Shown in pieces: positions 1 to 64,000 of a stretch of 64,000 nt of DNA. Source of the stretch: Candidatus Heimdallarchaeota archaeon (lineage in GTDB: Archaea; Asgardarchaeota; Heimdallarchaeia; Heimdallarchaeales; Heimdallarchaeaceae). The notes beneath the pieces are model-generated. The model ran no database searches and was not told where the DNA came from. It was given only the letters and a program-made list of their open reading frames with translations. Numbering within the stretch: the stretch's first letter is position 1; the number at the start of each line of letters is the position of its first letter. The translations under genes and the position numbers were made by a program. Where the stretch lies: contig JAHLWR010000004.1 of the NCBI GenBank assembly GCA_019057815.1, positions 1 to 64,000 of the forward strand, in the 5' to 3' direction.

Positions 1-122
1 TACCCTCCGTAACCCACTCTTTTAAACTGTTACCAAGGTGGGTTTAGTTAACAAATAATTTACAGAAATGTAAAAAAATAGAAATAGGATTTTTTAAAAA
101 CAATGGATTAAACTAGTAAATA

Positions 123-569
123 ATGAACACAAAGTCCATGTTTTACCTTGAAATTATTAAAAAGTCTCATGAAACATTCAAGGATTATCTAAGTCATATA
201 TCTGAAGATGCTCTAGACTGGAAATTTCATGATTACACTGTTACAGCTAGGTGGATTATTAGTCATGTAATTAAGGACCAGAAATGGTTTGTAAACCTTA
301 TTCTAGATAAAAAAGGAAGAAGCAAAGATTATAAAAACTTCAAGAAACTGGAAATTGAAAAGATAATAGCAATTTTTGATGAAGAAATGCAAGAAAATAT
401 TGCTCAACTACAAAAAATAAGTGATGAAGATTTAAATGAAATTAAAGAAGTTAAAGGGTATCCTATGAAAGTGGAAGATCTATTGTTTGAGTATATACAC
501 CATTTAAGTCACCACGGAGGACAACTAGCCCAAATTATGAATGCGTGGAAAAGAGAACAAAGAGCTTAG
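123..569 (+). CDS. DinB/YfiT family protein
   Basis: ~150 aa helical protein with WIISHV and C-terminal HHLSHHGGQL His motifs typical of DinB. Confidence 0.8.
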   Translation: MNTKSMFYLEIIKKSHETFKDYLSHISEDALDWKFHDYTVTARWIISHVIKDQKWFVNLILDKKGRSKDYKNFKKLEIEKIIAIFDEEMQENIAQLQKISDEDLNEIKEVKGYPMKVEDLLFEYIHHLSHHGGQLAQIMNAWKREQRA

Positions 570-582
570 ATGAAATTCATAT

Positions 583-1518
583 CTAGCTTTTTCGCAAAGA
601 TTCTTCGGGTAGGAAAGGTTCAATATGGATTACCAAATTTCTAAATAGGCCCGTTTCTTCTATTTTTGATTTGACTGTCTCTGCAATATCGTGCCCTTCT
701 CTGATTGAAATTTCAGGGTCAACTAAAATATGAAAATCACCAGTATAAACGTTTAAAATTGATCTTAAACGTATTAAATGCACTTCTTTAACTCCATTTA
801 CTGAGAGAGCGATTTCTTGAACCTTTTTTACAATTTCTTCAGGAGAACCTTTGTCCATTAATTCTGGTAAATTTACTTTGACGATTTCATATCCAGTGTA
901 GAAGATTAATAGTACTATAATAAAGGCAGCAGTGGAATCAAACCACCAAATTTTATAGTATGAACCAATTAGTGAAACAATTACCAAAACACTTGAAATC
1001 GTATCAGTTCGATAGTTTTTTGCATTAGCTATAATAACGGGAGAATTCAGTCTTTTTCCTATTCTAAAATTAACAATAGACAAGAAAAGTTTACTAACGA
1101 TTGATACTGAAGCCGCAATCAAAATAATCCACTCAAACTCAAGGAGGAATTTATCCTTTAATCGTTGGATTGCATCACTAGCAATTAAATATGCTGAAAA
1201 GAATAAGATTATTGAAATAGCCAAACTAAAAACTAACTGATACTTTTCATGACCAAAAGGATGAGAAGAATCAGGAGGTTTTTTACCTACTTTCTCTCCA
1301 ATCCCTGCGAAAGAAGCTGAAAATAAATCTAATAATGAATCAAAACCATCTGCTACTAAACTAATAGAACCAAAAATATATCCTACAGCAAGCTTGAATG
1401 ACATAATGATTGCGTTAATTGATATGGATAATGAAGTAGCGACCAAATTGAGCTTAGATTCATTCACAATAAGGTTTTTACATATTCCCTTAAATTTCTT
1501 CTTATAGCTATTCTTCAT
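583..1518 (-). CDS. Cation diffusion facilitator (FieF-like) transporter
   Basis: SLVADGFDS..D, PPDSSHPFGHEK, six TM segments, C-terminal HIEP dimerisation domain. Confidence 0.92.
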   Translation of the reverse strand: MKNSYKKKFKGICKNLIVNESKLNLVATSLSISINAIIMSFKLAVGYIFGSISLVADGFDSLLDLFSASFAGIGEKVGKKPPDSSHPFGHEKYQLVFSLAISIILFFSAYLIASDAIQRLKDKFLLEFEWIILIAASVSIVSKLFLSIVNFRIGKRLNSPVIIANAKNYRTDTISSVLVIVSLIGSYYKIWWFDSTAAFIIVLLIFYTGYEIVKVNLPELMDKGSPEEIVKKVQEIALSVNGVKEVHLIRLRSILNVYTGDFHILVDPEISIREGHDIAETVKSKIEETGLFRNLVIHIEPFLPEESLRKS

Positions 1519-1641
1519 TACAATGTAACATTTGTTGATAGGAAATTGAGAGCTATCTAGCTCAAACTTTAGGGTACTTATTTTCTAATATTGTGAAATG
1601 TATTACGAATATGAGACTTGATGAAAAGAAAGAGGTAAAAA

Positions 1642-3057
1642 ATGGAAAAAAGAGCTATAATCTCAAAAAGAATGATTGTTAGGATGATTATAATTGCGCT
1701 AGTTCTTTTTTCGCTAAGTTTGAATACAACAACTGTTACATCATCAATCAATTATAATACAACATCAGAACCTTCTAACCTAGCTTTAACTACTCATGCT
1801 CCTATTGAAATAACAAGTGATAGCGATTTTGAGGTTTTTCTAGGAACAGGAACAGAAGAGGATCCTTATCTTATTGAGGGTTACAATATCACAACAACTG
1901 ATGACAGTGGTATTTATATCAGTGGCACAACGAAATATTTCATTGTTTGTTCCTGTTATATTGACGCAGAAGATCGTGGTATTTATATCGATAATGTAGC
2001 TGATGGAACAGCAAATGTCATCAACAACACATGCAACAATAACGGCTGGGGTATCTTGCTTTGGTATTCTGGTAGTTCTACTGTCACAAACAACACTTGC
2101 AACAATAACTGGGATGGCATCGTTATTTCCTCGTCTGGCAATTTGACTGTCGCAAACAACACTTGTAGTAACAATAACAACTGGGGTATCTTGCTTGGTT
2201 CTTCTGATTGTGTCGTTACTTACAATCTTCTACAAGAAAATGAAGAATATGGAGTATATTTCTGGTATGGTTGTGATAATAATCTTATTCACCATAATAC
2301 TTTCGTAGATAATAACTTAGGCGATTTTTCTCAAGCTTTTGATTACGGTCGAAAGAACAAATGGTATGACCCTGAGACAAAAGAAGGGAATTATTGGTCA
2401 GACTTGGGAGATGATTGTACGTATAAAATTGATGGTAAATCTCATTCTAAAGACCTATATCCCTTGAATAGAGCACAATCTTGTCCAAATCCTATTACTA
2501 TGACAATACTCTCTATTGTCCTACCTTTACTAGTTTGTGTTGCTATTCTAGCGCTTGTAGTACCAAATTATTTTGTTCCTTATACTCGAAAAACTATCAT
2601 TCCCTATTTTCTCAAACGTAAAGATGAAAGATGTCTTCGAACAGCTAAATTTTTATCTTGTACTAATTGTGGTAATAGCGTCAAATTCTATTCAATATTA
2701 TGCGAAAACTGTGGAATATCTCTTCCAGAGAAAAGAATGAAGGTGCTAGACATCAAGACCAATAGAATAATTGTTATAGTCTATCTATCTTTATTATTCT
2801 TATCAACTGCAATATTACCGTGGGTAGTAGTACCAGGTTATCCTAGTGAGGGTTGGTTGTATTTCGGAGTATTCGGTCTTTTGGGTACTTTTATCCCTTT
2901 AGCTATTATTATGGCTATTATTATCACAACGATACTTTTCCGTTCAAAAATAGCTAGGATGAAATTGTGGAAAAAAGTCGTCCTTCTGATCACTTTATGT
3001 GTTTTGATTTTAGCTGTAATTTTGGCTCCATTTCAACTTTTTTGGGGTATTTTCTAA
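1642..3057 (+). CDS. Secreted NosD/right-handed beta-helix repeat protein with TM, zinc ribbon and C-terminal TM helices
   Basis: Signal peptide, GTGTEEDPYLIEG, NNTCNNN repeats, GNYWSD, TM, CxxC-x10-CxxC, three further TM segments. Confidence 0.8.
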   Translation: MEKRAIISKRMIVRMIIIALVLFSLSLNTTTVTSSINYNTTSEPSNLALTTHAPIEITSDSDFEVFLGTGTEEDPYLIEGYNITTTDDSGIYISGTTKYFIVCSCYIDAEDRGIYIDNVADGTANVINNTCNNNGWGILLWYSGSSTVTNNTCNNNWDGIVISSSGNLTVANNTCSNNNNWGILLGSSDCVVTYNLLQENEEYGVYFWYGCDNNLIHHNTFVDNNLGDFSQAFDYGRKNKWYDPETKEGNYWSDLGDDCTYKIDGKSHSKDLYPLNRAQSCPNPITMTILSIVLPLLVCVAILALVVPNYFVPYTRKTIIPYFLKRKDERCLRTAKFLSCTNCGNSVKFYSILCENCGISLPEKRMKVLDIKTNRIIVIVYLSLLFLSTAILPWVVVPGYPSEGWLYFGVFGLLGTFIPLAIIMAIIITTILFRSKIARMKLWKKVVLLITLCVLILAVILAPFQLFWGIF

Positions 3058-3133
3058 ATATTTGAATTTATTACAAATGTGAATCTTGATGAAAAGAAAG
3101 AGGAAAAAAAAGAAAGAAGAAAGAATAAAAGTT

Positions 3134-4186
3134 TTAGTAAGTTCTTGGTGTTTCATACATTTCTAGTTCAGGGAAACCTCTAGTTTCTAGTCTTATTATT
3201 CGAGAGATTTCATGAATCATTTCGAGAATAGTAACAATTACAATAATTATTACACCTATTTTTATGTAAAGCGCAATGTCTGCACCAGGGAACAAATCTA
3301 ATAAAGGTTGTCTAAGTATCGCAGAATTCAAGTGCAACTGGAGGAATAATGCAATATTCAAACTAGATGGTATAAGGGATAATCCTAAGAATATTTGTTG
3401 GAAACGAACATGTTTACCAACTAATGCTTGAGAGAATTTAATAACGCCTTTAAAAATCATTATTCCTCCAAGTAATCCTAACCAAGGGATTAACTGTGTC
3501 ATGTCAAAGGGATAGAAACTGCTATAGTTATCATAGGGGAAGAAGATAAGTAGAAAACCTATTGTTAAGCTAAAAATCCCTTCGAACAAGAAACTACCTT
3601 GACTTGGAAGCACAGATTTAACTTTCGGTGCTTTAGGTGGTCCTTTTATGGTTTTTGTTACTAATTCTTTAGTTGTTTTAGCTTTACTTCTTATATCTTC
3701 AGGCAAGAAACCTTGCATTGAAAGAACAATAAATATTACAGATAAAACTACAAACCCTGTAACAAAACCGTCAAAAATCCCTTCAAATGTTTGACCAACG
3801 ATCTGTCCAATATTATCACTTCTTCCAATTGTGAAAGCCATAGTTAGAAGATTTGTGAAAAGAACAATCACACCAACAATTAATAGAGATTTATAATACC
3901 ATGGACAGAGTTCAGCTGAAAGGTAAAACTTGGGGGTACCTCTGCGTTTAAACTCCTTAGCGATATCTCGAGGTGAACCCATTTGATAGATAGCTTCCCT
4001 TACATGGATAGCATTAGGCTCTTCACCTTTGGCAAGATCTTCAGCTTTATCCCATATGTGACTCTCTAACTCATCGAGAGTTTCTCGCAATTCAGTTGCA
4101 TTCAATTTAAGCCATAAAGGCAGTTTTTTGGACACTTCATCTCTAAATTCTTTGATTAATTGTTCTTCGTGTTTTTTGTAACTCAT
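3134..4186 (-). CDS. HAAS-signalling-domain membrane protein (PadR partner)
   Basis: N-terminal LDELESHI...AIYQMGSPRDIAKEF pattern followed by several TM helices; 10 bp downstream of padR. Confidence 0.75.
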   Translation of the reverse strand: MSYKKHEEQLIKEFRDEVSKKLPLWLKLNATELRETLDELESHIWDKAEDLAKGEEPNAIHVREAIYQMGSPRDIAKEFKRRGTPKFYLSAELCPWYYKSLLIVGVIVLFTNLLTMAFTIGRSDNIGQIVGQTFEGIFDGFVTGFVVLSVIFIVLSMQGFLPEDIRSKAKTTKELVTKTIKGPPKAPKVKSVLPSQGSFLFEGIFSLTIGFLLIFFPYDNYSSFYPFDMTQLIPWLGLLGGIMIFKGVIKFSQALVGKHVRFQQIFLGLSLIPSSLNIALFLQLHLNSAILRQPLLDLFPGADIALYIKIGVIIIVIVTILEMIHEISRIIRLETRGFPELEMYETPRTY

Positions 4187-4196
4187 TTTTATAACC

Positions 4197-4727
4197 TCAC
4201 TTTAACAGTTCCTCTATGTAGAGGCCACATATATTGCAGAATTTTATTTCTCCATCTGCATACTCTTTAGCGTTAATTTTGTTAGCACAATTTGGGCAGT
4301 AAAAGATCTCTTTGGGTAATTCAATTTCGAATCCCATTAATGGCGCAATTGCTTCTGTAAGTTTAGAAAAGAAACCTTTCATGTGATCAAGAAGTTTCTC
4401 TCCTCTTTCGGTAAGCAGATAATATTTTCTTTGTCTACCTTTTGTATCTCTTTTTTCAGAAAACAAAATTCCCTCTTTTTCTAACTTACGAAGTATGGGG
4501 TATAGTGTGCCTTCTTCGATAACTAATGTGCTTCTAGTCTCTGTTTCCAATTCCTTGAGTAATTGATAACCATAGATACCTTCTTGAGAGTGCTTTTGAA
4601 TCACTGATAATACCGAGAGAGTGGAAATTCCTCGGAGTAATTCTGATTCAAAGCTCTCAACAAAAGAACGAAACTCCTGTAATCCAATTAAGGCTTCTGG
4701 ACGGAATGTTTTGACATTTCTCATCAT
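4197..4727 (-). CDS. PadR family regulator with C-terminal zinc ribbon
   Basis: YGYQLLKEL, EGTLYPILRKLEKEG, RKYYLLTERG; CPNC...CNIC tail. Confidence 0.92.
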   Translation of the reverse strand: MMRNVKTFRPEALIGLQEFRSFVESFESELLRGISTLSVLSVIQKHSQEGIYGYQLLKELETETRSTLVIEEGTLYPILRKLEKEGILFSEKRDTKGRQRKYYLLTERGEKLLDHMKGFFSKLTEAIAPLMGFEIELPKEIFYCPNCANKINAKEYADGEIKFCNICGLYIEELLK

Positions 4728-4777
4728 TTTCGTTTAACTCGTTGACGTTTTAGTAGTCATAATCTACTTATCTATGC

Positions 4778-4798
4778 ATACTATACGTAATATAGTAT
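4778..4798. promoter_or_regulatory. Perfect palindrome, candidate PadR operator
   Basis: ATACTATA-cgtaa-TATAGTAT (8-5-8) about 50 bp upstream of padR, next to a TATA-like sequence. Confidence 0.6.
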
Positions 4799-4871
4799 AT
4801 AAACATTACTAAATCTCACCCGTTTTATTAGATGTGTTGTTACAGAATCAGATATATTATTAAAGCATGAT

Positions 4872-5852
4872 TTGAATTTTATCATAGAAATGGTAAAGGA
4901 GAGCAATGATTTTACGAATAGCAATTCTAAACCTTTAAACAAAAGTATTCTTCTTCTTTACTCATTTACTAGATTTACACTGAATTTTCTTGCTTATTGG
5001 TCAATACTAATCCCTGGTGTTATGATTTTCTATTTTATTAGCAAAATTCGTAGAAAGAAACAAGCTGACACTATTTTACTTGAAAATGGTGTTAACGAAT
5101 ATGAAAAAGTGCGTAGTCTTTTAAGAGAAAGGACTATCTATAGAAGTGTTCATGGTTTGTTCATTTCTAGGTATAATTATGAAGATTTAACTAGAATGCA
5201 TAACTATGGTTTATTTATCATCCCCAAGCGAAATGAGTCAGCACTAAAAGCCTTGCTCCGTTATATTCCTTCTCTTAAAGACCTCCAATGTGATATTTTT
5301 GTTTACAATAAACCTTATGGGAAATATGTAAGCATCAATAAAAATTTCAAGCATTTAAGGGATTTAATAGAAGCGTATAGTTACTTTTTATTAAAAACAG
5401 ATATGTTTTATCATGAAAACGTTATTATACTAACAGGTGCGAAAAGTTTCGATCTAGCTAATGCTCTAACTACACAGTTCCCAACCTCTGGCATTCTTGT
5501 AGACTTTACGCGACATAGACGTAATTTTAACAAGTTGGTAAATACAGTTGACAGTTATGGATCTCTTTCACTAGTTAATTTAGTAGCAAAATACTATGCT
5601 TTTCCTGGAAACTCATCATTAATTGTTCCCAATACAACTGAAGTTATTACTCCATTAATGGTTGTAAGCCATAAAATAGGTAGGTTGAAAAGAACAAGCT
5701 ATTTGCAATGTAGAGTTGGTAGGGTTAAACAAGTAACAATCGAAAAAGCAACTCGAATAAAAGCAATACGATATCCAGAAGAATTCCGTGAAACGATTCT
5801 TTCATTTTTCCACAAGAATAAGGGTAAGAGATCTAACTTCACTCAGAACTAA
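4872..5852 (+). CDS. Hypothetical protein with N-terminal TM segment
   Basis: Long ORF; hydrophobic segment followed by basic residues; no family recognised; start uncertain. Confidence 0.6.
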   Translation: MNFIIEMVKESNDFTNSNSKPLNKSILLLYSFTRFTLNFLAYWSILIPGVMIFYFISKIRRKKQADTILLENGVNEYEKVRSLLRERTIYRSVHGLFISRYNYEDLTRMHNYGLFIIPKRNESALKALLRYIPSLKDLQCDIFVYNKPYGKYVSINKNFKHLRDLIEAYSYFLLKTDMFYHENVIILTGAKSFDLANALTTQFPTSGILVDFTRHRRNFNKLVNTVDSYGSLSLVNLVAKYYAFPGNSSLIVPNTTEVITPLMVVSHKIGRLKRTSYLQCRVGRVKQVTIEKATRIKAIRYPEEFRETILSFFHKNKGKRSNFTQN

Positions 5853-6792
5853 CTATTTCAGTGATTCTGCTGCTAAAAAAAGTTACTAAATCATCTAGAG
5901 ATTTAATTCTCTGAATTTCGTATCTTATTTGGCTTGAATTTCTGAAGCCCTTTACAGTGTTAATTGCGTATGCTTTGATAAATGGGAGAGAGTATTTTGT
6001 TTTTTCTATAGTTTTTTCAACTTTTAGGTGCAATTCAATGAATCTGTTAAAAACATCTATTCTTTCTTCTGGAGTTGTGTGCTCTTTGTGTGCAAAAACA
6101 AGGGGATTTCCTCTAGCCCATCTTCCTATAGCAATACCTGAAACATTTCTATCAAAATAGTCATTAATATCTTGAAGAGAAAAAACGTCCCCATTTGCTA
6201 TAATTGGTGTTTCATATTTTCCTATTATATCTGACAGGAAGTCTCTTCTTGCTGGAACATCATAGCTTTCATTAGCATATCTACCATGTATCATAACCCA
6301 AAACACACCATAATCTTCAGCTATTTTCAGCAGATCATCTAGAACGTAGCTATCCCATCCCAACCTTGTCTTTATAGTGATGGGTAAGCTTGTAGCTTTA
6401 ACTAGAGATTCTATTATTTGTGAAACAGTTTCGAGATTTTTTAAAAGCGCAACTCCTGAACCTGTTGTTGTTACCTTTCTTTTTGGGCAACCTAGATTTA
6501 CATCTATAAATTTGAAGGAAGTATTTTCTTCTACTTCTTTAGCAGCTTTATTGAATAAAATGGGATCATTCCCAAAAAGTTGTATTCCAACATTGGATTC
6601 TAGTTCATCAGTATATACTAACCGTTGTGTATGCATATTTGGTTTTCTATTAAAGTGTTCGAATAACCCTCGTGCGTTAACTAGTTCTGATATTGTGAAA
6701 TGTGCTCCATTTTCAGCTGCAAGAACACGGAATGGATAGCGAGTATAGCGCGCTAATGGCGCTTGAATTAGTGCTTTTTCAGGGATTCGCAT
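5839..6792 (-). CDS. tRNA-dihydrouridine synthase (Dus)
   Basis: QAPLA, IQLFG, DVNLGCPK, GSGVALL, IHGR, IANGDV, IGR motifs. Confidence 0.92.
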   Translation of the reverse strand: MRIPEKALIQAPLARYTRYPFRVLAAENGAHFTISELVNARGLFEHFNRKPNMHTQRLVYTDELESNVGIQLFGNDPILFNKAAKEVEENTSFKFIDVNLGCPKRKVTTTGSGVALLKNLETVSQIIESLVKATSLPITIKTRLGWDSYVLDDLLKIAEDYGVFWVMIHGRYANESYDVPARRDFLSDIIGKYETPIIANGDVFSLQDINDYFDRNVSGIAIGRWARGNPLVFAHKEHTTPEERIDVFNRFIELHLKVEKTIEKTKYSLPFIKAYAINTVKGFRNSSQIRYEIQRIKSLDDLVTFFSSRITEIVSSE

Positions 6793-6830
6793 TAGAATCT
6801 TTTTCCTTGTTTAAGGTGGAATAAGTTAAA

Positions 6831-8177
6831 TTATTTCCCGCCACTAATTCTCACAGGAGCTAATTTCATCCAAGGAGCAATATGTCCATTTCGGTTTTCA
6901 AATTCCTTTGAAAGCATTTCTATTTTTTCTAATATTTCAAAGACAGTTGTACCAATTACTGCATTCTTTATAGGATACTGAATTTCCCCATTCTTTACGT
7001 AAAATCCTTGATTAATTTGTGCTGATACTTGAGGATTATCTCCCATACCAGCTATCGAAGAGTCTATGAGCAAAATCCCTTCTTCAAGATCATCAAGCAT
7101 CTCGTTTTTGGAGGTTTCACCCGTTTTTATTTGTAATGCATATAATGAAGGAGTTGGTCTTGAAGCAAAGGAAGCTCTTGAAGCATGACCAGTATTTTCC
7201 ATACCTACAAGTGGAGCAGAATAAGAATCTGTAATGAATGTTTGGAGAATACCGTTTTTTACTAAGGTTAATTTCTTAGGTACAACACCTTCATCATCAA
7301 AACCAGTCGAATCAGTTCCACCTTCGTAGAAAGGATCATCAACGATTGTTAATTTATCAGCTGCAATTCTATCTCCCACTTTATCTACAAAGAATGCTGT
7401 TTTGTTAAAAACATTAAATGCGTCAATTCCTGTCCCTATAATTGGTGATATGGTACCGTAAGTGCTCTCTGGGTCTAGAAGCACTGGTAGATTAGTTGTT
7501 TTAATCTTCTTAGACCCTAACATTTTCAGAGAACGCTCTCCTGCAAGTCTTCCTATTTCTATATGGTCAAGTTTTTTCATTTGAGTTGCAGTGTCACCAT
7601 AATACGAGTTTCCTATATCATCTCCATCTTGAACCTTGACTTGAACATATCCACCTACTGAGGTCTGGGAAGTTTCTCTGTCTACTCCTAAAGAATTTAA
7701 GATTAATCTTTTTCCATACCCAGCTGTGAATCGTCCCCCAATTATTGCGTCATCTCTGACTTTTGCTTCTTGAATGGTCTCTTGCACCATCTCTGAGAAA
7801 TCTTCTACAGATAGATCTACAATCTCTTGGTCATATAGGTCATTAATTTGTGGAGACTCTCGTTTATCTAATGGTAGTGAGCTGAAATTCGGATCTGGAG
7901 GAGATGCTTTTGCCAACGAATAAGCATTTTTTACTGTTTCTTCAATAGAATCTGACGAAAAAACTGTTGTAGATGACATACCAATAGATTTGTTTTTAAT
8001 TACTCTAATTCCTATTCCTGATGAACTAGTATCTGTAAAATGGTGGATAGACCCTTTTTCAAGCTGAACACTTTTCAAAGAACCATAAATAACATAAGAT
8101 TCAACTTGATCTGCACCAAGAGACCAACCGATTTCAATAGAACGCTTAGCTATATCATACAATGGAAAATCAGACAT
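6831..8177 (-). CDS. tldE: TldE/PmbA family protein
   Basis: GIGIRV, FDDEG, TGHASR; lacks HExxxH; overlaps tldD stop. Confidence 0.88.
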   Translation of the reverse strand: MSDFPLYDIAKRSIEIGWSLGADQVESYVIYGSLKSVQLEKGSIHHFTDTSSSGIGIRVIKNKSIGMSSTTVFSSDSIEETVKNAYSLAKASPPDPNFSSLPLDKRESPQINDLYDQEIVDLSVEDFSEMVQETIQEAKVRDDAIIGGRFTAGYGKRLILNSLGVDRETSQTSVGGYVQVKVQDGDDIGNSYYGDTATQMKKLDHIEIGRLAGERSLKMLGSKKIKTTNLPVLLDPESTYGTISPIIGTGIDAFNVFNKTAFFVDKVGDRIAADKLTIVDDPFYEGGTDSTGFDDEGVVPKKLTLVKNGILQTFITDSYSAPLVGMENTGHASRASFASRPTPSLYALQIKTGETSKNEMLDDLEEGILLIDSSIAGMGDNPQVSAQINQGFYVKNGEIQYPIKNAVIGTTVFEILEKIEMLSKEFENRNGHIAPWMKLAPVRISGGK

Positions 8178-9571
8178 TATAATTTACCTCCTACAACAAG
8201 GTTTGAGACACCAGTATTTGGTCCTCCACCTGTGACTGGAACCCATTGACCTAATTTGCCACATGTACCAAGGAATTCAGGTTGCCAATCTTTACCTACA
8301 GCATAAGTATTCTGCAGTACTTCAAGTGTCATCCCACTCATACCTACATTTCCAAACATCTCACCAATTTCCCCATTTTCAACGATATATCCATATTGAC
8401 AAGTGAAGTAAAATTGCCCTTTTGCTGGTACAACATACCCTCCGTAGGAATTTTTGAGATAGACTCCTTTATTAGTTAACTCTGCAATTTCTTCAATAGA
8501 ATAATTTCCTGATTCAATATACGTATTACTCATTCTGGGGATTGCTGGAACATTAAAATTCATAGCTCGTCCTGAACCATTAGGTTCTACTTCCATTGCT
8601 GTAGCTGTTTCTAAAGTATGAAAATACTCTTTTAGAACACCTTTTTCAACTAGTGTTCGCTTTCTAGCTTTTGTTCCTTCTGAATCATATTCAAATGTTC
8701 CTCTTAAACCTTTTAATGTTGGATCATCATAAATAGATATTTCCTCTATTCCAACTTGAATATCTATTTTGCCTTCTAATATTGATGTTTTTGCAATAAT
8801 TGAATCTGCTTCACATGCATGTCCAAAGGCTTCATGAATGAATACTCCAGTCAAAGAAGGATCCATGATAACATTCATTTTTCCTGAAGGAGGATTTTTG
8901 GCCTTCAATAACTTCTCTGCTTGATTTGCTGCTTCTTCACCTTCTTGCTCGGGTATCCAACCTTCTATCAGTTCCCAACCACCTGCTCCACCCCTTGAAT
9001 CAAACACATTTTGCATGTTAGTACCTTCTCTCCCTACTACATTCTTCATTATTCTAATAACATGATTATTATTTTCTACGCATGTACCTCTGTTATTCAC
9101 TATTACTTCTTTTTTGTGAGTTTCTTGGTATGTTGTAGAAGCTTCTGCAATCTTATCTGAAAACTCTCTAGCTGATTTTTCAGTTTTAGCAATCAAGTTG
9201 AATTTGATTTCCTTATCTATCTCTCGAGGATCTATTGATAACTCAGTTTCTCCTTTCCCCTCAAAAATCCAATCATCACTTATAGACCTTATTTCTTTTG
9301 TGAATCTTGCTCCAGCTTGTGCAATTCGGATAGCTTTTTGTGCTGACTTGAGAATCGATTCTTTATCTTGACGAATAGTAGAAGTAAATCCCCATGCATT
9401 ATTGATTAAAGCACGTATAGCTGTACCACCAGTTGTATGACTACTAACACTGTCGAATCTTCCATTTCTAACAGTAAAAGACTCGCCTGTTGAATAAGAA
9501 AAACGAATATCTACGAATTCTGAAGGTTTTAGTGTTAGTTTATTAATAACTTTTTCAAGTTTTTCGAGCAT
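8177..9571 (-). CDS. tldD: TldD family metalloprotease
   Basis: HEAFGH, YDSEG, PRMSNT, CGK; ATG at 9571 preferred. Confidence 0.92.
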   Translation of the reverse strand: MLEKLEKVINKLTLKPSEFVDIRFSYSTGESFTVRNGRFDSVSSHTTGGTAIRALINNAWGFTSTIRQDKESILKSAQKAIRIAQAGARFTKEIRSISDDWIFEGKGETELSIDPREIDKEIKFNLIAKTEKSAREFSDKIAEASTTYQETHKKEVIVNNRGTCVENNNHVIRIMKNVVGREGTNMQNVFDSRGGAGGWELIEGWIPEQEGEEAANQAEKLLKAKNPPSGKMNVIMDPSLTGVFIHEAFGHACEADSIIAKTSILEGKIDIQVGIEEISIYDDPTLKGLRGTFEYDSEGTKARKRTLVEKGVLKEYFHTLETATAMEVEPNGSGRAMNFNVPAIPRMSNTYIESGNYSIEEIAELTNKGVYLKNSYGGYVVPAKGQFYFTCQYGYIVENGEIGEMFGNVGMSGMTLEVLQNTYAVGKDWQPEFLGTCGKLGQWVPVTGGGPNTGVSNLVVGGKL

Positions 9572-9680
9572 TATAATACCTTTTTCAAGCAATCTTGAGT
9601 TTGTTCATAAAAGTTTGCTTAAAAATATAGTGACAGTTCTAACAAAAATTAAAAAATCAAAAACGAAAAAAAGATCGTGA

Positions 9681-10709
9681 TTAGACTACAATATCTGATT
9701 TAACTTTGCATTTTCTACATGTACCATCTTTTGATAGATTTTCAATTTTAACATTATAATTGACTCTCTCAACCAGAATTGCTTCACAGCTTTGGCAATA
9801 AGTTGTATTGATTTCAGAGTATGGTAAATTGCCAGTATACACATATTTTAAACCCATTTCTTCAGCTGTTTTACTGGCATTAATTACTGTTTCAACTGGT
9901 GTGGCAGTTACGTCTCTCATTTTATAATGGGGATAAAAGCGGCTGAAATGGATAGGGACCTTATCATCCATTTGTTTCATAACCCATTCAGAAAAAAGCT
10001 TGATATCTTCTGGTTTGTCATTATATTCAGGAATTATAAGCATAGTAAGTTCTACGTGGATACCTCGATTCCACATTTTAGTTGCAGTTTTCTTAATAAT
10101 TTCTAAACCTGGAAAATGACATATTTTGCTATAAAAATCACCATCAAAAGATTTAATGTCTATATTTGCTGCATCTATTACTGGAATCAGTTCTTCTAAA
10201 GGTTCTTCGTTAATTAAACCGTTTGTAACTAAGATGTTTGCGATACCAACCTCATGAGCTTTTTTACCTGTATCTTTAATCCATTCAAAATTGATCAAAG
10301 GTTCATTGTAGGTATAAGCAATGGTTTCACAATTATGTTCTTTTGTACGATTAATTGCTTGATCTGAAGTAATATTTATCATATTATTACTCTCTGCTGA
10401 AAGTTGAGATATTTGCCAATTTTGGCAGAAATCGCACATAAGATTACACCCCGCGCCCCCAAAACTCATTGTGTGTGTACCAGGTTTGAAATGATAAAGA
10501 GGTTTCTTCTCGATAGGATCATCATGAACTGATGTAAAGCGATTGTATCCTAAAGCATAAAGCTTTCCATTTAAATTCTTTCTAGATAAACATTGTCCTA
10601 ACGTACCAAGCTGTATTGTGCAATTCCTTGGACAAAGAAGACATTGAACTTTATTGTCTTCCTTAGTTGCATAATAGGATGCTTCATGTAGTTCTTTCAA
10701 TTTAATCAC
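9681..10709 (-). CDS. AmmeMemoRadiSam-type radical SAM enzyme
   Basis: CLLCPRNC, DPIEKKPLYHF, GCNLMCDFCQNW, YTYNEP, HFSRFYP, YVYTGN, C-terminal CxxC pairs. Confidence 0.9.
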   Translation of the reverse strand: MIKLKELHEASYYATKEDNKVQCLLCPRNCTIQLGTLGQCLSRKNLNGKLYALGYNRFTSVHDDPIEKKPLYHFKPGTHTMSFGGAGCNLMCDFCQNWQISQLSAESNNMINITSDQAINRTKEHNCETIAYTYNEPLINFEWIKDTGKKAHEVGIANILVTNGLINEEPLEELIPVIDAANIDIKSFDGDFYSKICHFPGLEIIKKTATKMWNRGIHVELTMLIIPEYNDKPEDIKLFSEWVMKQMDDKVPIHFSRFYPHYKMRDVTATPVETVINASKTAEEMGLKYVYTGNLPYSEINTTYCQSCEAILVERVNYNVKIENLSKDGTCRKCKVKSDIVV

Positions 10710-10912
10710 AAAAGGATTTTATCAGTATTTTATCCTTATACTCAATAACTATAAATCTGTCGTTGCTATAGTTTTGGAAAATTTATCTGCTTAGAGTCCT
10801 TAAAATTTGGTTAATCATTCCTAATAATTCTTGTGCATAACAGCATATTTATTAAAAGTATAACAAAAAAAAGAATAGGTTTAATGAAGAAGTTTGCATG
10901 GTTGTTTAAACA

Positions 10913-11593
10913 ATGAATGATAAAAAATCGACAGGATTAAATCTAATAAAACTAGAAAAGGGCGAAACTGTTAACATGAGCAAAGCTCTTGGCTCCAATA
11001 AAAGAATTGCTATTCTTAATCATCTTTCCAAAGAAGAATTGAATCTTTCTGAAATAGCTGAGAAGATCGGTAGCACCCCTCAAGCTGTTTATCACCATCT
11101 ACAAATTCTTGAAAAGTCAAAACTGATTTATGTTGCTCGTGAGAAAAAGATCAAGAACATGGAAAAGACAATAAAGTTTTATAGAGCTAATTATTATCCT
11201 GACGCAATTAATGTGCTCTTATGGGCTCCTTTTGAAATAGTTGAACATACTGAACTTAAAGCTCGATCACCTTTACCTGAACGGCCAATCCACAGAATAG
11301 CTATGAAAATAGCAAACAATTTATTTAAAGAAAGTAATAATTACAAAGTTGAAATATTAACCTCTTTAATGAAGAATCTCACATTCTTAACTCATAAATC
11401 GATGAGTGATCTTAAAAATGATTATGGGTTGAAGCTTGATGAAAAGCTTTGGACTCTCCTTCTATTCTTCTCTGAGCTCTCTGTAATGAATGCATTCAAA
11501 TTAATAATTGAAAAAGAAAAATATCGAGAAAGCTTAGATGATTTATTATCTATCCTCTTGGAAGAATGGCAAGAAAATCATGGAGACATTTAA
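10913..11593 (+). CDS. ArsR-like winged-helix transcriptional regulator
   Basis: KALGSNKRIAIL...LSEIAEKIGSTPQAVYHHLQILEKS. Confidence 0.8.
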   Translation: MNDKKSTGLNLIKLEKGETVNMSKALGSNKRIAILNHLSKEELNLSEIAEKIGSTPQAVYHHLQILEKSKLIYVAREKKIKNMEKTIKFYRANYYPDAINVLLWAPFEIVEHTELKARSPLPERPIHRIAMKIANNLFKESNNYKVEILTSLMKNLTFLTHKSMSDLKNDYGLKLDEKLWTLLLFFSELSVMNAFKLIIEKEKYRESLDDLLSILLEEWQENHGDI

Positions 11594-11599
11594 TCCTTC

Positions 11600-14191
11600 T
11601 CATTTCCTTAAAATAAAATCAAGCGTTTTTTGACTAGGAGGTTTAATATCATTCATTTCTATTTGTAATCCTATTCTATTAACATCACGAAGAGCTTCGT
11701 TGATATAATGATTGACATCTACTTCTTCTGGAGTAATTAGTGTAGGATGTCTAGAACGCTTATATAGCGCTGAATCTCCTTGTGCTATTACAAACGGGAA
11801 GCGATTGTACTCTTTCCACAGACTATCAATATTTTCACCATAATTTGAAGCAAAGTGTTCTAAAGCACCAATTGCTGATGTTTTCGACTTATAATCCTTT
11901 GGATTTCTACGTATAGGTCCAAAAATGATAGTTTGTTCGATTAGTTCTTCTCCTTTTGTATTTTTAAAATCCAAACACTTTTTGATAACTTTTTCTTTAG
12001 CTTGTTTCATATCTCCCTTTTCCAGTAGATATTTTAAAGCTAATTTCTGTGTTTCTTTTGCGAATGGGGAAGTATCACTTCTTATTGCCTCAAATCCCAC
12101 AATTTTTAGTTCTTTCGTAAGAACACTATAATAACTATATCGTTTCTTAGTTTCAGGTGCAAAAACAATCCTCAATGCCAGATCTTCAAATTCAAGGTTC
12201 ATTTCGTTTGGCAGCTTCTCTTCAAAATATGAAAGAAGCTGTCTCACCTCTGGGACTTCATCAAGATTAAATGCTCCTGTCATTAATGCTTTATTATGTG
12301 CTTCAAAAACGGTTTTTCTATCTGAAAGTTTGATGAACACTGAATCAGTATCTCCATATATTACTTGACATTTTTCACCAGAAAATTCTCTAGTCCAGTT
12401 AGAAATCTTTAGAATATAATCCTTAGCAATTCCTGTTATTGCATTAGATATTTCAAGATTATGGAATCTGCTTGCTATGTAGTTGTGGCTACCATATACT
12501 GAATTCATAACAATTTTGTACGCACCAGCTTGTTTTTTGAGTTTATCTAGTTTACCAGCTAATTCATCTGTTTTAGTTGTATTAGGGAATGATCGAAGGT
12601 ATGTTTCTATTTCATATATTTGCTTCTTGATGACTTTTCTTTGGTCTAGAAGTTTTTTTTCCATCAATTTTAAACCTGTATCAGGTTCTTTTCTAAACAT
12701 ATCAGAAAAATCCTTAGAAAATCCTTTGTAACTTTCTCCTCCTATGTTATTAGCAATTATCACGCTAGGAAACATTGACGTAAAATCAGCTATTAGGACA
12801 GCTTCATGAAGTGTACCTTTGGGAACAAGAACATAACCTCCTACTGCAGATGAACGATTTTGCTTCCTTTTTTCGACTATTTCTCTAGGCGGGTCTGGAG
12901 GAATTAATGTTCTATTCTGAAACAGGATACGAAAAAGCTGAAATTCTCCAAGATGTCTTGGTGTTGAGTAAATCCCTTCTGAAGGCCTAATACCTACCAA
13001 TTTCATAACTTCTAACCATTCTTCCATAGCAAATTCATAAAAAAGAGCGTGGATTAGAGATGCATCATGAGAAGCAATTTTATTGAACTTCCTTGGGAGA
13101 GATGTTTCTTTCTTGAGAATGGAATCAAACCAGATTTGATTTATAACAGATTGTTCTCCTTTTCGTTCCGTGTGCAAAATTTCGGAAACAAAAACTGAAA
13201 AACCTTTTTTTCCTGTTTTTGTCCTTATCCATCTTGAACTTTTAACTAGATCATATACTATATAACCAGGGATTCTATATCCTAGATAACCTATCGGAAG
13301 TTTTATTCGTGCTTTTTCTAAAGGGCTAAAAATGATTGTGCTCATTTCAAGCTGTTCCATTCTTCTAATCAGATATGGGAACAAAACCTGATTTCCACTA
13401 AATGTCACTAATACATCAGGAGAAATAGAATGTATAGTTTCCCAAACATTTTCAATTAATTTTCTTTCTGCTTCATCGTTATTCTTGTCAATGTAAAACA
13501 CTTTTGTTTTTGTTTTACTTTGTCTATCTCCCCAGCAGATGCTCATAGAAATGATTCTACTTATACCTTCTTTCAAAATACTGGAGAAATTCATAATTCT
13601 CCTGCCTTCTTCTGTTAAACTGTTGATTACCAGGTTGAGTCCCATAACAACATAGTTGTGAGACTCATCTGTTGTTTGACTAATATCTTGATAATCAACT
13701 TCCACTGTTCTAATATTAGATGAATTTTCTACTTCGCTGTAATTTTGTAATTCTACCCAATTCAATGCATAAATATCTGTATCAATGAGAAAACGAGAAA
13801 TGTAAGAAATATCTTTTTCATAGCTATTGATACCCTTACTTCTAAGAATCCGACTATATTTCTGTATTAGCCAAGGATTTCGACCTAAAATCTTATACAA
13901 AAAAACAGGTTTGTTCTGATCATAAAGCTTTTTAGATGTTTTGTGTGATTCTTCAATCCATTTTTCGAAAGCTGGTTCATTGAACAAAAGACCTTGTAAA
14001 GTATTAAGTGTGGAGGGTATGTCATCGATATAAAAATATGGGTAGAAACCCGTAATTTGAATGTTAATGGGCTTGCGATCAACAGTCTTTCCATGGATAC
14101 GTATTACAGGTTCTTCTTCTCCTTTCGAATTTCTTCTAATAATAAAATCCAAATCGATTATTAGACACTTTAGTGGAGAAGTTTTAGACAT
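11600..14191 (-). CDS. polB: Family B DNA polymerase (exonuclease motifs degenerate)
   Basis: DFTSMFPS, KIVMNSVYG, YGDTDS, KKRY, GFEAIRSD; N-terminal FYPYFY; C-terminal PIP-like QKTLDF. Confidence 0.93.
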   Translation of the reverse strand: MSKTSPLKCLIIDLDFIIRRNSKGEEEPVIRIHGKTVDRKPINIQITGFYPYFYIDDIPSTLNTLQGLLFNEPAFEKWIEESHKTSKKLYDQNKPVFLYKILGRNPWLIQKYSRILRSKGINSYEKDISYISRFLIDTDIYALNWVELQNYSEVENSSNIRTVEVDYQDISQTTDESHNYVVMGLNLVINSLTEEGRRIMNFSSILKEGISRIISMSICWGDRQSKTKTKVFYIDKNNDEAERKLIENVWETIHSISPDVLVTFSGNQVLFPYLIRRMEQLEMSTIIFSPLEKARIKLPIGYLGYRIPGYIVYDLVKSSRWIRTKTGKKGFSVFVSEILHTERKGEQSVINQIWFDSILKKETSLPRKFNKIASHDASLIHALFYEFAMEEWLEVMKLVGIRPSEGIYSTPRHLGEFQLFRILFQNRTLIPPDPPREIVEKRKQNRSSAVGGYVLVPKGTLHEAVLIADFTSMFPSVIIANNIGGESYKGFSKDFSDMFRKEPDTGLKLMEKKLLDQRKVIKKQIYEIETYLRSFPNTTKTDELAGKLDKLKKQAGAYKIVMNSVYGSHNYIASRFHNLEISNAITGIAKDYILKISNWTREFSGEKCQVIYGDTDSVFIKLSDRKTVFEAHNKALMTGAFNLDEVPEVRQLLSYFEEKLPNEMNLEFEDLALRIVFAPETKKRYSYYSVLTKELKIVGFEAIRSDTSPFAKETQKLALKYLLEKGDMKQAKEKVIKKCLDFKNTKGEELIEQTIIFGPIRRNPKDYKSKTSAIGALEHFASNYGENIDSLWKEYNRFPFVIAQGDSALYKRSRHPTLITPEEVDVNHYINEALRDVNRIGLQIEMNDIKPPSQKTLDFILRK

Positions 14192-14456
14192 GTATATCCC
14201 CTTTAATATATTAGATGAACAAGGATATATTTAAATCTTTTATAAATCATTCAACTCTGAATTGTATTGTTATCCAAAGTATTTGATGTGTCAAGACAAA
14301 CTAGATTTAGGTATATAAACTTAAATAAAATCGTAAAATCTATGAAGAAAGAGTTAAACTTTTAATGTATAGTTAAATTTAGATATAGAACACTAGAATT
14401 GATTGCAAATTCAATTTTATTTCAGTTAAATTTTTAAGCAATGAAAATATGTATAG

Positions 14457-14849
14457 TTGGTAGAGTCAATGTCCTTCCGTAGATTGTCACCTGATATTTA
14501 TAAGAATTTAAAGAAGTTAGAGCTCTCTGCAGCTACAAAAAGTGCTAATATGGAAGAAACTGTAACATTTGAGATGGCTCCTGAAGAAGGAGAGGAAATT
14601 CCATATTACTGGTTTATTTTGATGTTATCATTTGGACAAAGAAGTGGATATGTTTACGATCGTGAAGGATTACATATCCCTGAACCTGAAAATTATACTT
14701 ATAGCGTAGAATTGTGGAAATTTCAAGGGAGCACAATAAAAACTGTTGAAATAAAAGCGAATAAAGTAGATTTTGATACTGCAATGCAGGCGTTTCAAGA
14801 TCAACAAAAAAAACTTCAACAAAAGGGTTATAAGCAAATTAACCATTAA
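14457..14849 (+). CDS. Hypothetical protein (WGR-like C-terminus)
   Basis: C-terminal helix DTAMQAFQDQQKKLQQKGY resembles the end of WGR domains. Confidence 0.5.
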   Translation: MVESMSFRRLSPDIYKNLKKLELSAATKSANMEETVTFEMAPEEGEEIPYYWFILMLSFGQRSGYVYDREGLHIPEPENYTYSVELWKFQGSTIKTVEIKANKVDFDTAMQAFQDQQKKLQQKGYKQINH

Positions 14850-15409
14850 ATAAAGAGAAGAACAATTGAACTTGCTAGGATTGGTAATGCACTTAACAAG
14901 CCTAGAGTTAGCTTCTTTGGTTGATATGTAATCTGTAATAAATGACCAAATTCAACTTCCTTTTGATTCATTAATTTGATATTAAAGTATAAACCAATTG
15001 TAACTAAGAGTATACTTACTAATGCTAGTACAGTTATTTGCCAGAATTCAAGTGAAGTTAAACTATAAGCTACAGTAAAACCGTACGCAGGTAGAAGACC
15101 TAAGTAATATAGAACTAGTTGCTGAGCAAATTGTGTTGGAAACTTCTTTGTTTTATCGTATTTCATGTTAAATGCTGTATATTTTGCTGATAATGATAAT
15201 ACTGGATAATTTCCTGCAATTGCGATTACAATAAATAATATTCCTAGAATTATAAACCAATTAGCTAGTGTGTTATCAATAACACTCTTCACAATAAGAA
15301 CATGTCCTCCAGCTGAGAATAGACCTACAAAAATTCCTCCTAGAGGATTGAAAGTTTTGGGTTTTCTAACAGCAGTTTTAGCTATCAAGTCTTTCTCTGT
15401 TAAAGTCAT
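14846..15409 (-). CDS. Hypothetical membrane protein
   Basis: About five hydrophobic segments; translationally coupled to the Nudix gene. Confidence 0.7.
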   Translation of the reverse strand: MTLTEKDLIAKTAVRKPKTFNPLGGIFVGLFSAGGHVLIVKSVIDNTLANWFIILGILFIVIAIAGNYPVLSLSAKYTAFNMKYDKTKKFPTQFAQQLVLYYLGLLPAYGFTVAYSLTSLEFWQITVLALVSILLVTIGLYFNIKLMNQKEVEFGHLLQITYQPKKLTLGLLSALPILASSIVLLFI

Positions 15410-15858
15410 TAATTGTCATCCTCGGGCTTCCTAGCCAAAGCTCTTTCCGTAAGGAATTTTTCTGCAGATCTTATTATTCTTCTTGTATTCTCAAAAGCTA
15501 ACATCTCCAGAGATTCATCATATTTAGCCCAGCAATAGCCAATGTGCTCCTTTGAAAGACGAACTTCTTTTGTGGGAGTAATACCAATGATATATACAAC
15601 AGTTTTTTTAACTCTTATATGCCCTCGTGAAAAGTAATAAGTCACCTTGTGCTCAAAATCATCTTCAACATTGATATCACTGATACCTGTTTCTTCTTCA
15701 GCTTCACGTAGTGCAGCTTGGATAATGGTCTCATTTTTCTCTATCCTGCCTTTCGTTAAACCCCATCGATTAGCAGACGACCAAGACCTTCCATAGTTCA
15801 AAAGTAGATATCTTCCACTATTGTAGAGTACTATCCCAGCTGATTTTTCAAGATCCAT
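15409..15858 (-). CDS. Nudix hydrolase (Ap4A hydrolase-like)
   Basis: KGRIEKNETIIQAALREAEEETG Nudix box, SAG start motif, LSKEH; ATG at 15858. Confidence 0.9.
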   Translation of the reverse strand: MDLEKSAGIVLYNSGRYLLLNYGRSWSSANRWGLTKGRIEKNETIIQAALREAEEETGISDINVEDDFEHKVTYYFSRGHIRVKKTVVYIIGITPTKEVRLSKEHIGYCWAKYDESLEMLAFENTRRIIRSAEKFLTERALARKPEDDN

Positions 15859-15948
15859 AGTATCATCTTTTTCTGATTTTAAGAGTGTATTTTTATTAAG
15901 ATTATGGTTGTAATAATTACAAATCACTAAATTTCTGCTGAGATATGT

Positions 15949-17358
15949 CTATTCAATTACAGTTTTATCAATATTGTTTGTATTGGAATTGTGAGGAATA
16001 TCTATTTCTTTTGGGAATTTCAATGCCATAAAAATAACTGTTGGCATTAAAACTGCTGATATGATAAATGGTACAAGAATACTTACCTTCTCTATAATAT
16101 AACCTGTAATAAAAGCAGTAGGGAACCATCCTAGATTTTTCAACCCAATAATCGTACCATAGGCCTCAGCTCTTTTAGATTTATCAAAATTAGTAACAAT
16201 TGATGAAATGCTAGGAATCCAGAACGCTACACTTGCGCCTATACATGCCCAAGATATAAGTATGGGGTAAATTCGGTATTCAGGCAAAGTGAAATAAGCT
16301 ATGATATTCATAACAGGGAACAGCGCTCCTGTAAGCTCACTGATGACTAGAAGTTCTCTTTTAGTTAGTTTATCTGAATATTTTGTTAGAGGTAAGAAAA
16401 ATGCAATAGAAGCTACATTAAAAACAATTGAAAAGATTGCGACATCATCAGTAGTAAAATTGTATACTAGAATAACGCTTCCATTAAAAATGCTGATGCT
16501 TAACCCAAAAACAAAAGATTCCCAAAGGAAGAATAAAAGGGAATACTTGACTTTTCGACTTTTGAAAATATCCTTATATACCTTCAATCGATGGTCAATA
16601 TTCTCAGTTAACTTGGTCTTCTTTTGATTCCTTCTCTTTTCATAGATAAAATAGGGAAAAACTAAGAAGTAATACAAAGAAGTGAACATCTGTTTAAAAG
16701 AGAGTAAAATTGACTGGAGAGCTTGAACAAATTGTTTAGTAAGATTAGGTGAGAAATCGTCTAAAACTATACTCTCTTTCAATTTGAAAAGTTGATAGAT
16801 CATCAATAATCCATATCCGACTGTTAATCCATAGAAATAGTATCTAAGTGGGATTCTATCGGAAACGAGCATTATGACAAGAGGACCAACAGTTCCTGTA
16901 GCATAAAAAGCCAAACCTATCAACGAAAAAGAGGAAGCTCTCTTAGTATCATCACTGCTTTCAGCTGTAAGGGATTGAATCGATGGTTCAGAAATCCCAA
17001 AACCTAAGTTGAATAAAGTAACACCAATTATGATAAGAGCAATATGATAAGAAAAGGAATAGACGATCATAGCTATTACATATAAAAGAACTCCAGCTAG
17101 ATAAACACGTTTTCTCCCTATTTTGTCACTTAGCATAGGGGAGAGTACCATAGGTATAATTTGGAAAATTGAAGCAGCAGTCATTATCAACCCAAGTAAA
17201 GCTTCAGGTCTGGAATATTTCGATGCAAACTCAACAATGTATGGTTGCAAAAGAACATAATAGAATCCATTGCACAACCCAAAAGTGAGATTAGCAAAGA
17301 ATAACGTACGTATATTTGTAATTCTTGCAGGATGAAGCTCAATAGTTCCTACAGCCAT
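15949..17358 (-). CDS. MFS transporter
   Basis: LSDKIGRKR motif A; about 12 TM segments. Confidence 0.88.
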   Translation of the reverse strand: MAVGTIELHPARITNIRTLFFANLTFGLCNGFYYVLLQPYIVEFASKYSRPEALLGLIMTAASIFQIIPMVLSPMLSDKIGRKRVYLAGVLLYVIAMIVYSFSYHIALIIIGVTLFNLGFGISEPSIQSLTAESSDDTKRASSFSLIGLAFYATGTVGPLVIMLVSDRIPLRYYFYGLTVGYGLLMIYQLFKLKESIVLDDFSPNLTKQFVQALQSILLSFKQMFTSLYYFLVFPYFIYEKRRNQKKTKLTENIDHRLKVYKDIFKSRKVKYSLLFFLWESFVFGLSISIFNGSVILVYNFTTDDVAIFSIVFNVASIAFFLPLTKYSDKLTKRELLVISELTGALFPVMNIIAYFTLPEYRIYPILISWACIGASVAFWIPSISSIVTNFDKSKRAEAYGTIIGLKNLGWFPTAFITGYIIEKVSILVPFIISAVLMPTVIFMALKFPKEIDIPHNSNTNNIDKTVIE

Positions 17359-17476
17359 TGGCTGATTATTTATGATATTGTTAAAAATGCAATGATTTAC
17401 GAGAACACAAAAGAGTGTCTGATCTATTTATTTTGACAGCATTAACTTTATTAAAGGCAAGAATTTACACAAAATT

Positions 17477-18862
17477 ATGACCGATTATTTAGATACTCCC
17501 CTTTCATGGGGTTCAGAAACATTGAATGATTTCATATCAATAGAATATGAAAAGCAGACTAAGTTTCTTCATCCTCCTGAATTTTCTAAAAAACCTATGT
17601 TCGAAGGAACAGTTGATGAGGTTCTAGACAAAGTTTTAGCTAATCCAATAGGCTATAATGTTTCTTTTGATGAATTACTCAATCAGAAGTATGAAAAAGG
17701 TAAGCCAGTTGTTTTTGCAGTAGACGATTATACACGCCCGAATATTCACACTAAGATTTTACTTCCAAAATTAATAAACAAGATAATTAAACTAGGTGTA
17801 GTAGAAGAAGATATTAGAATTTTAATAGCTTGTGGAACCCATAGAATCCCTAAAGAAGAAGAGTACACTAAGATTGTAGGTAAGGAAATTGTTGAGAAAT
17901 ACAGAGAAAATATTGTATCACATGACTGCGATAAAGATATAACAATGGTTGGAGAGAGTAAAGCTGGGACACCCATGGGTTTCAATAATTTGGTGTTTGA
18001 AGCCTCAATTCTTATCCCAATAACCGATAGTGAATTACATTACTTTGCTGGTGTAGCAGGGACCATAAAAGAGATTTGCCCAGGATTAGCAGCAAGAGTC
18101 ACTGTAAGTAGAAACCATCCCAAAATGTTTCACAGAGAATTTGGTTTTGTTCCTGGTTGTATGCTTGGAAATGCTGATAAAACAAATCCTGTTATCAGTG
18201 ATATTAAAAACATGGTTTCAATTTTAAAAGAACAAGTAACAATCTTTGGTATAGATACTATTGTTACAGCAGGAAAAATAGTCTATATGAATGCTGGAGA
18301 TCTTGTTAAATTGCATGAGGAAGCCAATGGTCACATTGTTGCGATGAGAACTGTCAAAGTTCCAAAAGCTGGTGATTTAGTAATCACTGGATTGCAAAGT
18401 TGGGGGATCAATTTATATCAAACTGGAAAAGGAATTCATGCATCTTGGAATGCTGTTAGAAAAGATGGTAAAGGTGAAATTCTCATTGTATCTCCTTGCC
18501 CAGACGGTGTAGGAAATGCCAACTTTGAACAAACAATGATTGAAAGCAAGGATTTAAGTCTGCAAGAAGCTTTGGAATACGTTCTTGATAACTATTGTAA
18601 CGAAGAGACATTTAAAATAGGCAATCAAAAACCTGTAGATCTATTAAGGATACAAAAAACAATCGGAGAAGGAAACATGAAAATGATTTCTCTTATGGAT
18701 TCAAATGTTTTGAAAACGGTCTATAGAATCTCTCCTGTTAAAAAACCTGAAGAAGAACCAGTAGAAGCAATAAGAAGAGAAGTTGAAGCTTATATGTCAA
18801 AAAATCCTGCAGGGCAAATATATCTGTTAGATGATCCAGGTCTCTTAATTGTAGTTGAATAA
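17477..18862 (+). CDS. Lactate racemase LarA-family (nickel pincer) protein
   Basis: DDYTRP, GTHR, HYFAG..G..K...PG, NH, YQTGK. Confidence 0.85.
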   Translation: MTDYLDTPLSWGSETLNDFISIEYEKQTKFLHPPEFSKKPMFEGTVDEVLDKVLANPIGYNVSFDELLNQKYEKGKPVVFAVDDYTRPNIHTKILLPKLINKIIKLGVVEEDIRILIACGTHRIPKEEEYTKIVGKEIVEKYRENIVSHDCDKDITMVGESKAGTPMGFNNLVFEASILIPITDSELHYFAGVAGTIKEICPGLAARVTVSRNHPKMFHREFGFVPGCMLGNADKTNPVISDIKNMVSILKEQVTIFGIDTIVTAGKIVYMNAGDLVKLHEEANGHIVAMRTVKVPKAGDLVITGLQSWGINLYQTGKGIHASWNAVRKDGKGEILIVSPCPDGVGNANFEQTMIESKDLSLQEALEYVLDNYCNEETFKIGNQKPVDLLRIQKTIGEGNMKMISLMDSNVLKTVYRISPVKKPEEEPVEAIRREVEAYMSKNPAGQIYLLDDPGLLIVVE

Positions 18863-18872
18863 ACTACTTTTT

Positions 18873-19139
18873 TTATAGTTCTGTTGTATCATCAGGCCAC
18901 ATTCTTTCTATAACTTCTGTTTCGCATTTCATACAGAGATTCCTTTTCAATATGATTCCATCTTTATCGGTTTCAAAATTCTGAATCAAACCTCGATCAC
19001 ACAGAATATCAGATTTGCATTCAATGCAGTAAAAATACCTGTTTTTGAATTTGGGTGACCACAAATATTTACTACATGAAGCACATTTTTTGCGAAAATC
19101 GCATTTAAGGTGTTGGGCAATAATTGTCATCTTAGTCAT
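18873..19139 (-). CDS. Small Cys-rich zinc-finger protein
   Basis: Three CxxC pairs plus extra Cys/His; overlaps the upstream gene by 8 bp. Confidence 0.65.
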   Translation of the reverse strand: MTKMTIIAQHLKCDFRKKCASCSKYLWSPKFKNRYFYCIECKSDILCDRGLIQNFETDKDGIILKRNLCMKCETEVIERMWPDDTTEL

Positions 19140-19362
19140 CCTCTTCTTTTCTCATAATCCATCTATGATAATCACTTTTCCTTTTTTTATCTTGTCTTTC
19201 TTTCTCAGCATCAGAAAAACCGACTTCTCTGATTAGCTCAGCACGAATATTTCTAGCCATTTTTTCATAATCCCATCTCTTAACAGAAAGACCACAGTCT
19301 AAGCAAACCATAAAGGGAGCTTTATATTTCATTTCCCCACCACATTCAGGGCATCGTGCCAT
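19132..19362 (-). CDS. Small zinc-ribbon protein
   Basis: MARCPECGG...CLDCG; ATG at 19362. Confidence 0.7.
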   Translation of the reverse strand: MARCPECGGEMKYKAPFMVCLDCGLSVKRWDYEKMARNIRAELIREVGFSDAEKERQDKKRKSDYHRWIMRKEEDD

Positions 19363-19599
19363 ACATCTAACCTTCTTATTTGATAACAATAATTTTGTAA
19401 GTTTAAAAAATTACCCTAACAAGCAAAAATTATTTTCATTCACATCTATGAGGTTAAGATATCATCAGTTTTACTCTCATTATTTCTGATGTTTTTTGGG
19501 AAATTAATGATTAAAACTCCAACACAAATTAGTATCAACCCAACAATAAGTGTCCAATCAATTGTTTCTCCTTTTATCAAGAGAAAAGAAAAGATAGTT

Positions 19600-19780
19600 C
19601 CAAAGACAGGAACAAGATTAATGATGAGTTATTGTCTCCTTGTAACATTAGACAAGAGTTAGTTAAGTGTATTTCTTAGAGGTCATTACAATGCTTCGAT
19701 GCTCACTCTGAGTGGATACATCACGTATCCTCCTACCCCGTTCACACTACGTTGAGGTAGTGCTTTCGGATCGCTTTTGA
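19600..19780 (-). ncRNA. Predicted omegaRNA/reRNA of TnpB element 1 (5' boundary approximate)
   Basis: Hairpin GGATAC-GTGAT-GTATCC whose loop can pair with the terminal CATCAT (pseudoknot); predicted guide = flank TAATCTTGTTCCTGTCTTTG. Confidence 0.65.
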
Positions 19781-21042
19781 CTAGAATGTTGTACGCTGCG
19801 TTCACATCAGCGTTGATGAGAAAACCTTGAGCAGATTTGAACAACCCTCGGGTAACTCGTCGTCCAGCATATTTCTGTCTTTCTTGGGGAAATTCATTAT
19901 CCAAAAAACTGCATTTAGAGGTATATTCTTCTGGGATGAGCTCGACTTTTATCCCTTTCTCTGCAGCCTTATACTTCAGCATGTTAATAATACGCATATA
20001 AGGGATAGCAACAAACATCTGGGTGAGTTTTTTCCAGAAATGCACCCCTTGTTTCCATTTCTTGTTATAGCCAATAATTACCTCATGGATGTTTCGTTCC
20101 ACCCACAAATCTACTAGATAACTAGTGAGCTTGTGTATGGCATCCTTAAGTTTCTTTCTCCATTTTTCCCTGAGCTTATAATATGCTGGACCATAATTTA
20201 GTCTATTCTTCACCTTCAGCTGTTTTCTTTGCTGTTGGACATATTGTTCGCGTAATTGTGTTTGTTTCTTCAAATAATATTGTGTAATGGATTTTATTCC
20301 TTTCCCTGCGTCCTTGATAACAATCGGTTGTGAGCCGAGGTTATCCACAAAGGTCACAAGGTTGACCATCCCTAGATCGATCGCTCCTTTCCGTTTTGTT
20401 CGTTTTCTAAGTTTAGGTAAGGTTTTTTGATAGACAATTTCAATAGTATATCCTACTCTTCGTGGTACTATCCTCACTTCTCGCAATTTTGTTAGAGGAG
20501 TTAGTCGTGTTTTGTAATGGAACCCCACTTTTTTGGGAAGGACTAGCCATCCATTGATTATCCTTGCTTGTTGGTTGGTAATAATTGCTACCACCTCCCC
20601 ATCCTTAGCCTTATATCCAGGAGGACGAGGCGTAGCGAAGAACGCTTCAGGATTCGCTCTCCACTCCTTTTTTGCTTGGAAATATCCTTTCCAATTTCTG
20701 CAAAGAAGTTTGAGGGTGTGTTGGGCAGTATGGGCGGGAAGAACCTTGTAACATTCTTCTTGTTTAAGTAACTTATTAAGATCATAGTAGAAGAGAATCT
20801 TACTCTCCTTCTCCAACGATTTTTTTACCAGAAAATTTGCTCGATTGTAGAGATTTTTGACTTGATGACAAAGCTTACTTAACGTTGGAATATAACCTAC
20901 TTCTATGCATTCCACTCTAAGAACTTTTGTCATCCTTAGTTTACCCAGACGTAGATATAAAAACTCTAGTAATATTTGCACCAAAGAGTAGTTTAAGATG
21001 ATTGTTACGTCCCCTTATGTGATAAGGAGACAAATATTATTC
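19621..21042 (-). mobile_element. TnpB-only (IS1341-like, non-autonomous) element 1
   Basis: Removing it restores ATT TTT ATT AAT CTT GTT in the EamA gene; inserted 3' of TTTAT, ends in TCAT; subterminal hairpins/IRs containing TTGTCTCCTT. Confidence 0.92.
19686..20933 (-). CDS. tnpB: TnpB RNA-guided nuclease (rearranged RuvC-II type)
   Basis: KNLYN, IDLG (RuvC-I), IIGYNKKWKQ, EEYTSKCSFLD, GLF, NADVNAAYNI (RuvC-III); ATG at 20933. Confidence 0.93.
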   Translation of the reverse strand: MTKVLRVECIEVGYIPTLSKLCHQVKNLYNRANFLVKKSLEKESKILFYYDLNKLLKQEECYKVLPAHTAQHTLKLLCRNWKGYFQAKKEWRANPEAFFATPRPPGYKAKDGEVVAIITNQQARIINGWLVLPKKVGFHYKTRLTPLTKLREVRIVPRRVGYTIEIVYQKTLPKLRKRTKRKGAIDLGMVNLVTFVDNLGSQPIVIKDAGKGIKSITQYYLKKQTQLREQYVQQQRKQLKVKNRLNYGPAYYKLREKWRKKLKDAIHKLTSYLVDLWVERNIHEVIIGYNKKWKQGVHFWKKLTQMFVAIPYMRIINMLKYKAAEKGIKVELIPEEYTSKCSFLDNEFPQERQKYAGRRVTRGLFKSAQGFLINADVNAAYNILVKSDPKALPQRSVNGVGGYVMYPLRVSIEAL

Positions 21043-21915
21043 ATAAAAATCCTTGTATGAGTTGCACCTATTTTTGAAACTGAGGTGAAGTAAAAGAAAA
21101 AACCTAAAACTGTGGGTAACAAACCTAAAATACAGATTCCAATCCAAAAAAAGGTTTCAATGTTAACCAATGATGACCAATTATTTTCTATAGAAGCTGA
21201 AACACCAAAAAGAATCATGCCTACGAAAGTTGCACAAGCTGTAACTTCAAATGAAGAGACTTTTTTCATTACTGTTTTACCATAAGTTGTATAGAGACTC
21301 CAGAAAACAAATCCGATTAAAACAATAATATTTCCTATGAGATGTTCCTTGTTGTAAACAAAGATCTGTCTTATTCCTACAATAAAGATGACTCCGATAA
21401 AACTTAAAACAAGCCCACTATATTGCATTTCTTACTAAGACGCTCTTTGAGAAAAACAAATGCTATAATTGATATTAGAGCAGGTTGAATTCCAGCGATC
21501 ATAGCTCCTTGAGAAGCAGTAGTGAATTTCATCCCAGTAAGATAAAGCATTCCATAACCAAAGATTCCAATAATACCCAAAATACTAATATCTAGAAGAA
21601 ATCTACGGGTGTATTTTCGATTTTCTTTTTTCATTAAAACTAAAAATATTGGAACAAAAATACAACTAGCTATAAAAAAACGGAAAAATCCTATAGTGAT
21701 TGGAGAAGCTAATTCTACTAAAAGTTTTGAAATAGGCCAGCTTAATCCCCAGAAAGCCATCGCTATTGTTAATAAAATGTAGTATTTTGAATTTTCTAGC
21801 TTCATGGGATTATTCTTCCGTCTATTGTTAGTTGAAATAAGATTATTCAGTTTAAGCAATTTTTCATTATTTAGTTTAAATATCCTTTGCAAAAACTGTT
21901 ATTCAGAAGAATAAA

Positions 21916-22006
21916 TGGTGCACGCACCGGAATTCGAATCCGGGTCAGAGGCGTTCTCCTTTGTTACAAATGGGAGGCCTCGGTCCTACCACTAGACTAT
22001 GCATGC
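21916..22006 (-). tRNA. tRNA-Gly(CCC) with 17-nt intron at 37/38 and encoded CCA
   Basis: GCATGCA/TGCGTGC acceptor, GAGGC/GCCTC anticodon stem, CT-CCC-A, intron 21954-21970 forming a BHB (CTCC/GGAG), T arm CCGGA-TTCGAAT-TCCGG, ACCA end. Confidence 0.95.
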
Positions 22007-22174
22007 AGAAAACATATCTTATAAAAATCGTATGTTTAAAATTTTTTCTCTTATTGAACAATTCTATCACAATATTTGAATATAAGCTTCCAATAATGTT
22101 TATTGGGAATGATAGGAAGGCATTTGATCTAGCTTTTGCAATGAGATCAAGAAGCTTAGTTGACCCATATATAC

Positions 22175-23371
22175 TCATTTAATTTCTTCCATTATAGAGT
22201 TTAGAGTTCCTGTCAGTGTTTTAACTTCTTCTTCTGTATTGTAAAGGTGAGTCGATACTCTTACAATTGAGTTCTGATCAATATCTTTCATAAATAAATG
22301 AGAACATAAAGCTCCACTTCTGACTACAATGTTTTTCAAATCTTCTAGAATTATTGCTATGTCGTGAGGTTCTAAAATTTCGCAACTAAATGATACTATT
22401 GGTCCTTTTTCCACTCCATTTGTGTCTAATAATTTTATATGTGGAACGCTCTTGAGATTTTTTGTTAAAAGTTTTCTAAGCGATTGTTCATGTTTTTTGA
22501 TTTTCTCTAATCCAACTTCTGATAACAATTCTAAACTTTTAGCTAAACCAACTATTCCTGCTTGATTTAAAATACCTGGTTCATATTTATTTTTTAGAGT
22601 AAGATTATAGCCTTTTTCCTCTATAGAATTAATCGGTCCTCCTCCTACAATTACTGGATTGTAATTCTCCTCGATTCCATTCATGAGAATTTGAAAAGAT
22701 GTTCCTTGGGGACCTAAAGCTCCTATTGCACCACTTGATAAAATTATATCAGGGGAAATGGTAGAGAAATCTAAAGGTTCATGTCCTACAATAGTGCTAA
22801 TATCTAATATGAAAACAATATTTGAATCTTGACATACCTTGGCAATTTTTTGCCAATCCCTCTTTATTCCATTTCCTGTCGTTAAAGCTGAAAAAACTGC
22901 TATTCTGGTCTCATTGCAAATCTTTTCTTGGAGATTTGTTTCAAAATCCTGTTCATCCTTTAGATAGAGATAGTCTATTTCTGTGCCATTAAACTCTCTA
23001 CTTCGCATAATAGGTGCAAGAATTGAATGTTCTTCAATAGTACTAGTGATTATTTTGCCATTCTTGGGAAGATTAAGACCTAAAAGTGAATTGATAAGTA
23101 TGGTTTCTCTCGATGGCATGAATGAAATTTGTTTTTTTTCGATTTTGAAGAAGTTAGCTATTGAATTCCTTGATTCTTCAATGTGTTTAGCAGAGCACAA
23201 TGTAGGTTGATTAATTCCTTTGCCTACAGAACCTCCACAATATTTGTAAAAATCGTTCAATTTTTCTAGTGTAGCTACAGGTATTCTACCAATCGAAGCT
23301 GAATCGAAAAAAATTTCATCATGAGGGAAATAGAAATCGATTCCAAATCTGTTGGAAACTTTCATTCTCAT
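22175..23371 (-). CDS. SufS/CsdA-like class V aminotransferase homologue (PLP lysine apparently absent)
   Basis: FFDSAS, GGG, YEPG, VRSGALCSH, VRVSTHLYNTEEE; SGAIGALGPQG in place of SGHKxxGPxG. Confidence 0.8.
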   Translation of the reverse strand: MRMKVSNRFGIDFYFPHDEIFFDSASIGRIPVATLEKLNDFYKYCGGSVGKGINQPTLCSAKHIEESRNSIANFFKIEKKQISFMPSRETILINSLLGLNLPKNGKIITSTIEEHSILAPIMRSREFNGTEIDYLYLKDEQDFETNLQEKICNETRIAVFSALTTGNGIKRDWQKIAKVCQDSNIVFILDISTIVGHEPLDFSTISPDIILSSGAIGALGPQGTSFQILMNGIEENYNPVIVGGGPINSIEEKGYNLTLKNKYEPGILNQAGIVGLAKSLELLSEVGLEKIKKHEQSLRKLLTKNLKSVPHIKLLDTNGVEKGPIVSFSCEILEPHDIAIILEDLKNIVVRSGALCSHLFMKDIDQNSIVRVSTHLYNTEEEVKTLTGTLNSIMEEIK

Positions 23372-23445
23372 TTCTGGTGAATAGATTTACTTTAAAAACT
23401 TTCCAATCATCATTTTTTTAAAGAAGATAACATCGTTAAATAAGA

Positions 23446-23886
23446 ATGGTTATTCCAAATAGCATAAAAAAAGAAATTGTGACTACTATTAATACTCTTG
23501 ATACTCTTAAAAAAGAGCTTTCTCAGCTAAAAGATAGTGAAATCAACACACTTATCTGGCAAATTCGAGCTAATTTAGAACTTATATATATTGAACTAAA
23601 ATTCTCGTTGAAAAAAGAGATGTCAATCGAAAAATGGCAAACAGATTTCCTAGAAAAGTTAAAAGGGACAAGCTCAAGGAAAAAAGCTATAATTATACTT
23701 AATTCATTAAACTCAGATAGTACTTATTTCTCAAAATTGATATCTTCAAATAAAGAAAAGGGCTATAGAGAGCTTTGGGAGTTGAAAGAAATAATTTCTT
23801 CTATTTTTGCAGCTTTTCCTGCAGCTAGTTACAGTTTTAGAGATGGAGAAGTAACGCAAAAAAGAGAAGAAATATTTGATTTCTAG
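23446..23886 (+). CDS. Hypothetical helical protein
   Basis: Clean ORF with amphipathic helices; upstream of the ARPC4-like gene. Confidence 0.65.
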   Translation: MVIPNSIKKEIVTTINTLDTLKKELSQLKDSEINTLIWQIRANLELIYIELKFSLKKEMSIEKWQTDFLEKLKGTSSRKKAIIILNSLNSDSTYFSKLISSNKEKGYRELWELKEIISSIFAAFPAASYSFRDGEVTQKREEIFDF

Positions 23887-23940
23887 ACTAACAATGTTTT
23901 TTTAAAGCATTTTTACTTTACATAATTAGGATGTGAAAAA

Positions 23941-24429
23941 ATGATTTCTACTAATAAAGAGTTTAAATCTGACAAAGAAAAAATTAGGGAAGCTCTTAAG
24001 TTAGTAGATTTCATATGTCCTACGAGAAATTTCAATTATCCATGTGTTGTCTGTAAAGAATGTAGAGAAATGGATTTGAAGCAATATTTTCTTGAAAATG
24101 GTATAATTGAAAAAACGAAAAATTCAAGCCTTATCTCCATGGTTTTTGAACTTAAAGACCCTTTTGATGATATGCTATTGAAAAGACTTTCTAATTCTTT
24201 AGCTGAAGCGTCCAAAATAGTTCAGAAAGTACCTGAACCAGGTTTTACAATAACTTTTTTTATCTCTGATGCTTTGTTAGAACGCGTGGAGAATAAGCAA
24301 GATTTAGTCAATTTCATTGCAGATTTCAAACATACTTTTCTTACAGAAACCATATCTGCAAAAAGTGCAATCAATAAATGGGAAAGGTCAACAGTAAAAC
24401 GTTTAGTTTGGGATATGGGTATACGCTAA
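23941..24429 (+). CDS. Arp2/3 complex subunit 4 (ARPC4)-like protein
   Basis: IIEKTKNSSLIS, KVPEPGFTITFFIS, KQDLVNFIADF, AKSAINKWER are collinear with recalled ARPC4 blocks LIEGSINSVRVS, RKPVEGYDISFLIT, KHKLVDFVIHF, MKLSVNARAR; similar length. Confidence 0.8.
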   Translation: MISTNKEFKSDKEKIREALKLVDFICPTRNFNYPCVVCKECREMDLKQYFLENGIIEKTKNSSLISMVFELKDPFDDMLLKRLSNSLAEASKIVQKVPEPGFTITFFISDALLERVENKQDLVNFIADFKHTFLTETISAKSAINKWERSTVKRLVWDMGIR

Positions 24430-24434
24430 CCATA

Positions 24435-25619
24435 TCAAGAAACACTTTTCCAGTAAAGTCCAAGATCATCAGCATGTTTTCTTACATCAAACATTTCTAA
24501 TGTTGAAGGTCTCCTATTTATTTCAGGGTTTTCTCCCCGTAAAATCCGATAATCAGGATGGTATTGACCCATGATATTAGTTAAAGGTGTTTTAAGATTT
24601 TCATTAATCCAATCTAAAATAGGTATTGAACAGCATTTAGTGTGCTCTGGCATAACTAAATGTCTGATAATATATTCACCACTACCTCTTTGTTCAATAA
24701 ATGACATATTGCGTGAAATAGCATCCCAATAGTTAGACACTTTCGAATATTTTTTTGCACATTCATTATTGCTGTATTTTATATCTGGAAGCCATATATC
24801 AAAAATATCTGAAATAAGTTTCATACTATTTTCAGACAAGAACATATTGCTATTCCAGAGCATAGGGAGATTGACTTGGGCATGAAGTAAAGATTCAATA
24901 ATAACGTGCATATTTGGAGTGGGATCCCCTCCTACAAAGTTAATATTTCTTGCTCCCTGCTTTAAGAGCGTATAATACATCGATGCTAATTCTATAGATC
25001 TGACACTTTTTCCCTTAATTATATTAAAATCATATTCTTGGCTAATGTCCCAGTTTTGACAAAAGGAACACCGCATTGTGCAGCCATAAAAGAAAATCGT
25101 CCCACTCGGGCTTACAGGAGCTTCTTCTCCCATATGAATAAATGAACTTGTAACATACGCTTTGTCATCTATTTTACACTTACCCAATTGACTTGACTTG
25201 CGGTTAACACTGCATTTATTTTCACAAAAAGTACAGCTCTCAATCATTTTATCGAAAATAACCCATTTTAATAGCAGAAAGTTCAGTTTTTGAATTTCGT
25301 CCAATGAATGCTCGATAGAAACTTCTTTTTCTAGATCTTGAATTGTGTAAGATTGCTTTTGATTAGTCCATACCTTAAACTTTAGATGCGTCTGTTCATG
25401 TATTTCAAGAAGCTCCTCTAGATTTGAATCAGTCTGGAAAGAAACATAAAATAATCGAGCGAGTTTATATCTGGGGAGTTTATTTTCTTTAAATATTTCT
25501 TGATAAGTGTTTAGTCTATCTTTTAACTCGTGTTGTTGCCATACTGATTGAACATCACGTCGAAGAAAAGCACACATTGTAATGGTATACTCTTTCTGTT
25601 TGATATGTTTTTTGTTCAA
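24435..25619 (-). CDS. PflX-like radical SAM protein
   Basis: CTFCENKC, HMGEEAP, PSGTIFF, GCTMRCSFCQNWDIS, GGDPTP, RHLVMP, MGQYHP; start may be ~25577. Confidence 0.88.
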   Translation of the reverse strand: MNKKHIKQKEYTITMCAFLRRDVQSVWQQHELKDRLNTYQEIFKENKLPRYKLARLFYVSFQTDSNLEELLEIHEQTHLKFKVWTNQKQSYTIQDLEKEVSIEHSLDEIQKLNFLLLKWVIFDKMIESCTFCENKCSVNRKSSQLGKCKIDDKAYVTSSFIHMGEEAPVSPSGTIFFYGCTMRCSFCQNWDISQEYDFNIIKGKSVRSIELASMYYTLLKQGARNINFVGGDPTPNMHVIIESLLHAQVNLPMLWNSNMFLSENSMKLISDIFDIWLPDIKYSNNECAKKYSKVSNYWDAISRNMSFIEQRGSGEYIIRHLVMPEHTKCCSIPILDWINENLKTPLTNIMGQYHPDYRILRGENPEINRRPSTLEMFDVRKHADDLGLYWKSVS

Positions 25620-25723
25620 ATGACAAAATATATCGAGATTGAATCAAACAATAACAAAGATTCTTGATAGTTGCTTACTTAAAAAACTTTAATAATTACA
25701 GATTGAGGACTAAATAGGTTTAA

Positions 25724-26755
25724 ATGAATCAGTCTCTCCTACATGAAGCTGAATACTACGATGTTATAGACGAAGAAGAACAGATAGTTCAGTGTCATTT
25801 GTGTCCTTTTGAATGCCAATTAAAACCCGATGAGAAAGGGAAATGCTTAGGAAGGATTAATATTACTGGAAAGCTTTACTCTCTTACCTATGGTTATGCC
25901 ACAATGAAAATAGACTTAATTGAAAAACAACATGTTTTTCATTTCTTTCCAAATGCACGAGTTCAAACTTTTGCCACATATAACTGCAATCTAGACTGTA
26001 TTTTTTGCTCTTGTTCAGATCATGCTCACATTGACCCTGAACAAATAACTGGAAAAAAATACACTCCAGACCAAGTCGCTATGTTCGGGATTGCATCTGG
26101 TTCAAAAGTAATCTGTTTCGGAGATTCTGAGCCATTAATTGCTTTTGAATGGGTTAGAGATGCTGCTAAAGTTTCAAAAGAAAAAGGCTTGAAAGTTCTT
26201 CTAAGAACAAACGGTTTCTTTAATAAAGAACCGATGATGGAAATTCTAGATTATGTAGATGCTGTAATGATAGAAGTGAAAGCAATAGACACTGAAGGTT
26301 ACACAAGATTATGCAAAGGGGGAGATTTTGACCAAGTAGCAAAAACGATGAAACTTATACTTGAAAAAGAGATACACCTTGAAATTTCTATTATTTTACA
26401 TGAAAAGTTAGATAATGATGAAGCTACTGTTGGAGTTTTAGCTAATTTAATAAAAAAAGAGTTGACTCCAGAAATACCTCTTCATCTGGTAAGAATGCTT
26501 CCGGCATATAAAACAATGGATTTGGCTCCCACAAAGACAGAATTATTAGAAAAAGCATACGAAATGGCTAAAGAAGTTGGTCTGAAGTTCATTTATATTG
26601 ATAATGTACCAAATCATCAATACGCAAACACCTTCTGTCCTAGCTGTGGAGATGAGCTGATCGCAAGAACTGCCATGTCAACAGAAAAAAGACGCGTATC
26701 TCTTCAAGGTAGATGCAATAAATGTCAGACCCCAATATATATTGTCCTTTCATGA
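25724..26755 (+). CDS. Divergent AmmeMemoRadiSam-type radical SAM paralogue
   Basis: CHLCPFEC, IEKQHVFHF, CNLDCIFC, C-terminal CPSC/CNKC; collinear with 9681-10709. Confidence 0.82.
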   Translation: MNQSLLHEAEYYDVIDEEEQIVQCHLCPFECQLKPDEKGKCLGRINITGKLYSLTYGYATMKIDLIEKQHVFHFFPNARVQTFATYNCNLDCIFCSCSDHAHIDPEQITGKKYTPDQVAMFGIASGSKVICFGDSEPLIAFEWVRDAAKVSKEKGLKVLLRTNGFFNKEPMMEILDYVDAVMIEVKAIDTEGYTRLCKGGDFDQVAKTMKLILEKEIHLEISIILHEKLDNDEATVGVLANLIKKELTPEIPLHLVRMLPAYKTMDLAPTKTELLEKAYEMAKEVGLKFIYIDNVPNHQYANTFCPSCGDELIARTAMSTEKRRVSLQGRCNKCQTPIYIVLS

Positions 26756-26762
26756 ATGTCTT

Positions 26763-27083
26763 TTAAGCAATATTTTCTACTTTTATATCGATAATTGAAA
26801 TATTGAGCAGATTTTCCATCATTTCCTTTAATAAATCAAAATATTTGTTTAAATCTTCTTGACCATCTCTATAAGATATCCTGAATTTAAGATTTATCTC
26901 GATCCATTCAGGTGTATAATAATTGGTCTCTAGAAAGGTTTGTCTTTTTGGTTCTTTATCATTCATCTCTTCTTGGCAAAGATGCAGATAAACATCAAAC
27001 TCTCCTGTATCTTCATACTGATTCTCATCATTAGGTTGAGCGCTGATTCCACAATAATAAAAATAGTAACCTGTATTACTCAA
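26763..27083 (-). CDS. Hypothetical acidic protein
   Basis: TTG-start ORF preceded by GGTGAG RBS-like motif, downstream of lonB. Confidence 0.55.
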   Translation of the reverse strand: MSNTGYYFYYCGISAQPNDENQYEDTGEFDVYLHLCQEEMNDKEPKRQTFLETNYYTPEWIEINLKFRISYRDGQEDLNKYFDLLKEMMENLLNISIIDIKVENIA

Positions 27084-27122
27084 AAGAAACTCACCATAAT
27101 TTGATACATCTTTCTAGCAATC

Positions 27123-29039
27123 TTATTTATTTAAGATAGATTCTTCTTCTATTTCAGCGAATTTATCGGCAATGTGACCATATTCTTTAGGAAGTACTTC
27201 TCTTAAGACATCAGTAAAAGTTTTAACAGGAATTATCTCAATTTTGCCATCATATTTTTCTTCAATTTTGACATCATCAATATTTTGAAAAGGTATCAGC
27301 ACTCTTTTAATGCCTGCTTCAGCTGCGGCTTCTATTTTAGCAGTTACTCCTCCTACTGGGATGACTCTCCCTCGGACTGTCAGACTGCCAGACATAGCTG
27401 TGTCTTGCCTTACTGGTGCTTTTTCAAGCGCTGAGATAATCGAAGTGGCAATTGAAACCGAAGCAGAATCGCCTTCCACTCCTGCATAAGCACCAACGAA
27501 TTGAATATGATAGTCGAAATTTGAAATATCTGTACCTACAAATTTTTTAACTAATGCTGATATATTTTGAACTGCTTCTCTTGCAATTATCCTTAGCTGA
27601 CCAGTTGCAATAATTTTCCCTTCTTTTTGACTAAAAGCAGGAACCACTTCAGATTCGATGGGCATTACGATTCCTGAGCGTTGATTAATAACAGCTAAAC
27701 CATTCACTCTTCCAACTTTAGTTCCCTCTACTTCAATAATTTTATACATTTTCTTATCTCTAGCATAATTATCACTAATTTGATCTTCCAATGTTCTAGC
27801 GATAGTTTTAGCTAATCTTACTGTTTCAGCTGTAACAAGTTGTTCGTTTTTTTCCTTTCCTAAATCTCCAGCAGCTCTAATAAGACCTCCTAATTCTCGA
27901 AGTCGGAGAGTCAAATGACCTTTTCTATTCGCCCTGCGTTGAGATTCGTAGATAATTTCTTCAACTGCAGCTTTTGTAAAGTGAGGAATCTTCTTGTCTT
28001 TAGAAATTTCTTGAGCACAGAAACGAGCCAATTTTCTTCTATTTTCAGGTGAATCAGGCATGGTATCTTCCATGTATACTTCGTATCCAGAACCCTGAAT
28101 TCGCGATCGTAACGCTGGATGCATATTTCTTGTGGTTTCCATATTACCAGCAGCTATTAATACAAAATCACATGGCACTGCATCTGTTCTAACCATTGCT
28201 CCGCTACTTAGCTCTGATTGACCAGTGATTTGCAACTTACGTTCTTGCATAGCAGTGAGCATTTTCTGCTGTGTCCTCATTTCTAAAGTACCAATTTCGT
28301 CACAGTAAAGAACCCCCATGTGAGATTTATGAATTAAACCTGCTTCAACTCTTTCATGAGGAGGTGTTCCAAGACCCCCAGACTGGAATGGATCATGCCT
28401 TACATCACCTAATAAATTACCTGCATGTGAACCTGTAGCGTCGTTGAATGGTGCACGTGTTGTTTGATTGTTATCTACTAATAATTTAGGTACAAGCATT
28501 TCTGATCTTGATCTTTGTTGGTTTAACATAAAGAAAATGAAGAAACCTACAAACATAGCCATCAAAAGAGTTGTAGGTTGACTAGCAGGATTACCTGCGG
28601 TAGCTATGAGCGCATATCCTATGATAGCTAATAATATTACAATTGATATAATAAAACGCTTATTTCCGCTCTTTTTTGCTACTTCTCTATCCATTTCAAC
28701 TTTTCTAATTCCGTGACCAGCTGGAAGAGTAGCAATTCTTGGATTATTCGGATATTTAGGGTTAGGTAGGACTAAAGTGTCTACTAACACTTCTTTTGGT
28801 AATAGTTCTGCCATTGCGATTCCAAGCATACTTTTGCCTGTTCCTGGGTCTCCAATTAGAAGAACATGGCGTCTCTGCAAAGCAGCTTTTTTAATTATTT
28901 CTGTAGCATCATCTTGCCCAATAACTTGATCTATTAATCTTGGAGGAACTGATATCTCAGCAGTGTCGTTAAAATCAATATCGAGTAAAGGTTCTTTTTT
29001 GGCCTTCTTCTTGCTTTTCTTTTTAATGTTTCCAGCCAT
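27123..29039 (-). CDS. lonB: Membrane-bound ATP-dependent protease LonB
   Basis: DQVIGQ, GDPGTGKS, TM insert, HDPFQSGG, EGDSAS, PVGGVTAKIEAA. Confidence 0.96.
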   Translation of the reverse strand: MAGNIKKKSKKKAKKEPLLDIDFNDTAEISVPPRLIDQVIGQDDATEIIKKAALQRRHVLLIGDPGTGKSMLGIAMAELLPKEVLVDTLVLPNPKYPNNPRIATLPAGHGIRKVEMDREVAKKSGNKRFIISIVILLAIIGYALIATAGNPASQPTTLLMAMFVGFFIFFMLNQQRSRSEMLVPKLLVDNNQTTRAPFNDATGSHAGNLLGDVRHDPFQSGGLGTPPHERVEAGLIHKSHMGVLYCDEIGTLEMRTQQKMLTAMQERKLQITGQSELSSGAMVRTDAVPCDFVLIAAGNMETTRNMHPALRSRIQGSGYEVYMEDTMPDSPENRRKLARFCAQEISKDKKIPHFTKAAVEEIIYESQRRANRKGHLTLRLRELGGLIRAAGDLGKEKNEQLVTAETVRLAKTIARTLEDQISDNYARDKKMYKIIEVEGTKVGRVNGLAVINQRSGIVMPIESEVVPAFSQKEGKIIATGQLRIIAREAVQNISALVKKFVGTDISNFDYHIQFVGAYAGVEGDSASVSIATSIISALEKAPVRQDTAMSGSLTVRGRVIPVGGVTAKIEAAAEAGIKRVLIPFQNIDDVKIEEKYDGKIEIIPVKTFTDVLREVLPKEYGHIADKFAEIEEESILNK

Positions 29040-29189
29040 AGCTCTCACTACTAGAATAAGATATCCTCAATAACACTACAGCATAAAATGTTAATAAATA
29101 TAGTTATTCATCCGTTTTTGAATGTATTTATTTTACTAGTAAACTATATTTTTAAATTAATGAAGGAAAAATGTACTTGTGATATTGTA

Positions 29190-30080
29190 ATGAAAATCTT
29201 ACCCGGACCATCATCAATAAAGTTAGCAGAAAAAGTAGCTAACATAGTAAACATAGAGAGTATTGATATAATTCATAAGCTATTTTTCGATGGAGAGTCA
29301 TATATTCAGATTGACTCAGACGTTGAGAATGAAGAAATTATTATCATACAGTCCACTCATCCTCCCCAAGAAAAACATCTCCTTGAACTGTTATTACTAG
29401 GTTCTACATTAAAAGAACTGAACGCAGATAAAGTACATGCAATTGTCCCTTATTTGAGCTATTCAAGAGCAGATATACGACAATTAAGAGGGGAAATAAT
29501 TTCACATCAAATTACAGTTGACCTTATTCAAAAATCAGGTATTGATAGTCTATTCACAATCAATGTCCATAATAAATCTAAATTTCTTGAATTTACTCCT
29601 GAATTAGAGAAATACAATCTTAACATTTACCCTTATATTAGTGAATATATACAACAAAACTTGAATGGTGACTGGATTATATTAGGACCTGACCAAGGAG
29701 CGTCTGAAGATGTAAGAATCGTTGGCAATATTTTATCAGCACCTTTTTATTGGCTGGATAAGAAAAGAGATCCCATTTCACATGAGATAAGCATGGTTTG
29801 TAGTGGTTTTGACCTAAAAGAAAAAGATATAATCCTTGTGGATGATATCGTTAGTTCGGGAAGTACTGCTCTTAAAGCATGCCAGCTTATTCTAGAGCAA
29901 GAGCCTTCAAGTTTGAGATTTGTCTGTATTCATGATCTTTCCCGACCAGAATTCAAAGACAAGCTGAAGGAATTGGGAGTGAAAGAATTTATATCAACGA
30001 ACACTATTCCTGATACACAGAATTCAAAAATTGATATAGCACCCTTTCTGAGTAATTTTATAGAGGAAAAATTTGTATGA
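29190..30080 (+). CDS. prs: Ribose-phosphate pyrophosphokinase
   Basis: FFDGESY, PYLSYSRAD, GPDQGA, VDDIVSSGST; ATG at 29190. Confidence 0.9.
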   Translation: MKILPGPSSIKLAEKVANIVNIESIDIIHKLFFDGESYIQIDSDVENEEIIIIQSTHPPQEKHLLELLLLGSTLKELNADKVHAIVPYLSYSRADIRQLRGEIISHQITVDLIQKSGIDSLFTINVHNKSKFLEFTPELEKYNLNIYPYISEYIQQNLNGDWIILGPDQGASEDVRIVGNILSAPFYWLDKKRDPISHEISMVCSGFDLKEKDIILVDDIVSSGSTALKACQLILEQEPSSLRFVCIHDLSRPEFKDKLKELGVKEFISTNTIPDTQNSKIDIAPFLSNFIEEKFV

Positions 30081-31108
30081 CATCATATCTGGCTTATATT
30101 AACGCTAATTATTTACCCTTAGGTTACGAAGAATTGTACGCTGCTCTTGAAGCAGAAAAAATAGATTACAGAACAACTTATGTAGCTAACCAGATAGTTA
30201 TTTTCACTTCAAATAGAAGTCCTGTAAAAGCTGCTTCACGATGTGCATTTTTGCATTCACTTTGTATTTTGATTGCAAAAGGGTCGATCGAAAATCAAAA
30301 AATAGATTTTTTCGAAGAGAAAAGGATAGATTTACCTATTGAAAAATGTAAAACCTTTTGCGTAAGAGTAAAAAAAATTGGAAAGAGAATAGTAAAACTA
30401 AATAGAGCAGAACTAGAGCGAATTTTAGGTGGTTATGTGATAAGTGAATTCGCAGATTACGAAATGAAAGTGGATTTAAAACGGCCAAAATGTATGTTTC
30501 TTGGTCTTCTGCATAAATCAGATATTTTAATTGGATTTCAATTATGGTCTAAAAACGCAAAAGAATATAATGAACGAACTCCAGGCAATCGACCATTTTT
30601 CAGACCAGGTGTTATGAAAGCTGATTTTGCAAGAGCTATTGTAAACCTGTCTCGGATTGGTACAGGTGAGATATTCTATGATCCTTTTTGTGGAGCAGGA
30701 GGATTTCTTATTGAGGCTTCAATTTTGGGAGCCTATGTTTTAGGTTCTGATCTCGATTCTTCAGCTATTAAAGGAGCAAATATAAATTTACGTTTTCTTG
30801 GTGAAGGTCATTATTCTTTATTACATGGTGATTCAAGATATATACCACTCAAACATGTCCATGCAATAGCAACTGATCCACCATACTCAATACAATCATC
30901 AACATATGGAAAAACAATATCTGGGTTGATAGAGCAATTTCTAGAAGAATCAAAATCTATACTTGAGCAAAATAGGTACCTAGTATTCAGTAGCCCTTCT
31001 TCTAGTGAACCAGAAAGAATAGCAGAAAAAGTGGGATATAAGATGAAAACAATTATAGATGCTCGCGTGCACCGTTCTCTTACAAGAAGAATCGTGGTGT
31101 TAATGTAA
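30077..31108 (+). CDS. tRNA m2G10 methyltransferase (Trm11/TrmG10; THUMP + MTase)
   Basis: THUMP-like TFCVRV, RPFFRPG, DPFCGAGG, TDPPY, VHRSLTR. Confidence 0.88.
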   Translation: MTSYLAYINANYLPLGYEELYAALEAEKIDYRTTYVANQIVIFTSNRSPVKAASRCAFLHSLCILIAKGSIENQKIDFFEEKRIDLPIEKCKTFCVRVKKIGKRIVKLNRAELERILGGYVISEFADYEMKVDLKRPKCMFLGLLHKSDILIGFQLWSKNAKEYNERTPGNRPFFRPGVMKADFARAIVNLSRIGTGEIFYDPFCGAGGFLIEASILGAYVLGSDLDSSAIKGANINLRFLGEGHYSLLHGDSRYIPLKHVHAIATDPPYSIQSSTYGKTISGLIEQFLEESKSILEQNRYLVFSSPSSSEPERIAEKVGYKMKTIIDARVHRSLTRRIVVLM

Positions 31109-32032
31109 ATGGGTGAAAATATTTTAGTCACATTTCTAGGTACATCATCAGCACCTCCTCAAATTAACAGACGACAGAGCTCATGTATGATACAATATAG
31201 AGGACATAAAATTCTAGTTGATATTGGAGAAGCTATTCAATTACAAATGATTAAACACAAAATTAAATTTAGAGGTCCTTTAACAATATTATTAACACAT
31301 TTACATTCTGATCATACACTTGGTCTAATTGGTTTATTATCAACAAGATGCTTCTATGGGATAAATTCTCCAGTTAGAATTATTGGTCCTCCTTGGACTT
31401 CCTCATTTGTGTTTTTGCAATTATTAGCTTACAGATTTATCCCAGATTACAATATAGAAGTTATTGAGACCAAAGGAGGAATCGTAGATAGTAATACCGA
31501 CTTCTTTATTGAATCTTTTCCTGTTAACCATGTAAATCAATGTGTAGGATATAAATTTGTCACCCATACTCCATTAGGTAAATTTAGTACAGAGAGAGCT
31601 GAAAAACTTAAAGTCCCAAAAGAAATGTGGAATATATTACAAAGAGGTACTCCTGTTGAAATTAATGGAAAGAAAATCTATCCGTCAGATATACTAATAG
31701 ACACCAATGTCAAACCTACAAAAATAGTTTTAACTGGTGATACAACCTTGACTGATACTGTGATCAACAACTCATCTGGAGCAGATTTGTTAATACATGA
31801 TGCAACTTATCCTCCAGAAGAAGTAGAAAGAGCTAAGAAGTACAAACATTCTACAAGCTCAGAAGCAGCTTTTGTAGCAAAAAAAGCAAGAGTTAAAAAA
31901 CTATATTTGACCCATATTTCTAATATACACAGAGATCTAGATTATTCACTAAAAGAAGCAAAAGCTATTTTTTCTGAAAGTTATTTTGCATATGATGGTC
32001 TAAGAATTGAGCTTCCTTCTTACAATTTCTGA
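31109..32032 (+). CDS. rnz: Ribonuclease Z
   Basis: FLGTS, DIGE, THLHSDH, GDT, HDATY, HST, THIS, AYDG. Confidence 0.93.
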   Translation: MGENILVTFLGTSSAPPQINRRQSSCMIQYRGHKILVDIGEAIQLQMIKHKIKFRGPLTILLTHLHSDHTLGLIGLLSTRCFYGINSPVRIIGPPWTSSFVFLQLLAYRFIPDYNIEVIETKGGIVDSNTDFFIESFPVNHVNQCVGYKFVTHTPLGKFSTERAEKLKVPKEMWNILQRGTPVEINGKKIYPSDILIDTNVKPTKIVLTGDTTLTDTVINNSSGADLLIHDATYPPEEVERAKKYKHSTSSEAAFVAKKARVKKLYLTHISNIHRDLDYSLKEAKAIFSESYFAYDGLRIELPSYNF

Positions 32033-32469
32033 TAATCTCTGAATTTTTGTAAAATCAATTCCTCTCCATCAGAAGTTTCAGGAGCTACCCAATTTAAAAT
32101 TTCGATTGGATTTCCTCCTTTGATGATTAATTCCACATTTCCGAGAGGTGAGCTAGTGTCTGAAGTGATGACAGCTATTTTATTTATATACAAAGCTTGT
32201 TTATGAAGTAAAAAAGTTACTGATTCATTGATTTCGTCAATAAAAGCACATTTCCTTACAGTGTCCAAAATTTTTCTTTCTCTAATGACAAAGAAGAAAT
32301 TCCGAATGGAAGATAGAGGTTGGTTTTCTGCTACTAATGTTTTGTTTTCAATATCCTTGACTTCTTGTATTTTGGGAAGTTCACCTAGGAGATGGATAAA
32401 ACATTGTTCTAACTTTTGTCTGTTTTCAGTGGAAAAATAACTCATTTTTACTGTGATAGTTAATACCAC
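32020..32469 (-). CDS. DUF54/UPF0201 putative RNA-binding protein
   Basis: STENRQKL, KILDTVR, LHKQA, SPLG, WVAPET. Confidence 0.8.
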   Translation of the reverse strand: MVLTITVKMSYFSTENRQKLEQCFIHLLGELPKIQEVKDIENKTLVAENQPLSSIRNFFFVIRERKILDTVRKCAFIDEINESVTFLLHKQALYINKIAVITSDTSSPLGNVELIIKGGNPIEILNWVAPETSDGEELILQKFRDYQKL

Positions 32470-33065
32470 TATTTTTCATCTCCTTCCAAATCTTTTAATA
32501 AGGAAATAGCTTGTTCGTAGAACATTTCTTTTGTTTCGTTGTTAGAAATTACGAAATTAGAATAAACCATTGTTTCACCCAAACCTAAGCTAAGTTCAGA
32601 TTGGTCTCTTTTATCAAACTCTTCATTGGTCTTAGGAGCGTCAGTACGCCCTCTAAATCTTAATCTCTGGAATCTTACTATTGGTTCTGCATGTATTGCT
32701 ACTAAAAAGAAAACTTTTCCTAAATGCTTTCTAAAGTATTCAACTTCCTTTTGACTCCTAATCCCATCAATAATGATTTTATCTCTATTTTCTCCAAGAA
32801 GTCTATCAATTTCTATGCAAGTTAAATTGGCTACAGCTTCATCTCCATGCGTTTTTCGAATATCAGTCATTACTCTTGCAGTGTTTTCAGGATTAGGTTC
32901 CAGTCCTATTTCTTTTACTTTTTTTCTAATTACATCTCCCATGATTACTGTGTGATAATTAAGCTCTCTAGCTATATTAGCAAATTCACTTTTTCCAGAC
33001 CCAGGCATTCCAGAAACGCCAAGAATGTTAATGTTTTGCTCGGACATGCAGCTCATCAATCTCAA
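32469..33065 (-). CDS. UPF0200 P-loop kinase (dephospho-CoA/adenylate-kinase-like)
   Basis: GMPGSGKS, MGDVIR, IDGIRS, RFQRL..RGR.D. Confidence 0.85.
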   Translation of the reverse strand: MRLMSCMSEQNINILGVSGMPGSGKSEFANIARELNYHTVIMGDVIRKKVKEIGLEPNPENTARVMTDIRKTHGDEAVANLTCIEIDRLLGENRDKIIIDGIRSQKEVEYFRKHLGKVFFLVAIHAEPIVRFQRLRFRGRTDAPKTNEEFDKRDQSELSLGLGETMVYSNFVISNNETKEMFYEQAISLLKDLEGDEK

Positions 33066-33201
33066 AATTAGCTGAAATAAAAAGTTTGTTAATTGGTGAA
33101 TCTTTTACAATTAGTCAAATAAAACATGTAATCGTAAAAACTGATTTCATTTTATTATTATATAAAAAACACTTAAAAAATGCTAATCAAATAAATTATC
33201 C

Positions 33202-33780
33202 ATGGTTAGAACTTTCTTATCTGTTGATATCACAAATAAGCAAATTATAAATAATCTTAGTGCTATTCAACAGAGACTAGCTGGTCTAGGAGCAGATATT
33301 AGATTAGTTAACCCTCAGATAATTCATTTAACGTTAGAATTTCTAGGAGAGCTCTCTTCAACTCAAATTGATGTTGTAAAGGGAATCATGAATGAGATAA
33401 AATTTGATAGTATTAAACTAAAAGTTGTAGGAATAGATGTTCTACCTAATAAAAATCACATTAAAGTTATTTGTTGCAAAGTCGAGGGCGATGTCCAGAA
33501 ATTACAAAACATTCAAAAAGCCTTAAGAGTTAAGCTTGGAAAAGAAGGTTTTAGGACTGACAATCGGAAGTTTAAACCACATGCAACCATCGCAAGAGTA
33601 AAGTCTTCAAGGAAAAAAAATGAATTAATAAGTTTAATAAACGAATTGTCAGATGCAGATGTAGGCAATCAAGAAATTGATTCGATCAAACTCAAGAAAT
33701 CAGAGCTTAGACCTGATGGTCCTCAGTATTCAATACTTCATGAAGTATATGCGGAAAAACAAATAAATAATCGTGTTTAA
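33202..33780 (+). CDS. thpR: RNA 2',3'-cyclic phosphodiesterase (2H family)
   Basis: HLTLEFLGE and PHATIARVK 2H motifs, SELRPDGPQY. Confidence 0.92.
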   Translation: MVRTFLSVDITNKQIINNLSAIQQRLAGLGADIRLVNPQIIHLTLEFLGELSSTQIDVVKGIMNEIKFDSIKLKVVGIDVLPNKNHIKVICCKVEGDVQKLQNIQKALRVKLGKEGFRTDNRKFKPHATIARVKSSRKKNELISLINELSDADVGNQEIDSIKLKKSELRPDGPQYSILHEVYAEKQINNRV

Positions 33781-33792
33781 CTGGTGTGTAAC

Positions 33793-35301
33793 ATGGATGA
33801 AAGCAAACCTAGAAGAAGTTCCTCTAAAGGAAAACAAAAGAATAATCACGATTATATTGAGAAACAAGTTCTCGAAGTAATTCAAATACAAAAAGACCCA
33901 CATGCTGAAATTGGAGAAGTCTTATCAATTCTAAAAGAAAAAATTCAAATGGATTTAGTTTCACTTGGAGTAGCTGGTAGAGTAGCAATTCAAGGTTCTT
34001 TTGTTAGAAAAACTTATCTTAGTGATGACGATTCCTTTGATCTACTAATTATACTCCCAAAATCAGAGAAACCAAATGTTCACTCCATTTTAGATTCGCT
34101 TCTTAAAAGATTGAAAAAAGATAGAGTCAAGAAAGAAAAAATAGAAGTTACAAAAATTACTGGTAAAATACCTTATTTGCGCCTATTCGCAGGAAATGAA
34201 AAAATACATCTTTTTGTTGGATTTGATATATCACAGGGAGAGGAGAAAATATCCATTTTTGATTATATTCCATATCATAGCCAATATATCTTAACTCATA
34301 TGGATAAGAAAGTCAGGAAAGATGTAGTTTTACTCAAGAAATTCACAAAAGCTATTGGAGTTTACAGGGACGACTATGGTGCTATAGGATTCAATGGATA
34401 TTTATGTGAACTTCTGATATTGTTTTATGGTTCTTTTAGAGAAACACTAAAAGGAATCTGTAAATGGAGGGCAAGAACTGTTATCGATATTAAGAAAGCA
34501 CGATTGAAATTTGAAGATGTTGACGAGCTTTCAGTCGAAATGATTTATGGTTATTATCCAATATATGTCCCCGACCCTTTATACAGAAAAGAAAATATAG
34601 CAGCAGATGTTTCAGTTGATCAATTTAATTCTATAATTGCCGCTGCTAATTATTATCTCAGCAAACCAAGTTTACTATTTTTTGAAGAGTCATTATATGA
34701 AATACCTCTCTTCAATGAGATAGTGCATAAAGTTGTTAATTCGAAAAAAGAAATAATAGTATTAGCTATTCCAAGAAATTTCCAAGAATCTGGGGTTTCA
34801 TGGCAAAAAGCACTAAGTATTAGGAAGGCACTAGAACAAGAACTAATCAAGCACTACTACATGTTAGAAAGGAGCAAACCTTTTGTCTCCGATGATTATT
34901 ATGGTACAATTTTATCTCTTATGACCCCTAACCCTCAGTTATCACAAAGAAAAGAAGGACCCGAAATTATATCAGAAGAGTCGGTGAAATTTCTAGATAG
35001 ATATGCCAAACACATGGATGTTATTTCTGGACCTTTCATCGATTATGGCAAATGGGTGGTATATTTCAGTAAAAGAGGTCAACCAGTTTATGAATTCATT
35101 TCAGCATTAGTGAAAAAGAATGCTTTTATTCTAAATGTTGATTCTTTCCTAAAATTGGAAATTAAAGAAAAACTGAAGGTTATAGGAGTTGACCAAAATC
35201 TTCAACAGATGTATGAAACAGATGATTCATTTGCTGAAAATCTTTTCTTGTTTGTAGTCAGAAAACCTTTATGGGTTCATACACTAGAATTCGAGGAATG
35301 A
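33793..35301 (+). CDS. Class I CCA-adding enzyme homologue, catalytic motifs degenerate
   Basis: GSFVRKTYL, LLKKF, GFNGYLCELL..YGSF, DP....NIAA, GP; syntenic with thpR; lacks E/DxD and third Asp. Confidence 0.82.
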   Translation: MDESKPRRSSSKGKQKNNHDYIEKQVLEVIQIQKDPHAEIGEVLSILKEKIQMDLVSLGVAGRVAIQGSFVRKTYLSDDDSFDLLIILPKSEKPNVHSILDSLLKRLKKDRVKKEKIEVTKITGKIPYLRLFAGNEKIHLFVGFDISQGEEKISIFDYIPYHSQYILTHMDKKVRKDVVLLKKFTKAIGVYRDDYGAIGFNGYLCELLILFYGSFRETLKGICKWRARTVIDIKKARLKFEDVDELSVEMIYGYYPIYVPDPLYRKENIAADVSVDQFNSIIAAANYYLSKPSLLFFEESLYEIPLFNEIVHKVVNSKKEIIVLAIPRNFQESGVSWQKALSIRKALEQELIKHYYMLERSKPFVSDDYYGTILSLMTPNPQLSQRKEGPEIISEESVKFLDRYAKHMDVISGPFIDYGKWVVYFSKRGQPVYEFISALVKKNAFILNVDSFLKLEIKEKLKVIGVDQNLQQMYETDDSFAENLFLFVVRKPLWVHTLEFEE

Positions 35302-35336
35302 CATGAATTTTGTGTGTACAAATTCTTTAGAAGTGC

Positions 35337-35384
35337 TTGATAGCATTCATCCCCCACCTAAAGAAAGGGGACTTCTGCTATCAA
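35337..35384. repeat. IS200/IS605-end-like (REP-like) hairpin
   Basis: TTGATAGCA...TGCTATCAA 9-bp IR enclosing ATTCATCCCCCACCTAAAGAAAGGGGACTTC. Confidence 0.55.
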
Positions 35385-35494
35385 CCGTCGTCCACTGAGT
35401 GTAGAAAAGTTGACTAATCTTGCCATAAGCATCCGAACTACAAAAATGGCGATGTAGAAGGAGAGTAAAAACTAACTCTTTTTTCTTTTACGGG

Positions 35495-35502
35495 TTTATA
35501 TA
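35495..35502 (+). promoter_or_regulatory. TATA box upstream of candidate ncRNA
   Basis: TTTATATA about 25 nt before the first stem, between convergent genes. Confidence 0.5.
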
Positions 35503-35524
35503 TGAAATTAAAAATATATAAGTA

Positions 35525-35760
35525 GAGATAGTGTGATCATCACTACTTACCTGTTCTGCAACTACACAAGTGGTTGTCCCTCAGTCAACTCTAAATGAAA
35601 CAGGGAGCCTAGCTAGCTCTGTGTTGATGACACACTACCTATAATGGAAAAGTCTTCATGACTACCCCTCAACGCACGTGAGGGGTCAAGGGTGAAATCC
35701 CTTCAAACGACGGTTAGAAAGCCTCTGGCAAGTTTAACCAAGTTTCATAACGTGCGTTAA
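35525..35760 (+). ncRNA. Unknown highly structured ncRNA with pseudoknot
   Basis: At least eight stems with G-U pairs favouring the + strand, T-loop-like arm AAGGG-TGAAAT-CCCTT, 9-nt loop/tail complement AACGCACGT/ACGTGCGTT; no ORF. Confidence 0.65.
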
Positions 35761-35809
35761 AATGTCTGTTAACAGTAAGAAAAAATAAAGAAAAGGAAAT
35801 ATGAAGAAT

Positions 35810-37045
35810 TTAGAAGATTTTTAATTCTCTTCCAATATCTTCGAACTTCCCAAGAGATAAGTCTAGATGCTCTTTTGTTAGTCCTGTATTCATCATTACT
35901 CTAATCCTAGATGTTCCGCGAGGAACCATTGGAAACATGATTGGTAAAGCAAAAATCCCTTCTTCCATCAAACGATCACTCATCTTTTTAGCAGTCTCAT
36001 TTTCACCGCAAATTACAGGAACAATAGCAGTTGGACATTTTGCTGCAGCAGCTGTAATTGGGTGACTGAAACCGATATTCACAATCTCCTTCTTGAAATA
36101 ATCACAATTATCCAAGAGCTTTGCAACAACAGGTTCAAAGAACTCAGATTTTGGATTAAGTACTTCTAAGGAACCAATAGCAGCTCCTGCAATAGCAGGG
36201 GGAGGAGAACCACTTAAAAGATAGGAACGGGCAGTATTTCTAAGGAAGTTTATCAAATCTTTAGAACCAGTTATTGAGCCTCCAACAACACCCATTGCTT
36301 TGCTGTAAGTGTTCATTTCAACTTGAACTTTACCTTGAAGATCAAAATGGTCTACAATACCCTTACCCTTCTTATCTCGACCTAAAACACCATCTCCATG
36401 AGCATCGTCAACAAAAATCATCGCACCATAATCTTCGCATAATTTCTGTATCTCATCTAGAAGAGACATATCTCCATCCATTGAAAATACCCCGTCTGTT
36501 AGAACAAGTATCCTTTTTTCACCATTTGGATCTTCTTTATCAGCTTCATGTAATCTGGCTTCAAGCTCACCCATATCATTGTGCTTGTATATTGATCGTT
36601 TAGTTTTAGTTAATCTCACTCCATCAATAATACTTCCATGATTTAGTTCGTCACTAATGATAAAATCATCCCTTCGTACCAAGGGTGGAATAGCTCCTTC
36701 ATTAGCTATGAAACCGCTCATGAAAACTATTGCAGCTTCTTGTTCTTTGAACTCTGCATGTTTTTGTTCCCATTCTTCATGGATAACCATGTTACCAGCA
36801 ATAGCTCTAACTGAGCCTGATCCTGCACCATATTTTTCGACTGCCTCTATTGCGCGTTTTCTTAAGTGAGGATGATTACTAAGATTCAAATAATTATTAG
36901 AACAAAGCATCAAAAGTTCTTTGCCTTCAACTATAACATTAGGAACAGAAGGAGTCTCTAATTTTCTGTGGACCCATTCTCTACCTTCTTTTTGTATTTG
37001 CTTATATTCTTCTTTTAAAAATTTCGTAGGTTTTCTTTTAGCCAT
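35810..37045 (-). CDS. Glycine C-acetyltransferase / alpha-oxoamine synthase family
   Basis: CSNNYLNL, DELNHGSIIDG, DGVFSMDGD, DDAHG, TYSKAMG, PMVPRG..RIR. Confidence 0.9.
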   Translation of the reverse strand: MAKRKPTKFLKEEYKQIQKEGREWVHRKLETPSVPNVIVEGKELLMLCSNNYLNLSNHPHLRKRAIEAVEKYGAGSGSVRAIAGNMVIHEEWEQKHAEFKEQEAAIVFMSGFIANEGAIPPLVRRDDFIISDELNHGSIIDGVRLTKTKRSIYKHNDMGELEARLHEADKEDPNGEKRILVLTDGVFSMDGDMSLLDEIQKLCEDYGAMIFVDDAHGDGVLGRDKKGKGIVDHFDLQGKVQVEMNTYSKAMGVVGGSITGSKDLINFLRNTARSYLLSGSPPPAIAGAAIGSLEVLNPKSEFFEPVVAKLLDNCDYFKKEIVNIGFSHPITAAAAKCPTAIVPVICGENETAKKMSDRLMEEGIFALPIMFPMVPRGTSRIRVMMNTGLTKEHLDLSLGKFEDIGRELKIF

Positions 37046-37233
37046 TTAGGCACCTCTCTTGCTATGACATAAAGATAACATAGGCTATTTATTCTTTACT
37101 GTGAACTTACGATTAATAGAAATAATCTTTGCTAGATGGAATAAAAAAAGAATGCTTTACAAATGTAAATTTAAAGGAAAATATTTTATAAGGTATATTT
37201 CTATCGGGATTAAAATATATCAGTTGTGCTAAA

Positions 37234-38553
37234 ATGGTTTCAGTCAAATATTCAAATGTAAGCATTGCGTATGGTGATTTTATAGTTCTTGAAAATTTGG
37301 ATTTAGATATTCGTGATGGTGAGATAACTACACTTCTAGGTCCATCAGGTTGTGGTAAAACAACACTTCTGCGAGCTCTTGCAGGCTTTGTTGAACCTTA
37401 TGAAGGACATATCTATCTAGGGGAAGAAGAAGTAACACTCCTTCCACCTCAAAAAAGGGATACTGCTATGATTTTTCAGAATTATGCTTTATGGCCTCAT
37501 CTGTCGATTTTCAAGAATGTTGAATATGGGTTGAAATTAAGAGATAAGGATAAAGTAGATGATGAAAAACCTTGGTATTCAAAGTTGATATGGCTAGCAA
37601 AACCTTTCTTTATCTTCGTTCCTCAAACACATAAATCTGTATCCAAACGTCTGAAAGAAGAAAAAAAAGTTTATTTTAAGAACAAACCTAAAACTGCAAT
37701 AGTTATTTGGTGGTTTAAGGTACCATTGAGAAGATTTAAACTTACTTTTGAAGAATCAACTTTTACTTACCTCGATTTTAAAGCGACTAAAGATCCTTCA
37801 TGGGCTTATAGGAGAAAAAGAGTTTTAGATGTATTGAAATTGGTACACCTTGAAGACCAAGCAAAAAAACAACCTACTCAATTATCAGGTGGTCAACAAC
37901 AAAGAATCGCCCTTTGCAGAGCAATAGTAGTAGAACCAGATGTGTTGCTCTGTGATGAGCCTTTGTCTAATCTAGATGCTAAATTGCGTCATGAGCTTCG
38001 AACTGAAATTCGTTCTATTATCAAAAAAATAGGCATAACGGCTATTTATGTTACTCACGATCAACAGGAAGCACTAGCAATTAGTGATCGGATCGCTGTG
38101 ATGAATATCGGAAATATTGAACAGTTTGGTACACCTACAGAAATATATTCTAACCCCCATACACTCTTTGTTGCACAGTTTATGGGAACTTCATGCACTT
38201 TTAAGGGCATCGTAAAATCTAGTGATACAGTAGAATTGAAGGGTGGGGAAATTATGAAATTCAAAACCCAAAAGAGCATAGACTCTGGTGTAGAAGTTAG
38301 TTTGATAGTTAGACCCGATAATGTTTGCGTGATTGAAAAAACCGACAATCCTATTGAAGTAGAAATTAATACTATAGAATACTTGGGAACAGAAGTAAAA
38401 ATAACAGGGAAACTTAAAGATGATACAATTCTCTTAATTGATGTAGCTGAAAAAACAGAAGAATATGCAAAAATGGTAGTAGGAGATATAATAACTGCTT
38501 ACATTAAACCAGAAGAAACTTTTGTATTTATAGGAGAAGAAAGAATCTATTAA
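37234..38553 (+). CDS. ABC transporter ATP-binding subunit (PotA/FbpC/MalK type, TOBE) with ~80-aa insert
   Basis: GPSGCGKT, FQNYAL, LSGGQQQR, DEPLSNLD, VTHDQ. Confidence 0.92.
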   Translation: MVSVKYSNVSIAYGDFIVLENLDLDIRDGEITTLLGPSGCGKTTLLRALAGFVEPYEGHIYLGEEEVTLLPPQKRDTAMIFQNYALWPHLSIFKNVEYGLKLRDKDKVDDEKPWYSKLIWLAKPFFIFVPQTHKSVSKRLKEEKKVYFKNKPKTAIVIWWFKVPLRRFKLTFEESTFTYLDFKATKDPSWAYRRKRVLDVLKLVHLEDQAKKQPTQLSGGQQQRIALCRAIVVEPDVLLCDEPLSNLDAKLRHELRTEIRSIIKKIGITAIYVTHDQQEALAISDRIAVMNIGNIEQFGTPTEIYSNPHTLFVAQFMGTSCTFKGIVKSSDTVELKGGEIMKFKTQKSIDSGVEVSLIVRPDNVCVIEKTDNPIEVEINTIEYLGTEVKITGKLKDDTILLIDVAEKTEEYAKMVVGDIITAYIKPEETFVFIGEERIY

Positions 38554-38623
38554 AAGCCCTTCCACTTTTATTTTAACATATTTTCTTCTTCTGTTTATTA
38601 CTTATTTCTTCAGAGCTATTACC

Positions 38624-38875
38624 CTAACAATCCTGGTTATTTCTATTCTTTTCAAGTTCTTGAATAGGAATATTTATTCTTTCTAAACCAATAAATTCAA
38701 GTTCTTTTTCTTTGTAATCCTCTACCATTGATACATAGACACAAATAGCGCTTTTCATGTTATTTCTAAGTTCCTCTATATCTTCTGCAGTAGTATTGCA
38801 TCCAGGTAATTCAACAAGATTACCAATATAGTTGCCTTTTTGATCCTTCTCAATAATCATTGTAAACGTTTTCAT
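38624..38875 (-). CDS. HicB-family antitoxin
   Basis: FTMIIEKD..GNY....ELPGCNT....EEL..NMKSAI; ATG at 38875. Confidence 0.8.
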   Translation of the reverse strand: MKTFTMIIEKDQKGNYIGNLVELPGCNTTAEDIEELRNNMKSAICVYVSMVEDYKEKELEFIGLERINIPIQELEKNRNNQDC

Positions 38876-39043
38876 TTTTATCTCCAATATTTCAAAGGAT
38901 AAACGAAATATATAACTATCGGCATAACTATGGTGAATGAAATTCTTATTAGAAGTATACAATTTGGAATATTTGTCCGATGATTCTAATCAATCAACGA
39001 TAACTGTTATATATATTCTAAGTCTACTTTTTTAACGATTAAA

Positions 39044-39724
39044 ATGTTTGAATATGAGGAAATTAAAATACACTGGCTTGGTCATGACGCTTTTTGGATA
39101 GAAGCAAAAGGAAAGAACATCTATATTGATCCATTCAAACTAGCTAAAAGCAATCTTCCCAAAGCTGACATTGTGGTTACAAGTCATGAACATTTTGACC
39201 ATCTTAACCCTGAAGCTATAAACTCTATAAGTGATGAGAATACAACCCTAATTGGTCCAAAAATCTGCCAAGAACAATTAAATGCTGAAATCGACAGAAA
39301 GAAAGAAGTTAAGGAGCTAAATCCTGGAGAATCAATCGCTTTTGAGTGGATAAGAATCTCAGCTATAGCTGCTTACAATACTCATAGATTTAGGGATCCT
39401 GAAACAAAGACACCGTTTCATCCTAAAGAATCTGGACACATAGGAACAATATTTGATATAGATGGAATTGTAATTTATCACTGTGGTGACACTGATAAGA
39501 TACCTGAAATGGAAAATCTTAAACCTACTATTGCGCTAATTCCTGTTTCTGGAACCTACGTGATGGACGTAGAAGAAGCTGTAGAAGCTGCTAAGGTAAT
39601 CAAAGCTGAGGTTTCAATTCCTATGCATGTCGGACGAGGAATTGGTGAGTTAGAATACATAAATGAGTTTAGAGATAAATTACCTAGTTTCCAGGTTGAA
39701 ACTCTAGAAATTGAAGAAGACTAG
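39044..39724 (+). CDS. MBL-fold metallo-hydrolase
   Basis: WLGHD, IDPF, SHEHFDH, YHCGDT, IPMH. Confidence 0.9.
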   Translation: MFEYEEIKIHWLGHDAFWIEAKGKNIYIDPFKLAKSNLPKADIVVTSHEHFDHLNPEAINSISDENTTLIGPKICQEQLNAEIDRKKEVKELNPGESIAFEWIRISAIAAYNTHRFRDPETKTPFHPKESGHIGTIFDIDGIVIYHCGDTDKIPEMENLKPTIALIPVSGTYVMDVEEAVEAAKVIKAEVSIPMHVGRGIGELEYINEFRDKLPSFQVETLEIEED

Positions 39725-40699
39725 TTCTAATCTTTATCTTGTTTTTCTTTTTCTTCTTTTTTTTCATCATAATTCCAAGGACAGATCAATATCACTTTAT
39801 TTTCAACAATAAAAGTTGCTAGCTCACTATTAGGATAACATCCTACATCGTCATAGAAAGCTAATACAGCTCCATCTTCTGGAGCTTTTATGATCTCTTT
39901 AGTTTCTCCAAAAATATTTCGTATTTCTATAATAGGTTCTCCTTTCTCAACTAATTTGCCTTCTTTTACAAGTGGGATAAACAATCCTGATGTTGTGGAA
40001 TGAATAGGTATTTCTTGCCATAATTTTTCGTCCAAATCTGGCATCAAAGGCTCCCTCTTAGGCTCAGTCTCTAATATTTTTGCCCATCCTAAAACATTTA
40101 GAATCCCCTTTTTAGCGATTTTAATGAGATCTCTTTTAACAATTCCAGATCCTCCGAGCTCAACTGTAAAAGCAGGTTTTCTGAAACCATTAACAAAACT
40201 ACCTGTTGTTGACCTATGGAGATTTTGTCTGAAGTAATGTCTTGGGGGATCTTCAACAACTACAGGCAAATTAAAAAGCTTAACCATCACCAAATTGTAA
40301 TCAAATAATTGCTTGGCGCTTTCAATCTGGCTTTTATCATCATCTTCTTCATAATAAACACGATCAATATATGAGAAAGGAACAGATTGAATAGAATGAC
40401 AGTGTAAATCGATATAATAGTCAACTTCTTTGAAAATCTCTGAAATGGTGGAATAAACCTGCTCTTGAATCTCTGAAAAATTTTTGGGGTCTAGTAATTT
40501 ATCATACGGATCTTCATAATTTATTATAGGTTCTTTCTTTGGTTTCGGATCTAACCATAGCCGATTTGGGTCTGAATCAGTATAAAACGGTGATCTTTTT
40601 AGTGTTAATAATCCCGCTGGATTTAAGGTGGGTAAAACAACAACACAACCTTTCATTTTTAGAGGGTCTAGTTCCTGAATTACTTCTTGTAGAGCAACT

Positions 40700-40900
40700 A
40701 AACCATGTAATTCGCTTCCATCGACTTGATTTTTGTACAATTTTCGTATACAATCATCTTGCACTCAGGTCAATCAACAGGGACTGATCCGCTCATTGTG
40801 CCGTTAGAGACGGTCGAGGGCACCTCAGCCACAGAAACTGGATAACACGAGGTTAGCCGCTCACGTGGAACAGGTAGATAGGATGACCAGGAACTGAACA
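40700..40900 (-). ncRNA. Predicted omegaRNA of TnpB element 2 (5' boundary approximate)
   Basis: GC-rich 3' overlap GAGGTGCCCTCGACCGTCTC; TCGAC (40813-40817) complements terminal GTCGA; predicted guide GGAAGCGAATTACATGGTTT. Confidence 0.6.
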
Positions 40901-42142
40901 ACTTCAACCCTTGTTTATATTTACCTAAGAGGGAGATATTACGCGAAGCGTTGCGGTCAGCGTGGACTTCAAATCCACAGAAATGACATCTGTAGAAGTC
41001 TCGAGTAGTACGTGATTGTTTACTCCTCTTACCGCAACGCGAACAAGTTTGACTGGTAAAATGGGGATAAATAGGAATAATTGATATACTGTGGAGTTGA
41101 GCAAGATGGATAAGTTTGTACAACAACACTCTGTACGGCCACTTGTTCAACTGTCTGCGAGCCTTTTTAGCTCCCTTCTTATCTTTTGTTGCTTGTTTGG
41201 TCCATTTTTTACGAAGATGGGTGACATCTTCAACTACGATAGCAGAACGAGTGAGAACTGCTAAATCAACTATTTCATGTGCGATCTGCGCACAACGGGT
41301 TTGAACATACTTCTTTTCACGATACTTTAACCTTTTGAGTGCACGCCGTGCACTGACACTTCCTTGACTAGCATGTTTTTGTAACATTGCTCGTCGTTTA
41401 AGGAACTGGTGCTGTTTCCACGCCAGATCCTTCCCAAGATATTGTTCCACCAGAGGAAAACAAGGATGGTTGAGAGTGTAAGCTGCTGCTACTTTAACTC
41501 CTATGTCCACTCCGATGGTTCCTTCCACCTCTTGGACGGGGGGAAGCGGTCGACGAATAACCAGATGCGCTACCCACTGACGATTATTCTTGAACACAAT
41601 ACAACTGTGAGCCTCCCATCCTCCTTTAACGTGGTCTCGGAGACGATACCACCCTCCGTTCATCTTAACAGGGAAAGCTATACGTTTTTTTAAAGGTGAA
41701 AGCGAGAGTATGGGGTGCCCTTGAGCGGTAAATTTGAGGTTTCCACTTCGAGGAAAATTGAACTCTAGGGGGAAGTTGCGGAAGAGTATAGCTTTTTTAG
41801 CTGCGTACACTCTCCGTTGTACCGCTTCCTGAACTTGACTCTGAATGCCAAGATGTTTGTGTTTACGATAAACTATGTGGTGGAATTTGGTTAAAGAGCT
41901 AGCTTGGTTGGTGAATGGTAGGAGTTGATTAGCAAAAGATACAATCTTTACCTGTGCTGTATTCAAGTATCTCTTTTTTTCTTTTCCAGGGGTTAAAACT
42001 AACGGGATAGTCTTCTCGATCATTTTTCTCGAAATGCTTTTTCTCCCCTTAGTTTGCATCATCTTTCTATCTTTATTTTCCTATAAAAACCCGTAGTATT
42101 ACATAATTATACTACTTATAAAATTGTACAAAAAAGTCTCTC
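40720..42142 (-). mobile_element. TnpB-only element 2
   Basis: Removing it restores ATT CAT GGA AGC; AT(G) at both junctions; 15-bp perfect IR TTTTTGTACAATTTT at 40730-40744 and 42120-42134. Confidence 0.92.
40770..42062 (-). CDS. tnpB: TnpB/Cas12f-like RNA-guided nuclease
   Basis: GVDIG, VVED, TSQTCSRC, CHFCG, HADRNASRNI; all three RuvC carboxylates present. Confidence 0.93.
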   Translation of the reverse strand: MMQTKGRKSISRKMIEKTIPLVLTPGKEKKRYLNTAQVKIVSFANQLLPFTNQASSLTKFHHIVYRKHKHLGIQSQVQEAVQRRVYAAKKAILFRNFPLEFNFPRSGNLKFTAQGHPILSLSPLKKRIAFPVKMNGGWYRLRDHVKGGWEAHSCIVFKNNRQWVAHLVIRRPLPPVQEVEGTIGVDIGVKVAAAYTLNHPCFPLVEQYLGKDLAWKQHQFLKRRAMLQKHASQGSVSARRALKRLKYREKKYVQTRCAQIAHEIVDLAVLTRSAIVVEDVTHLRKKWTKQATKDKKGAKKARRQLNKWPYRVLLYKLIHLAQLHSISIIPIYPHFTSQTCSRCGKRSKQSRTTRDFYRCHFCGFEVHADRNASRNISLLGKYKQGLKLFSSWSSYLPVPRERLTSCYPVSVAEVPSTVSNGTMSGSVPVD

Positions 42143-42369
42143 ATGAATATTAGCTGAAAGCAAGAACAATGGTCCGTCTTCTTTACCTCTTATTATTGCA
42201 ACAGGTAATTTTTCTATGTTGCCATGAGGATATTCGAATATATCTACATATGCGAACTTCTTCTCACCTGGGTGACTCTGGATTCCAAAAATTTCCATAA
42301 CTTAGGAGGATGCACTTATATTTTAAGTATTATTGCTCGAGGTTTGTTTTTCAATAACATTAGTGATTA

Positions 42370-43479
42370 TTAGGGATTCTTAAATGCTTGTTCTAACTCT
42401 TCTGTTGTAGCTCGAGGAATTTTAGCCATCGCAATGTTTTCAGTTATATGAGCTGGGTTTTTCATACCTACTAATGTTGAAACGATATTTTCATGAGCTG
42501 ATCTAGCATAGTGAATAGAAGATTGAGCTTGACTATAATCAGGAGAAAACTGAGGATAGTATTCATCTTGTAGTAATTTGCCTTGTAACATCGGTGCAGA
42601 ACCAAAAAGTCTGATTCCGAATTTTTTTGCGGATTCAGCTAAAGTATATTTTTCATTGCTTATACTTTGATTTCGAAGGCTTACAGCTTGATGATAGAGG
42701 TAGTTTATTGGAGTTTGAACAAATTTGAATCCATGATCCTCCCCACCAATCTCTTTTGCAATATTTACTACTCTTTCAAGAGATAAATAATTAGGTTGAT
42801 TAGGAAGAACACGTAAAGAATCCCAAGTAGCAAGACCATACCATCTGATTTTCTTTATATCTCTCATCTTCTCATAAAAAAGGAAGACTTCTCTTAGTTT
42901 ATCATTAAATTCTATCTGATTTATGTATTCAAGCTGTGATTCAGCAGGGTTATGCAAATAGATCAAATCAACAGCTTCAAGTTGTAGATTTGATAACGAT
43001 TCATATAATTGAAATTCAAGAAAAGAAGGGGCCATACAATGGATTCCACCAGCTACGTCTTCTTTTCGACAGATATTGGAGTGAATAATTTCTTCATATA
43101 AGTATTCTGGAATGTTATTATAGTATTTTTCTTGATTAGGAGCTATATATCCATTTTTCGTAGAAATGAAAATTTGTTCTCTTGAAAATTCTCCAGAATT
43201 AAATAGGGATGCTAAAGCTTTACCAATAGATTGTTCAGCTCTCTGAAAACGGTAATTTATCGCTGTATCTATTACATTAACTGCTCCTGATCTCAAACAC
43301 TTGGTAACAGCATCTACGACTTGTTGATCAACTTCAGGAGTAGGGTTACCTAAGTAAGTTCCTAAACCTATAGATGACAAAAAAAGTTTTTCTACTTCGT
43401 TAAAGTGCTGAGGATGAATGTAAGATTGAGAAATAGCTTTTTCCATGTACTCCTTTGTTCCTTCCTTGGATGCAAACAT
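42370..43479 (-). CDS. Aldo/keto reductase
   Basis: SSIGLGTYLG, IDTAINYR, ISTKNG, DLIYLHNP, LVGM; ATG at 43479. Confidence 0.9.
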   Translation of the reverse strand: MFASKEGTKEYMEKAISQSYIHPQHFNEVEKLFLSSIGLGTYLGNPTPEVDQQVVDAVTKCLRSGAVNVIDTAINYRFQRAEQSIGKALASLFNSGEFSREQIFISTKNGYIAPNQEKYYNNIPEYLYEEIIHSNICRKEDVAGGIHCMAPSFLEFQLYESLSNLQLEAVDLIYLHNPAESQLEYINQIEFNDKLREVFLFYEKMRDIKKIRWYGLATWDSLRVLPNQPNYLSLERVVNIAKEIGGEDHGFKFVQTPINYLYHQAVSLRNQSISNEKYTLAESAKKFGIRLFGSAPMLQGKLLQDEYYPQFSPDYSQAQSSIHYARSAHENIVSTLVGMKNPAHITENIAMAKIPRATTEELEQAFKNP

Positions 43480-43653
43480 ATTTAGCAATAATTTTTTAAC
43501 AAATATAAATTGTTGGTTTCCAGAAAAGTTTAGAGTATTCGAACCTTTTGAGAAATTAATCTTTCGCGAAAATAGGAGGAAATCTTTATACCCATAGACT
43601 CTTCTCTCCACGTTTTAAAGGAGAGTTTATATATAACTCGAAAAATCCATAAA

Positions 43654-45141
43654 TTGATTATTATGAAAGATATACAAGATGTTACAGCTATTGAAGCTAA
43701 AAAAACTAGTTTCCGAAACGTTTTCTTATGGTCAAGTTATGATGCAGCAGATACACTTTTCAGTCAAGCTGTAATTAGCTTAATCTTTCAACCATTCGTA
43801 CTTTTAATGGCGTTTTACAATGGAGTTGGATCGTATAGTCAAGCTTTTCTTTATATGTCGCTATTTATGGCACTATCTAATTTATTAGTTGCTCTTCTAG
43901 GTCCTTTTATTGGTGCTTTAAGTGATACTATTGGAAAAAGGAAACCTTTAGTTTTAATTGTTGCATCAATTATGATGCTAGCAACTCTGGGAATGTTGCT
44001 TTGGAAGAATTGGGTGTGGTTATGTATCATGTTTGTTATCGCTAATTTCTGTTACCAGGCAGGAAGAATGTTTTTTGACAGTATGATACCCTTTTTATCT
44101 GAAACAAAAAAACGAGGTTTTGTTTCCTCTATCTCTGGTTCTTTAAGCTTTATAGGTACTATGGCAGCAATTGGGATAGGAATGGCAGTATATGGTAAAA
44201 CTAACGAGCCTGATGTACCAGCAAGAATTTACGAGCAAGCTTTAGAAAATGCTAGTAATTTACAGCCAGGAAGTTCTCCTAATTTTGGTAATTTGTGGTT
44301 ATTCATTATCCTTTCCGTTGTTGCTATCGCATTGTTGACGTTACCCTTTATTTTCAGCAAAGAAAAAACTCAACCTAATGAAAATGGAATAAAAAAGAAC
44401 TTAAAAATTGCTCGAACTAATTTCAGACAAACTTTAAGAGAGTTATTCAAATATAAAAATGCTCTAATTTTCATTATAGCTTGGTTCTTTGTAACGGATG
44501 CGGCTAATACAGCTATTCTTTACATGAACGCAGTGTTAACTGATGGTGGTGGTGGGTCTCCTACAGATGCTTTAATCATTATTGCTGTAGGTGGTGTTCT
44601 TGCTATGGTAGGTGCCATTGGACATGGAATTTTGATGGATAGGATTGGTCCAAAAAAGAATTTTATGATAAATATAACCGCTTGGGGAATAGCAATTATC
44701 TTAGCTATTGTTGCAACGTCTTTAAATGGTTATCATTTAGCTAACGGTATTCATCTGAATGAAGCTGGTACAGCAAGTGCTTGGGCATATAAGATAATGT
44801 TTGCTATGGTAATTCCTGTTGGTATTGGTTTTGGAGGTATCTGGATAATCGGTCGCCAATTTATCTATCAAATAGCTCCCCCCTCCAAAGTTACACAATA
44901 CATGGGTTTCAAACAAATTTCTGGACGTGTTAGTGCAATCGTAAGTCCATTAATCTTCTCTGGGTTCATAGCAATGTCAGAAAGTTTAGGTCTTTCAATT
45001 CCTTACAGTTTTACAGTAGCTTTAATACCTCTAGTTGTATTCTTTTTAATAGGTTTCATCATAATTACAAGGTATAAATCTGTGCATGAAGAGTATTTAG
45101 ATGGAGAAAGGGCACCATATAAGAAGTTACAAAAGAAATAA
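43654..45141 (+). CDS. MFS transporter (UMF1/Atg22-like)
   Basis: WSSYDAAD, GALSDTIGKRKP, DRIGPKK; about 12 TM segments. Confidence 0.85.
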   Translation: MIIMKDIQDVTAIEAKKTSFRNVFLWSSYDAADTLFSQAVISLIFQPFVLLMAFYNGVGSYSQAFLYMSLFMALSNLLVALLGPFIGALSDTIGKRKPLVLIVASIMMLATLGMLLWKNWVWLCIMFVIANFCYQAGRMFFDSMIPFLSETKKRGFVSSISGSLSFIGTMAAIGIGMAVYGKTNEPDVPARIYEQALENASNLQPGSSPNFGNLWLFIILSVVAIALLTLPFIFSKEKTQPNENGIKKNLKIARTNFRQTLRELFKYKNALIFIIAWFFVTDAANTAILYMNAVLTDGGGGSPTDALIIIAVGGVLAMVGAIGHGILMDRIGPKKNFMINITAWGIAIILAIVATSLNGYHLANGIHLNEAGTASAWAYKIMFAMVIPVGIGFGGIWIIGRQFIYQIAPPSKVTQYMGFKQISGRVSAIVSPLIFSGFIAMSESLGLSIPYSFTVALIPLVVFFLIGFIIITRYKSVHEEYLDGERAPYKKLQKK

Positions 45142-45286
45142 ACACTAAAATTCCTTTCTTTTCCCTTTTTTTTCTTTTAAAAAATTTCTTGATATGTTGA
45201 TTAAGAGTAAAAAGCTATTCAGCTGTAACCAAATTTTTTTAATGACATAATCTTTTAAGAATAATAGAAACTTCTTGTGATTGCTA

Positions 45287-46207
45287 ATGGGAAATTCTGG
45301 ATTGAACCTTGAAGATGTATTGATGAAAAGGCTTAAGCTTAATCTTGATGACGATGATGACATAGCTTCAGTCTTAAAAGAAGGGGAATATTCCGAATCT
45401 TTTGTTAAAGAACTACAGCAAAGAAATCTTGTTCTTCTCGAAGCACTAAGAAAAGTGAAAATGCTTGTCGAGAGATTGATGTTACAAAATAAAGAACTCA
45501 AAAAACGTGTGATAATTCTTGAAAAAGAGTACAAGGATCAGCAAAAAAAAGGCGTGAAAATGGTTTCTGCTGCTCGATATAGAGAGATGAAAACAAATGC
45601 TGACGAGCTAGCGCGAAGCTTACCGAAATTACTGAAACTAATTAAGTTGCTCAATTCAGAGAATAAGTTGTTAAAAGATAAAAGTTTAGCTATCGAAAAT
45701 GAATTTTCAGATATGATGGATGAGAGAGATGACCTTAAAACGCGTTTAGTTGGTTTGAATGAGAAAAACCAACTAGAAGTTGTAGCAGAATTAACAGAAC
45801 TCTTTCCAACTGTGGACATAGCGGCGATAACAGCTAAAACTATAACAGAAGCTGCAGTTGTAAATAATGATTTAGTTAATGGTACATCTCCAGAAATCAA
45901 ATCAATAGCTCAAGCTGCAAGTGATTCAGCACCAACAATTGAGAAACAAGCTAAAAGCGATTTGTCGCATGTAAGTAGTCTCAGTAATGAACAAATATCA
46001 AAGCTAATTGATCTGGTAGTGAAAATTAATGATAAAATTGAGAATCTTAGCGGAACAATGGTTATCGCCGCTCCCGGAAGAAAAAAAGGTAAAATACAAC
46101 TTGATTTAGCTGATGCTATAAGCGAAGGAAAAATGGGAGAAGGAGATGAGCGTCCTGATAGACCAGATCTGGAAGATATTCTGGATGATATACTAATTTC
46201 GGGTTAG
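45287..46207 (+). CDS. Coiled-coil protein with acidic C-terminal motif
   Basis: Long heptad-rich helices; ends RPDRPDLEDILDDILISG. Confidence 0.7.
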   Translation: MGNSGLNLEDVLMKRLKLNLDDDDDIASVLKEGEYSESFVKELQQRNLVLLEALRKVKMLVERLMLQNKELKKRVIILEKEYKDQQKKGVKMVSAARYREMKTNADELARSLPKLLKLIKLLNSENKLLKDKSLAIENEFSDMMDERDDLKTRLVGLNEKNQLEVVAELTELFPTVDIAAITAKTITEAAVVNNDLVNGTSPEIKSIAQAASDSAPTIEKQAKSDLSHVSSLSNEQISKLIDLVVKINDKIENLSGTMVIAAPGRKKGKIQLDLADAISEGKMGEGDERPDRPDLEDILDDILISG

Positions 46208-46494
46208 TTAGTTACACACTTATGTTGGATAAGAAACAACAAATATAAGGAAATTTTCCGAAATAATTGCACAGTTTCAAATAGTATAGAAACTAGTATT
46301 CCTATAACTGTTAATATTTAATTAATGAGAGTCTCAGATCCTTTTTTATCGCATAACTTGAACTTAAAGTAGTGCATGATCATCATTAACCCTCATGATA
46401 GTAATATTTTTGAGGTAATATGACTTTTGGTTTCAACAAGATTATTTAGAAATAGAACTACTTAGAAAATTTTTCTCGCTCCACAAAAAAGATT

Positions 46495-46539
46495 AAATAT
46501 AATGGTAATTTACAAATATAACGGTAATACAAATATAAT
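46495..46539 (+). promoter_or_regulatory. Direct repeats upstream of the zinc-finger gene
   Basis: AAATATAATGGTAAT (46495), AAATATAACGGTAAT (46514), AAATATAAT (46531). Confidence 0.5.
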
Positions 46540-46553
46540 ACAGGTGATTTGAG

Positions 46554-47543
46554 TTGACACCAAAAACTAGTGGAACCAGGACTTCAAACGTTTATACCAT
46601 TAATTTGCCTTCACAGTTTAAAAAATCTGTTCTGGAAAAAGCTCAACTTTTTGGTGGTGCTGGACATTTGATCACATTGTCATTAGATGATTTAGCTCTG
46701 AGAGTAAGGAAAGCTAGAAACAGATTAAATTTAGTCGAAGAATTGAATGATTATATTAAACTTGAAATTTTATTAATGAGACGTTATGAATTGGAGAGAA
46801 AAGACGGAGAGAACATTAAATTATCTTTTAGATTAAGGGATATTATTAGTAAAAATAGTTTGAACATAATAAAGAAGAAAACTGGTTGGCAGACTTCAAA
46901 AACTGTTAGAATCGCCTTATTGTGGTATTTGTATGCGAATTTTGATGAATTTGTAGCTTCTGAAAGTTTCGTAAATTTGTTGAGATGTGATCACTGTGGT
47001 TTTGTAACTCATGATCAGAGAGCTTTAGCAGTTCATATCAAAACACTACATGAGGTTGTTTGTCCATATTGTGGTGCTCACTATATGAGTACATCGTATC
47101 ATAGTTGTCCTCAACAAGAACTAACAAAAGTAAGAATTGAGCCAAGTCAACCAATTCCTGATTCTTTAAGTGATTCTCCAAGTTTAGTTGATGCTCTATC
47201 TGCTATTGACTCTGACGAAACAAAACTATTAAAAGAACTAGGAATTAAGGATATTAAACCCATGAAGGACGAAGCTGATGTTCTTGCAGATATCTCAGAT
47301 TTAATTCCTGATCCAAGTTTATTTGATGATTCAGATGCCCAATTGGAAAAAATACAGGAAGAGATATCTAAAGTTGGGGGAACCTTAGTAGATTTGCCAA
47401 GAGGTTCAGAAGCATCAGAAGTTGATGACAAAAAGAAAGATAAAAAACATAAAAAAGAAAAAGACTCCAACCTTGAAAAACTACAATCAGAGATAGGTGA
47501 GATGCTATTATCTTTAAAAGATGATGGTTTATTAGATGAATAA
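46554..47543 (+). CDS. C2H2/C2HC zinc-finger protein, putative DNA-binding
   Basis: CDHCGFVTHDQRALAVHIKTLH, CPYCG...HSC; acidic low-complexity tail; AGGTGA RBS before TTG. Confidence 0.72.
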   Translation: MTPKTSGTRTSNVYTINLPSQFKKSVLEKAQLFGGAGHLITLSLDDLALRVRKARNRLNLVEELNDYIKLEILLMRRYELERKDGENIKLSFRLRDIISKNSLNIIKKKTGWQTSKTVRIALLWYLYANFDEFVASESFVNLLRCDHCGFVTHDQRALAVHIKTLHEVVCPYCGAHYMSTSYHSCPQQELTKVRIEPSQPIPDSLSDSPSLVDALSAIDSDETKLLKELGIKDIKPMKDEADVLADISDLIPDPSLFDDSDAQLEKIQEEISKVGGTLVDLPRGSEASEVDDKKKDKKHKKEKDSNLEKLQSEIGEMLLSLKDDGLLDE

Positions 47544-47592
47544 GGGTTAGAGTTAAAAAGTATGAAAATAATTAATCTAGTAGGTGCTATAA

Positions 47593-48459
47593 ATGGTTAA
47601 CCCGATGAGAATATTACTCTGTGAAGATGATGAGGATATCGCTTTTCTAATCAAGATTAGTCTTCTCAAAGAGTTTCCTGATGCTGAAGTACATATTACC
47701 TGCACAAAAGAAGAAACCCTAAAAATGCTTTTTGACTTGAACTATGATGTTGATGTTATCCTTCTTGATTATTTACTAGTAAATTCTACAGGTCTTGAAG
47801 TGTTAGAAGAAATCAAAAAAATAACTGAAATCCCTGTAATTATTATCACTGGGCAAGGTTCAGAAGAGGTTGCAGTCAAAGCTATGAAACTTGGAGCTTC
47901 TGATTATATAGTCAAAAGAGGTCGTTTTTTCAACCAAATTCCAAAAGTTGTTGAAAAAGTCACAAAATTCAAGCCTCGATATGATTTGGATAAGATATTT
48001 ACAGCTTTTTATAGATTCGGTTATTCAGGAACTGAACCAATATCTGTTAGTAAAATACCAGAAGAATATGAAAGTAAAAGAGAAACTGTAGTTTTGTCTC
48101 TAGGAGTTTTATTGTTTACTCTTTTTGGGATGGGTGAAGTAGAAAAACTGGAAACAGGTTCGATTTCAGGACCAGTAAGAATCCCTAAAATGAATCAATA
48201 TAGTGCTACCAGTTTCCTCTATGTGGTTAAAGATAGAAACCAACAAGATCCCAGACTTAAAGATGAAAAAGGTGGAGGGACAGATTATTGCATTGTTGCT
48301 ATAGGATACCCATCAGAGTACTCAGATTTAGTTTATGGACTTGATAAAATTAAGAATGTATTGAATATATTCTTTGAAGGTATAAATGATGTTTCTGAAA
48401 TAAAGGAAAAATCTCAAAATGTTGAAGAGCAGATTTACAACATTATTAGAAGGTTTTAG
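47593..48459 (+). CDS. Response regulator receiver fused to a longin/uDENN-like domain
   Basis: EDD, LLDY, ITGQG, GASDYIVK; C-domain F...G.EP..GP...SFLYVVKD...DPR...YCIVAI. Confidence 0.75.
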   Translation: MVNPMRILLCEDDEDIAFLIKISLLKEFPDAEVHITCTKEETLKMLFDLNYDVDVILLDYLLVNSTGLEVLEEIKKITEIPVIIITGQGSEEVAVKAMKLGASDYIVKRGRFFNQIPKVVEKVTKFKPRYDLDKIFTAFYRFGYSGTEPISVSKIPEEYESKRETVVLSLGVLLFTLFGMGEVEKLETGSISGPVRIPKMNQYSATSFLYVVKDRNQQDPRLKDEKGGGTDYCIVAIGYPSEYSDLVYGLDKIKNVLNIFFEGINDVSEIKEKSQNVEEQIYNIIRRF

Positions 48460-49621
48460 TTTTTCTCAAATAAGCTGATTCATAAGTTTTTACAATCTTT
48501 TCAGCTTCTAGTTCCCAATTATAACTGTTAAAATACGCTTGCTGAGCATTTATTTTCATTTGTGCCAACTTATCTTTGTTATTATAAAGATCAAGAATGG
48601 TTTTAGCAATTTCTCTTGGAGATGTTGGATCGATTAGTTCTCCAAATTTCTCCATTCCTTCTATAGCCCTTTGTAACCCCTCAAAATTTGAGCCTATAAA
48701 TGGAACTCCAGCAGAACAATAATCATATAATCTATTTGGCATTCTAAGAAAATTATTTTTTCCAGGTTGGAATAGAATTAATCCAATATCGCAAGTTCTA
48801 AGGATAGATAAAGCATCTAAATAATCCATCCATCCAGTTAATGTAAAATAATCTGATAAACCTTTTTCATTTACTAACTTCCTCATTAGTTCCAAAGCAG
48901 GTCCTGAACCAATTATTAGAAATTCAATGTCTTCAGAAGAAAGTTTTTCTTTTAGTATTTCTACAGTTTCAACTGTTTTATCGTATCCAAGGTTTTCATA
49001 CATCACTCCAAAGTAAACAACTCTGAATTTAGTTTTTTTCTCATATTTAGAAGAAATAGGTTTTAAATGAGCTTTTTCAACGTCTATTTTGGAGGGGTAA
49101 TTTGATACCCATTCACTATTAGTGTTGTATTTTCTTTTCAATGTGTCTGTTACTGTTGGAGCAGCTGTGATTATTTTATCAACCTTTTTCAGATATTTCT
49201 TTTCTAACCATGTATAGGCAATTAAAGCTAGCAAACCAAATGTTTCTGACATTTGTTCAGGAAAATTTTCATGACTATCATAAATTACAATGTCTGAGAT
49301 GTTTTTTAATTTTGAAGCAAGAGGAAGAACATTCAAGTCATGTAGGTGCAAAATGTTGTACTTTTGCTTACCAAACCTTTTTTTAACATTTTTCCAAAAT
49401 TCGAAATATTTGAAAATAGACTTGCGTTTACTGCTCATCCTTATGATTGTGTAGCCATCGCGTTCTTCTGTTTCTGGTAGTTCTCCAGTTCGATCAATTG
49501 CAGCAATTGTTACTTCATTTCCATCTTGAATTAAGTAACGAGCCTCTTTTTCAACTCGTACATCAGGTGAAACAGAACTTAAAACAACCATTAGAATATT
49601 TCTCTTTGCCTTGGTCATCAT
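48446..49621 (-). CDS. GT4 family glycosyltransferase
   Basis: DVRVEKEA, HLHD, YDSHE, PNRLYDY..AGVP, YNWE. Confidence 0.9.
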   Translation of the reverse strand: MMTKAKRNILMVVLSSVSPDVRVEKEARYLIQDGNEVTIAAIDRTGELPETEERDGYTIIRMSSKRKSIFKYFEFWKNVKKRFGKQKYNILHLHDLNVLPLASKLKNISDIVIYDSHENFPEQMSETFGLLALIAYTWLEKKYLKKVDKIITAAPTVTDTLKRKYNTNSEWVSNYPSKIDVEKAHLKPISSKYEKKTKFRVVYFGVMYENLGYDKTVETVEILKEKLSSEDIEFLIIGSGPALELMRKLVNEKGLSDYFTLTGWMDYLDALSILRTCDIGLILFQPGKNNFLRMPNRLYDYCSAGVPFIGSNFEGLQRAIEGMEKFGELIDPTSPREIAKTILDLYNNKDKLAQMKINAQQAYFNSYNWELEAEKIVKTYESAYLRKTKTF

Positions 49622-49708
49622 CTCTTCTTGTATTTATTACATTTATAAATAATCTTTCAGTGCACCAAATGCAATATATTTTTTAGTCTTGATTTTATAG
49701 AGGTTTTA

Positions 49709-50230
49709 ATGATTAATTCCAAGAAGCGTGACCTTACTATATTCTTTGACCCTAAAATACCCACAGATGAAATAAACACTATTGCTGAAGAAATAAGTTA
49801 CACTTATGGAATACAAATAATAGAAAAGTTAGAATTATCGATTATTTCTAGTGCCCTAAACAAATCTAGAAATCAATATAATGGTCAATTTTTACTCAAT
49901 TTTCTAATCGAAAACAAGAAACAAAGATTCTTTTTATGGATTGTTAAAGATGATTTGTATGTACCTTTTAGAAATTTTGTTTTTGGGCTGGCTACAAAAA
50001 ACTATGGGGCTGTTTTAACATTTTATCGATTGATCAATATTACTATGAAAATTAAGGAAAGTATCCATGAATGTGGTCACATTTACGGATTGAATCATTG
50101 TAAAAACAACTGTGTTATGCAATATTCCAACAGTTTCAATGATGCAATGAATAAACCTTCAAAATTATGCCAAAAATGCCAACAAAGTCTGGTTTCAAGT
50201 ATTGACAATTTACAAGATAGCATAGTTTAA
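49709..50230 (+). CDS. Archaemetzincin (peptidase M54)
   Basis: RNQY, NFVFGLA, KESIHECGHIYGLNHC..CVM, LCQKC. Confidence 0.9.
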   Translation: MINSKKRDLTIFFDPKIPTDEINTIAEEISYTYGIQIIEKLELSIISSALNKSRNQYNGQFLLNFLIENKKQRFFLWIVKDDLYVPFRNFVFGLATKNYGAVLTFYRLINITMKIKESIHECGHIYGLNHCKNNCVMQYSNSFNDAMNKPSKLCQKCQQSLVSSIDNLQDSIV

Positions 50231-50473
50231 TTGTTAAAGTGATAAAATAGAGAAAGATGCTTAGTGCACAATTAGATCTCTTTCATTTTTAAGATGAAAC
50301 CAGATATTTAGCTCTCAAACAACAATATCAGATTTTATTGCTAGATTTAAAGTAAGCTTTTTCCTATTAATTTTTAAACAGTGCTCTTTATCTATTCCTC
50401 TTTTCTAATATGTGATAGATAAAAATGAACTTTAACAACTTATCTGAAAAAACAAAATTGGAGGTTTTCTAAA

Positions 50474-50851
50474 ATGAATGGTGATGAACATAATATGATG
50501 ATGGACTGGTGGAATATCCCTTACATGGGATATATAATGGTTGCATTATTGACTGTTTTTATTATTATAGGTGTCTTTATCTACAAAGATGCGGAAAGAA
50601 GACAAATGAATGGAGCCTTATGGCTAATTTTAGTACTTATTCCTTGGATTGGAGTAATTTCTATAATTGTTTACTTGATTGTAAGGGCAAATTACCCAAT
50701 ACAAAAAACTCCTGTTCAGTATCAACCTGTAGAACCTTACCAACATTCTCAAAAGCACCAAAAAGCACTAGAGATGCTAGATGAAAGGTATGCCCGTGGA
50801 GATATCATACGCGAAGATTACTATTTAATGAAAAAAGACATCGAACAGTGA
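50474..50851 (+). CDS. Membrane protein with SHOCT domain
   Basis: IYKDAERR..LW; C-terminal LDERYARGDI.REDY. Confidence 0.8.
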   Translation: MNGDEHNMMMDWWNIPYMGYIMVALLTVFIIIGVFIYKDAERRQMNGALWLILVLIPWIGVISIIVYLIVRANYPIQKTPVQYQPVEPYQHSQKHQKALEMLDERYARGDIIREDYYLMKKDIEQ

Positions 50852-50920
50852 TGTCTTTTTGTCATTAACAAAGATTAAATAGTGTTGTTTTGGACATATT
50901 GCATAGATTAGGTGCTATGA

Positions 50921-51175
50921 TTGTACAAAAAGTATATACAATCTGTGGTTTCAGATTGTGTAAAAGAGCAAAATTACGTTGTTTTGCTTAAACCTGACAA
51001 AATAGATGAAGTTTATAAAAAAATTCAACTAAAATGTTTACTTCTAGAAAAGATCGGGACAATCATTGAAAAATATCAATTCGGAAATGTTATAATTAAG
51101 TTCTACTTAACTGGTAGGTTAGTATTAATGGATGTAGATGAATTGGAAATAACCCTCTCAAAACTCCTGGTGTAA
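50921..51175 (+). CDS. Hypothetical small protein, first gene of the isc operon
   Basis: Stop lies 2 bp before iscS; AGGTG RBS upstream; start uncertain. Confidence 0.55.
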   Translation: MYKKYIQSVVSDCVKEQNYVVLLKPDKIDEVYKKIQLKCLLLEKIGTIIEKYQFGNVIIKFYLTGRLVLMDVDELEITLSKLLV

Positions 51176-51177
51176 GA

Positions 51178-52395
51178 ATGGAAATGAAAAGCGTTAAAGA
51201 ATTGCTGGAAGTTCATGGAAAAGCAGAAAAAGATTGCTATTTTGATTGGGAAAATGGTTCAATTGTTGATGTAGAAGTATTTAACGCAATGAAACCGTTT
51301 TTCTTAGAAAAAGGTTATGGTAATCCAGCTATTACTCACAGAATAGGATGGGAATCTTACGAATTTTACGGAATAGAAAAGGAAAAAATCGCTAATTCAA
51401 TAAATGCTGATTCAGTAAATTTAGCTTTAACTTTCAGCAGCACAGAGTCCAACAATATAGCAGTTATAGGAACTACAAGACTTGATAAGAAAAGAAAGAA
51501 AATCCTAGTTTCTAGTGTAGAACATTTAAGTGTAATACATGCTGTAAAAGCGCTATATGATCAAGGAATCAAAATAGAAACAATTCCTGTGTCTCACAAT
51601 GGTGTTGTTAATTTAGACATTCTTCAAGAAAAATTAGATGAAAACACATTAATGGTAAGCTTACAGTCGATTAACCATGAAATTGGTACTATACAACCTG
51701 TCAAAGAAGCTATTGAAATTGTTAAAGATAAGGATGAAGATATTTATTTTCACACAGATGCTTCTGCAGCTTATGGTAGAATCCCACTCGACTTTTTGGA
51801 TCTAAACGTAGATTTTGGGACAATAAGTAGTCAGAAGATATTAGGACCTAAGAGTATCGCAGGTCTTTATGTTAAAGATGGTATAAAACTCAAATCAATT
51901 TATGAAGGACAATTAAGTGTTGAGATTTTGTCACCTGATGTGGAATATATGCCCTTACTTGCAGGTTTTGCAAAAGCTGTTGAAATTCAATTTAATAAAT
52001 TCAAAGAAATCAATGAACATACTCTTAAATTAAGAGATAAGTTGATGTATGGCCTTCAAACAACAATTCCAAGAGTTGAAATAAACGGTCCTGAAGGACA
52101 TCATCGAGCTCCTGACAATGTAAATGTAAGCTTTTTAGGTTGTGAAGGAGAAGCGTTAACATTAGAATCTAGTATGAGTGGCATATTTGCTTCAAGTGGA
52201 AGCGCATGTACAAGCCGAATATTAATGCCTAGCCATATATTAACTGCAATCGGAAGAAAACCTGAAGAAGCTCATGGTAGTTTTCTCATGAAATTAACAA
52301 GACTAAATACAGAAGAAGAAGTTAATTACACATTAGAAACCTTACCAAAAGTTATCAATCGCATTCGTTCGATTACAGGAGGTATAGAGCTTTGA
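51178..52395 (+). CDS. iscS: Cysteine desulfurase IscS/NifS
   Basis: YGNP, TESNN, EHLSV, NHEIGT, HTDA, SQKILGPK, SSGSACTS. Confidence 0.92.
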   Translation: MEMKSVKELLEVHGKAEKDCYFDWENGSIVDVEVFNAMKPFFLEKGYGNPAITHRIGWESYEFYGIEKEKIANSINADSVNLALTFSSTESNNIAVIGTTRLDKKRKKILVSSVEHLSVIHAVKALYDQGIKIETIPVSHNGVVNLDILQEKLDENTLMVSLQSINHEIGTIQPVKEAIEIVKDKDEDIYFHTDASAAYGRIPLDFLDLNVDFGTISSQKILGPKSIAGLYVKDGIKLKSIYEGQLSVEILSPDVEYMPLLAGFAKAVEIQFNKFKEINEHTLKLRDKLMYGLQTTIPRVEINGPEGHHRAPDNVNVSFLGCEGEALTLESSMSGIFASSGSACTSRILMPSHILTAIGRKPEEAHGSFLMKLTRLNTEEEVNYTLETLPKVINRIRSITGGIEL

Positions 52396-52407
52396 GGAGA
52401 TGGAAAA

Positions 52408-52905
52408 ATGTCGAGTAGAATACCGTTACCCTACGCTCCACGCGTTTTAGAGTTGTTTAGAAACCCTCAAAATCTTGGACATATGAAAGATGCAACTGTC
52501 TCTGCAACTGCAGGAAGCCCTGCTTGTGGTGATATAATCATTATCTACCTTAAGATAAATGATGAAACTGAAAGTGTTATTAAGTCAAGTTTCGAGAGCT
52601 ATGGTTGTGCATCAAATATCGCAAGTGCAAGCCAGTTGACAATACTTATCGGGAAACTAACTTTGAAAGAAGCTTGGGAAATAACATGGAAACAAGTTTC
52701 AGACAAGTTGGGAAAGCTACCAAAAATAAAAACTCATTGTGGAAGCCTAGCTGTCGGTGGTTTAAGGCGCGCAATTAGAAAATACTATTCAGAAGTAAAT
52801 AAAAAGAAGCCTGATTGGCTACCTGAAGAAATCACCAAAGATGAAAAACACGCTCTTGAAGAGGAAGCATTAGCAGAGAAAATGAAGAAAAAATATGTAC
52901 TATAG
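52408..52905 (+). CDS. iscU: Fe-S scaffold IscU/NifU-N
   Basis: FRNPQNLG, PACGD, YGCAS, KTHC. Confidence 0.93.
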   Translation: MSSRIPLPYAPRVLELFRNPQNLGHMKDATVSATAGSPACGDIIIIYLKINDETESVIKSSFESYGCASNIASASQLTILIGKLTLKEAWEITWKQVSDKLGKLPKIKTHCGSLAVGGLRRAIRKYYSEVNKKKPDWLPEEITKDEKHALEEEALAEKMKKKYVL

Positions 52906-52962
52906 ATTTAGTTATCTGCAAACAATATCTTTTTAATTTTGTTTAGTTCTCTCGTGTTTGAA

Positions 52963-53301
52963 ATGAGTAGAAATATTCCTATTAAAGTAGAGAGAAGAGA
53001 AGACACCTCAAATTATTATGCTGAAAGCATTCAACTCGTACACTCGATGGCTGGATTCAAATTGATTATCTTTCGAGATAGAGCTGAATATGCTGAAGAA
53101 GCACGAATAGGCCCAGAAGCTTTGATTCCTCGATCGATCACAAAAGAAATTATTGCAGAAGTAAGTTTTTCTCCTCAACAGCTGAAGATTATGAACAAAG
53201 TTATAGAAGAACAAATTAAAAACTATGAGAGCAGATTTGGAACTATTACAATTCCAGACAAAACTCCAAAAAAAGATAATTCAACAGCTACTTTTGTTTA
53301 G
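52963..53301 (+). CDS. DUF3467-like protein
   Basis: NYYA..., VSFSPQQLK, IKNYESRFGTI. Confidence 0.7.
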   Translation: MSRNIPIKVERREDTSNYYAESIQLVHSMAGFKLIIFRDRAEYAEEARIGPEALIPRSITKEIIAEVSFSPQQLKIMNKVIEEQIKNYESRFGTITIPDKTPKKDNSTATFV

Positions 53302-53315
53302 TTGATAGCTTATTA

Positions 53316-53693
53316 TCATCTTTTTTGAATTTCTTCAATTGTTTGTAATAATTCATCTAAACTAAATGGTTTTCGCAAAAAGTATGGAATTCCTAAATCC
53401 GTAACTTCTTTCTTTGTGATTCTGTCATCAGCAGTAGCAATTATAATCTGATTCTTAATATCAGGTGAAATTTCTAATAGCTTTTTTGTAACTTCAATAC
53501 CAGACTTTTCAGGAATACGGATGTCTATTAAAAATACAATATCATGAATTTTCTCTTTGAGTTGTTCTATTTTTTCTATAGCAGTTTTTCCACTCGAGAC
53601 AACTCCTTCAATCTCTATTCCTTCTCTATCAAAAAGCATCGTATAGAGGTTAGAAATGTCGGATTCATCTTCTATTATGTATACCTTTTTCAT
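53316..53693 (-). CDS. Single-domain response regulator
   Basis: IEDE, LIDIRIP..SG, TAD, RKPF. Confidence 0.9.
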   Translation of the reverse strand: MKKVYIIEDESDISNLYTMLFDREGIEIEGVVSSGKTAIEKIEQLKEKIHDIVFLIDIRIPEKSGIEVTKKLLEISPDIKNQIIIATADDRITKKEVTDLGIPYFLRKPFSLDELLQTIEEIQKR

Positions 53694-53844
53694 TGTTTAG
53701 ACCTATGATAACAATCGCTATTAAAAACATTGAAGCGTATTTATTAAGTATTTCGTCATCTCTCATCTACAAGATAAAAAACCAATAATGTTATTTAAAA
53801 CTAATAAAATAGAAAAGAAATATTTGTATGACAGCCATCTACCT

Positions 53845-53972
53845 GAAAATTATTTTGTCTCCTTGTCAACTAAGGAAAGAGAGGGAAAAAGCGGGAGTAT
53901 ATAGGAAAAAAAGTATCCAGAGATGACCTTCTACGAAAGATTCGGTTTTACAGCAAGGAGACTTAATATTTC
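53845..53972. mobile_element. MITE-like relic sharing ends with TnpB element 1
   Basis: GAAAATTATTTTGTCTCCTTG at the left and (minus strand) TTTAT|GAAATATTAAGTCTCCTTG at the right; same GTCTCCTT core and TTTAT flank as element 1. Confidence 0.6.
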
Positions 53973-54018
53973 ATAAATATGCATAAGATATTTAAGTAAA
54001 GAAATAATAATATGAACC

Positions 54019-54510
54019 ATGCGGTTTAGAAAAGGAAAAATCTACTTTTTCCTATATTTAACAACATCAGCGTTTCTTGTATGTGTGTCGAATGTTTCAG
54101 CTGGGGAATACTTTTGGTTCGATGTAGGACCAAATCAGTTTAAGAGAACATCATTTACAAGTGAAGGAAATTATTCTTTGATTCAATTAACCATTAATGT
54201 TGAGTATGGAGGACCTGTCTCTGTTTTCATTCTGGATCAAGCTTCATATAATTCATGGCAATTAGGGGGAGAAGTATCTGCTAAGGCTGGAGGACAGAAT
54301 ATAACCGATAAAATGACAATAGAAGGACAACTTGGACCACCAGGTGAATATGAGTTGATTGTAGATAATCGTCAAAATAGTAATAATGCAGGAGTAAATA
54401 TTGATTTTGTAGTTACACTTCCTGGTTACTCAGCTCTTCTATCTTTCTTAGCGTTAATACCTCTAGTGATCTTTTTAAAGAAAAAGAAGATAAAAAAGAA
54501 TATTAGATAG
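54019..54510 (+). CDS. Secreted beta-sandwich (GOLD-like) protein with C-terminal PGY-TM-basic anchor
   Basis: Signal peptide ending VSA, GEYELIVDN, PGYSALL..LKKKK. Confidence 0.7.
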   Translation: MRFRKGKIYFFLYLTTSAFLVCVSNVSAGEYFWFDVGPNQFKRTSFTSEGNYSLIQLTINVEYGGPVSVFILDQASYNSWQLGGEVSAKAGGQNITDKMTIEGQLGPPGEYELIVDNRQNSNNAGVNIDFVVTLPGYSALLSFLALIPLVIFLKKKKIKKNIR

Positions 54511-54608
54511 AAATTAGGGACTTGTAAAGTTGATAAGTTAATTCCAAATCATTAGAAACAGTTAAAAAATGTAAGTCAATTTTCAAATATAAAATGTAAT
54601 GTGATATT

Positions 54609-54911
54609 ATGACTATTCTACCAGACCATGAAGCTGTAAATTATAGGTACGATGTTCAATCTATGATTAAACATCCAGATCTTAAAAGAGATGATAAAAA
54701 CAGAATCCGTGATCATATTAACAAAGATTGTATTGGGGATTGTTTACTTGTAATAGGGATGTCTGGAATGATAAAAGTACACTTCCATACAGATGAACCA
54801 GAAAAGTTGCGCGATGTATTGGGACAATATGGTGAACTTGAGAATTTTGATATTGAGGATATGAAAGAACAATTTGAAGCTTTCAAAGCAAAACAAAAAG
54901 AGAATCAGTGA
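54609..54911 (+). CDS. Stand-alone DAK2/FakA middle-domain-like protein
   Basis: GDCLLVIG...KVHFHTDEP...GEL...IEDM. Confidence 0.7.
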   Translation: MTILPDHEAVNYRYDVQSMIKHPDLKRDDKNRIRDHINKDCIGDCLLVIGMSGMIKVHFHTDEPEKLRDVLGQYGELENFDIEDMKEQFEAFKAKQKENQ

Positions 54912-55306
54912 AAATGAGCTCTCTATATCTACAGAGTTCCTTATGTAAGAATTGTGGTCACTGTTGCTTCAATTGTAGTTTTTTGGGAGATAATGGTTGT
55001 ACTGATTTGGAGTACAGCTCAAAAACTAGATGTGGATCTTTCCCAATAATTTTTGGAAATTCTTCTAAAATGGGTTACAATAACTTGTATGAACTTTCTG
55101 ATCCTGATTTGTATGAAAATCCAAATAAAATAAAGAGTTTCATTTATGAATATCCAAAATGCCATCTTATTCAGAAAGAGCGATTTTTCAATGTTTTAAG
55201 ATGGTTTGTTAACGATATAAATATAAGTGACAAAAAAGTGCAATTTTTTGTTAGTTTCAACACAGATAATCTTTATATTGAGTATAATCCTACCAAAAAG
55301 TTATAA
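54908..55306 (+). CDS. Cys-rich (YkgJ-like) protein
   Basis: CKNCGHCC..C.FL...GC...CGSFP. Confidence 0.6.
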   Translation: MKMSSLYLQSSLCKNCGHCCFNCSFLGDNGCTDLEYSSKTRCGSFPIIFGNSSKMGYNNLYELSDPDLYENPNKIKSFIYEYPKCHLIQKERFFNVLRWFVNDINISDKKVQFFVSFNTDNLYIEYNPTKKL

Positions 55307-55330
55307 TCAGCTTTTTCATCAAATAATTAG

Positions 55331-57871
55331 ATGGTTCAGAGATTTAGTCTATCTAGACGTTTGATTGTTATGACAGTTTTGTTTTCTTTTCTACTTCTAC
55401 TTTTACTAATCTCACTTATTAGTATATCAACAGAAATTAGAATAGATCGTATATATGAGCAAGCTTCAGAGGATTACCTAGATTCGAAAATAGCAAGTAT
55501 GCACATTGCAAGTCATCAATTTGTTCAATCAATTGATAACCTTATCGGAGGGATGAAAGTAACTCTTAATAAAACAGTAAATTCAGTTAGAACCTCTCTT
55601 TTTTCAGATTCAGCATTTTCAACTTATGTAAGTAACATCTCGTTCTTTAATGATCAAGATTGTTACAGTTATATTAATGGATACATTAATTCAAGTGTGG
55701 ATAGAAGTGATAACATCTTTTTTTATGATTCCAATTCAGATGGAATAAATGATATGGAACTTCCTGGTGCAGTTCTCTTTGGTGATGTTAAATCTCATTT
55801 AAATATTAGTGGGGAATACTATTTGCAAATCAATGCATCTATTCAAGGAACACTTTCTGAAGATGCAAAAATATTTCTTTACGCATATGTGAATGAATCA
55901 AGTGTTCAAATAGAGTTTACTTATGAATATAAAACTTTTTTCGGAGAAAATTTTGATAATACAATATTAAGTGAATGGAGAAGTAATAATCCCACTCTCC
56001 CAAATACAATAGAAGATACTTTACATGAATTGCAACCTGAATATTTACAATCTTATTTTCTTATATTAGAACCCAGTAATAGTACGATAACGATTTCAAA
56101 AATATCAGAAAAATCTAGAATTGATGGTTGTGTGAATGGTTCTTTAGATGGTTATTACGAAGGAACTATTCAAGGGAATCTCAATGGTGAAGTATCAGGT
56201 TATATCGATAAAAGACCTATGGAAATAAATTCGTTCTTTCCACCCTTTCTTGCACCGTTTTTGGAATGGGTGTACTTTGCTACACCGAATTATATTATTA
56301 TCTTTCCAATTGCTCCTGATTATAGGATTGACTTAGGAGTAGGATTAGGATTAAGTGCGAATTTTGATTGGCTAAAAAGACCTTGGTATAGAGAAATACT
56401 AGAACAAGAACAGGAAAAAGTTTTAGCTGGTGGCACTCCTAGCAACGAAAGTTATTTCTCAGATTTAGGAATAGATTACGTAAACCAAAACTTGTTTATT
56501 TCGCTAGGGCAGGCAGTTTACAATGAAACAGGAAATTATGAGGGATTATTTGTTTTAGATTTCAACCTTGAATATATGATGGATGCTATAGAACTCGCTA
56601 TAACAGAAGATGACTTTAATTTGATTGTCAATAAGAATGGTGATATTCTCCTTTCACCAGAATATCTTAAAAATATTTCACGTACTCCTAAGGAAGTTTT
56701 TCCTACAGAGAATATTTACGATCTTAATAACTCTGATTTAGAAACAGCATTTTCCTATTCGAAACAAGGATACATTGGTAATGCAACTCTAACCTTTGAG
56801 AACGAATCATATATTTTAATTTACCAAGAAATTGAGCAGTTAGATTGGTATCTTCTTCACTTCACTCCTGAAGATTTGTTACGAGAAGAATTTAATCCTT
56901 TATTGATGGATTTAGAAAAACATCTAAGAGCTATGCAAAGAGGTTTGATTATTGGTTCTATTGTTATTATCACATTTATCAGCATCTTTGCTCTTATTCT
57001 TTCATATTCATTCCGAAGATATCTTCAAACCCTCCTAAATGGGATTTATGCCGTTTCAGAAGGTGATTTAAGTTTTTCTTTCAAACTTGCTGAAGAACAA
57101 AAAATAAGCGAGTTAACTGAAGTTTTTTATGCTTTTGAAGAAATGGCTCTAAAATTAGATGATTCTTTGAGAAAAGAGCGTGAAGCATCATATTTTGCAC
57201 AACTAACTTTGGATCTTTTTGTTCATGATCTATCCAATTATTACCAAGCTTTGCGAGGATATATAAATTTCCTAGAAAAAATGGTTGCTGAGGATCCAAA
57301 TGCAAAAGAAATCGTAGAGAATTTGGATAGAATCCTCGATAAAGCTGATGAATTAAGGTCTAAGGTAGTTAAACTACAACTTGTTGAAGAGAAAAGTTTT
57401 GATATTAAGATAAATAAGTTGGTACCATATATTGATGAAGCAGAGCAATACATACGTAGAACCTATCCAGATTATGATATGACAATCGATAAGAATTTTG
57501 ATGAAGGTGTGGAAGTTCTAGCTGACTCCTTCCTTGTTGATATTTTCAAGTACCTTTTAGAAAATGGATTAAATTCTGCTAATAATAATAAGATTCAATT
57601 TGTAATAACAGCAAATAGGATTCAACTAGACTCTAAAAAGTTCTGGCAAATATCCGTTGAGGATGATGGTAAAGGTATATCTGATGAACACAAAAAACAG
57701 ATTACTAGTAGCTTTAGAACAGGAAAAAGAATTAAAGGTTTAGGGATGATGATTATTTTTAAAATAATCAGAATGATAGGTGGTACTCTATCTATTGAAG
57801 ATCGCATAAAGGGAGATTATACAAAAGGTGCGAAAATTATTTTTACCTTAAGAGATAGCAAAGAAAAGTAA
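55331..57871 (+). CDS. Sensor histidine kinase (TM-dCache-TM-HAMP-HisKA-HATPase)
   Basis: RPWY, GLFVLDF, HDLSNY, LLEN, DDGKGI, GLGM. Confidence 0.9.
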   Translation: MVQRFSLSRRLIVMTVLFSFLLLLLLISLISISTEIRIDRIYEQASEDYLDSKIASMHIASHQFVQSIDNLIGGMKVTLNKTVNSVRTSLFSDSAFSTYVSNISFFNDQDCYSYINGYINSSVDRSDNIFFYDSNSDGINDMELPGAVLFGDVKSHLNISGEYYLQINASIQGTLSEDAKIFLYAYVNESSVQIEFTYEYKTFFGENFDNTILSEWRSNNPTLPNTIEDTLHELQPEYLQSYFLILEPSNSTITISKISEKSRIDGCVNGSLDGYYEGTIQGNLNGEVSGYIDKRPMEINSFFPPFLAPFLEWVYFATPNYIIIFPIAPDYRIDLGVGLGLSANFDWLKRPWYREILEQEQEKVLAGGTPSNESYFSDLGIDYVNQNLFISLGQAVYNETGNYEGLFVLDFNLEYMMDAIELAITEDDFNLIVNKNGDILLSPEYLKNISRTPKEVFPTENIYDLNNSDLETAFSYSKQGYIGNATLTFENESYILIYQEIEQLDWYLLHFTPEDLLREEFNPLLMDLEKHLRAMQRGLIIGSIVIITFISIFALILSYSFRRYLQTLLNGIYAVSEGDLSFSFKLAEEQKISELTEVFYAFEEMALKLDDSLRKEREASYFAQLTLDLFVHDLSNYYQALRGYINFLEKMVAEDPNAKEIVENLDRILDKADELRSKVVKLQLVEEKSFDIKINKLVPYIDEAEQYIRRTYPDYDMTIDKNFDEGVEVLADSFLVDIFKYLLENGLNSANNNKIQFVITANRIQLDSKKFWQISVEDDGKGISDEHKKQITSSFRTGKRIKGLGMMIIFKIIRMIGGTLSIEDRIKGDYTKGAKIIFTLRDSKEK

Positions 57872-58186
57872 TTATGGACTTATTTCATCATTTTTCTTCT
57901 TTTTTTCTTTTACTTTTGCTTTAACATCAGCTTTAAGGTTAAGGTAGAGGGGTATTATCACTACAACTATTAATATTCCAGAAAGGACTAAACTGGTTAT
58001 TATCCAGGGAGATTCACCTAAATTTACGTCATTCCACAAATCTCTAATCCCAAAAACAATAGTTACAACCCAAATAGCAATAAATGCGGTAAGCGCGAGA
58101 TATTTCCCAATCTTTGTAATTTTCTGAATTTGCTCATTTTTTTTATCTGTTAAAACTTCAACTGATTTTTCGTTGTCGTTAGGCAT
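57872..58186 (-). CDS. Small two-TM membrane protein
   Basis: Two hydrophobic helices, basic tail. Confidence 0.65.
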   Translation of the reverse strand: MPNDNEKSVEVLTDKKNEQIQKITKIGKYLALTAFIAIWVVTIVFGIRDLWNDVNLGESPWIITSLVLSGILIVVVIIPLYLNLKADVKAKVKEKKKKNDEISP

Positions 58187-58235
58187 ATTCCAATAGACAA
58201 AACAAGGAATACTTTAATGTTTTGACAAGTAAACC

Positions 58236-58258
58236 AAAATCAAACGAAATTTGATTTT
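58236..58258. promoter_or_regulatory. Perfect palindrome in divergent intergenic region
   Basis: AAAATCAAA-cgaaa-TTTGATTTT. Confidence 0.4.
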
Positions 58259-58340
58259 ACTATTTTAAAAATTAGTCTCTTTTTGAAAAACCTTAAAAAC
58301 CTTTTTGTAAAGAAACACTATAGCGTAAGGAGATTTATAA

Positions 58341-59405
58341 ATGACTATTAAAATCAATGAAGAATTTCTTAAAAAACTAGTAATAACCCCAAGAGCTACA
58401 GGATATGAGTTTCCAGCTCAAAAACTTATCAAATCTTATCTGGAAAAAGATGTTGATGAAATTTATAGCGATCGTGTTGGCAACTTATTTGCAGTTATTA
58501 ATCCAGAAAACCCTTTCAAAATTATGTTAGCTGGACATATTGATCAAATTGGATTTCAGATTTCTTATATAGATGACCAAGGTTATCTTTGGTTTCTACC
58601 CTTAGGTGGTTTTGACACTACCACATTACCTGGGAAACGCGTAAGAGTTATAGGAAAGAACGGTGAAAATCTGGGACTTATAGGAAAGAAAGCAGTACAT
58701 CTAATGAAACCAGAGGAAATGAAAAAAGCTCCGGAAATGGAAAAATTGTTTATTGACATTGGCTGTAAAAACAAAGATGAAGCAGAAGAAAAAGTGCAAG
58801 TAGGAGATTTTGCTGTTTTTGACTATGGATATAGTAGAATAGGTGATAATAATTATGCTATCGCTGCAGGTTTTGATGATTCTATCGGTTCCTTCATTAT
58901 TTGCGAAATTATGAAAGAGTTAGCAAAAGACAAGAATTTCTACGCTGGTGTTTACGGTGTTTCAACGGTTCAAGAAGAGATTGGTTTCCGTGGTGCTCAT
59001 GTTGCTGCTCGAAAGATTAACCCAGATGTTGGAATTGCTTTTGATGTAGGTTTTACAGCAGATGCCCCCGAAGTGGAGAAAAAAATGGTTGGTGATACCA
59101 AAATTGGTGAAGGACCTATTATATCCATTGGTCCAAATTTAAATCCTGAAGTAGTCAAAAGACTTATCGAAATAGCTGAAAAAAGCAAAATACCTTATCA
59201 GAAAAATGCGGCTAATAGGGGTACAGGAACAGACGCTAACGCAATTCAGCTAACAGGAGCAGCTACAGCCCTGATATCTATCCCAAATAGATACATGCAC
59301 ACTGCTTCGGAACTCATAAGTTTAGAAGATGTTGATAACATAGTTCAATTAACAGTGGAATTCATAAAATCAATAAAAGAGGAAGATAAGTTTCTTCCAT
59401 TTTAA
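58341..59405 (+). CDS. M42 (TET) aminopeptidase
   Basis: AGHIDQIG, FDD, QEEIGFRGA, GTDA, RYMHT. Confidence 0.93.
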   Translation: MTIKINEEFLKKLVITPRATGYEFPAQKLIKSYLEKDVDEIYSDRVGNLFAVINPENPFKIMLAGHIDQIGFQISYIDDQGYLWFLPLGGFDTTTLPGKRVRVIGKNGENLGLIGKKAVHLMKPEEMKKAPEMEKLFIDIGCKNKDEAEEKVQVGDFAVFDYGYSRIGDNNYAIAAGFDDSIGSFIICEIMKELAKDKNFYAGVYGVSTVQEEIGFRGAHVAARKINPDVGIAFDVGFTADAPEVEKKMVGDTKIGEGPIISIGPNLNPEVVKRLIEIAEKSKIPYQKNAANRGTGTDANAIQLTGAATALISIPNRYMHTASELISLEDVDNIVQLTVEFIKSIKEEDKFLPF

Positions 59406-59412
59406 TTCTTCT

Positions 59413-60249
59413 TTATTCAATGAGCATGGTTAGGTCAAAGTTTTTCACTGTGTGAGTAAGAGCTCCTGATGAGATCACATCTACTCCCTCAATCGCGTAT
59501 AATTCTACATTTTCAAAATTAATATTCCCACTTAATTCTATTAGAACGGAAGGATTAACATTCTTAATTGCTGGGATAACAAGTTTAACATTAACAGGTT
59601 TGAAATTGTCCAACATAATTATATCAGCACCTGCAGAAGCTGCTTCCAAAGCTTCTTCTTTGTTTTTGACTTCAACTTCGATTTTTTTACTAAAACTTGT
59701 CTTGCTTTTTGCTTTTTCTATTGCTTCAGTTATAGATTTGAACATCTTCAAATGGTTTTCTTTCAAAAGGATCATATCAGAGAGATTAAAACGATGCGTG
59801 TCCCCTCCACCTTTTGAGATTGCATACTTGTCGTATTTTGCTAACCCAGGAGCTGTTTTTCTTGTTGCACAAATTCTAATGTTTGGGTTATACTGTTTAG
59901 TAATATTAATCATTAGGTCTGTTTGAGTAGCAATACCGGATAATCTACCTAAAATGTTCAGAGACAATCTTTCTATCTGTAACAATGAATGGATATTTCC
60001 TGTGAAAGAAACAATAGGTGTTTTATTAGCTACTTTGGACCCCTCTTCTACGAGAAGTTTTATTTCTGTTCCTACCATTTCAAAAGCTCTCTCAACTAAA
60101 AACAAACCTGCGATTATACCTTCTTGTTTAGCAAAAATTTGCCCTTTAGCTTTATAATTAGGTAATAAAGATGTAGTAATGTCCCAAAGAGGGATGTCTT
60201 CTGCAAGCCATCTTTTAAGATCTTCATCAATAAGAATTTGCGGAATCAT
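59413..60249 (-). CDS. nadC: Nicotinate-nucleotide pyrophosphorylase
   Basis: ATRKTAPG, HRFNLSD, KENH, EVEV, IMLDN, SGNI, GALTH. Confidence 0.96.
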   Translation of the reverse strand: MIPQILIDEDLKRWLAEDIPLWDITTSLLPNYKAKGQIFAKQEGIIAGLFLVERAFEMVGTEIKLLVEEGSKVANKTPIVSFTGNIHSLLQIERLSLNILGRLSGIATQTDLMINITKQYNPNIRICATRKTAPGLAKYDKYAISKGGGDTHRFNLSDMILLKENHLKMFKSITEAIEKAKSKTSFSKKIEVEVKNKEEALEAASAGADIIMLDNFKPVNVKLVIPAIKNVNPSVLIELSGNINFENVELYAIEGVDVISSGALTHTVKNFDLTMLIE

Positions 60250-60267
60250 TGTGAATCTTTCGTGAGT

Positions 60268-61293
60268 TTAGTATTTCAGCATTCTGATTACTGCTTTATG
60301 TGCTCTCCTTCTAATATTTTCATCCAATGTGATATAATTCTCTTCTTTGGGATTTTCAAGAGCTTGAAGTATAGATACTAAGTCGTTTTCTTTCATGTTT
60401 GGACAGATCATATTACTGTCTACGAGATTTAAATGAGGATATTCAACTTTCATTCTGTCAATAAATCCTTGCTCAGTTAGAAAGAGTATTTTTTTGGATG
60501 AGGGTGCTTCATTCAAAAATCTGTGCATATCTCCTGTTCCACCTGTTTTAGTTGAGGATTTTACAATCTCAGGTCTGCATTCCAAATGTGAAAAAGAGAT
60601 AACTTCGTTATCATTAAGTTCTTGTTCAAATTTTCTAGGTGATATTGCGTGATGAGTCCTACAATATCCTTCCCAAGTTATTACTTTTTTACCTGTTATT
60701 CTAGCCAAATTCTCCCCCATGTTTTTGTCAGGTAAGTAAATTATTGTATCACTCTCTAATGATTCAATTATTTTTTTTGCATTGGTTGATGTGCAACAAA
60801 TATCTGATTCTGCTTTTACATCTGCTGTTGTATTAACATAGCAAACTATAGGGACTCCAGGATATTCTAGTTTGAGCTTTTTAACATTCTCACCGGTTAT
60901 AGAATCAGCAAGAGTGCATCCAACTCCTCTTGTAGGAACTAAAACGGTCTTTTGAGGGCTCAGAATCTTGACTGTTTCAGCCATAAAATCTACACCAGTA
61001 AAAAGAATAGTGTTTTCCTCAACTTCTGTTGCTTTCTTTGATAATCCTAAAGAGTCTCCAACAATATCTGCAACTCCAAAAAGAATATCTGCGGTTTGAT
61101 AGGAATGGGCTAAAATCTTAACGCCCTTTTCCTTTTTTAACTTGTTAATCTTTAGTGTAATTGGAGCAAGTTTCTCGCAAACCTGTTTACTCCAGCCTAA
61201 GAGACTTAATTTTGAATAGAGACGATCAGATTCTTGTCTAAGTTTCTCAGAGAAACATTGTTGTTGTGATGTAGCTTTTTCCGCAATGAGCAT
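60268..61293 (-). CDS. nadA: Quinolinate synthase
   Basis: LAHSYQ, GDSL, FMAE, GCTLA, YVNT, CTSTNA, C..H, HLEC, CPNMK. Confidence 0.95.
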   Translation of the reverse strand: MLIAEKATSQQQCFSEKLRQESDRLYSKLSLLGWSKQVCEKLAPITLKINKLKKEKGVKILAHSYQTADILFGVADIVGDSLGLSKKATEVEENTILFTGVDFMAETVKILSPQKTVLVPTRGVGCTLADSITGENVKKLKLEYPGVPIVCYVNTTADVKAESDICCTSTNAKKIIESLESDTIIYLPDKNMGENLARITGKKVITWEGYCRTHHAISPRKFEQELNDNEVISFSHLECRPEIVKSSTKTGGTGDMHRFLNEAPSSKKILFLTEQGFIDRMKVEYPHLNLVDSNMICPNMKENDLVSILQALENPKEENYITLDENIRRRAHKAVIRMLKY

Positions 61294-61580
61294 TTGATCT
61301 CGGTTTATCTATCTTCTACAGTATTTAAAGAAAGTTCGATATGGGAAAGAAAGGGAGAGTATATTCCTTAAAACCCATTCCAATTGACTAGAACTGAATA
61401 ATGCATCTATCACTAAAACTATTTGAAGCAATATTTACCTCTATTATTGTTAGAAATAGCAATACATAAAGGCCTTACGTATGTGGGTGTGATATAACAC
61501 TCATTTATATAATTCTGTTTTTTATATGTTTTTTTGAAGGAAATAACTACCTTAAAGCCCAATAGAGAGATGTTGGAAAA

Positions 61581-61600
61581 CTATTTAACCTTATAAATAG
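61581..61600. promoter_or_regulatory. Palindrome overlapping TATA box, candidate operator
   Basis: CTATTTA-N6-TAAATAG about 30 bp upstream of the NADK-wHTH gene. Confidence 0.45.
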
Positions 61601-61631
61601 ATATGAGTATAGAATCATTGAGTTATTCAAC

Positions 61632-62681
61632 ATGAAGATAGCATTATACATTACTGAGGATACGAATTATGTTGAACTAGCTAATACTATTAAGAAAACT
61701 ATTTTGGCAATTAATCCAGAAACAATATTGATAGAAATAGCAGATAAGCACTTATCTACTAATAATTGGTTAGAAACGTCAAATTTATTTCCAAAAAATG
61801 ATCTCAAATGCATTATAGCAGTAGGTGATACTGGAACCTTTCTTCGAGCAATATTTCATATGCGTTCCAATATTCCAGTAATAGCAGCTTCAATAGAAAA
61901 GATCAGTTTCTTTACAGAGATAACACCAAACAACTTGTATGAAGCGCTTCAAGCTATATTAACTGATAAGTATTTTATTGATCAGTATAATAGAATTGAG
62001 ATTAGAGATCCAAGAAGTAAGATTGCTTTTTCAGCATTAAACGAGATAGCTATATTCCCTAATGAATCAGCTCGTTTAATGAACTATACTTTAGTAATCG
62101 ATGATGATGTGCTTTACAGGTCTTGTAGAGCTGATGGTCTAATAGTATCAACAGCTTTAGGGAGCACAGGATATGCATTATCTTCAGGGGGGCCAATAGC
62201 GTATGGTGATCCAGAAATATTAATTGTAATTCCAGTAAATCCACTCGATAAAGATCATAGTCCTGTTGTTGTACCAATAAATTCAGTAATTAAAATAATT
62301 AATGTTGAAGCACGTTCATCGCTAGGTTTGATTCTAGATGGACAATTAAGGATCCCAATAGAAGAAGAAGTAAGTATAAGAAAATCGAACATTTCTGTAG
62401 GAATAGTAAGATTTGAATCGAAAAGAAATCTAATGGCTAGACTCAGAAAAAGGCTAGTAGAACAGGATTTACGCCTTCTAGAAGGTGTTCCGCCATCAGC
62501 TAAATATATTTTTAAACTACTTTTAACAGAAGGAGAGATGACACAAAAGGAATTAATCGAGAGTACGGGATTACCAAATAGAACAGTACGAAATGCACTA
62601 AGAATACTGAAGGAAAAAGGGGTTATAATGCAAAGAGCTTATTTGAAAGACGCTCGTCAATCGATTTATTTTGTATCATGA
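61632..62681 (+). CDS. NAD-kinase-like domain fused to C-terminal winged helix
   Basis: ALNE, ADGLIVSTALGSTGYALSSGGP, DGQ; PPSAKYIFKLL...TQKEL..TGLPNRTVRNAL..L...DARQ..Y; GGDGT replaced by GDTGT. Confidence 0.88.
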   Translation: MKIALYITEDTNYVELANTIKKTILAINPETILIEIADKHLSTNNWLETSNLFPKNDLKCIIAVGDTGTFLRAIFHMRSNIPVIAASIEKISFFTEITPNNLYEALQAILTDKYFIDQYNRIEIRDPRSKIAFSALNEIAIFPNESARLMNYTLVIDDDVLYRSCRADGLIVSTALGSTGYALSSGGPIAYGDPEILIVIPVNPLDKDHSPVVVPINSVIKIINVEARSSLGLILDGQLRIPIEEEVSIRKSNISVGIVRFESKRNLMARLRKRLVEQDLRLLEGVPPSAKYIFKLLLTEGEMTQKELIESTGLPNRTVRNALRILKEKGVIMQRAYLKDARQSIYFVS

Positions 62682-62904
62682 GTTCATTTAAGTAAAAAAG
62701 TAAAAAAAGTGATTTAGTATTTCTAGAACTATACTAAAAAGGTGGAAAAGAAACCATCTAGATCTTCTTTGATATAATACTTATATAAGTCGATGTTTGA
62801 TTCTCACGAAAATTTTTCTGCATTCAACAAGATAGAATTTATTTTAAAACAAAACCATTGTGGCTAAGAGTATATAAGAATAAAAAAGAAGGAATAGCTG
62901 TTAC

Positions 62905-64000
62905 TTATTCTATTTTTAGTCTTTTTCGAGAGAGTAATATTAGGAGTAGCAAAGGAACTACTACTATTAATAGAGTAAATGTGAAAAATATTTGAGTTTC
63001 ATCTGTAGAATATTCGACAGGTTCGTCAAGAGGGTAAAGATCGAATGAACTTGCAGAACCATAAATAGAATAATTACCTATCCCTGACCAATCTGACCAA
63101 AAATTGCCTTCTGAAGTTTCAGTATCATACCATGTATTGTTTGTTCCAGAATCATGTGCTTGGGAAGTTCTTCCTAGATTATTGTCTACAAAGGTATTAT
63201 GGTGAATGATGTTATTATCAGAATCAGACAAGGAGTCGACACCATAGCGTTCATTTTCTTGTAGAAGATTGTAAGTAACGACACAAAAATCAGAAGACGC
63301 AAGAAAGATGCCATATCTGTTATTATTGCAACTGTTGTTTAAAATAGTGGAACTCCCAGAATAGTGAAGCTTGATGCCTATGTAGTTGTTGTTACACGTG
63401 TTGTTTTCAACCTTCGCACTCCCAGAAGAGTAAAGAGAGATGCCGTTCCAGTAGTTGTTGTTGCATGTGTTGTTTACAATAACTGAATATGTACAGTAGT
63501 AGAGAAATAAACCAGTTGTAGCGTGATTTAATATTTGGTCACGTACTGTCACACTAGTACAGTTGACTAACATCAGCTGCCCATAGACTGGTTCAGCAAT
63601 TATTGTAGAGTCAAGGTTTATGTAAAAACCTATTTTTTTCCCATTCACCCAATTATTCTCGACAGTATACGATAGATAAGCATCAATGGTATATTCCCTT
63701 ATCTCTAAGCCACAATTAGTAAAAGTGTTGTTTGCCACAGTAGCTCTACCAGAAAGCCAAAGAGAGATGCCCTCGTCATTGTTGTTGCACGTGTTGTTGA
63801 TGATAGTAGAACTACCAGAATTCTTAAGCCTGATGCCTTTCCAGTTGTTATTGCACATGTTGCTTATCACCGTCACACTCACAGAATCCTCAAGCCAGAT
63901 GCCTTCGTTATTGTTGTTTTCGCACGAGTTGCTTATCACCGTAGAATTACCAGAAGACTCAAGATAGATACCACCGTACCTGTTGTTGCTGCAAGTATTG
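62905..64000 (-). CDS. NosD/beta-helix repeat surface protein (5' truncated by window end)
   Basis: NNTCNNN repeats continue in frame to the window edge; VNGK, GNFWSD, DLYPL, C-terminal TM + basic tail. Confidence 0.82.
   Translation of the reverse strand, partial: NTCSNNRYGGIYLESSGNSTVISNSCENNNNEGIWLEDSVSVTVISNMCNNNWKGIRLKNSGSSTIINNTCNNNDEGISLWLSGRATVANNTFTNCGLEIREYTIDAYLSYTVENNWVNGKKIGFYINLDSTIIAEPVYGQLMLVNCTSVTVRDQILNHATTGLFLYYCTYSVIVNNTCNNNYWNGISLYSSGSAKVENNTCNNNYIGIKLHYSGSSTILNNSCNNNRYGIFLASSDFCVVTYNLLQENERYGVDSLSDSDNNIIHHNTFVDNNLGRTSQAHDSGTNNTWYDTETSEGNFWSDWSGIGNYSIYGSASSFDLYPLDEPVEYSTDETQIFFTFTLLIVVVPLLLLILLSRKRLKIE

What the first reader, a model, noticed from the sequence alone, without database searches (positions are those of the whole stretch)
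19621..21047. TnpB element 1: precise junctions, AT at both ends and symmetric terminal inverted repeats
Seen: reading inward from the AT at each junction, the ends are GAATAATATTTGTCTCCTTATCACAT and GATGAGTTATTGTCTCCTTGTAACAT, with TTGTCTCCTT at exactly +10..+19 on both sides. Known: Y1/HUH IS200/IS605 elements lack TIRs and TSDs; serine recombinases cross over at a 2-bp core between symmetric sites; described IS607 cores are typically GG. Inference: mobilised in trans by a serine recombinase or other transposase with an AT core. The Y1 reading (target TTTAT, end TCAT, hairpins) is not excluded.
Basis: partly seen in the sequence, partly recalled or inferred. Interest (0 to 1): 0.7.

Follow-up and report, generated by a model that had tools for sequence, protein, structure and literature searches.

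The report
Transposase-less TnpB transposon, AT-centred inverted ends
This is a 1.4-kb jumping element of a Heimdall-group (Asgard) archaeon that carries only the RNA-guided nuclease TnpB and its guide RNA, has split a transporter gene, and has mirror-image ends around a shared AT that, together with the nuclease's ancestry, point to movement by an IS607-type serine recombinase made elsewhere, which I could not find.

Summary
A sister genome has the same EamA transporter gene uninterrupted, and it joins window 19622 directly to 21045. The insert is therefore 1422 bp, with no target duplication and one AT that can be assigned to either junction.

The quoted end sequences are exact. TTGTCTCCTT lies at +10 to +19 on both sides.

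Across 85 distinct copies from Heimdall genomes:
- The right end finishes in TCAT in 83.
- In 61 copies an AT lies exactly 9 nt before the first left-end motif.
- The left flank reads NTTAT in 50 of those 61.

Both ends carry two tandem 8-bp TTGTCNNN motifs in inverted orientation, and the two ends co-vary within an element.

Evidence on the mechanism:
- The left end has no hairpin family-wide.
- No Y1 transposase was found in any of the 25 genomes of the genus that holds most copies.
- The TnpB is 37% identical end to end to the TnpB of a Helicobacter IS607-family element, and shows no similarity to the Y1-linked TnpB of the same genome.
- Every autonomous relative I examined carries a serine TnpA.
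- One such relative appears to have AT at both junctions.

No cognate transposase was found beside about 110 copies. This is a new variant of IS607-like elements, and the scan has already noted sister families in this genome.

The parts
19621..19622 (.). AT at the right-end junction. It is the last two bases of the element's TCAT in the IS605 convention, or the crossover dinucleotide in the IS607 reading.
   Evidence: The empty site holds a single AT. RE ends TCAT in 83/85 copies.
19623..19648 (-). Right-end terminal inverted repeat. It has a 9-nt spacer, then two tandem 8-bp motifs (TTGTCTCC TTGTAACA as read inward).
19632..19658 (-). Right-end hairpin. The second motif pairs with a third, inverted copy (19650-19658).
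   Evidence: Compensatory changes are seen among copies (CTTGTC/GACAAG, CTTGAC/GTCAAG, TTGTG/CACAA). Family mean DNA folding z is -1.6.
19623..19785 (-). Guide-RNA (omega/reRNA) scaffold overlapping the 3' end of tnpB. The guide would be the flank below 19621.
   Evidence: The DNA is invariant across copies whose proteins differ, and three stem pairs have 5-8 double changes each. There is no Rfam match.
19686..20933 (-). tnpB, 415 aa from ATG 20933 (the longest ORF starts at TTG 20984). The RuvC triad is present: D186, E335, D376.
   Evidence: Pfam OrfB_IS605 plus TNB. NCBIfam guided_TnpB at 146 bits. Invariant columns. 37% identity and E 1e-78 to the TnpB of an H. pylori IS607-family element.
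20955..20964 (-). TATA-like box (TTTTTATA) about 25 nt upstream of the tnpB ATG. This is the candidate archaeal promoter.
   Evidence: Conserved block GAGTTTTTATAGG in the left-end alignment of 85 copies. The promoter role is inferred.
21009..21031 (-). Left-end hairpin peculiar to this copy and its 92% relative. It is not a family feature.
   Evidence: DNA MFE is -6.1 kcal/mol with z -3.4 here. The family mean is -1.2 with z +0.15, and only 1% of copies fall below -2.
21017..21042 (-). Left-end terminal inverted repeat. It has a 9-nt spacer, then the motifs TTGTCTCC TTATCACA.
21043..21047 (-). Left-flank target motif TTTAT. It is the presumed TnpB TAM, and its last two bases are the left-junction AT.
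   Evidence: NTTAT in 50/61 copies, T(-3) in 59/61. It is retained in the empty site.
21045..21892 (-). 5' part of the disrupted EamA transporter gene. Its 3' part lies below 19622.
   Evidence: EamA domains. The sister genome has one intact 315-aa ORF across the site.

Best explanation
The element is a non-autonomous, TnpB-only member of an IS607-like lineage. I infer that it moves as double-stranded DNA through a serine recombinase supplied in trans. The recombinase would bind the two tandem TTGTCNNN motifs that sit 9 nt inside each end. It would then exchange strands at the AT shared by both junctions and the target, giving precise insertion and excision without duplication. A circle junction would be a near-palindromic site centred on AT. 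TnpB with its right-end guide RNA would then cut the emptied TTTAT-plus-flank site and restore the element by homology-directed repair, as shown for other TnpB elements.

Shown here: the exact boundaries, the end architecture, the target motif, the TnpB lineage and the guide-RNA conservation. Inferred: the recombinase type, the circular intermediate and the homing step.

The enzyme was not found. Copies in one genome are at most 95-97% alike, so movement is rare, and many copies may now be stranded.
For: Two clean empty sites each hold one AT and show no duplication.

In 85 distinct copies the RE ends TCAT in 83. AT lies 9 nt before the first LE motif in 61. The consensus LE and the reverse-complemented RE agree at 25/30 positions. 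Within an element the two ends match better than across elements (76.5% against 65.9%; 0 of 2000 permutations reach this).

The LE has no hairpin family-wide.

The TnpB is 37% identical over 405 aa (E 1e-78) to the TnpB next to an annotated IS607-family transposase in H. pylori. Against the Y1-linked TnpB of this genome the E-value is 0.31.

Annotated IS607 transposases sit directly upstream of the best bacterial relatives in Helicobacter, Campylobacter and C. botulinum. None of the 9 regions I examined has an annotated Y1 transposase.

The gut-metagenome relatives L109-L112 have an IS607 TnpA (178 bits). At three separate insertion sites their shared sequence starts with AT and ends with AT.

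PF01797 was found in 0 of 25 genomes of the copy-rich genus.

IS607 ends are known to carry short subterminal repeats, inverted similarity between the ends, and a dinucleotide shared with the target (PMC6188088, PMC4058570).

The right flank is mildly A-rich at +2 and +3.
Against: No serine TnpA lies within 1.5-3.5 kb of any of about 110 copies.

The serine TnpA genes in this genome have unrelated, G-rich ends. The related genomes' IS607 elements also have unrelated ends. The C9/C18 type is confined to this genome within its order.

Several genomes with 10-18 copies show neither IS607 TnpA nor Y1.

TTAT target plus TCAT end is the classic IS605 pattern. A Y1-moved element (ISGst2) uses TTTAT.

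A palindromic AT core gives a serine recombinase no polarity, yet 82% of copies have TTAT on the LE side. That would need selection by TnpB.

One copy (C44) carries a 7-nt flanking repeat that this model does not predict.
Confidence: 0.5

Rival explanations
1. Classic IS200/IS605 (IS1341-type) element moved in trans by a Y1 HUH TnpA. Single-strand cuts fall 3' of the target TTAT and 3' of the element's TCAT. On this reading the AT is just the shared tail of the two tetranucleotides.
For: The flank is NTTAT in 50/61 copies and the RE ends TCAT in 83/85. ISGst2 is TnpB-only, uses TAM TTTAT and is moved in trans by a Y1 TnpA (10.1101/2023.03.14.532601). Sulfolobus solo tnpB elements are also flanked by TTTAT (PMC10640517). 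The RE has a hairpin 13-15 nt from the end. This genome has two Y1 genes.
Against: The LE lacks a hairpin family-wide: mean z +0.15, with 1% of copies below -2. The ends are true inverted repeats with equal 9-nt spacing, unlike the asymmetric IS605 ends. Y1 genes are in 0 of 25 genomes of the copy-rich genus. The resident IS605 copies use TTAC/TCAA and different hairpins. The TnpB has no similarity to the Y1-linked TnpB of this genome, but 37% identity to a TnpB of an IS607-family element. No Y1 lies next to any relative I examined.
Confidence: 0.13
2. A cut-and-paste or otherwise unknown transposase recognises the inverted repeats and duplicates a 2-bp AT target, in the way IS630/Tc1-mariner duplicates TA. 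TnpB would be captured cargo, as in eukaryotic Fanzor elements.
For: AT-[inverted repeat ... inverted repeat]-AT, with one AT in the empty site, is exactly what a 2-bp duplication gives. Fanzor elements derived from IS607 TnpB were captured by TIR transposons (PMC10711439). Protein-less derivatives with the same ends exist at 54, 402 and 414 bp. No cognate IS607 or Y1 enzyme was found.
Against: No IS630-type DDE_3 gene is in this genome. No other gene type was found between such ends in a whole-genome end scan. The target preference is strongly one-sided: TT before AT in 84-97%, against 40-62% A after it. The IS607 lineage of the TnpB makes the serine route more economical.
Confidence: 0.17
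3. The copies are immobile relics. The inverted ends and the AT survive from an ancient burst, and TnpB persists through homing or a host function.
For: The nearest copy in this genome is 85% identical to element 1. The best within-genome identity anywhere is 95-97%. Many genomes lack any candidate transposase.
Against: Insertion polymorphism exists between two genomes of one genus. The ORFs are intact. The ends co-vary between LE and RE, which needs continued selection on both ends. This is a statement about timing, not a rival mechanism.
Confidence: 0.1

Closest known systems
IS607 family (IS607, IS1535, ISC1926, ISCbo10 / C. botulinum IStron, ISXfa1)
   Same: The TnpB is of the same lineage: 37% identity end to end to the TnpB of an H. 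pylori IS607-family element. Both have a right-end guide RNA, no target duplication, one dinucleotide shared by both junctions and the target, and short repeated subterminal motifs with inverted similarity between the ends.
   Different: There is no tnpA in the element or near any of about 110 copies. The shared dinucleotide is AT rather than GG. The ends are clear 25-30-bp inverted repeats with two 8-bp tandem motifs at equal distance, whereas the family is described as lacking terminal inverted repeats. The target motif is TTAT, not TGGG or GGG.
IS1341-type TnpB-only IS200/IS605 elements (for example ISGst2 of Geobacillus stearothermophilus; Sulfolobus solo tnpB)
   Same: They are TnpB-only at about 1.4 kb, with a TTTAT flank as TAM, an element-encoded T(C)AT end, precise insertion and mobilisation in trans.
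   Different: Those have hairpins at both ends on one strand and are moved by a Y1 TnpA. Here the left end has no hairpin, the ends are inverted repeats, and the TnpB is unrelated to the Y1-linked lineage.
Eukaryotic Fanzor elements in TIR transposons
   Same: An IS607-lineage nuclease rides in a transposase-less element bounded by inverted repeats.
   Different: Those show true target duplications and eukaryotic transposase superfamilies. Here no duplication beyond the ambiguous AT is seen, and the host is an archaeon.

Membership tests
IS200/IS605 (Y1) | Autonomous members encode a Y1 HUH TnpA | tested here: not met
   No Y1 was found near any of about 110 copies or 28 metagenome relatives by tblastn, and none is annotated in the 9 plasmid regions. 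PF01797 is in 0/25 genomes of the copy-rich genus.
IS200/IS605 (Y1) | Subterminal imperfect hairpins at both ends on the same strand, and no inverted terminal repeats | tested here: not met
   LE mean folding z is +0.15. The RE has a modest hairpin. The ends are inverted repeats matching at 25/30 positions.
IS200/IS605 (Y1) | Insertion 3' of a 4-5-nt target without duplication, with the right end finishing in a related tetranucleotide | tested here: met
   TTAT flank and TCAT end; two clean empty sites.
IS607 | Serine recombinase TnpA (N-terminal MerR-like HTH plus resolvase catalytic domain) | tested here: not met
   It is absent from the element and from all close copies. It is present directly upstream of TnpB in relatives at 36-37% identity.
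IS607 | The same dinucleotide at both junctions and in the empty target, with no duplication | tested here: met
   AT instead of the described GG. A few copies depart from it.
IS607 | Short repeated subterminal motifs serving as TnpA binding sites | tested here: inconclusive
   Two 8-bp TTGTCNNN motifs lie at +10..+25 on both ends, and they co-vary between the ends. Binding was not tested.
IS607 | TnpB of the IS607-associated lineage | tested here: met
   E 1e-78 to the TnpB of an H. pylori IS607-family element. E 0.31 to the IS605-type TnpB of the same genome.
IS607 | Circular double-strand intermediate | not testable with these tools
   It needs PCR or read data.
TnpB / OMEGA nuclease | RuvC D-E-D triad and a conserved structured RNA at the right end | tested here: met
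   D186, E335 and D376 are invariant. RNA stems show compensatory changes and the DNA is invariant. There is no Rfam family.
IS630 / Tc1-mariner-like | DDE transposase, TIRs and a 2-bp target duplication | tested here: inconclusive
   No PF13358 gene is in the genome. An AT duplication cannot be told from a shared core.

The most novel reading that the evidence does not exclude
These Asgard TnpB-only elements are moved by an enzyme that is neither a Y1 TnpA nor a canonical IS607 TnpA. It could be a host-resident recombinase or an undescribed transposase that reads the tandem TTGTC motifs and acts at AT. That would make them a prokaryotic counterpart of the TIR-bounded Fanzor elements of eukaryotes, in the archaeal lineage closest to eukaryotes.
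Probability: 0.17. Interest if true: 0.85.

Novelty: new variant of a known kind. Interest (0 to 1): 0.55.

Why it matters
If the reading is right, the IS607 way of moving is not tied to a GG core or to ends without inverted repeats. It would also mean that large families of TnpB elements in Heimdall archaea persist without a linked transposase.

This bears on two questions. The first is how IS607-lineage nucleases became cargo of inverted-repeat transposons on the way to eukaryotic Fanzors. The second is how to find transposon boundaries and TAMs of compact nucleases: here the predicted TAM is TTTAT.

It also leaves a concrete open question. Which enzyme moves thousands of such elements? The public protein collection holds 2224 clusters (grouped at 90% identity) with E up to 1e-20.

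Tried and rejected
- **Transposase next to copies.** I searched 30 family loci, 28 metagenome loci and 80 genome loci and found none near close relatives.
- **Resident Y1 elements as helpers.** Their ends are TTAC/TCAA with GC-rich hairpins, and their TnpB is unrelated.
- **Resident IS607 TnpA genes as helpers.** The C9/C18 copies end at contig ends, have G-rich left ends, and are unique to this genome within its order. The C27 copy carries stop codons, and its relatives in the family genomes partner a large, different TnpB with other ends.
- **Thirty best Asgard IS607 TnpA loci.** None has a TnpB detectable with my queries.
- **Whole-genome end scan.** A weight matrix of the ends found only TnpB-sized pairs, three protein-less minis and solo ends. 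No pair enclosed another gene type. The 3.3-kb pair on C31 encloses a host glucanotransferase.
- **IS630-type DDE.** Absent.
- **Rfam and a single-sequence RNA fold.** These gave nothing.
- **PDB sequence search.** Only weak Cas12f matches.
- **Methanohalobium relative (46% identity).** Its ends could not be defined from one copy.
- **Metagenome scan.** I ran it where I had meant the genome scan. Both were used in the end.

Full report
**What is there.** Window 19621-21042 is a 1.4-kb element. Its only gene, on the minus strand, is a TnpB (Pfam OrfB_IS605 and the Cas12f-like TNB domain; NCBIfam guided_TnpB at 146 bits). The likely start is the ATG at 20933, giving 415 aa. The RuvC residues D186, E335 and D376 are invariant in an alignment with relatives down to 31% identity. 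The element sits inside an EamA transporter gene on the same strand. Record titles of close relatives name Candidatus Heimdallarchaeota.

**Boundaries.** In the sister genome G001, contig C102 aligns to window 18900-19622 and 21045-21900 without a gap. The empty site reads ...gattaAT|aaaaatcc..., whereas the window has AT on both sides of the insert. There a single 315-aa EamA ORF spans the site. The insert is 1422 bp with no duplication, and one AT can be assigned to either junction. Read in the sense of tnpB, the element follows TTTAT and ends in ...CTCATCAT. A second own copy (C33:134718-136151) has an equally clean empty site, cgttAT|gaatgg.

**The family.**
- The genome holds about 11 full copies. 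The nearest is 85% identical. One trio is 95-97% alike.
- 25 of the 31 genomes searched in this taxonomic family (this one included) have copies, up to 25 each.
- The public protein collection holds 2224 clusters (grouped at 90% identity) with E up to 1e-20.

I collected 85 distinct copies with both flanks.
- The right end finishes in TCAT in 83.
- In 61 copies an AT lies exactly 9 nt before the first left-end motif. Most of the rest have it at 8, 10 or 11 nt.
- Three listed copies read AC, AA or TT in place of that AT.
- The left flank is NTTAT in 50 of the 61, with T at -3 in 59.
- The right flank is mildly A-rich at +2 (62%, p 1e-7) and +3 (51%).

**End architecture.** Each end has a 9-nt spacer followed by two tandem 8-bp motifs (TTGTCNNN). 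The right end has a third, inverted copy that makes a hairpin. The consensus left end and the reverse-complemented right end agree at 25 of 30 positions. Within an element the motif regions of the two ends are 76.5% identical, against 65.9% between elements, and no permutation in 2000 reached that value. Lineages with GTCAAT or GTGTAA motifs have them at both ends. One reader of double-stranded sequence therefore appears to act on both ends. Relatedness of the copies can inflate the permutation figure, so I treat it as support, not proof.

**Hairpins.** With DNA parameters the first 45 nt of the left end fold no better than shuffles across the family (mean -1.2 kcal/mol, z +0.15, 1% below -2). 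Element 1 and its 92% relative are the exception (-6.1 kcal/mol, z -3.4). The last 45 nt of the right end fold modestly (z -1.6). A Y1 TnpA needs a hairpin at each end.

**Which transposase?**
- No Y1 or serine tnpA lies within 1.5-3.5 kb of any of about 110 copies.
- This genome has two IS605 elements with Y1 TnpA. They use TTAC and TCAA, have GC-rich hairpins, and carry a TnpB with no similarity to ours (E 0.31).
- It also has IS607-type TnpA genes, with other ends.
- PF01797 is absent from all 25 genomes of the copy-rich genus.
- IS607 TnpA is found in 9 of the 23 genomes of that genus sampled.

**Lineage of the nuclease.**
- The TnpB is 37% identical over 405 aa (E 1e-78) to the TnpB that follows an annotated IS607-family transposase on H. 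pylori plasmid pAL226. The match includes the unusual cysteine-poor stretch before RuvC-III.
- Campylobacter coli and C. botulinum BKT015925 (ISCbo10) show the same arrangement.
- Of the nine plasmid regions I examined, three have an IS607 transposase, one has a small site-specific integrase, five are solo, and none has an annotated Y1 transposase.
- Four gut-metagenome contigs carry an IS607 TnpA (178 bits) directly before a 433-aa TnpB 36% identical to ours. At three separate sites the shared sequence starts ATTATAAAAC and ends GATACTAT. An AT at both junctions is therefore the consistent core. This is an inference without an empty site.

**Known biology.** IS607 elements excise as double-strand circles and recombine at a dinucleotide shared with the target. 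They have short subterminal repeats and some inverted similarity between their ends. They are described as GG-cored and without inverted terminal repeats (PMC6188088, PMC4058570, 10.1101/2023.11.20.567912, PMC10711439). On the other side, ISGst2 is TnpB-only, uses TAM TTTAT and is moved by a Y1 TnpA. Sulfolobus solo tnpB elements are also flanked by TTTAT.

**Guide RNA.** The last 160 nt or so are nearly invariant at the DNA level across copies whose proteins differ. They form stems with 5-8 compensatory changes at three pairs. No Rfam family matches.

**Verdict.** The most economical reading is an IS607-like, AT-cored, non-autonomous element. The cognate recombinase is missing, so a Y1 route, an unknown TIR transposase with a 2-bp AT duplication, and present immobility are not excluded.

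One copy (C44) has a 7-nt flanking repeat and a replaced left tip that none of the models explains.

Earlier notes of this scan describe sister families in the same genome with the same unresolved question. I used them as leads only.

Noticed in passing
G000:C44:26306-27740 (outside the window; locus L005): This copy is flanked by a 7-nt direct repeat (ATAAATG in tnpB sense) that occurs once in the empty site of the sister genome. Its left tip reads AAATGG instead of the GATGGG of its 95-97% sisters, as if the tip had been replaced by target sequence.
   Followed up: partly
G000:C1:108067-108120 (locus L243, positions 68-121): A 54-nt micro-element made of two facing ends only, with AT on both sides. 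Protein-less pairs of 414 bp (C16:49044-49457) and 402 bp (C43:36031-36432), and several solo ends, also exist.
   Followed up: partly
G000:C9 3' end and G000:C18 5' end (loci L020, L227): Two copies, 89% identical, of an IS607-family serine TnpA stop exactly at contig ends, so their partner gene is unassembled. One copy has an in-frame stop. This type was found in no other genome of the order searched except one at 49% identity.
   Followed up: partly
window 21015-21892: Upstream of the insertion the EamA gene is also split into two overlapping ORFs (21404-21892 and 21015-21428). The sister genome has one 315-aa ORF, so the interrupted gene seems to be decaying.
   Followed up: partly
proteins P0123, P0153, P0264 (representatives at 38-41% identity): Some mid-distance relatives of this TnpB carry N-terminal extensions of 100-120 aa. 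P0123 has a clear MazE match. P0153 has a below-threshold SAP-like hit and P0264 a below-threshold WLM-like hit. Their sources gave no names.
   Followed up: no
G000:C8:9957-11630 and G000:C4:62376-64030: Two autonomous IS605-type elements (Y1 TnpA of 140 aa plus TnpB of 421-423 aa), with the classic TTAC target, TCAA end and hairpins.
   Followed up: yes

Follow-up and report, generated by a model that had tools for sequence, protein, structure and literature searches.

A homologue of archaeal class I CCA-adding enzymes encoded in the window (the whole stretch of DNA analysed here, 64,000 nucleotides of contig JAHLWR010000004.1 from the Candidatus Heimdallarchaeota archaeon assembly GCA_019057815.1) is probably a catalytically dead descendant of that class, kept as a non-catalytic protein under purifying selection after a class II enzyme (CCA2) took over CCA addition. 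The gene lies on the forward strand at 33793..35301 (P0001, hereafter degenerate CCA1) and encodes 502 amino acids in an open frame, with an alternative GTG start at 33784. In the HMM scan, the protein aligned to positions 2-403 of the 410-position model TIGR03671 (cca_archaeal), and this nearly end-to-end match bears out the original prediction that the gene is full length. The score of 211.8 bits fails the curated cut-off of 281.3 bits, and across the genomes of its own family, Heimdallarchaeaceae, TIGR03671 scores ranged from 180 to 243 bits, with 0/31 at the cut-off. A Pfam scan recovered the neck domain strongly (PF09249, 1.2e-27) and the catalytic head (PF01909) as a match under threshold, and an Rfam scan of positions 29000-38000 returned no match at E <= 0.1.

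Active-site lesions across the family

In class I enzymes, residues E59, D61 and D110 of the A. fulgidus protein are the metal ligands, and R224 is responsible for the selection of CTP and ATP (PMC3925840, PMC3794860). We transferred this numbering by a phmmer alignment to A. fulgidus CCA (1r89), which reproduces G46, S47, E59, D61 and D110. The former (D/E)xD metal motif reads Ser81-Phe82-Asp83 in degenerate CCA1 (34033..34041, forward strand): the first carboxylate, E59, is replaced by Ser81, and the second, D61, is retained as Asp83. The site of the third catalytic carboxylate, D110, is occupied by His139 (codon at 34207..34209, forward strand), and that of the NTP-selecting R224 by Glu267 (34591..34593, forward strand). 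Furthermore, H97 corresponds to Ile126, R129 and T130 correspond to Tyr158 and Ile159, and K166 and S171 are likewise substituted. The changes on which the original prediction was built, namely Ser at the first metal ligand and the conversions of VDVVP to IHLFV, AEHPY to GKIPY, DRTPFH to DYIPYH and DPVD..RN to DPLY..EN, thus map in the alignment to Ser81, His139, Ile126, Tyr158/Ile159 and Glu267, respectively, of which the His139 position is not diagnostic alone.

Retained in degenerate CCA1 are G68, S69, D83, D157, P160, H162, K182 and Y191. We take S47, H133, K152 and Y161 to be the residues that hold the triphosphate in the A. fulgidus structures. With the A. fulgidus enzyme (1R89, 3OVS), degenerate CCA1 shares the fold, the GS motif, D61, D128, H133, K152, Y161 and the GY..E block. 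Apart from the substitutions at E59, H97, D110, R129, T130, K166, S171 and R224, it differs in having a 13-residue EDVD neck insertion, a longer basic head helix, and N- and C-terminal extensions. The neck insertion, placed by alignment at residues 238-253 (34504..34551, forward strand), is specific to the family; invariant residues of this region are E241-D242-V243-D244 and Y254-Y255-P256, and the pLDDT of the AF2 model is low at 241-251, the EDVD loop. Two residues ahead of the lost first carboxylate lies Asp79, which is nearly invariant in the family and could point the same way from the strand as that carboxylate did.

A degenerate class I gene was found in 28/31 genomes of Heimdallarchaeaceae (family f1), every copy bearing the same lesions, and none of the copies in these 28 genomes contained stops or frameshifts. 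A database search returned approximately 35 clusters at 53-61% identity to degenerate CCA1, followed by a gap down to the ordinary CCA enzymes at 26-31%; source names, where given, were Heimdallarchaeota or Heimdallarchaeaceae. In an exhaustive profile search, the group amounted to one 50% cluster plus fragments. For comparison, we assembled approximately 143 other near-full-length class I cluster representatives, among which the lesion pattern was not found. The first carboxylate is D/E in 142/142 of these representatives and Ser, Thr, Val or Ala in the degenerate family; R224 is Arg in 145/145 representatives and D/E/N/M/S in the family. H97 is His in 142/143 and R129 is Arg in 144/145 of the other class I proteins. 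The third-carboxylate site holds His or Asn in all family members, a state that is not diagnostic on its own because Asn occurs there in 16/144 otherwise intact representatives. As judged from these alignments, the active-site pattern as a whole is beyond chance. The family-wide lesions agree with the pseudo-enzyme status proposed in the original prediction, as does the in vitro inactivity of the Heimdallarchaeum aukensis ortholog reported in a preprint (described below).

[quoted passage not shown]

The original prediction had proposed to look for a second, active CCA enzyme in the same genome (G000; 48 contigs, 95% complete). Such a candidate is present on contig C48 (G000:C48:165533-166966), where a class II gene encodes a 477-aa protein scoring 76.8 bits against PF01743 (PolyA_pol head, cut-off 23 bits). 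Motifs A-E are present, with A (GGFVRD..DID), the flexible loop, B (RRDFTINA), D (EDYLRMFRAIRF) and E read directly, and both motifs and flexible loop are conserved in Heimdallarchaeaceae; the H. aukensis ortholog of this protein is active. No second class I gene was found in the G000 genome.

Across the class, families f2, f3 and f7 carry canonical class I genes and no class II gene. Families f4 and f5 carry class II genes, in two copies in f5, and no class I gene save on two doubtful contigs; thpR is retained in both families, and the gene that follows it is not cca. [quoted passage not shown] The only family of the class with both is Heimdallarchaeaceae, and its class I gene is always degenerate (28/31 genomes, none over the cut-off); class II was found in 27/31 of its genomes, a count that takes in two single-contig genomes.

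The core of this finding is already known from a preprint on H. aukensis (Cassidy, Doktor, Betat, Morl, Prohaska, bioRxiv 10.64898/2026.05.29.728689, dated August 2026), since that work covers the distribution, the inactivity and the conserved substitutions, and genomes in our set carry its Arg-to-Asn form. Recombinant H. aukensis CCA1 (the 'Heim12' class 1 enzyme) was completely inactive in vitro, while CCA2 was active (bioRxiv 10.64898/2026.05.29.728689). Gerdarchaeales were reported to have CCA1 only, Hodarchaeales CCA2 only, and Heimdallarchaeaceae both; the key substitutions were found to be conserved across Heimdallarchaeaceae, with an Arg-to-Asn change noted in H. aukensis, and its CCA1 was termed 'intact but silenced', with inactivating mutations having accumulated. 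In the same work, Heimdallarchaeaceae CCA2 grouped with eukaryotic CCA enzymes, and an AU test could not reject alternatives. The CCA1 assay used yeast tRNA-Phe without CCA as sole substrate, with Mg2+, at 37 C and with all four NTPs, a design that could not detect A76-only addition.

The Arg-to-Asn form is carried by the single-contig genomes G004 and G005, to whose copies degenerate CCA1 is approximately 54% identical. H. aukensis CCA1 belongs to the same orthologous group, family and locus type, has the same key substitutions and likewise occurs alongside an active class II enzyme; it differs in coming from another genus and in having Asn, versus Glu here, at the NTP-selecting Arg. The text of the preprint (bioRxiv 10.64898/2026.05.29.728689) makes no mention of Utp22, NOL6, selection, synteny, thpR or the tRNA cluster, nor of repair, tRNA genes or genome-encoded CCA. 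What is new here beyond the preprint is the selection on the dead copy, the thpR/tRNA cluster, the stem-crown shape of the tree, and the tRNA-encoded CCA.

Gene neighbourhood, selection and phylogeny

Degenerate CCA1 has been retained in an ancestral tRNA-processing cluster. The cluster begins on the forward strand with a TIGR01177-family methyltransferase (30077..31108; TIGR01177, 248 bits) and RNase Z, the tRNA 3'-end endonuclease (31109..32032; NF000801, 276.9 bits, over cut-off), both at conserved positions; the former is probably a tRNA methyltransferase, given its weaker matches to tRNA guanine-N2 (Trm14) models. Two genes on the reverse strand follow. One encodes a small conserved protein (32020..32469; NF001687, PRK00447, 'hypothetical protein', 86 bits), which is syntenic in f1 and f7 and which we take to belong to the UPF0201 family. 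The other encodes a P-loop nucleotide-kinase-fold protein (32469..33065; weak kinase-family matches), presumably UPF0200-like and syntenic across the class. Directly upstream of degenerate CCA1 and on the same strand lies thpR (33202..33780), encoding an RNA 2',3'-cyclic phosphodiesterase (TIGR02258, 132.3 bits, over cut-off) in which both HxT motifs are intact in the alignment. Both f1 and the CCA1-only family f7 keep the order methyltransferase, RNase Z, UPF0201, UPF0200, thpR, cca, so that the placement beside thpR, described as usual in the original prediction, is indeed the one seen in Heimdallarchaeia with CCA1 only. In the window, 3-12 nt separate the end of thpR from the start of degenerate CCA1, and family-wide the junction ranges from a 38-nt overlap to an 18-nt gap. 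Such tightness suggests co-expression, but because the adjacency was inherited from active ancestors, it is by itself no proof of a present partnership.

Among tRNA genes predicted by ARAGORN, a terminal CCA was encoded in 25/25 intron-less and 10/11 intron-containing genes. With CCA encoded in almost every tRNA gene detected, its addition in this organism is probably mainly repair, and the genome-encoded CCA may have eased the replacement of CCA1.

Between G000 and G001, which belong to the same genus, dN/dS of degenerate CCA1 was 0.145, while its cluster neighbours ranged from 0.132 to 0.356 and the convergent downstream KBL gene stood at 0.075. Between G004 and G005, it was 0.033, the lowest among six genes (neighbours 0.069-0.117). 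Its dN/dS is therefore level with or below that of the adjacent RNase Z, ThpR and methyltransferase genes. Between genera, degenerate CCA1 is 53-61% identical, whereas the active CCA2 from these genomes reaches 41-47%; far from decaying, the dead class I gene is under tighter constraint than its active replacement. Conservation is about even over the four domains and the C-terminal extension, and approximately 100 positions are invariant family-wide, many of them newly fixed, including E-D-V-D of the neck insertion and several Lys/Arg residues. This strong selection therefore argues that the protein has some other use. The degenerate family leans towards a more acidic net charge (median -8, range -16 to +4, the protein of the window being at +4) than canonical proteins (median +8.5, range -7 to +41); since the two ranges overlap, charge is not a reliable proxy for RNA binding.

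In trees, the degenerate family falls within Heimdallarchaeia class I sequences, on a stem of 1.8-1.95 substitutions per site that leads to a shallow crown. In its nearest outgroup, P0045 (from GCA_030666915.1; SH-aLRT 91), no catalytic residue is missing and cca likewise follows thpR. Degenerate CCA1 is orthologous to canonical CCA1 by vertical inheritance, and an early burst of substitutions that gave way to constraint is consistent with a shift in function rather than with decay.

Relation to Utp22/NOL6 and alternative explanations

The AF2 model of degenerate CCA1 (pLDDT 86.9, pTM 0.81) has the complete class I fold, with head, neck, body and tail. Its top 14 Foldseek matches were all A. 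fulgidus CCA (E ~1e-31, TM up to 0.78); Utp22 came next (4m5d_A, E 1.9e-12), poly(A) polymerases after it, and NOL6 (7mq8_NH) was matched at 2.7e-10. As a control, the canonical CCA1 of G070, also from Heimdallarchaeia (model pLDDT 89.0), matched NOL6 at 1.1e-12 and Utp22 at 9.5e-11. By language-model features, the Nrap clusters were the nearest non-CCA families, with scores of 0.83 for degenerate CCA1 versus 0.82 for canonical CCA1. Because the canonical control matches Utp22/NOL6 equally, the likeness to Utp22 is a general property of class I proteins, and the structure comparison with Utp22 suggested alongside the original prediction placed degenerate CCA1 no closer than canonical G070 CCA1, by either Foldseek or features. 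At the sequence level, no Nrap family appeared in the Pfam scan of degenerate CCA1 at E <= 1, neither PF03813 (Nrap) nor PF12923 (RRP7) had a match in the genome at E <= 10, and the family profile searched against PDB sequences at E <= 10 retrieved A. fulgidus CCA and noise only, with no Utp22 chain. A diverged Rrp7 partner or a ribosomal function could escape such sequence models. A search for fused or longer relatives (901-2,570 aa), which is weak evidence, found none.

Utp22 consists of a pair of class I CCA modules whose active sites are degenerate, and an archaeal origin has been proposed for it (PMC3794860). Utp22/NOL6 (Nrap; 4M5D, 7MQ8) resembles degenerate CCA1 in having a degenerate class I fold, in being non-enzymatic, and in residing in a host that uses class II. 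It differs in being a tandem two-module fusion of ~1,100-1,200 aa that binds Rrp7 in the 90S pre-ribosome, whereas degenerate CCA1 has one module, of 502 aa, and is encoded among tRNA-processing genes, without Nrap or RRP7 sequence signal. The original prediction held that the protein may parallel or precede the transition to Utp22/NOL6. The parallel stands as an analogy; for precedence, no indication was found. We found no evidence of descent, and the relation is best regarded, by analogy, as a parallel only.

It is very improbable indeed that degenerate CCA1 stands as immediate forerunner or sister to Utp22/NOL6, representing the point where class II takeover had released a class I enzyme for use as a ribosome-biogenesis scaffold. 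Such an origin would suit the two degenerate class I modules of Utp22 and their supposed archaeal source, the rank of Utp22 as first non-CCA fold match, the grouping of Heimdallarchaeaceae CCA2 with eukaryotic CCA enzymes in the preprint (where the AU test is not decisive), and the fact that only Heimdallarchaeaceae, within the class, keep an active class II together with a conserved dead class I. However, canonical CCA1 matches Utp22/NOL6 at least as well as degenerate CCA1 does and has the same Nrap feature scores, the genome HMM searches for Nrap and RRP7 and the profile search for Utp22 chains found nothing at E <= 10, and the protein is a single module with no fused form found, the latter being weak evidence. 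Moreover, the lesions date to the stem of a single family, once it had diverged from the active-looking P0045, and the surroundings of the gene form a tRNA rather than an rRNA cluster. A wider version, in which Heimdallarchaeaceae preserve the state that gave rise to Utp22/NOL6, with CCA2 taking over and class I being fixed as an RNA-processing scaffold, we regard as very unlikely. In this scenario, the eukaryotic stem would later have seen the duplication, the fusion and the recruitment to pre-ribosomes, and degenerate CCA1 would be expected to bind rRNA precursors or ribosome-assembly factors, besides or instead of tRNA.

Two further explanations concern the activity and the fate of the protein. 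Degenerate CCA1 could still be an enzyme with altered chemistry, whether an A76-only adder, a one-metal enzyme, or a transferase with a different RNA or nucleotide as substrate, its ligands being Asp83 with Asp79, with His/Asn139 or with the new EDVD motif. Conservation in the protein is highest in the former pocket (G68, S69, D83, D157, P160, H162, K182, Y191), Asp79 is nearly invariant and E241-D242-V243-D244 invariant, and Asn at the third carboxylate is found in the otherwise intact representatives counted above. In addition, the A. fulgidus enzyme still adds A76 when R224 is mutated, and the published substrate lacked the entire CCA. We nonetheless consider continued catalysis unlikely: the first-carboxylate site may hold Ser, Thr, Val or Ala, unlike what a ligand would do, and is D/E in all the other class I representatives scored; H97, R129, T130, K166, S171 and R224 were lost together; the H. 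aukensis ortholog shares the upstream Asp residues and showed no activity at all when given all four NTPs; and the EDVD loop is of low model confidence. That the gene is a decaying, functionless relic, its loss merely pending, is extremely improbable. The preprint's wording of an 'intact but silenced' gene with inactivating mutations points that way, as does the complete loss of CCA1 from other class II lineages, but the absence of stops and frameshifts in 28 genomes, dN/dS values of 0.033-0.145, conservation above that of the active CCA2, and the approximately 100 invariant positions, many newly fixed, stand against it. This relic reading is already contradicted by the selection data.

We therefore favour a non-catalytic protein with a use of its own. 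In the ancestor of Heimdallarchaeaceae, CCA addition would have passed to a bacterial-type CCA2, whereupon CCA1, released from catalysis, would have been remodelled in a burst and since then kept by strong purifying selection. Its likeliest role would be that of an RNA-end-binding or adaptor protein in tRNA 3'-end processing or repair, presumably co-expressed with ThpR from the ancestral cluster, in which RNase Z is likewise encoded; we infer both the RNA binding and the partnership.

Since eukaryotes use class II enzymes yet carry the dead, class I-derived Utp22/NOL6, some ancestor must have held both classes, a state in which Heimdallarchaeaceae exist today. Because their dead copy is constrained and the proteins have already been expressed for the preprint, the transition from enzyme to scaffold can be studied experimentally. 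In public records, genes of the degenerate family are labelled either 'CCA-adding enzyme' or 'hypothetical protein'; the former name is given even though another gene appears to perform CCA addition in these genomes.

An intact sister of the degenerate class I family and the third catalytic carboxylate

The degenerate class I CCA-adding-enzyme homolog CCA1* (window 33793-35301, plus strand) and its Heimdallarchaeaceae orthologs, the dead family, have an intact relative in P0045, a class I CCA enzyme of 500 aa in GCA_030666915.1 (L032:3147-4649 and L033:1848-3350) whose gene is located after thpR. P0045 retains every catalytic residue. It also carries the IQGSF and TYL motifs and long termini, several features that are elsewhere confined to the dead family. 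It was placed in the tree as the sister branch to the dead family (SH-aLRT 91), and it may be a transitional form.

Across class I CCA enzymes more broadly, the third catalytic carboxylate (D110 in A. fulgidus numbering) was found as Asn in 16 of 144 cluster representatives, among them P0060, P0064, P0077, P0083, P0084, P0087, P0090 and P0100, with all other active-site residues kept. Some lineages may thus do without the third ligand; otherwise it must be provided from elsewhere.

Class I and class II genes in family f5

The only class I matches in f5, an otherwise class II-only family of Heimdallarchaeia, were G044:C101 (L025:1097-2476) and G061:C204 (L027), both on short contigs (3,982 and 2,557 bp, respectively). 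Because the G044 copy clusters in the tree with sequences of f7, a family with canonical class I only, mis-binning is suggested for this copy rather than true retention in f5. Two class II paralogs were present per f5 genome (for example, G052:C1:3492343-3492720 and G052:C1:987252-987623), with lengths in the family of ~650-700 aa for one and ~385-415 aa for the other; CCA2 paralogs have likewise been remarked on in Hodarchaeales (bioRxiv 10.64898/2026.05.29.728689).

tRNA genes and gene surroundings in the source genome

ARAGORN predictions across the whole source genome (GCA_019057815.1) gave a genome-encoded 3' CCA in all 25 intron-less tRNA genes (25/25) and in 10 of 11 intron-containing ones; window 21916-22006, on the minus strand, is one example of a tRNA gene with an encoded 3' CCA. 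Only one predicted tRNA gene lacks it, a second tRNA-Cys whose intron measures 50 nt and whose prediction is doubtful.

Downstream of CCA1*, a gap of ~500 bp (window 35302-35809) separates it from a convergent 2-amino-3-ketobutyrate CoA ligase-like gene; an Rfam scan at E ≤ 0.1 returned no match in this interval. On contig C48 of the same genome, the class II CCA gene is adjoined by a gene for a membrane-looking protein of 253 aa (L004:394-1155, minus strand) with ~10 tandem hexapeptide repeats of the 'HDVAVD' type. A 104-aa ORF that consists of this repeat read on the opposite strand is probably spurious.

Follow-up and report, generated by a model that had tools for sequence, protein, structure and literature searches.

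The gap of 508 bp between two convergent genes in the window (i.e. the whole stretch of 64,000 nucleotides of Heimdallarchaeal DNA that was analysed) most probably encodes a mobilised stand-alone omega RNA, which has its own TATA promoter and would be used in trans by the nuclease TnpB to cut its vacated insertion site. The scaffold is very probably a guide RNA of ~233 nt (35525-35757, + strand), carried by a gene-less element that spans 35389-35757. A stand-alone OMEGA-type RNA was one of the suggestions made in a first-pass annotation of the same DNA and it is supported by a 3' module shared with the end of the TnpB gene, by an exact right end, by a variable flank and by the co-occurrence of RNA and protein.

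The gap, which the first-pass annotation had put at about 500 bp, is bordered on the left by the gene for an archaeal CCA-adding enzyme (33784-35301, + strand) and on the right by a class I/II aminotransferase gene (35810-37045, - strand), and it contains no ORF of at least 40 aa. All the segments quoted in that annotation were found in place, including the TATA box ahead of the RNA, which lies in a conserved block. The structured RNA is real, but the single region proposed for it (35495-35760) does not delimit the unit, since the repeat unit reaches upstream to 35389. In the homolog of the CCA-adding enzyme, the second and C-terminal domains are matched and the catalytic NTP_transf_2 domain is matched weakly (E = 0.006, below cut-off). 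Two distinct palindromic repeats of ~40 bp adjoin the element on the left (35300-35340 and 35340-35381; motifs GAATTT..AAATTC and ATAGCA..CCCC..GGGG..TGCTAT); each has at least 10 further copies in the genome, and they may be REP- or terminator-like elements. The features of the locus are the following.

35384 to 35388, + strand: left-junction motif ACCGT, either a candidate TAM that includes a GT core dinucleotide or the start (5 nt) of the left end
35389 to 35757, + strand: the whole gene-less, non-autonomous IS607-derived element, found in 5 near-full copies without ORF in this genome (G000)
35389 to 35425, + strand: left end, common to an autonomous IS607-type element (95% over 42 nt)
35460 to 35489, + strand: small hairpin followed by a T-tract (the tract in all copies, type B included), a possible insulating terminator ahead of the promoter
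35489 to 35506, + strand: promoter block TACGGGTTTATATATGAA with the TATA box at 35495-35502, conserved in types A and B and in both genera
35529 to 35637, + strand: Domain 1, i.e. helices P1-P4 and the invariant internal loop GUCCCUCAGU, supported by covariation
35529-35546/35621-35637, + strand: P1, Domain 1 helix
35550-57/35597-604, + strand: P2, Domain 1 helix
35558-65/35570-77, + strand: P3, Domain 1 helix
35605-08/35616-19, + strand: P4, Domain 1 helix
35644 to 35659 (35644-48/35655-59), + strand: P5, hairpin ATGGA/TTCAT, with stem equivalents in the other genus
35665 to 35685, + strand: P6, hairpin CCCCUCA/UGAGGGG with the 7-nt loop ACGCACG (35672-35678), its stem invariant in 31 copies
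35688 to 35703, + strand: P7, hairpin AAGGG/CCCUU, an insertion specific to the genus
35705 to 35745, + strand: P8, made up of AAAC/GUUU, GGUUAGA/UUUAACC and an inner CC/GG, supported by covariation
35751 to 35757, + strand: 3' strand of the pseudoknot, CGUGCGU, with which both the scaffold and the transposon right end terminate in all copies
35758 to 35777, + strand: presumed guide segment, i.e. the flank read through from the scaffold, its length assumed from other TnpB systems

The RNA folds far better than expected by chance: the + strand reaches -81.9 kcal/mol against -59.8 +/- 4.6 for shuffled sequences (z = -4.8, with 0 of 200 shuffles as good), and the - strand has a z of -2.4. The comparison with Rfam that the first-pass annotation had called for, HEARO included, returned no family. 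With Rfam 15 there was no match at the gathering score anywhere in the 64-kb window, nor at E <= 10 any match overlapping the stand-alone RNA, and the tnpB-linked form of the RNA was likewise without a match; ARAGORN reported neither a tRNA nor a tmRNA. The large structured families in Rfam (HEARO, RNase P, SRP, group I/II introns) are multi-helix non-coding RNAs like the present one, yet none of them matches it, and tRNA, tmRNA, group I/II introns and HEARO are ruled out by ARAGORN and Rfam. RNase P had been considered for the sake of GGAAAAGUC- and AAGGGUGAAA-like strings; these are coincidental, as the canonical archaeal RNase P RNA of this genome is located on a different contig (G000:C42:2095-2419, 149.5 bits).

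Domain 1, which had been read as a closed multi-helix structure on the basis of the single sequence, holds up in comparison with its homologs. In a first alignment of 18 copies from 10 genomes, the proposed structure has 91.8% of its cells paired, a share that falls to 34-42% once the 3' partners are slid, and 12 pairs show compensatory changes; the count for P5 in this alignment is low because MAFFT misaligned that hairpin. In a second, model-guided alignment of 26 distinct copies, which leans towards the structure of the covariance model, 88.6% of the Domain 1 cells are paired (35-47% when slid), compensatory changes occur in 23 of the 37 pairs and the covariation score is 0.335 (0.04-0.10 when slid). 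The covariation among homologs that the annotation had proposed as a check is thus present in Domain 1 and in the pseudoknot, and its remark that the G-U pairs favour the + strand is true of P3, where they are maintained on that strand only. A second structural type (type B) is abundant in the other genus and agrees with type A in left end, T-tract and promoter block. Its Domain 1 shows the same P1-P2-P3 architecture and unpaired GUCCCUCAGU as type A with different helix sequences, P3 being ACAGGUG/CACCUGU in type B and CAACUAC/GUGGUUG in type A. A covariance model of Domain 1 that was built from type A alone recovers the type B variants with scores of 30-42 bits, each of them ~130 nt ahead of a core match.

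The 3' part of the RNA, i.e. the core, is built around a pseudoknot. The loop of P6 (ACGCACG) forms its 5' strand and pairs over 7 bp with the last bases of the scaffold (35672-78 with 35751-57); 98% of these pairs are formed among 31 copies, and two of them show double compensatory changes (G-C to A-U and C-G to U-A), with G-U intermediates as well. The pseudoknot that had been proposed from a complement of 9 nt therefore stands, but the conserved complement covers just 7-8 bp, because T35758 already belongs to the flank. P8, into which the previously noted GGTTAGA/TTTAACC helix falls, is paired in 97-99% of cells and has compensatory changes in two pairs. Other proposals for this part of the molecule had to be revised: the AGTC/GACT stem is not conserved and the overlapping ATGGA/TTCAT (P5) is conserved instead, with CCAGA/TCTGG and GCAGA/TCTGC as its counterparts in the other genus, and AAGGG/CCCTT is not a T-loop-like arm but the genus-specific insertion hairpin P7. 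The latter is confined to the stand-alone copies of this genome and its sister genome (G001) and is absent from the other genus and from the tnpB-linked copies; in one copy a different hairpin is inserted at its place.

The link to TnpB is provided by the core itself. In this genome, three ORFs of 652 aa carry the 3' 82-94 nt of the RNA (P6, P8 and the terminal ACGTGCGT) at their own 3' ends; 41 nt belong to the ORF and 40 nt follow its stop, so that P6 in the tnpB-linked copies falls within the final codons. Several homologous ORFs of the other genus end in the core in the same way. RNAalifold gave no convincing conserved structure upstream of P6 in the tnpB-linked copies. In many tnpB copies of genus g3 the ORF stops ~10 codons earlier, at a TAG through which the protein match reads on into the P6 hairpin, and the overlap between ORF and guide RNA thus differs between the genera.

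The 652-aa ORF matches the Pfam family Cas12f1-like_TNB and, weakly, the NCBIfam families guided_TnpB, IS607_TnpB and Cas12f2. The AlphaFold2 model of the protein has a mean pLDDT of 83.3 and its top Foldseek matches are all Cas12f or TnpB guide-RNA complexes (E ~2e-8). Judged by these matches and the predicted structure, the protein is a TnpB/Cas12f-type nuclease. D434 (RuvC-I), E533 (RuvC-II) and H618 are invariant in 25 family members, the histidine standing at the expected place of the RuvC-III Asp within the motif H-x-N-A-A-x-N-I. Conserved Asp-to-His replacement at RuvC-III is catalogued for TnpB branches by Altae-Tran et al. (PMC10691335); we found no bench test of this trait. Besides the three close genes, a distant paralog of the 652-aa TnpB, with 42% identity to it, is present at G000:C22:28169-30037, near which the core RNA model has no match, and paralogs with 40-46% identity occur in most genomes of the second genus.

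In one copy (G000:C27), tnpB (L036:1594-3552) is preceded by a gene for an IS607-family serine-recombinase TnpA (L036:992-1504), which matches NF033518 at 2.2e-44 (151 bits, cut-off 110) as well as the Pfam domains Resolvase and MerR. Positions 35384-35425 of the window match L036:856-897, just upstream of this tnpA, at 95% over 42 nt. Given the upstream tnpA and the matching left end, the complete autonomous element corresponds to G000:C27:145855-148591 (2.7 kb). The unit in the window has both ends in common with this element (the right end at 83% over 93 nt) and neither of its genes. The tnpA genes of this genome amount to one cognate, two relics of it and two distant paralogs.

Five near-full copies of the ~370-bp unit are present in this genome (83-92% identity), next to fragments, and many further copies are found in a second genus of the same Heimdallarchaeal family. 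The flanks of every copy are unrelated, the other four full copies in this genome having different neighbours. In 7 of the 7 copies inspected, A(C/T)CGT directly precedes the left end (CGTCC...), and the right end of every copy reads ...ACGTGCGT (...CATAACGTGCGT), after which the sequences diverge. A comparison of occupied and vacant sites in the two sister genomes defines these ends further. The flanks of a copy in the sister genome read ...CATAACCGT / CGTTCACTG ... ACGTGCGT / TCTTGTTGAAGG, and the vacant orthologous site in this genome reads ...CATAACTGT / TCTTGTTGAAGG, with ACTGT at the place of the motif. GT is thus present at both junctions of the copy and once in the vacant site, a pattern that agrees with insertion at a GT core by a serine recombinase, without duplication of the target. 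In the opposite direction, a copy in this genome (G000:C8) is missing from the sister genome, where the flanks are 94-95% identical and GCTGAC replaces ACCGT and the element. These comparisons fix the right boundary exactly at 35757 and narrow the left one to 35384-35389. The two vacant sites differ (ACTGT versus GCTGAC), and since both carry something other than A(C/T)CGT this motif has the standing of a candidate TAM. The junction TGCGT that arises at the right end could protect occupied sites.

At the locus in the window, homology with the sister genome resumes exactly at 35758. Between the genes for the CCA enzyme and the aminotransferase, the place that 35318-35757 (the element and the two small repeats) has in the window is taken in the sister genome by a 1.1-kb segment that looks coding (G001:C12:9161-10256, L041); metagenome contigs show this latter arrangement as well. 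The history of the site is not simple, since this genome lacks that 1.1-kb segment. No AYCGT is present beside the guide match at this locus in the sister genome. The presumed guide differs between all copies and that of the window has no second exact match in the genome, its near matches being without the junction motif. A partial copy elsewhere in this genome (G000:C33:86897-87057, L032) consists of the 3' part of Domain 1 and the core, and 20 nt of its right flank resemble the guide of the window (~15/21); this likeness suggests a duplication or conversion that took in the flank.

Transcription is predicted to start near 35524-35527, given the usual spacing between TATA box and start in archaea, and this would coincide with the 5' end of P1. 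Over 48 nt, the promoter block and its surroundings share ~75% similarity with the DNA that precedes tnpB. One contig from a metatranscriptome run covers 35489-35759 at ~94% identity, yet it runs 238 nt into another flank, its ends are those of a repeat assembly and it may derive from DNA.

The core RNA and TnpB share the same distribution. The core model (R1) matches 25 of the 83 genomes of the class, with up to 27 matches per genome, and all of these belong to genera g1 and g3 of one family. The TnpB protein is likewise confined to these two genera (2/2 genomes of g1 and 25/25 of g3; none in g2, g4 and g5). Core matches outnumber the nuclease genes: there are 12 of them versus 3 close tnpB genes in this genome, and of the 26 in one other genome (G017) 4 abut a tnpB match. 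Domain 1 is found only alongside the core or as a relic. In the tnpB-bearing full element it was not detected, the Domain 1 model scoring at most 11.6 bits anywhere there. It is read as an accessory 5' domain that is conserved and peculiar to the stand-alone RNAs. As the tnpB-linked RNA has nothing detectable in its place, the two RNAs may not be loaded onto one protein in the same way, which counts against the omega RNA reading. An origin of Domain 1 in the tnpB ORF is not supported: the 14-mer TGTCCCTCAGTTAG is common to the ORF (L036:2470-2483) and the Domain 1 of type B, but the Smith-Waterman score of 46 lies within the range of the shuffles (33.8 +/- 4.5, maximum 53).

Other explanations of these data can be conceived. 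The locus might be a decaying transposon remnant, in which the conserved positions are DNA sites of the transposase and no functional RNA is made. Parts of P8 and the left end indeed form imperfect inverted repeats (TGGCAAGT at 35727-35734 with TCTTGCCA), as would suit binding by TnpA, the copy in the window has a few helix-breaking changes (125.9 bits versus 139 for the best copies) and the sole contig from an RNA library could be carry-over of DNA. Nevertheless, the compensatory changes in Domain 1 and in the pseudoknot are unexpected from the conservation of DNA sites, the G-U pairs are kept on one strand only and both structural types and both genera retain the TATA block, so that we consider a mere remnant very improbable. 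That the RNA would be a new self-cleaving ribozyme, a member of another RNA class with no relation to TnpB or a CCA-enzyme ligand, as the first-pass annotation had also offered, is hardly credible: the lack of an Rfam match and the complex covarying structure with its pseudoknot would suit a new class, but tnpB genes and the transposon end physically include the 3' module, and the RNA is multi-copy, mobile and limited to genomes in which TnpB is present. Binding to the CCA-adding enzyme is contradicted by the neighbours, which differ at every copy, and by the sister genome, in which the element is missing at this locus.

A role of the stand-alone RNAs as co-opted regulators, either together with a non-cutting Asp-Glu-His TnpB (TldR-like) or via an antisense action of Domain 1 on tnpB, is improbable as well, although several observations point in its direction. 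The RuvC-III Asp is replaced by His throughout the family, Domain 1 is special to the stand-alone copies, and its loop CUCAGUAA is complementary to UUACUGAG, located 3-8 nt before the tnpB start in this genome and in one genome of g3. More generally, the invariant loop GUCCCUCAGU(A/U)A (35576-35587) is complementary to ACUGAG, which occurs in the left end (35394-35399) and in the tnpB leaders (L033, L034, L036). The complement between loop and leader measures 8 bp in this genome and one genome of g3, 6-7 bp in most others of g3, and 8 bp with the type B loop in one. Against such a role, the guides match only their own flanks, the mobility and the variation in copy number fit selfish spread, and Altae-Tran et al. 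(PMC10691335) argue that enzymes with a conserved rearranged site are probably active. Moreover, the loop and the 5' UTR do not clearly covary, and a role at the DNA or promoter level is equally possible, as ACTGAG is also present in the left end and the ORF; the loop motif is found inside the tnpB ORF in the same sense, too. The complementarity may reflect RNA-RNA control, a DNA site or common descent.

The reading as a mobilised omega RNA that serves TnpB in trans implies the following course of events. The RNA would be transcribed from its own promoter and read on into the flank, which would supply a guide specific to the copy. TnpB, made from one of the three tnpB-bearing copies, would then bind the pseudoknotted core in trans. 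Movement of the mini-element would depend on the single cognate TnpA of the genome; upon excision by TnpA the rejoined site, which would combine the left-junction motif and the guide match, could be cut, and the element might subsequently be restored by repair from a sister copy. A guide that equals the element's own flank and matches nothing else in the genome fits the model of homing and retention, which has been shown for TnpB systems of IS605 and IS607 (10.1101/2023.03.14.532601; 10.1101/2023.11.20.567912).

The kind of element is already known: mobilised omega RNAs that stand alone have been described for OMEGA systems (Altae-Tran et al., summarised in PMC10691335), and omega RNAs are also encoded by PATE-like elements, which derive from IS605 and lack genes (Meers et al., 10.1101/2023.03.14.532601). 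Like these, the present element lacks a protein gene, retains the transposon ends and the guide-RNA scaffold, occurs in multiple copies beside effector-bearing elements and would need nuclease and transposase in trans. It differs from the described cases by its serine-recombinase lineage (IS607, in contrast to the Y1-type IS605 of PATE), by its host, an Asgard archaeon, by a conserved TATA promoter of its own, preceded by a T-tract, and by an additional covarying 5' domain of ~110 nt (Domain 1), which has at least two structural types and is lacking in the nuclease-linked RNA.

The omega RNA of ISDra2 TnpB (PDB 8h1j) is organised likewise: its scaffold stops at the right end of the transposon and overlaps the 3' end of tnpB, the flank supplies the guide, and a pseudoknot joins the bases that immediately precede the guide to a segment further upstream (PMC10097598). 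Nevertheless, there is no sequence similarity between the two RNAs, the 5' strand of the present pseudoknot is a hairpin loop ~80 nt upstream, the present core encloses one long stem (two in this genus) where ISDra2 has four, and the present TnpB (652 aa) is ~250 aa larger and has a His at RuvC-III. The IStron of Clostridium botulinum, an IS607 element, has a serine-recombinase TnpA and an omega RNA at the right end, as is the case here. A core dinucleotide at both junctions, which the TAM would include, and insertion without target-site duplication would be further traits in common; they were shown experimentally for an IS607 element with a GG core (10.1101/2023.11.20.567912), and the candidate core here is GT. 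The present system differs in that it has no group I intron, an oversized TnpB and gene-less derivatives with a dedicated promoter.

As a more far-reaching and rather doubtful proposal, Domain 1 may have evolved as a functional module solely in the stand-alone RNAs of Heimdallarchaeal IS607 elements, with the gene-less elements as active partners or regulators of the nuclease. The domain might serve to load the RNA onto the 652-aa His-type TnpB at its enlarged helical lobe or, alternatively, exert feedback on tnpB expression via the loop that is complementary to the tnpB 5' leader. If this were true, the module would make the gene-less elements active partners and not passive hitch-hikers. Apart from this proposal, the analysis adds a covariation-supported Asgard family of omega RNAs that is missing from Rfam, together with an oversized Asp-Glu-His TnpB, and opens to experiment the benefit of a stand-alone guide RNA to a transposon, the cutting of DNA by a His-type RuvC and the contribution of a 5' domain. 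In terms of annotation, it accounts for a recurrent orphan structured RNA and for many contig breaks in Heimdallarchaeaceae genomes.

Two further observations concern Domain 1. A relic of Domain 1 alone (L034:4675-4810, - strand, on G000:C21) begins at the predicted transcription start, terminates in P5 and abuts the 3' end of a truncated tnpA, upstream of a tnpB copy. The loop of P4 (C-UAGCUA, 35609-35615) is nearly invariant and self-complementary, which makes a loop-loop (kissing) dimer of two RNAs conceivable.

Follow-up and report, generated by a model that had tools for sequence, protein, structure and literature searches.

The 64,000-nt stretch of DNA analyzed here (the window) harbors a non-autonomous, transposase-less ("IS1341-like") TnpB/omegaRNA transposon of a Heimdall-group (Asgard) archaeon, which most likely moves by a conservative crossover at a 2-bp AT core, proceeding via a circular form and catalyzed by a serine recombinase acting in trans, according to the logic of IS607 and Tn4451. 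We assign a probability of about 50% to this mechanism. Since its layout is close to that of the described IS607 family, the element represents a variant and not a class of its own. An Asgard host had already been suggested in an earlier note on this DNA, and this assignment is borne out. Its only cargo is tnpB and the guide RNA; a tnpA is not encoded. The element splits a gene encoding an AstE/AspA-like host enzyme:

40720–42142, minus strand: whole TnpB/omegaRNA element, 1423 bp with one of the two AT copies counted
39727–40719, minus strand: 3' part of the interrupted host gene (Pfam PF24827)
42145–42298, minus strand: 5' part of the interrupted host gene (deduced from the frame and the orthologue in sister genome G001)

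When exactly these 1423 bp are taken out, the reading frame of the host gene, a member of the family of AstE/AspA-type succinylglutamate desuccinylases/aspartoacylases, is restored. At the orthologous place in G001, the empty site ..AATATTC-AT-GGAAAC.. bears AT only once, and the intact gene product reads ..SANIHGNELHG.. across the insertion site. Independently, position 40718 is joined to 42142 in a metagenome contig (runs X10/X12), skipping the 1423 bp. The dinucleotide is thus present once in the empty site and once at each junction of the occupied one, which is counted in favor of the crossover model.

The nuclease gene and its guide RNA comprise the following features:

40770–42062, minus strand: tnpB, 430 aa (Pfam, NCBIfam, structure match and catalytic motifs)
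42080–42089, minus strand: TTTTTATAGG, TATA-box-like, upstream of tnpB, kept in all full copies and mini-copies; putative tnpB promoter element
40720–40867, minus strand: omegaRNA scaffold (alignment A1), sharing sequence with the tnpB 3' end and stopping at the right end
40813–40817, minus strand: 5' arm of the pseudoknot, TCGAC, pairing with 40721–40725
40721–40725, minus strand: 3' arm of the pseudoknot, GTCGA, separated by one base from the tip of the right end
40700–40719, minus strand: flank directly 3' of the right end; predicted guide segment of the omegaRNA and, when joined to TTCAT, predicted empty-site target, both according to the TnpB homing model

The deduced protein matches Pfam PF07282 (Cas12f1-like_TNB) with 58 bits (cut-off 26.3) and NCBIfam guided_TnpB with 124.6 bits (cut-off 100), resembles solved TnpB/Cas12f structures and possesses the RuvC-like triad D186, E278 and D369 as well as a CxxC..CxxC zinc ribbon (C340/C343/C359/C362). 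For the omegaRNA, a search against Rfam matched nothing relevant. In the consensus fold of 22 family sequences, paired cells amount to 92.5%, compared with 79% in shuffles, and 19 pairs show compensatory change on both sides, a number reached in none of 500 shuffles. A TCGAC/GTCGA pseudoknot fixing the scaffold end at the AT had been claimed before; it is indeed present, four of its five pairs covary across the 22 family members (with variants TAGTC/GACTA, TCAAC/GTTGA and TCGGT/ACCGA), and the scaffold does end at the AT. An empty-site sequence matching the predicted target, TTCAT followed by GGAAAC.., exists in G001.

The ends of the element are characterized by three further features:

42143–42147, minus strand: TTCAT motif of the left flank, predicted TAM; its last two bases are the flank AT (42143–42144)
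42120–42134, no strand: left-end arm of the inverted repeat, 15 bp, changing with the right arm between subfamilies
40730–40744, no strand: right-end arm of the inverted repeat, 15 bp, perfectly matching the left arm

With the right-end AT at 40720–40721, each AT is separated by 8 bases from its arm, and the perfect 15-bp inverted repeat described in the earlier note for both junctions is found in this position on each side. By our own arithmetic, chance would produce about 0.007 15-nt pairs of this kind in a 1.7-kb DNA with 33% GC. Between subfamilies both arms differ jointly (GTACAATTTT versus GTACATTTTT), and a second GTAYA-type copy is located at the right end about 14 bp inward of the repeat arm. 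In the outermost 8 bases, none of the 8 positions match as inverted copies, corroborating the previous view that the tips are unlike the terminal repeats of DDE transposons.

Comparison with the flanks of other copies supports the proposed AT core. Within the element's family, each of the 28 curated left junctions has a left flank closing with AT, each of the 41 right junctions has a right end doing so, and AT is the sole sequence common to both junctions in every copy. Further upstream, the left flank shows T at –4 (28/28) and C at –3 (27/28; P = 1e-13 for C in the raw list of 38 left junctions), while of 41 right junctions, 28 have G as the first base of the right flank (P = 2e-13) and 35 a purine as the second. 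The resulting target TCAT^GR is partly palindromic, which again is counted for the crossover model. From the 28 left junctions, a TAM of (Y)TCAT is predicted, close to the TTCAT put forward earlier. The TCAT flank fits an insertion 3' of a 4–5-nt target without duplication, but also a shared AT core. A 3-bp (CAT) duplication, which the earlier note had also considered, is rejected because the right end finishes with GAT or TAT and never with the CAT present in the flanks. An ATG duplication was likewise dismissed, as 13 of 41 right flanks start without G although every element starts with G.

The same layout is shared by other elements. An inverted repeat in register around AT occurs in at least five other element families of the genome. 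Among these is element 1 (19621–21042), whose TnpB is unrelated (no BLASTP match to the TnpB described here), in agreement with the former claim of two unrelated TnpB clades with one layout. With the AT as anchor, the left end lines up in register with the reverse complement of the right end in families D, B, the 234-bp minis, E, F and G. Across six families, the sequence of the repeat is family-specific while the geometry is constant, also counted for the crossover model. Families E, F and G show repeats running imperfectly up to the tips, with ATGA at both. Besides full copies, there are deletion derivatives (342–353-bp minis and a 63-bp ends-only copy) in which the ends and the guide-RNA scaffold are kept. 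The complete genome of PR6 possesses six mini-copies of 350–353 bp, 98.9–99.7% identical and inserted at different sites, which suggests recent mobility in trans and is likewise counted for the crossover model. Family members together with a mini-copy are also found in the complete genome of PM71.

In the proposed mechanism, left and right ends would recombine at AT, leaving the host site with one AT and releasing a circle. The joint of the latter (right end-AT-left end), predicted to read ..AAATCAAGTCG-AT-GAGAGACTTTTTTG.. with AAATCAAGTCG at the right-end tip, would form a crossover site with dyad symmetry, in which 8 bp lie between the AT and each inverted half-site. Subsequently, the circle might recombine with an AT-containing target, preferentially (Y)TCAT^GR, by the action of a recombinase encoded outside the element and supplied in trans. 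Omega RNA-guided TnpB would recognize (Y)TCAT as TAM, the scaffold ending with the right-end AT, and might cut emptied donor sites, by which the element would be copied back, whereas occupied sites would be protected from TnpB by the GAT or TAT of the right end. Among the points counted against this model, the palindromic AT overlap would give a serine recombinase no polarity, and a conserved 2-bp overlap and a 2-bp target duplication are indistinguishable from sequence alone.

Among the closest known systems is the IS607 family (IS607, IS1535, ISC1926 and the Clostridium botulinum IStron), combining a serine-recombinase TnpA with TnpB/omegaRNA. Here as there, the same dinucleotide ends both the left flank and the right end, with one copy in the empty site and no further duplication, and a subterminal inverted repeat plus short repeated motifs are present instead of terminal inverted repeats. 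In addition, the core dinucleotide forms the last two bases of the scaffold at the right end, and position –3 distinguishes the TAM from the right-end tip, as in the tested IS607 IStron (TAM TGGG versus right end TCGG); this shared logic is counted for the crossover model. In contrast to classical IS607 ends, with subterminal inverted repeats at unequal distances, short motifs and a GG end, the core is AT and the repeat arms are equidistant from it, a difference counted against the model. Moreover, a tnpA (serine recombinase with N-terminal MerR-like HTH) is lacking inside the element, and the IS607-type TnpAs present in the genome and in its relatives are part of elements that end differently. 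Tn4451/Tn4453 employ the large serine recombinase TnpX on 2-bp identical end sequences and have many GA insertion sites; these transposons share the recombination between 2-bp identical sequences and are a precedent for low-specificity, dinucleotide-defined insertion, but are larger, bacterial, encode their own recombinase, lack TnpB and use GA.

For finding the mover, 185,579 genomes, JGI metagenomes and IMG/VR were searched with the pattern of the right end, and genomes and viral contigs with the TnpB protein; in addition, the genomic contexts of TnpB relatives with 46 and 34% identity were read. In genomes, JGI metagenomes, IMG/VR and viral contigs, only TnpB-only copies, mini-copies and solo ends were found and no autonomous copy, and none of the family loci collected from these sources, about 60 in number, bears a tnpA. 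Of the former description as AT-core, recombinase-mobilized elements, the AT core stands, while no recombinase partner with matching ends was detected in the genome, relatives, metagenomes and viral contigs, which is counted against the crossover model. A circle-junction-like site was not present in the assembled sequence of the genome or the fetched loci either. The IS607-type copies on contigs C9 and C18 of the genome (G000) have a GG junction and do not share the element's ends, and the C27-type IS607 with a 652-aa TnpB also ends differently. In the C9/C18 tnpA, a palindrome GGTACAAAG..TTTTGTACC across the start codon resembles the GTACA repeat. As a general mover, however, this TnpA was rejected, being found only in G000 and, as a 47% relative, in G031, and absent where copies are active. 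Counted against the crossover model is the lack of any IS607-type TnpA in the complete genomes PM71 and PR6, both with family members. In G051, an IS607-type serine tnpA is followed by a TnpB gene whose product is a 42% relative of that of element 1, which is counted for the model, whereas the ordinary, non-symmetric ends of this autonomous IS607 relative are counted against it.

A possible, albeit rather doubtful, source of the activity is a conserved chromosomal enzyme used by the AT-centered TnpB elements of Heimdallarchaeaceae, which would account for the lack of a transposase. Candidates are the small serine recombinases SerA (C1:82593–83312 of G000) and SerB (C24:157206–157904), single-copy orthologues with 74–83% identity across genera, detected in 28 of 30 Heimdallarchaeaceae genomes but in none of 30 genomes of neighboring families. 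SerA always adjoins an IF-2B-family housekeeping gene. In complete PR6, the genome with the recent mini-copy burst, SerA and SerB are the sole serine recombinases detected. In both, the catalytic domain comes first and precedes a segment whose motif, ..SRPPFGY..VDE..IIRRLF.., resembles the "recombinase domain" of large serine recombinases; in this C-terminal part, no Pfam domain was found. Around the small serine recombinase genes, no convincing inverted repeats were detected. IMEX elements hijack Xer, and if the proposal is true, TnpB transposons would hijack a host recombinase in a comparable manner.

The alternative surviving best, though we consider it unlikely, is a mover of another kind, such as an Asgard Cas1-type integrase, a mismatch-tolerant tyrosine recombinase or an uncharacterized nuclease, reading only AT and paired ends. 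In line with this, the searches did not yield a cognate transposase of any of the known kinds, and a family-specific repeat with constant geometry would fit an enzyme reading paired arms rather than sequence. Asgard Cas1-TnpB transposons have been reported and Cas1 genes are present, but none of them is adjacent to any TnpB in the genome, and the long duplications of casposon-type integration are absent. The 2 bp shared by the ends are too few for the overlap of a tyrosine recombinase, whereas a 2-bp overlap at the dyad center is the signature of a serine recombinase.

Improbable is a DDE cut-and-paste transposition, in which a 2-bp staggered cut in the middle of TCATGA would duplicate AT following the IS630/Tc1-mariner logic (CTAG/TA), the copies being MITE-like. 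The partly palindromic target with central AT and the ATGA tips of families E, F and G would suit such an enzyme. Furthermore, the DDE-6 branch (Altae-Tran et al., 2023; PMC10691335) comprises TnpB elements with an IS630-type DDE transposase and an HTH protein, likewise with TnpB within a transposon having symmetrical ends. However, neither IS630-type DDE_3 nor the DDE/HTH genes were found in G000, G001 or the complete G004, and the terminal repeats of the resident IS4/IS5-type elements are different and unrelated. As a rule, a DDE enzyme requires the two tips to be alike, in contrast to the 0/8 match in the element's family, known 2-bp duplications of this kind are TA and not AT, and TnpB homing presupposes precise excision.

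Highly improbable is transposition in the single-stranded IS200/IS605 mode by a Y1 (HUH) TnpA acting in trans and inserting 3' of TCAT, with a merely fortuitous right-end AT, although most TnpB-only elements are assigned to this mode, insertion after a 4–5-nt motif would fit, two Y1 tnpA genes are present in the genome and one in PR6, and the nearest outgroup of the TnpB clade, at 34% identity, shows a classical Y1-type hairpin together with a TTAC-type end, which is also counted against the crossover model. The Y1 IS605 copies of G000 (C4, C8) insert after TTAC and have TTAC/TCAA ends with GC-rich hairpins unlike the element's ends, complete PM71 lacks a Y1 gene while bearing family members and a mini-copy, and the strict right-end AT, the AT symmetry and the preference for G at +1 would have no role. 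As noticed earlier, a matching pair of Y1-type hairpins is absent. No local hairpin is conserved, the sole left-end hairpin being lost in 90% identical copies, and the repeat arms, complementary to each other and not to themselves (in families E, F and G not self-complementary at all), are unpaired in the fold. The IS1341-type elements of IS200/IS605, with PATEs and stand-alone omegaRNA minis as protein-less derivatives, are similar in being TnpB-only and non-autonomous with many diverged copies and deletion derivatives in which ends and guide-RNA scaffold persist, but have a palindromic hairpin near each end and depend on Y1 TnpA, as opposed to the true inverted repeat here. In an IS605 of this genome taken as control, the expected end hairpins are seen; however, DNA-folding z-scores of the ends do not discriminate and are weak for the control as well, so that the hairpin argument rests on conservation and arm sequence.

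Which enzyme moves the numerous TnpB-only elements is a long-standing open question, and in haloarchaea such elements have been moved without an intact Y1 transposase (PMC3119063). With several unrelated TnpB clades, one end geometry and few candidate enzymes, the lineage described here is a clean test case, for which the near-identical 350–353-bp mini-copies of PR6 are a ready-made donor. Moreover, an Asgard TnpB clade whose catalytic triad is intact now has a predicted TAM, (Y)TCAT, and a defined omegaRNA supported by covariation. Should a host recombinase or a novel AT-core serine transposase prove to be the mover, the known partnerships of TnpB would be widened.

By every feature testable from its sequence, the element at 40720-42142 (family D) is a member of the TnpB/omegaRNA transposons. 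Its 430-aa protein matches Pfam Cas12f1-like_TNB, NCBIfam guided_TnpB (124.6 bits; cut-off 100) and solved TnpB and Cas12f structures, with RuvC residues D186, E278 and D369 and the zinc motif CxxC..CxxC all kept. The features considered here are as follows (^ marks a junction).

40720-42142, minus strand: family D element, 1423 bp
42062 to 40770, minus strand: tnpB, 430 aa, the only long ORF of the element region
40730-40744 and 42120-42134, both ends: 15-nt perfect inverted repeat, 8 bases inside the AT on each side
39727-40764 and 42116-42298, minus strand: flanking ORFs, two pieces of one AstE/AspA-family host gene
39727-40719 and 42145-42298, minus strand: the interrupted AstE/AspA-family host gene, inactivated by the element
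19621-21042, minus strand: element 1, 1422 bp, 432-aa TnpB, TTTTTAT^GAATAATATTTGTCTCC ... GGAGACAATAACTCATCAT^

The perfect 15-bp inverted repeat which the earlier note had described inside the AT is real at both ends, at a spacing of 8 bases; we calculate that chance alone would give about 0.007 such pairs in DNA of this length and composition. The outermost bases are indeed not inverted, as had been claimed, with 0 of 8 positions matching between one end and the reverse complement of the other. The insertion splits the His codon of the host-protein stretch ..IHGNE.., and excising exactly 1423 bp fuses the host-gene pieces in frame. In the same-genus genome G001, this gene is intact (94% identity), and alignment of its empty site (..AATATTC-AT-GGAAAC..) with the window (..AATATTC-AT-element..GTCG-AT-GGAAGC..) therefore gives one AT when empty and an AT at both junctions when occupied. 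In a contig obtained from two further runs of this study, 40718 is likewise followed directly by 42142, with 1423 bp absent; being only about 92-94% identical to the window, it may derive from the G001-like organism and is not fully independent.

The host is a Heimdall-group Asgard archaeon, with relatives that include Ca. Heimdallarchaeum aukensis PM71 and H. endolithica PR6, whose genomes are closed. Comparing the flanks of other family D copies, a check proposed in the earlier note, found AT constant at both junctions. The set comprised about 70 junctions: 41 distinct right ends and 28 curated left junctions, the latter remaining from 38 listed after about ten false regex matches had been taken out by hand. 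All 41 right ends finish ..T(C/T)AAG(T/A)(T/C)(G/T)AT, and the first base of the element is G in every case. On the left, AT occupies -1/-2 and T occupies -4 in 28/28, C is found at -3 in 27/28, and a pyrimidine (T or C) prevails at -5; the uncurated list gives P = 1e-13 for C at -3 and P = 9e-8 for T at -4. After the right end, +1 is G in 28/41 (P = 2e-13) and +2 a purine in 35/41. The target is therefore (Y)TCAT^GR, which nearly matches the AT-centred palindrome TCATGA, and TTCAT, the predicted TAM, is the commonest form of the left flank. The reading as a 3-bp duplication (CAT) fails, as no right-end tip of the compared copies finishes CAT; a 3-bp duplication including the G is also excluded, since G follows the right end in about two thirds of cases yet always starts the element.

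A conserved fold of the omegaRNA was established from 22 aligned right-end regions. Pseudoknot included, 92.5% of its cells are paired versus 79% in shuffles, and 19 pairs are changed on both sides, a number reached by 0/500 shuffles; shifting the pairing partners by 1-3 columns abolishes the signal. Covariation in 4/5 pseudoknot pairs (TCGAC/GTCGA, TAGTC/GACTA, TCAAC/GTTGA, TCGGT/ACCGA) bears out that this pseudoknot sets the scaffold end at the AT, so that the scaffold stops one base short of the tip. Rfam holds no family for this RNA.

The genome encodes about 35 tnpB genes of several families. Classical are the autonomous IS605 family (Y1 tnpA, insertion after TTAC, GC-rich hairpins, TCAA tip) and a TnpB-only family (410 aa) whose end bears a similar hairpin, while an IS607-type family (652-aa TnpB) has ends unlike family D. 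The AT-centred layout, flank..YAT^G/A - spacer - arm ... arm' - spacer - ..AT^flank, is common to six families: D, B (419-aa TnpB), E (425 aa), F (the family of element 1), G (505 aa) and the 234-bp minis. In all six, the arms of the left end and the reverse-complemented right end are in register, ungapped from the AT, but arm sequence differs by family (GTACA-type, GTCAT, GTCTCC or CCCCAC). Eight E/F loci read by eye mostly have TTAT as left flank and finish TCAT on the right, so that AT is again constant and -3 tells flank from tip. Protein-less minis of 232-237 bp with GTACA-type repeats (C1:108324-108557, C27:13310-13541, C43:79403-79639, C44:13992-14224) carry AT at both junctions (TTAT^AAGCAGTTTTTTGTACA ... 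TTTGTACAAAATTCATGTCAT^). That element 1 combines an unrelated TnpB with the same end layout and a size of about 1.42 kb holds: BLASTP finds no similarity between D and F, against about 25% for D versus B and about 29% for B versus E/F. Relatives have up to 28 matches per genome to the element 1 family; among those listed, all close E/F copies (at least 55% identity) belong to the host's archaeal family.

As mover, we rank first, with a probability of about 0.5, a trans-acting serine-type enzyme that would cross over at 2 bp (AT), given the AT at the dyad centre, the IS607 and Tn4451 parallels and the misfit of Y1 and DDE enzymes. A dinucleotide common to ends and target, at the dyad centre of joined inverted half-sites, is the textbook serine-recombinase crossover site; IS607-family elements are thought to work in this way, and in Tn4451 a serine recombinase acts as low-specificity transposase through 2-bp identity. 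In the tested IS607 IStron (TAM TGGG, right-end tip TCGG), the core is the last two scaffold bases, as is AT in family D, whose junctions agree with IS607 with AT replacing GG. Short motifs and inverted repeats in subterminal position are likewise a feature of IS607 ends. However, the defining TnpA is absent from the element, and its equidistant arms set it apart from the IS607 ends described. For the element 1 TnpB, a 42% relative sits behind an IS607-type serine tnpA in the class-level relative G051, there with ordinary, non-symmetric ends.

Y1-type single-strand transposition ranks lower. It requires a like hairpin at both ends, and the element's ends do not fit IS200/IS605: the arms pair with each other and are not self-complementary, and, consistent with the claim that no matching pair of Y1-type hairpins exists, the sole left-end hairpin of this copy is gone from 90% identical copies. 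Moreover, the ends of resident Y1 elements are unrelated, and family members occur in PM71, which lacks a Y1 gene. A DDE transposase, also ranked below, requires alike tips, which family D lacks, and no IS630-type enzyme was found in the genome, G001 or G004.

A transposase-bearing partner with matching ends, which the earlier note had suggested searching for, was found neither in the host genome and its relatives nor in metagenomes, viral contigs or the 185,579 genomes scanned by pattern. Closed genome PR6, in which no IS607-type TnpA was found despite the recent movement of its mini-copies, encodes one Y1 gene (classical ends) and two small serine recombinases, SerA and SerB (C1:82593-83312 and C24:157206-157904 in the host genome). 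These are conserved, single-copy and 74-83% identical between genera, SerA always adjoining an IF-2B-family gene. Their catalytic domain comes first, with weak likeness to IS607-type and large serine recombinases; Pfam reports no domain in the C-terminal part, where the motif ..SRPPFGY..VDE..IIRRLF.. looks similar to what large serine recombinases have as their recombinase domain. Both genes occur in 28/30 genomes of the host's family versus 0/30 of neighbouring families, and family D copies are likewise confined to this family among the genomes searched; such co-occurrence is a single phylogenetic event. SerA and SerB are a lead, not evidence. The host genome also has two IS607-type tnpA copies (C9:67852-68603 and C18:1-753; 89% identical, GG left junction). 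Both run into the end of their contig at an identical position, about 60 bp past the stop, and the sequence beyond is unassembled; in C9, a palindrome GGTACAAAG..TTTTGTACC spans the start codon, its second arm being degenerate in C18.

An IS4/IS5-type DDE element (390 aa, C43:177488-178740; terminal repeats CAGTACTTGAAC..) is bordered by TTTTTATGTAC and GTACAAAAAATG with GTAC duplicated, and in G001 (C249) the same element splits the right-end repeat of a family D copy precisely at GTAC. Apparently, this insertion sequence has the GTAC core of the TnpB-element repeats as its target.

Within the host genome, family D further comprises a degenerate full-length copy (C12), three 342-343-bp mini-copies (C43, C7, C27) keeping left end, TATA-like box and guide-RNA region, and a solo left end. 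Elsewhere, in relatives, in the pattern-scanned genomes and in metagenomes, the family is represented by full copies of 1.4-1.6 kb, minis of 350-353 bp, solo right ends (several of 30-90 bp: L066, L080, L083, L093) and, on a Heimdallarchaeota CSMAG_1088 contig (L070), a 63-bp copy consisting of the two ends alone (TTTCAT^GAAAGCTATTTTGTACAAAA..AAAAATGTACAAAAATCAAGTTGAT^AGCC). Full copies in PR6 (L050) and PM71 (L054) have a common right flank (AATGAAACTA..) and different left flanks, which suggests that one of these loci was rearranged or underwent recombination between copies. The TnpB clade is small, about 20 clusters among 5.8 billion proteins, and Heimdall-type wherever the source names them. 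In PR6, six mini-copies that share 98.9-99.7% identity occupy different TCAT^G(A/G) sites; the family has therefore moved recently.
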